Shown here: positions 1 to 7,438 of the stretch, in pieces
Layout of the letters: each line of letters opens with the position of its first letter
Position numbering within the stretch: position 1 is the stretch's first letter
From: Zygophlyctis sp. KS116
Taxonomy: Eukaryota > Fungi > Chytridiomycota
NCBI GenBank assembly: GCA_054661495.1
Contig: BAAFSQ010000406.1
Location: 1 to 7,438 of the forward strand
Direction of reading: 5' to 3'
Length of the DNA stretch: 7,438 bases
The notes under the pieces: generated by a model
Database searches by the model: none
Told to the model about the DNA's origin: nothing
Seen by the model: only the letters and a program-made list of their open reading frames with translations
Position numbers and translations under genes: made by a program

Positions 1-285
1 AGTATCCTCAAATATATTTTTACATTGATGCAACCGTTTATTTTCTTTGAATACTTGTAATATTTATACTTGTAATAATACATGATTGGTCCTTGGACTG
101 ATAAAATGTCCGAGAACCTATTTTGAGGTATTTGTCGGTTGTATTTGTCCGTAATATTAAATAAGACAATGGCAATGCAATGAGACAATCTAAAAACTTG
201 TAGAGTATCATGAATCAGCCAGACATATAGCGTCGTTTGGATCACAGATTTAGGAGTGTGCGTTCGGACAAGGAGCAAAAAAGGA

Positions 286-2272
286 ATGGAATCAGAGAGA
301 ATTATATTATCTTATCTAAAGAACAGGGGACTCAAACAGACTGAAGCGTCATTACGATCGGAAGCTAAACTACAAAAACTAACTACTGATCCAAATTTGG
401 ACTCAATACCAGAGTTTTTAATATTTTACAATGAAAAAGAATCAAACGATCCATTGGCTTTTGATAAATCTTATACGGCGCTAAGGAAATGGATTCTAGA
501 TTCCATCGATTTCTACAAGGTAACTTATTTTACTAATGTCAGTCTGAATTAGAACCTGTATTGTATCCCTTGTTTGTGCATTGTTATTTGGAATTGGTAT
601 TTAAGGGAATGAAGGATCAAGCTAGATCATTTTTAACAAATCATAAATCTGATCATTTAGATATGCATTCGCATGACATATCTAGACTTTCAGGAATAGT
701 AGAGTCGACTCATGTTTTGGAGAATGAATTAGCTCAGTCTTATAGGAATAATAGATTTGGAATACTAATGTCAAGATATCCTTTTGAACTATTGCTGGGA
801 TTTTTACAAGATCAGGGATTTATGTTGCTCTTAAGAATTGTTAACCAATATTTAAATATTCAAGTAACAAATGATAAACTCTCTGAAAGACAAGGACAAG
901 AAAAAACAGGAGCTTTAATTGGAAAAGATGAAACAATATCATCATTAGTTGCACAATTTCCAGTTTATTTGGGAAAACTTCCTCAAGATCCAGTTTTTAC
1001 AAAAGAAGTAGAAAAAGCTCTTGGAGATCCTACTATTCCTTTTTCTGCTGAACTATTGAAGAAATATCGTGCTTCTTTACAACCTGATCCTGATGCTCCA
1101 TCAACTGCATTAGCAGTTCCTTTACCTCCTCAAAAGCTTTTAGATGTAGGAAAAACAGTCATTGAACTTCAAGAAGCAAGAGAAGCAGTTTCATTAGTTC
1201 CTACGATTCTTCCGTCTGTTTGTTTTTATAGTTTTCATAATGCACATGATGGATTAAATTCACTTTCTATGTCTGATGATGGAATGATGATTTCTGGTGG
1301 ATTTGCTGATTCATATCTTAAAGTTTGGAGTCTTTCAAAGGAAAATAATATTCCTCCTAAAAATACTAAAAATGATATGAAAATTGGTATGTTTTTTAGT
1401 AAAAATGCTAAAATTACAGATGAGTCTCTTCCTGACGCCTCTGTTCGCCTTATTGGTCATTCTGGACCTGTATTTGGATCAAGTTTCGGACACGATAATC
1501 GATATCTTATTTCTTGTTCAGAAGACTCTACTGGTACTTTTTAATTCAAATTTAAATTTTAGCTCGACTATGGAGTTTAGACACTTTTAAAAATCTAGTT
1601 GTTTATAAAGGACATAATTATCCTGTTTGGGATGTAGATGTAGGACCTTATGGTGTTTATTTTGCTACAGCTTCTCATGATCGAACGGCAAGACTCTGGA
1701 GTACTGATCATATATATACATTACGAATCTTTGTCGGGCATTTATCAGATGTGAATGTATTTTCCTTTTTAAAAATGATTATTAGACTGTAAAATTCCAT
1801 CCAAATTCCAATTATATTGCAACTGGATCATATGATAAAACCTGCAGATTATGGGATATACAAAAAGGTTCAACGGTACGTATGTTTACAGGACATACTG
1901 GACCTATTTCTACATTAGCTATATCACCTGATGGTAAATCAATGGTCTCTGCAACAAATTCTGGTATATGTTTATGGGATTTGGGATCCGGTAAAAAAAT
2001 CAAGAATTTAACATTTTCTTGTTCCGCAAACTCTGAAATATATTCATTAGAGTATAGTCGAGATGGAAGACTTATAGCAGCAGGATGTAGCGATGAAGCA
2101 GTTAGAATTTGGGATGCAAAATCCTCAGAGTCTGTGTAAGATTTTTGTTAATTTTACATTTAGGACTGATGAAGTTGGGATATTCTATACCAAGAAAACT
2201 CCTGTATACAAGGTTCACTTTTCAAAAAGAAATTTATTATATGGCCTTGGAAACTTTAGAAGCAATGTATAA
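286..2272 (+). CDS. TAF5: Transcription initiation factor TFIID subunit 5 (LisH + TFIID_NTD2 + WD40 repeats). Exons 286-519, 543-1386, 1420-1533, 1563-1756, 1786-2135, 2164-2272; about 614 aa (625 aa if the 33-nt in-frame intron is retained)
   Basis: LisH-like N-terminus IILSYLKNRGLKQTE; NTD2 motif YKSELEPVLYPLFVHCYLELV restored across intron 520-542; LPSVCFYSFHN; WD40 repeats [77 protein letters not shown]; C-terminal FYTKKTPVYKVHFSKRNLL. Removing the five GT-AG introns leaves 1845 nt in one open frame. Confidence 0.96.
520..542 (+). other. 23-nt spliceosomal intron of TAF5
   Basis: GTAACT..TACTAAT..CAG; removal fuses ORFs 256-552 and 561-1544 in frame. Confidence 0.93.
1387..1419 (+). other. 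Probable 33-nt in-frame, stop-free intron of TAF5
   Basis: GTATGT donor, GCTAAA branch-like motif, TACAG acceptor; lies in the variable loop between WD repeats. It is not required to keep the frame open. Confidence 0.7.
1534..2163 (+). other. Three further TAF5 mini-introns: 1534-1562 (29 nt), 1757-1785 (29 nt), 2136-2163 (28 nt)
   Basis: Each is GT..AG, and removal restores conserved WD40 motifs ([16 protein letters not shown]) and the C-terminal FYTKKTP motif. Confidence 0.92.
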
Positions 2273-2276
2273 TAAA
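2271..2276 (+). promoter_or_regulatory. Possible AATAAA polyadenylation signal overlapping the TAF5 stop codon
   Basis: TAATAAA at 2270-2276; the motif is common by chance in AT-rich DNA. Confidence 0.35.
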
Positions 2277-2370
2277 TGGAGAATTTAATCAATTGTTTCC
2301 CTAATGAAATTAGCCTCATTGTACATGCTTTCGATTGATTCAGTCGTTCTAGATCGATCGAATGTGCTCG

Positions 2371-2455
2371 AGCGCCACTGAACGACACCAATCCACCCCC
2401 AAATATAACTGTAAGAGCGTCCGACCCACTATTCTCTTTCAAAAAAATAAAAAAA
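2371..2455 (+). promoter_or_regulatory. Putative promoter/5' leader of LRR gene 1, homologous to 5075-5151
   Basis: AGCGCC at 2371 and CAATCCACCC at 2389 (offset 18 nt), and TTTCAAAAAAATAAAA just before the ATG. All are repeated upstream of LRR gene 2. Confidence 0.6.
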
Positions 2456-4341
2456 ATGCTCAACACTGATAACAAGAACTTTAAGATCATGGCATTGTCC
2501 CTCTCTGCATTGATCGCTGGAGTAGAGTCTCAAAAGACAACAAAGTCAACAAAGGCAACAAAGTCAACAAATACAACAAATACAACTTCATCTTCCATCG
2601 CTAGTTGCACTTCATCATCCCCACAATGCTGTTGGGTTGTCCGATCATGGCAACTGATGAATGGAGTTTTTACGACTGGAATTAACTCGACTGATAACAG
2701 TTGCTGCACTTTACCAATGACTGGTGTGACTTGCGATTCTACAAATACCAAAATTACAAGGATTGATTGGGTCCAAATGGGCCTCTCAGGACTTATCCCT
2801 GCAGAGATTGGAAATTTGGATAGTTTAACTTATCTGTAACTATTTTTTTAGTCTCAGATTAAAGGACTTTGTATGCCAATTCACTCACTGGAACCATCCC
2901 TGCCGAGATTGGAAATTTAAAAAAATTGAACTTCTTGTAACTATTTTCTTCAGTTAACATTATAGAAGTCTTTTGGGAAATCAACTCTCAGGACCAATTC
3001 CCTCGGTTCTTGGAAACACGCCTAATTTGCAAGAGCTGTAACTACTTTTAGATTAATTATAAAGAATTATAGCTGGAAATCAAGGTCTCAATGGAACCTT
3101 CACTCCAGCATGTGGAATGCAGCTGTAAATCCTAGCTTTTAATGATTAGATATCTCGGAGCAAGTGGCACTGGAGTGACGATATTACCCTGTGTTCCTGT
3201 AACGTGCAATTCATCTTCTCCCCAATGCTGTTGGGTTCTACGATCTTGGCAGTTGATGGGGAAATTTATTCCAGCCGGGATTTCATCTACCGATAATAGC
3301 TGCTGCTCTGTCCCATTGGTGGGTATAACTTGTGATTCCAAAAACAAGGTTACAGCCATAAACTGGCGAATGGCTGAGCTTTCTGGTTCAATTCCTCCAG
3401 AGATTGGAAATTTAAACAGTTTACAAAATCTAGCACTTGACATAAATTCACTCTCTGGTTCAATTCCTGCAGAAATTGGGAATTTAAAAAAGTTGACTGA
3501 TATGTAATTATTTCTGATTTAAAATTAGTGGCATTGGTCAAAATTTTCTCTCAGGATCCATTCCTTCAGAAATTGGAGATTTAACAAATCTGGTTCATCT
3601 GTAACTATTCTCTTCATTTAAAATTAAAGTTGGCTTGACACCAATCAACTCTCTGGACCGATTCCTTCTGAGATTGGATATATGCCGAATTTGCAATACA
3701 TGTAACTAAATTCTAGATTAATATTTTAAGTGTTATTTCTAACAATCCGGGTCTCAACGGAACATTATATACAAGATGTGGAATTGATCTGTAAGACTGT
3801 TTCTTTTAAGATCAATAGATATTCTGCCAACAGCAATGTAACATTCTGTGGTTGTGCAACTATAGGATCCCCTGCTTCAATTTTCCCACCTGCAGGAACT
3901 CCACTTTCTTGTCTTGCAACTGGTCTTGCACCTACTTTGACAAAGAGAGCTCAAGTATTTCAAAAGGACATTTCAGGTTACCGGGTCACATGCAATACTG
4001 ATCCAAATAATAATCCCTACCAGGATTGTTTGAATGCTCAAGCTGCTGTATGTAACCCATCATACATTGCTAAAAATGGACAATCGGACTGCAAAAACGC
4101 TGTTGACACAATTACTAGAAAGTTATCTTCCCTTTGGAATACCGTTCGCATTAATTGTGGACAGTGGTCCTTTGATGGCGTTATTGGTTCATTGACTTCT
4201 TCAAAATGCACCGATGCAAACAATGCCTTAAAGGACAAAGCCTACTATATTCTACCAGATGGTAGTAAAAGTTTTATTGATGACCGATTCATTGGCTCTA
4301 TGAATACAGGTCTTTGGGGAAATACAGATGTGAAAGCATAA
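2456..4341 (+). CDS. Secreted two-module LRR protein with C-terminal Cys-rich domain (LRR gene 1). Exons 2456-2835, 2865-2936, 2966-3037, 3065-3124, 3150-3503, 3529-3600, 3630-3701, 3731-3790, 3819-4341; about 554 aa
   Basis: Signal-peptide-like KIMALSLSALIAGVES; two CxxxxxxCCWVxRSWQLM..SCC..G[VI]TC caps; plant-type LRRs (LxLxxNxLSGxIPxEIGNL). Removing eight phase-2 GTAA..AG introns of 25-29 nt leaves 1665 nt open. No TM segment seen. Confidence 0.88.
2534..2587 (+). repeat. Six copies of a 9-nt coding tandem repeat (KTT KST KAT KST NTT NTT), Ser/Thr-rich linker
   Basis: aagacaaca aagtcaaca aaggcaaca aagtcaaca aatacaaca aatacaact; absent from the paralog at 5152. Confidence 0.85.
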
Positions 4342-4369
4342 ATTCAAATCATTTTATCATAAACCATTA

Positions 4370-4480
4370 CTATAAAACAACAAAAAAACTATAAAATCTC
4401 TAGAAAACTAAAAAAAATAACAAAATCCCAAAAGAAAACAACAAAAAAAACTATAAAACTCCATAAAACAACAAAAAAAC
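4370..4480 (+). repeat. A-rich degenerate direct repeat in the 3' flank of LRR gene 1
   Basis: Three copies of AAAACAACAAAAAAA(A)C near 4374, 4435 and 4465; two are followed by TATAAAA. Confidence 0.7.
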
Positions 4481-4616
4481 GTGAACGAATGAAACACGAT
4501 CTCTTATCAACACTAGAACTGATATCTCTTTAAAAAATAAAAATAAAATGGTTTATGACTTAACTCTGAAAACACTTTCACATTTAAAAATAGTAAATAA
4601 TTAAAAGGATTTTTCA

Positions 4617-5011
4617 TTAATTTCCTTCTTGAATCACTAGGAAGAAGCCTTTGACATGAGCCAGTAAACTTGCCACCTGTGGATGACATAGATCAATGAC
4701 TTCTTTTAGATTATTTACGATAAAATATCGAGCATATCAACTTTACTCAGGGACAATTTAATAATTAATGTCGAATCTCTTTCAGCGTTATATTTAACTT
4801 CAATAGCATAATAATAAACTCCTAGATCATCAATGGAGGATTCAATAATCTCTTGTTCTACTGCTTCTTTAATCTAATCGCTTCATCCGTATACAAATAA
4901 TTCATTAATTACTATCTTCCTTTGGGGAATGATTAGTCTTAAGACTGATAGTAGATTTCGGACAAGTTCAAATTTTTTGCATGATCGTGTTTGGCTCAGG
5001 ATTCCATTGGT
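4617..5011 (-). pseudogene. Possible degraded minus-strand gene fragment of unknown product
   Basis: Protein-like open stretches (..VRNLLSVLRLIIPQRKI | candidate intron 4912-4874 | IKEAVEQEIIESSIDDLGVYYYAIEVKYNAERDSTLII..; then in another frame YARYFIVNNLKEVIDLCHPQ..). Frameshifts are needed to join them and no family is recognised. Confidence 0.22.
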
Positions 5012-5074
5012 TTAGAGAATCGAACAACAAGATTTCTAACCTTCCAGTCTTTCATCATGAGTGATCATTCTAGA

Positions 5075-5151
5075 AGCGCCTCTCCGCGATTTCAATCCAC
5101 CCACATTTGTTTACTATAAAAGGGGCGCCTGATTTCAAAAAAATAAAACAA
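5075..5151 (+). promoter_or_regulatory. Putative promoter of LRR gene 2 with TATA box TATAAAAG (5115-5122)
   Basis: AGCGCC at 5075, CAATCCACCC at 5093, canonical TATAAAAG 37 nt upstream of the ATG at 5152. Confidence 0.6.
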
Positions 5152-6794
5152 ATGCTCAACACTGATGACAAGAACTTTAAGATCTTGGCAGTGGCCCTTT
5201 GTGCCTTTATTTTAGGAGTAGAGTCTCAGATTTCTACTTGCACTTCAACTTCTCCTGAATGTTGTTGGGTTGTCCGATCTTGGCAGTTGATGGGTCAGAC
5301 AGTTCCAGCTGGAATCACATCTATTGATAACAGTTGTTGTACTCTTCCAATGTTTGGTGTGACTTGTGATTCTACAAACAAAGTGACAGAAATCCTTTGG
5401 GCCTGGGTAGGCCTCTCAGGTTTGATTCCTACCGAGATTGGAAAGTTGACAAGTTTGACTTTGCTGTAATTATTTTCTAAATTTAAAATTCAAGTCGTCT
5501 CGAAAGAAATCAACTCTCTGGTACAATTCCTGCTTCGATTGGAAATTTAAGAAGTTTGACTCATCTGTAATTATTTTCTAAATTTAAATTCAAGTCGTCT
5601 TTCCGGCAATCAACTCTCTGGTTCGATCCCTGTTGAAATTGGAAATTTGGTAAAATTGTTCGTTCTGTAATTATTTTCTAAATTTAAAATGATAGTCAAC
5701 TTTCTGGCAATCAACTCAATGGTTCAATTCCTGCTTCGATTGGAAATTTGATGAATTTGCAAGGGCTGTAACTATTTCTAAATTTAAAATTTAAAGTTAT
5801 CTCGGAGCGAATCAATTCCCGGGTTCGATCCCTGATTGGATTGGAGATTTGATAAATTTGACTTCGCTGTAATTATTTTCTAAATTTAAATTAAAGTGAT
5901 GTTTCAAACAATCAATTCTCAGGGTCATTTCCTGATTGGATGGGAAATTTGTCAACCTTGACTTTGCTGTAATTATTTTCTGAATTTAAAATTAATAGTG
6001 ATATTTCCTTCAACCAACTCTCAGGACCAATTCCTGCTGAAATTGGAAATTTGATAAATTTGACTGGGCTGTAATTATTTTCTAAACTTAAATGAAAGTA
6101 GTCTAGGCCAGAATGATCTTTCTGGTTCAATTCCTGCTTCGATTGGAAATTTGATAAATTTAAGAGATCTGTAATTATTTTCTAAATTTAAAATTAAAAG
6201 TGATCTTTCAATTAATCAACTCATAGGTTCAATTCCTGCTTCGATTGGACAATTGACAGGCTTAACTTCGCTGTAATTATTTTCTAAATTTAAAATGAAA
6301 GTTATCTTAACAACAATCAACTCTCAGGTTCAATTCCTTCTACGATTGGAAAGTTGATAAAATTGCAATATCTGTAATTATTTATGAATTTAAAATTAAA
6401 GTGAACTTAACAACAATCAACTCTCAGGACCAATTCCCTCTACCATTGTAAATTTGGTACAATTGCGTGAACTGTAATTATTTTCTAAATTTAAAATTAA
6501 AAGTGATCTTAACAACAATGTGAATCTCACTGGAGATTTTACTCCAAGATGTGGAATGATAGTGTAATGATTTTAAACTAATGCAGCAGTAATTCGGAAG
6601 GTACAGGGGTAACCTTGAACTCTTGCGAAAAGTTGTCAGATACCTTTTATTTGGGTATGGGAATTGGATTTGGATTGCTGGGCCTGTTAATTGTTGGAGC
6701 AGTAGTCTTCAAAATTAGAAAGGAACATTCTGCCAAGTTAAATGATAGTCAAGGAGATAAAACCGGTTCCAAGGGATATAAAATCCTAATCTGA
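5152..6794 (+). CDS. LRR receptor-like type I membrane protein (LRR gene 2). Exons 5152-5465, 5495-5566, 5595-5666, 5696-5767, 5797-5868, 5897-5968, 5999-6070, 6099-6170, 6201-6272, 6302-6373, 6402-6473, 6504-6563, 6587-6794; about 433 aa
   Basis: Signal peptide KILAVALCAFILGVES; Cys-rich N-cap; about 12 plant-type 24-aa LRRs; C-cap ..FTPRCG..GTGVTLNSC; TM helix FYLGMGIGFGLLGLLIVGAVVF (6645-6710); KIRK stop-transfer; 27-aa tail. Twelve phase-2 introns; the spliced CDS is 1302 nt and open. Confidence 0.92.
5466..6503 (+). repeat. Tandem array with about 100-102 nt period: 11 near-identical introns (consensus GTAATTATTTTCTAAATTTAAAATTAAAG) alternating with ten 72-nt LRR exons
   Basis: Introns at 5466-5494, 5567-5594, 5667-5695, 5768-5796, 5869-5896, 5969-5998, 6071-6098, 6171-6200, 6273-6301, 6374-6401 and 6474-6503. 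Confidence 0.95.
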
Positions 6795-7154
6795 ATTTGA
6801 ATTTTTTCGGACATATTTTTACTTGACTTTCACCAAGTCTATCTTATTTTATGAGATCACCTTTATTTCAAAAAATGAATGTTTAATCCCAACTTTTAGC
6901 ATCCAATATCTATCTACCTGCTTCAAAATTAATAGTTAAATACGCGCCGCTGACACATGTTTACTTACATGTGGCCAAAAATAAACAAATTCTATATGAT
7001 ACAATCAAACAATTAAACAAGCAATGGGATATCAAAAGGCATAGTCTTAATGTCACATCTTCTGGAATAACAATGAAATTCGTCACAATGCCATTGTTCA
7101 AACGTCACGTGTAAAGTACAACAATGCGCTAACATGTCATCCAAAAAATAAGCG

Positions 7155-7415
7155 ATGTTTCCTTCAACTCTCAAGAACCTCATATTTGCTTTAACTCTCT
7201 CTTCATTGATCTCAGGGACTGATGTAGCGGTTTCATGTAGTTCTTCTTCTCCTGAATGTTGTTGGGTTGTCCGATCATGGCAATTGATGGGGAAAACTAC
7301 TGATGTTTCTCCTACTAGTGCTACTGCTTGTTGTTTTACGGGACCTTTAACGGGACCTTTAACGGGACCTTTTACGGGACCTTTTACGGGACCTTTAATC
7401 CAACTGGAGAAGTAG
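7155..7415 (+). CDS. 5' part of a third family member (signal peptide + CCWVVRSWQLMG cap + TGP[LF] repeats); 3' end unresolved at the window edge
   Basis: Signal peptide MFPSTLKNLIFALTLSSLISG; CSSSSPECCWVVRSWQLMG..ACC. The TAG at 7413 may lie in a phase-2 intron starting GTAG at 7412, or result from a frameshift. Confidence 0.75.
   Translation: MFPSTLKNLIFALTLSSLISGTDVAVSCSSSSPECCWVVRSWQLMGKTTDVSPTSATACCFTGPLTGPLTGPFTGPFTGPLIQLEK
7338..7397 (+). repeat. Five copies of a 12-nt tandem repeat ACGGGACCTTT[A/T] encoding TGP[L/F]
   Basis: Units at 7338, 7350, 7362, 7374 and 7386. Confidence 0.95.
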
Positions 7416-7438
7416 TTTCTTTTGGAGATCCTTTCCAT

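What the first reader, a model, noticed from the sequence alone, without database searches (positions are those of the whole stretch)
5466..6563. One-exon-one-LRR cassette array: candidate combinatorial receptor-diversification system in a fungus-like genome
Seen: ten consecutive exons are exactly 72 nt (24 aa) and all flanking introns are phase 2 at the same Leu codon. Any exon can therefore be skipped, duplicated, deleted or swapped without breaking the frame. The same architecture occurs in LRR gene 1. Known: 72-nt one-LRR exons occur in plant ERECTA-family kinases and in Ectocarpus ROCO LRR-GTPases, where exon shuffling was proposed as an immune-diversification mechanism; lamprey VLRs diversify through LRR cassettes. 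Extracellular plant-type LRR receptors are not the standard fungal non-self sensors (fungal NLRs typically use WD40, TPR or ankyrin repeats). Inference: this is a modular, rapidly rearranging extracellular recognition repertoire for defence or for host/prey sensing.
Basis: partly seen in the sequence, partly recalled or inferred. Interest (0 to 1): 0.9.

Follow-up and report, generated by a model that had tools for sequence, protein, structure and literature searches.

The report
Scrambled LRR receptor family in chytrid
A freshwater chytrid fungus carries dozens of genes for surface or secreted binding proteins built from one-repeat exons, and it keeps remixing pieces of these repeats between genes by ordinary DNA recombination while the binding surface evolves very fast, which is the signature of an arms-race recognition repertoire rarely seen in fungi.

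Summary
There are ten 72-nt exons at 5495-6473, and all eleven introns are phase 2 and split a Leu codon (CT|T). The gene encodes a 432-433 aa receptor-like protein: signal peptide, Cys cap, plant-type LRRs, membrane helix, short tail. The host is a chytrid (RPB1 tree, one named relative). The family is large: 89 cap matches and 251 LRR-core matches in 12.7 Mb. Rearrangement is real. Paralogs with 88-93% identical caps have different, non-collinear arrays, and repeats share identical tracts across genes (24 tracts of 40 nt or more against 1.2 expected). Binding-face codons have pN 0.64 against pS 0.29. The moving unit, however, is often a short tract that cuts through exons, not the exon itself. 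No exon skipping was seen; probable transcripts of relatives show intron retention. The exon boundary is the plant ERECTA/Ectocarpus type II one, not the ROCO type I one. Best reading: germline concerted evolution plus diversifying selection, as in Podospora HNWD genes, acting on extracellular LRRs. It is not VLR-like. The ligand is unknown. The scan reported this family before on other DNA of this genome (s1-560669).

The parts
5152..5465 (+). LRR gene 2, exon 1: hydrophobic signal-like N-terminus, Cys-rich N-cap and first atypical LRR
   Evidence: 89 matches in own genome
5495..6473 (+). ten 72-nt phase-2 exons, one plant-type LRR each (5495, 5595, 5696, 5797, 5897, 5999, 6099, 6201, 6302, 6402)
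   Evidence: 55-80% identical to each other
5466..6503 (+). eleven homogenised 28-30 nt introns, 75-100% identical to each other, LRR-family specific
6504..6563 (+). 60-nt C-cap exon, also phase 2 at both ends
6587..6794 (+). last exon (acceptor 6586 or 6589): Cys, Gly-rich transmembrane helix, about 26-residue basic tail, no kinase
   Evidence: hydropathy 2.35 over 19 aa; this end occurs in 4 places in the genome
2456..4341 (+). LRR gene 1, 554 aa: signal, two cap+LRR+C-cap modules, conserved KR site, then a Cys-rich helical domain of about 130 aa with no structural match
   Evidence: 44 matches to the domain in own genome
7155..7415 (+). third paralog start: signal and N-cap, then a 12-nt micro-repeat (7334-7398) and an early stop; broken or cut by the contig end
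286..2272 (+). neighbour: TAF5-like gene; its introns do not share the LRR-intron consensus (60-69%), an internal control

Best explanation
Gene 2 is a membrane-anchored member of a large chytrid family of plant-type LRR binding proteins. The repeat region is a tandem array of ~101-nt units (72-nt exon plus ~29-nt intron). Because units across dozens of genes are in register and 70-90% alike, they recombine in the germline: unequal crossovers change repeat number and swap gene ends, and short non-allelic conversion tracts of tens of bases overwrite parts of units within and between genes. This homogenises the introns and the framework codons. Selection keeps new residues at the five exposed beta-strand positions that flank each intron. 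The result is many binding surfaces mounted on a few C-terminal outputs (membrane anchor, LRR-only secreted, KR plus Cys-rich domain). Shown: architecture, family size, mosaicism, non-collinearity, excess amino-acid change. Inferred: the recombination mechanism, surface location, and an antagonistic partner. I think host/prey recognition or manipulation is somewhat more likely (about 0.45) than defence against bacteria, viruses or parasites (about 0.35); about 0.2 for other roles.
For: Family size. 164 such exons in 28 arrays of 1-16. Paralog pairs with 88-93% identical caps have 6 vs 9 and 10 vs 7 exons with no collinear match; one pair is also 95% identical downstream. Identical tracts of 40 nt or more: 24 vs 1.2 under codon-wise permutation; linkage falls to background within about 10-20 nt. 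A 63-nt tract from window exon 7 into intron 7 is identical to a gene on another contig; a 210-nt two-exon duplication in L016 has intronic ends. Nearest exon is in the same gene for only 19% of exons. pN at codons 1,3,4,22,23 is 0.64 vs framework pS 0.29. Between samples: 5 of 25 exposed codons vs 2 of about 76 other LRR codons changed residue in gene 1 (p about 0.01); all 4 differences between L035 and L036 lie at codons 22, 23, 6, 3. A related metagenome locus (L038) has homogenised introns with another consensus (77% within, 63% to gene 2), as concerted evolution predicts. Gene 2's cap is closest to LRR-only genes (77% aa vs 59-64%) but its tail to L016/L015 (89/84% nt).
Against: Only 20 loci plus the window were analysed; the assembly is fragmented short-read data, so some duplications or chimeric repeats could be misassemblies. 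pN/pS is uncorrected, between paralogous recombining repeats, not a codon model. Both ends of one exon are co-inherited more than expected (6 vs 0.9) while ends across an intron are not (1 vs 1.0), so whole-exon moves matter too. Intron interiors diverge less than synonymous sites (0.18 vs 0.28; gene 2 0.10 vs 0.33), which conversion alone does not predict. Allelic change in exon number was not shown: gene 1 has the same exons in a strain about 2% diverged, and the gene 2 array was not spanned. No ligand, localisation or expression data for this gene.
Confidence: 0.72

Rival explanations
1. Diversity is made at the RNA level: symmetrical 72-nt exons are skipped in combinations, giving many isoforms per gene, as reported for brown-algal ROCO genes.
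For: All exons are frame-symmetric. Near-identical splice sites could allow donor-acceptor mispairing. ROCO splice variants are reported (PMC11378527). One TM-type paralog (L015) has a frameshifted 59-nt exon that skipping would bypass.
Against: Introns are only 24-30 nt; intron retention is the dominant mode in fungi (PMC12861292, PMC6142364, abstracts only). Six of 13 probable transcript contigs keep one intron, with an immediate stop. No RNA joint was among the 15 listed for the window. Skipping could not be tested properly without same-strain RNA.
Confidence: 0.08
2. The conserved intron is a dedicated recombination or mutagenesis signal that directs exchange, possibly within a generation (VLR-like or programmed).
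For: Intron interiors are better conserved than synonymous sites; the intron sits in the middle of the hypervariable strand; across-intron linkage is nil; an exact copy of the consensus intron occurs in a contig from another sample (L033).
Against: Relatives and older subfamilies have other or unhomogenised intron sequences. Much of a 29-nt intron is splice signal. Many tract ends lie inside exons. Genes are complete; no cassette reservoir or inverted orphan exons; one 5'-truncated array only. Sample X1 is identical to the window on both flanks and gave no usable evidence on the array.
Confidence: 0.08
3. Passive tandem-repeat instability with relaxed constraint on exposed residues; no arms race. 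The one-repeat exon is just the ancient plant-like LRR gene structure.
For: The same 72-nt phase-2 structure is common in plant LRR-RLKs (PMC3050792) and in unshuffled Ectocarpus type II kinases (PMC3341825). Several paralogs are broken.
Against: Relaxation gives pN about equal to pS, not 2.0-2.4 times higher at five positions; synonymous sites are far from saturation (0.28 vs 0.69 possible); between-sample changes concentrate at the same positions.
Confidence: 0.08
4. The mosaic pattern is mostly an assembly artefact of collapsed, similar repeats.
For: 1175 contigs; many LRR genes sit on short contigs; public contigs break inside the array.
Against: Repeats differ at 20-45% of sites, frames stay open, and independent assemblies from other samples show the same design and internal duplications.
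Confidence: 0.04

Closest known systems
Podospora anserina HNWD (het-d, het-e, het-r) WD40 repeat arrays (PMC1805685, PMC2873952)
   Same: Fungal family whose repeats are exchanged within and between loci, vary in number, and are under diversifying selection at a few surface codons. This is what the system works like.
   Different: Intracellular NLRs with NACHT and WD40 repeats. Here the repeats are extracellular plant-type LRRs, each unit includes a homogenised intron, and no NACHT match was found in the (incomplete) assembly.
Ectocarpus ROCO type I LRR exons (PMC3341825, PMC11378527)
   Same: One 72-nt exon per LRR, non-collinear arrays in recent paralogs, intra- and intergenic recombination, selection on the concave face.
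   Different: Type I boundary lies before GxxP; here it is the type II boundary. No ROC-COR domain; introns too short to hold orphan or inverted exons; product is extracellular.
Plant ERECTA/SERK-type LRR-RLK exons and Ectocarpus type II LRR-kinase exons (PMC3050792, PMC3341825)
   Same: Same phase-2 intron in the first Leu of xxLxLxx, 72-nt exons, same 24-aa repeat class.
   Different: No kinase. Ectocarpus type II exons showed no sign of shuffling, whereas these are scrambled. Common descent of the intron position was not tested.
High-copy LRR-RLK-like orthogroups of chytrids (Lobulomycetales MAG, PMC13618815); rare fungal LRR receptors (PMC2939053); secreted fungal LRR effectors such as ZtLRR (bioRxiv 10.1101/2025.08.22.671746)
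   Same: LRR surface or secreted proteins are known, and can be high-copy, in chytrids; host sensing, immunity and receptor mimicry have been proposed.
   Different: In the passages I searched none describes exon structure, intron homogenisation, repeat scrambling or the KR plus Cys-rich domain. Orthology to those groups was not tested.
Lamprey variable lymphocyte receptors
   Same: Capped LRR solenoid with a hypervariable concave face.
   Different: VLRs are assembled somatically from cassettes into an incomplete germline gene (own knowledge; PMC3341825). Here genes are complete.

Membership tests
Plant-specific LRR class | 24-aa repeat LxxLxLxxNxLsGxIPxxIGxLxx | tested here: met
   per-position consensus of 164 exons; family member P0018 hits FLS2, GSO1, ERL1 ectodomains best
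LRR receptor-like protein (architecture) | signal peptide, Cys cap, LRRs, single TM helix, short tail without kinase | tested here: met
   signal peptide judged by hydropathy only
LRR receptor-like protein (plant RLP lineage) | common descent with plant RLPs; signalling through a partner kinase | not tested
   no tree built; the N-cap has no Pfam match
ERECTA/SERK-type and Ectocarpus type II LRR exons | 72-nt exons, phase-2 intron in first Leu of xxLxLxx | tested here: met
   120 of 133 split codons Leu family-wide; definitions
LRR receptor kinases | cytoplasmic kinase domain | tested here: not met
   frame ends at 6794; none of the resolved C-termini is a kinase
Ectocarpus ROCO shuffling system | type I exon boundary (starts at GxxP) | tested here: not met
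   exons start xLxxN
Ectocarpus ROCO shuffling system | ROC-COR GTPase domain | tested here: not met
Ectocarpus ROCO shuffling system | non-coding or inverted LRR exons inside introns | tested here: not met
   introns 24-30 nt; no opposite-strand exons in arrays; one frameshifted in-line exon
HNWD-type repeat turnover | concerted evolution within and between loci | tested here: met
HNWD-type repeat turnover | diversifying selection on surface codons | tested here: met
   pN/pS 2.0-2.4 at five codons, uncorrected
HNWD-type repeat turnover | repeat number polymorphic between alleles | tested here: inconclusive
   varies between paralogs; gene 1 unchanged in one diverged strain, gene 2 not spanned
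HNWD/NLR family itself | NACHT domain and WD40 repeats | tested here: not met
VLR-type somatic assembly | incomplete germline gene with flanking donor cassettes | tested here: not met
   26 of 28 arrays follow a cap, 1 is cut by a contig end, 1 is 5'-truncated
VLR-type somatic assembly | cell-to-cell rearrangement driven by a deaminase | not testable with these tools
   needs clonal long reads
Splicing-based repertoire (ROCO variants, Dscam) | exon-skipping isoforms | tested here: inconclusive
   none seen; only contigs from other strains

The most novel reading that the evidence does not exclude
The family-wide 29-nt intron is kept by selection as a recombination cassette border in the middle of the binding strand, so that left and right halves of each strand are actively recombined across some 250 repeats, perhaps within a generation, to give an anticipatory receptor or targeting repertoire; many members deliver a protease-released Cys-rich domain with no structural match.
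Probability: 0.08. Interest if true: 0.9.

Novelty: new variant of a known kind. Interest (0 to 1): 0.55.

Why it matters
Fungi were held to lack expanded extracellular LRR receptors (PMC2939053), and how zoosporic fungi recognise hosts or enemies is open. This family gives a concrete, testable candidate: dozens of genes, a defined five-residue variable strand, differences between lake samples, and alternative outputs (anchor, free, cargo domain). It also shows HNWD-style repeat turnover acting on exon-intron units, with the tiny introns as a readable record of gene conversion. The general mechanism is known from other groups, and the scan had already reported the family from another contig, so the gain is the lineage, the protein class and the sub-exon scale of shuffling.

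Tried and rejected
Pfam finds nothing for the N-cap, TM tail or Cys-rich domain. A word-based search with the Cys-rich region of P0018 found only itself; the Atlas gave no usable hit; a confident model (pLDDT 83) had no match in PDB or Atlas (best Z 4.2, TM 0.41); the neurotoxin rows have E above 1 and TM under 0.2 and are noise. This does not prove a new fold. No named organism was found among ten cap homologs; P0113 is a bacterial LRR. The 18S search failed. My own idea that the shuffled unit is centred on the intron was not supported in genomic data (1 vs 1.0), though L031 shows such a case. The YxxL tail ending is not conserved: the two closest TM paralogs have no Tyr there. Depth dips over the array in X1 and X3 were not used, because even the likely source run has holes there. 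One search was a mistaken call.

Full report
Observation. The window holds a TAF5-like gene and three paralogous LRR genes on the + strand. For gene 2 (5152-6794), eleven GT-AG introns of 28-30 nt between 5466 and 6503 leave ten exons of exactly 72 nt and a 60-nt cap exon. Every intron is phase 2, splits CT|T (Leu), and carries an in-frame stop right after the donor. The joined frame is open for 432-433 aa. The product has a hydrophobic N-terminus, a Cys-rich cap, plant-type LRRs, a C-cap, one strong membrane helix and a short tail. Gene 1 uses the same intron site but has two short modules and ends in a Cys-rich domain behind a conserved KR.

Organism. The assembly is 12.7 Mb in 1175 contigs, and the sequence occurs in freshwater and estuary runs. 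RPB1 from a contig that also carries an LRR gene has Cladochytrium tenue as its best named hit and groups with it and with environmental sequences at SH-aLRT 100 (quick tree, one gene, long branch). It is most likely an uncultured chytrid.

Family. The N-cap matches 89 places, the LRR core pattern 251, the Cys-rich domain 44 and the TM tail 4. In 20 fetched loci plus the window there are 164 72-nt exons in 28 arrays of 1-16 units. C-termini vary: KR plus Cys-rich domain, TM, a 12-13 residue end, a Thr-rich stalk, another domain, or a further module. Metagenome contigs from other samples carry the same proteins as uninterrupted frames with 1 to more than 20 repeats; I read them as transcripts because six keep a single intron of the same type, one identical to the consensus. 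Genomic relatives L035, L036 and L038 have the same 72-nt phase-2 exons.

Evidence of rearrangement. Paralogs with 88-93% identical caps differ in exon number (6 vs 9; 10 vs 7 with 95% identical downstream DNA) and their exons are no closer by position than any family members. An exon's nearest neighbour lies in its own gene in 19% of cases (5% by chance), so mostly elsewhere. Gene 2's ten exons are fully scattered on the exon tree, which is poorly resolved. Identical runs of 40 nt or more occur 24 times against 1.2 after codon-wise permutation, while linkage between sites drops to background within 10-20 nt. Tracts include a 210-nt two-exon duplication with both ends in introns (L016), a 63-nt tract from inside window exon 7 into intron 7 shared with a gene on another contig, and a 77-nt tract that crosses an intron. 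Chimeric exons with one part from one repeat and the rest from another are visible in L016, L023 and L031. Both ends of an exon are co-inherited somewhat more than expected (6 vs 0.9 pairs, two from the L016 duplication), ends across an intron are not (1 vs 1.0). So whole exons do move, but they are also overwritten in parts. In-register homologous recombination keeps the frame with or without introns, so phase symmetry is at least partly a by-product of duplicating an exon-intron unit (inference).

Selection. Codons 1, 3, 4, 22 and 23, the exposed strand residues on both sides of the intron, use 15-19 amino acids. Their pN is 0.64 against framework pS 0.29 and four-fold 0.28; four-fold saturation would be 0.69. 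In a strain about 2% diverged, gene 1 changes residue at 5 of 25 exposed codons and 2 of about 76 other LRR codons (p about 0.01; codon classes counted by hand). All four differences over 729 nt between L035 and L036 fall at codons 22, 23, 6 and 3. These are uncorrected counts, not a codon model.

The introns. In the young subfamily intron interiors differ at 0.18 of sites, and at 0.10 within gene 2. The motif is specific to LRR arrays; TAF5 introns do not share it. A related locus has homogenised introns with a different consensus, and another has unhomogenised ones. That fits concerted evolution rather than a fixed signal. That introns are better kept than synonymous sites is not fully explained; splice signals filling much of 29 nt and gapped alignment may account for it.

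Mechanism. Most likely (0.72): germline unequal crossover and short-tract conversion among some 250 in-register units, with diversifying selection on the binding face. Exon skipping (0.08) lacks support: introns are tiny and relatives show retention. A programmed or intron-directed process (0.08) is not excluded but has no reservoir of cassettes. Neutral instability (0.08) does not explain pN above pS. Assembly artefact (0.04) may affect single cases. The biological role is inferred from the arms-race pattern; host or prey recognition and effector-like action (compare ZtLRR) are slightly favoured over defence because most members are secreted and many carry a KR-preceded cargo domain.

Comparison. 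It works like Podospora HNWD repeat turnover but is not an NLR. It resembles Ectocarpus ROCO shuffling but fails the boundary, GTPase and intronic-orphan tests; its boundary is that of type II exons, which were not found shuffled in Ectocarpus, and of plant ERECTA/SERK genes. High-copy LRR receptors were noted in another chytrid genome without exon analysis in the passages read; fungi in general have few. My paper searches found no description of this family, but the library is incomplete.

Earlier scan notes. A follow-up on another contig (s1-560669) reached the same general view, and first-reader notes on this window mention the intron conservation, the KR site and the TM tail. I read them after my analyses; they are not independent support.

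Limits. 

Verdict. Real, a new variant of a known kind, interest 0.55.

Noticed in passing
window:3820-4341 and 44 matches in the genome: Conserved KR (Kex2-like) site followed by a ~130-aa six-Cys helical domain; confident model with no PDB or Atlas match. Possibly a released cargo.
   Followed up: partly
L028-L042: Six of 13 probable transcript contigs keep exactly one intron, which stops the frame at once; could give truncated soluble forms or decay.
   Followed up: partly
L015 (minus strand, fifth LRR exon): TM-type paralog with a 59-nt frameshifted LRR exon between intact splice sites.
   Followed up: no
L018:8575-9001 (+): Three LRR exons and a Cys-domain end with no N-cap in the 420 nt upstream: a 5'-truncated array.
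   Followed up: partly
window:7155-7438: Third paralog with a different signal peptide and a 12-nt x 5.4 micro-repeat replacing the rest of the cap, then a stop.
   Followed up: no
window:2371-2532 and 5075-5228: Genes 1 and 2 share upstream and 5' sequence (86% over 96 nt; 74% over 31 nt), suggesting a duplicated promoter.
   Followed up: no
window:4370-4480: A-rich 29-nt degenerate repeat after gene 1; related sequence is multi-copy in the public runs and variable in X1.
   Followed up: no
L012:1-936, L013:505-1143, L019:2151-2687: Frames that look like transposon remnants (by eye, not searched) lie next to LRR genes.
   Followed up: no
L020:3000-3950, L023:1350-2243: Some members carry Cys-rich tandem repeats (CPAG-type) in front of the LRR cap.
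   Followed up: no
L010, L012, L017, L020: Several members have a broken Cys-rich domain (frameshift or stop), consistent with high gene turnover.
   Followed up: no

Follow-up and report, generated by a model that had tools for sequence, protein, structure and literature searches.

Tandem 72-nt exons encode plant-type leucine-rich repeats in a variable gene family of Zygophlyctis sp. KS116: probably ordinary fast family evolution rather than a splicing trick

In plant resistance proteins, sequence variability is concentrated on the xxLxLxx stretch of the leucine-rich repeat (LRR). Arrays of exact 90-bp exons with phase-2 introns occur in LRR genes of Tetrahymena, a family that the authors of that study attributed to exon shuffling by unequal crossing-over; they thought that such arrays had evolved only once (Xiong et al. 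2019, PMC6564038). The LRR exons of human NLR genes, including NLRP3, are also modular and their skipping has been demonstrated (Hoss et al. 2019, PMC6642158), and in SERK-type genes 24-residue LRRs are distributed among small conserved exons (PMC7496461). According to one report, fungi lack LRR pattern-recognition receptors (PMC2939053).

The window analysed here is a 7,438-nt stretch of DNA from Zygophlyctis sp. KS116. Removal by script of 12 GTAA..AG introns from positions 5152-6794 (+ strand) leaves a single open frame of 433 codons, and this is probably a gene of 13 exons for a type-I membrane protein, a plant-type LRR receptor-like protein or adhesin (Table 1). The 433-residue product begins with a signal peptide, called from the hydrophobic N-terminus, and a cysteine cap; 12 plant-type LRRs of 24 residues follow, then a single membrane helix at residues 387-406 (the Kyte-Doolittle score over 19 residues peaks at 2.35, at residue 387) and a short, kinase-less tail of 27 residues. 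Ten consecutive exons are exactly 72 nt long, a multiple of three, with one LRR each, and the ten full units and two edge units of the gene fit the LRR register. All 12 introns are in phase 2, of the GTAA..AG form and 23-30 nt long; the 11 that lie among the LRRs interrupt LxxLxLxxN after the second base of its L4 codon, with CT at the exon end and T at the start of the following exon in all 10 full units. Tandem Repeats Finder reports a 100-nt period with 10.9 copies at 5413-6510. Intron 12 as placed is the only choice with which the reading frame runs through to the TGA at 6792-6794, and the C778 paralog aligns through this intron. When the spliced protein was cut into 24-residue units it reproduced all eleven junction strings that an earlier note on this DNA had quoted, namely TLL/RLERN, THL/RLSGN, FVL/QLSGN, QGL/YLGAN, TSL/DVSNN, TLL/DISFN, TGL/SLGQN, RDL/DLSIN, TSL/YLNNN, QYL/ELNNN and REL/DLNNN (a slash marks the splice junction). 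The introns between them had been called nearly constant, which agrees with the mean pairwise difference of 0.08 among the 11 LRR-array introns (28-30 nt).

Table 1. Predicted exon-intron layout of the LRR gene in the window.
Feature	Location	Strand	Length and content	Basis
Exon 1	5152..5465	+	Start codon and signal peptide, N-cap rich in cysteines (CTSTSPECCWVVRSWQLMG...NSCC...GVTCDS), LRR1	ORF and spliced translation
Exon 1 3' end	CT of split Leu codon	+		Spliced translation
Intron 1	5466..5494	+	29 nt, GTAA..AG, phase 2	
Exon 2	5495..5566	+	72 nt, one LRR (x5..x3 register)	
Intron 2	5567..5594	+	28 nt, phase 2	
Exon 3	5595..5666	+	72 nt, one LRR	
Intron 3	5667..5695	+	29 nt, phase 2	
Exon 4	5696..5767	+	72 nt, one LRR; first 13 nt as in two units of contig C136	
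Intron 4	5768..5796	+	29 nt, phase 2	
Exon 5	5797..5868	+	72 nt, one LRR	
Intron 5	5869..5896	+	28 nt, phase 2	
Exon 6	5897..5968	+	72 nt, one LRR	
Intron 6	5969..5998	+	30 nt, phase 2	
Exon 7	5999..6070	+	72 nt, one LRR	
Intron 7	6071..6098	+	28 nt, phase 2	
Exon 8	6099..6170	+	72 nt, one LRR	
Intron 8	6171..6200	+	30 nt, phase 2	
Exon 9	6201..6272	+	72 nt, one LRR	
Intron 9	6273..6301	+	29 nt, phase 2	
Exon 10	6302..6373	+	72 nt, one LRR; first 13 nt as in two units of contig C701	
Intron 10	6374..6401	+	28 nt, phase 2	
Exon 11	6402..6473	+	72 nt, one LRR	
Intron 11	6474..6503	+	30 nt, phase 2	
Exon 12	6504..6563	+	60 nt; the last LRR, irregular, and the beginning of the C-cap (DLNNNVNLTGDFTPRCGMIV)	
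Intron 12	6564..6586	+	23 nt, GTAA..AG, phase 2	
Exon 13	6587..6794	+	Second cysteine of the C-cap, membrane helix at residues 387-406, basic tail of 27 residues, TGA stop	

The array resembles that of Tetrahymena in its exact-length tandem exons, in introns that are nearly all in phase 2, in a 'junction' amino acid common to two exons, in a duplicated exon-plus-intron unit that is detectable at the nucleotide level, and in belonging to a large, fast-evolving family. It differs in exon length (90 nt there, against 72 nt here, equal to one 24-residue plant-type LRR), in intron length (120-260 nt, against 24-31 nt here, the normal class of this genome), in family size (thousands of genes against about 90), in its host, fungus-like rather than a ciliate, and in the retroelement association described there, of which none was seen here. 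As in human NLR genes, the LRR exon borders of the window gene permit in-frame removal of a module, but the NLR exons are of 171 bp, each with two repeats of the RI type, and belong to a cytosolic sensor; exon skipping has been demonstrated in those genes and not in the present one. With plant extracellular LRR proteins (PGIP, Cf-9-type RLPs, FLS2, SERK) the window protein shares the 24-residue LxxLxLxxNxLSGxIPxxIGxL repeat, the signal peptide and apparently the cysteine caps, with plant RLPs the single membrane helix and short tail, and its family resembles plant resistance proteins in concentrating variability on xxLxLxx. Unlike the plant LRR receptor kinases it has no kinase, and the plant LRRNT_2 cap is unmatched in Pfam; moreover the host is a chitin-synthase-bearing microbe and not a plant, and the likeness to plant systems is one of sequence and fold. 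A second, independent case of such an array would show that this architecture leads repeatedly to binding repertoires that are large and change fast; in the present case, from a freshwater microbe with chitin synthase, the exons are of 72 nt and each encodes a single plant-type repeat.

Cysteine pairs occur in exon 1, along with a ...CC..PM.GVTCDS..KVT motif similar to the plant C.W.GV.C cap, although Pfam searches returned no family at E <= 0.1 for this exon, LRRNT_2 included, and none on the membrane-tail exon. An AlphaFold model was used for P0018, a relative within the family and not the window protein itself, with pLDDT 90-99 over the LRRs; its fold is a curved solenoid lined on the concave side by a parallel beta-sheet. 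DSSP assigned a strand to x3-L4-x5 in five consecutive repeats of this model, as expected from the earlier proposal that the x positions lie on the concave face; with the intron inside the L4 codon, the model places the split mid-way along the concave-face beta-strand. The best PDB matches of P0018 in Foldseek were PGIP (1ogq; E 1.4e-12, probability 1.0), FLS2 (4mna), MIK2, PSKR and SERK, at 21-35% sequence identity over the LRRs, a level reachable by convergence in repeats. The concave face may bind ligand, and the protein may be located at the cell surface.

The LRR gene is a member of a family numbering about 90 genes or more, exon 1 having at least 89 matches in its own genome (12.7 Mb, AT-rich, chitin-synthase-bearing, with an intron class of 24-31 nt). 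Exon 13 has only 4 matches there. Only three or four family members are membrane-anchored, among them the window gene and its paralogs C778 and C852, which makes the window gene an obvious candidate for a genuine surface receptor. We sampled 255 canonical repeats on about 37 contigs, a part of all family repeats, and all 255 units conform to the LxxLxLxxNxL(S/T)GxIPxxLGxLxx register. At 179 adjacent-unit junctions elsewhere in the genome the unit spacing is 96-103 nt, with the same intron arrangement at every one. In a first set of family introns, 110 of 110 were GT..AG and 25-30 nt long; exon borders across the family have a CT end in 128 of 147 cases and a T start in 117 of 147. Position-specific synonymous codons are kept family-wide (L11 CTC, L6 CTT, L1 and L22 TTG, G13 GGT, G20 GGA). 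The window also contains an unrelated TAF5-like gene, whose introns are without the LRR family intron consensus.

Over the 255 repeats, the five positions of highest entropy are x3 (3.85), x5 (3.71), x7 (3.38), x8 (3.37) and x2 (2.77). Within the window gene, entropy is 2.32 at both x23 and x24, 1.76 and 1.92 at x17 and x18, 1.76 at x7 and 1.57 at x2. The claim that hypervariable concave-face residues lie at each junction holds; they are the top five only across the family, and in the gene alone x17, x18, x23 and x24 vary comparably. The variability of these same four positions contradicts a nearly constant scaffold. At the nucleotide level, exon starts are the most diverse (0.54 over the first 13 nt), followed by the last 17 nt (0.43), the middle 42 nt (0.29) and the introns (0.21-0.25). 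The beta-x positions (x2, x3, x5, x7 and x8) are enriched for W (3.8x), Q (3.5x), D (2.7x) and N (2.1x) and depleted of P, C, L, M and I (0.02-0.33x), each position having its own profile. This composition is non-neutral and not the outcome of mutational drift.

Fixed-site codon maximum likelihood on a FastTree, a star, a beta-only and 8 random topologies gave omega 4.1-8.3 at the beta-x positions, with 2dlnL of 21-43 on every topology, compared with 1.5 at other x positions (not significant) and 0.27 at the scaffold. By NG86 within the window gene, beta-x dN was 1.74 and dS 0.42-0.46. Against C778, the closest full-length paralog, beta-x dN was 1.29, C-terminal dS 0.19 and N-cap dS about 0.4, values that are only indicative, the comparison being positional and repeat orthology between paralogs not demonstrable. 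Scaffold pS (0.26-0.36) and intron distance (0.11-0.15) between repeats of the window gene and those of other genes are the same as within the gene, even where N-cap dS is saturated, at 1.3-2.5. Introns, conserved family-wide, were dropped as a neutral reference. Pairs of nearest-neighbour repeats picked by their non-beta sites (omega about 5) were likewise dropped as proof because selecting pairs on the reference sites biases dS downward; 66 of the 73 'nearest' pairs joined different genes, and picking unbiased middle pairs via their flanking repeats left only 2-4. The diversifying selection put forward in the earlier note is thus backed by the raised omega at beta-x but not cleanly proven, as the synonymous reference is no clean neutral clock: it is homogenised or constrained, omega may be inflated, and a value above 1 is not clean proof. 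The beta-x sites are also near saturation (pN 0.62-0.69), so that their rates are poorly measured. Selection for different binding surfaces appears to be the most likely cause of beta-x diversity, and the family offers a compact system for how binding-face diversity persists amid homogenised surroundings.

We consider it likely that the overall pattern comes from a large gene family evolving fast in the ordinary way, and not from a splicing trick. The array would have grown by tandem duplication of a 100-nt unit, a 72-nt exon with an intron of about 29 nt. Duplication of one ancestral unit would leave every copy with the same phase-2 intron in the L4 codon, and the 11 junctions are not independent coincidences, since the intron position is inherited with the duplicated unit. 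The beta-x positions flanking the L4 codon, x2 and x3 before it and x5, x7 and x8 after it, hold most of the family diversity. Selection for differing binding surfaces would act both on point changes and on the swapping of sub-exon pieces between repeats and between genes, by short tracts of germline recombination or conversion. Hypervariable residues across the splice junction would then be a by-product of the ancestral intron site, and splicing would be constitutive, joining neighbouring exons only.

It is unlikely, in our judgement, that no selection for diversity is involved, the x positions being merely unconstrained and saturated while scaffold and introns are kept alike by nucleotide-level purifying selection or short-tract conversion. 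Beta-x pN is indeed at the random level, but the composition of these positions is far from that expected of free drift in AT-rich DNA, with Trp raised and Pro, Cys and Leu almost excluded. The failure of scaffold pS and intron distance to rise with gene age, the family-wide conservation of position-specific synonymous codons, and introns that are more alike (0.08-0.14) than synonymous sites (0.3-0.4) would all follow if splice signals and exon definition supplied the constraint, or if continual conversion stalled at mismatched islands. Tracts carrying an intron and a scaffold would, however, bring along the 6-9-nt islands between them; as conversion would carry the islands too, differences among islands need selection to persist. 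Generic splicing constraint is no explanation either, given the introns of the TAF5-like gene.

Selection on binding surfaces remains our preferred reading, and hybrid strands arise at the DNA level, via short recombination or conversion tracts. Units that share an identical first 13 nt have differing neighbouring half-strands. We think it rather improbable that the mid-strand intron is itself a preferred germline recombination joint, at which half-strands reassort above chance and whose placement is selected. The C778 paralog does contain a tract of about 215 nt, 100% identical, with both ends inside introns, and units of C1086 and C683 have in common an identical intron and downstream half-strand despite different upstream exon ends; but breakpoints are resolvable only where sites vary, a bias in favour of exon ends, tracts also stop inside scaffolds, at x17/x18 and x23/x24, and the 42-nt conserved scaffold gives more homology than the intron. 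Half-strand identity across the intron (about 32 nt apart) was found in 3 of 23 pairs and is no stronger than that across the 54-nt scaffold (10 of 52 pairs), as such a joint would predict, yet these numbers are tiny, the pairs are non-independent and the coupling is weak in either case (r 0.054 and 0.036). Very improbable is the wider form of this idea, with the near-identical intron of about 90 genes serving as a joint for germline, even somatic, reassortment of half-strands; if true, it would constitute a combinatorial recognition repertoire in a fungus-like microbe, functionally akin to lamprey VLR assembly but, unlike it, built on exon-intron cassettes.

Intron-defined splicing of such short introns favours retention over skipping, and removal of 130 nt in one step would be ill-suited to a genome with 24-31-nt introns. 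It is barely credible that alternative splicing, by skipping or alternative pairing, yields receptor isoforms with new hybrid beta-strands and so combinatorial diversity from one gene: any exon-exon joint would keep frame and LRR register, fusing x2 and x3 to the x5, x7 and x8 of another repeat, the introns are near-identical, and exon 5 among the modular LRR exons of human NLRP3 is a precedent for skipping (PMC6642158), but contigs of four RNA libraries, at a low coverage that rare isoforms could escape, hold no exact exon-end joint between non-neighbouring exons of the window gene, family transcripts and proteins have regular consecutive repeats, the 24-31-nt intron class is tight, and a retained LRR-array intron reads CTG TAA, an immediate stop. 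The suggestion that new exon pairings create hybrid strands consequently finds no supporting joint in the RNA contigs, and splicing-based re-pairing of half-strands would need RNA evidence before being taken further. Apparent exon 'skips' in RNA contigs had foreign letters between the scaffold matches and all came from paralogs. The sole RNA-library contig 100% identical to the window gene (6402-6585) is unspliced. Family mRNAs are spliced into continuous LRR frames with a regular 72-nt period: the RNA contigs have 14-22 letters and no intron between scaffold matches, and the contigs that bear P0001, P0017 and P0018 barely exceed the ORFs of these family members.

Removal of twelve GTAA..AG introns of 23-30 nt from the second LRR gene of the window leaves a single open reading frame, 433 codons long, that closes with a TGA at 6792-6794. 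Splicing, translation and codon counts were scripted, and the exons were searched individually. Ten exons in succession are exactly 72 nt long, all introns of the gene are in phase 2, and TRF reports a 100-nt unit in 10.9 copies. All eleven β-strand strings quoted in the earlier note are correct in the spliced translation. With the strand motif numbered L1-x2-x3-L4-x5-L6-x7-x8-N9, the intron at each of the eleven junctions interrupts the L4 codon after its second base, so that the exon ends in CT and the next begins with T. The introns were also rightly described as nearly constant, eleven of them differing pairwise at 8% of sites. The observation is therefore confirmed, but two points are corrected. 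The scaffold does vary, as x23 and x24 (entropy 2.32) and x17/x18 (1.76/1.92) are as variable as x7 and x2, the highest entropies in the gene being those of x3 (2.72), x8 (2.65) and x5 (2.45); and the eleven junctions go back to one inherited feature that duplication has multiplied, and are not separate coincidences.

Features of the window and of the protein encoded at 5152-6794
Feature	Position	Strand	Description
TAF5-like gene	256-2270 (approx.)	+	LisH-like start; TFIID_NTD2 and WD40 blades
First LRR gene	2456-4341	+	
9/18-nt repeat	2533-2586		Lys/Thr-rich stretch directly after signal peptide of first LRR gene
29-nt tandem repeat	4370-4480		A-rich, 3.7 copies, intergenic, downstream of first LRR gene
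Second LRR gene (under study)	5152-6794	+	
Signal peptide	N-terminus of 433-codon protein		hydrophobic
Cysteine-rich cap			CTSTSPECCWVVRSWQLMG...NSCC...GVTCDS
LRR array			twelve LRRs, 24 residues each
C-cap	after LRR array		
Membrane helix	residues 387-406		Kyte-Doolittle 2.35
Tail			27 residues
Third LRR gene, start only	7155-7438	+	contig end reached
12-nt tandem repeat	7334-7398		in third LRR gene; 5.4 copies after CCWVVRSWQLMG cap motif; encodes TGPL/TGPF units in place of usual second half of cap

At least 89 matches to exon 1 occur in its own genome, and the fetched loci that form our family sample carry 255 LRR exons of the canonical 72 nt, spread over 37 contigs, with 179 adjacent exon pairs spaced at 96-103 nt. 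In the first set, every one of the 110 introns is a GT..AG intron of 25-30 nt at the identical codon position. The variability claimed for the β-x positions (x2, x3, x5, x7 and x8) extends to the whole family, where they rank as the top five (x3 3.85, x5 3.71, x7 3.38, x8 3.37 and x2 2.77 bits), followed by x23 at 2.66 bits. Nucleotide diversity is 0.54 in the first 13 nt of the exon, 0.29 in the middle 42 nt, 0.43 in the last 17 nt and 0.21-0.25 in the intron, so that the least variable element lies between the two islands of highest diversity. Introns of the family (5466-6503 and the family loci) differ at 0.08-0.14, against 0.3-0.4 for synonymous sites of their own exons. Their consensus, GTAATTATTTTCTAAATTTAAAAT.AAAG, is common to family genes on many contigs and was not found in the introns of the TAF5-like gene in the same window; that gene is split by four introns of ~28-33 nt, which show the ordinary intron class of the genome. 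The membrane-tail exon has only four genome matches (this contig, C406, and three others, C778, C852 and a weak one on C18), compared with 40 for the cysteine-rich C-terminal domain of the neighbouring gene, making the gene studied here a rare anchored member.

The fold was modelled on a relative, P0018, a 418-aa family member from a metatranscriptome contig hardly longer than its ORF, and therefore derived from a spliced mRNA. Folded from a 28-row alignment, it gave a mean pLDDT of 79, with 90-99 in the LRRs. DSSP assigns a short strand to x3-L4-x5 in five repeats in succession, which would place the intron site mid-strand in the concave sheet. The best PDB matches in Foldseek were PGIP 1ogq (E 1.4e-12), a PGIP-PG complex, FLS2, MIK2, PSKR, ERL1, SERK and BRI1. 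The model of this relative thus supports the earlier statement that the x positions form the binding face of plant LRR receptors and PGIPs, and its predicted concave face is where the variable residues appear to lie.

The question of DIVERSIFYING selection at the β-x positions was addressed by Nei-Gojobori counts and codon likelihood. Within the gene, pN at β-x is 0.68 (dN 1.74), and dS is 0.42 for the scaffold and 0.46 for all codons. Our own fixed-site codon model (MG94-type matrix, branch lengths in synonymous units) used three site classes set a priori from LRR structure, not from observed variability. It gave an omega of 4.1-8.3 at β-x, 1.5 at other x positions (not different from 1) and 0.27 in the scaffold, with a likelihood-ratio statistic against omega = 1 of 21-43 that was stable over two FastTree topologies, a star tree, a β-x-codon tree and eight random topologies. 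The closest full-length paralog, on C778, has the same 12-repeat anchored architecture; compared with it, β-x dN is 1.29, dS is 0.19 in the C-terminal region and ~0.4 in the N-cap, and introns differ at 0.14.

The synonymous reference rate behind these omega values is not clean. The gene's own repeats are as near to those of other genes as to one another (scaffold pS 0.26-0.36, introns 0.11-0.15), even where N-cap dS is saturated at 1.3-2.5. Synonymous codons are position-specific and conserved (L11 CTC, L6 CTT, L1/L22 TTG, G13 GGT, G20 GGA). This closeness and fixed codon choice indicate that scaffold and introns are either homogenised across genes or constrained at the nucleotide level. Should units turn over as wholes, scaffold dS would be the proper clock and an omega above 1 would hold; patchy conversion or a constrained scaffold would mean an inflated omega. 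Under either reading, amid the homogenised stretches, 6-9-nt islands of near-random sequence and biased residue composition persist. Relative to the window base composition, β-x positions are enriched in W (3.8-fold), Q (3.5-fold), D (2.7-fold) and N (2.1-fold) and depleted in P, C, L, M and I (0.02-0.33-fold), with a distinct profile at each position. The islands are probably best explained by selection for different binding faces. Free drift of the β-x residues is contradicted by their composition. We regard the alternative, that the islands are neutral, as improbable. Diversification of the concave face, as the earlier note proposed, is therefore likely, although the strength of selection may be overstated by omega.

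The remainder of that interpretation, which is partly supported overall, concerned new exon pairings. Any exon-to-exon joint would indeed keep the frame and fuse two half-strands. In the DNA, half-strands show hardly any linkage, whether over the intron (r 0.054; 3/23 pairs identical) or over the exon (r 0.036; 10/52). On the reverse strand of C778 (~830-1450), two 100% identical ~215-nt copies, 402 nt apart, comprise two repeats and parts of introns, with identity starting and stopping inside introns; they mark a very recent conversion or duplication. Units sharing an identical first 13 nt differ in the upstream exon ends, x17/x18 and x2/x3. Hybrid strands thus do arise, through ordinary short recombination or conversion tracts below exon size; none of these three comparisons demonstrated introns as preferred breakpoints.

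The creation of hybrid strands by splicing was unsupported. Family sequences are present in four metatranscriptomes from lake or estuary, and RNA contigs matching at 90-99% contain, between their matches to the scaffold, 14-22 letters foreign to this gene. This is the length of the x3..x8 codons with no intron, so splicing in family transcripts joins each exon to its neighbour. A 72-nt period is seen in one RNA contig. Listed 'skips' were rejected as exon skipping since all carry foreign letters and come from paralogs. No joint of exact exon ends of the gene was found in contigs of the four metatranscriptomes, where rare isoforms could be missed. Full (100%) identity was seen in just two contigs (6402-6585 and 6585-6727), which leave introns 11 and 12 unspliced and so represent DNA or pre-mRNA; the organism itself occurs in the lake-water sample that yielded them. 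The gene itself is presumably spliced. As 163 of 179 family introns start with GTAA in phase 2, a retained intron reads CTG TAA, an immediate in-frame stop. Splicing in short-intron genomes is intron-defined, making removal of ~130 nt in one step unlikely.

The exon-modular LRR architecture is a variant, itself new, of a kind already known elsewhere. Tetrahymena has tens of thousands of LRR exons of exactly 90 bp, more than 96% flanked on each side by a phase-2 intron, with a 'junction' codon shared between exons, in arrays made through exon-intron unit duplication, for which the authors supposed a single evolutionary origin (Xiong et al. 2019, PMC6564038). The LRR exons of human NLRP3 are likewise modular (Hoss et al. 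2019, PMC6642158), and plant SERK-type genes distribute 24-residue LRRs over small conserved exons (PMC7496461). Fungi have been reported by Soanes and Talbot (2010, PMC2939053) to be without LRR pattern-recognition receptors.

The window (7438 nt, 34.6% G+C; assembly 12.7 Mb in 1175 contigs) holds four genes, one TAF5-like and three related LRR genes. The first LRR gene has two N-cap+LRR modules in succession, then a ~173-residue cysteine-rich C-terminal domain; no Pfam family was found for this domain and no membrane helix in the gene. In the P0018 model the domain is mostly helical (pLDDT ~65-90) and follows a linker modelled at low confidence (residues 284-301). Several strong Chitin_synth_2 genes in the genome are consistent with a fungus-like organism.
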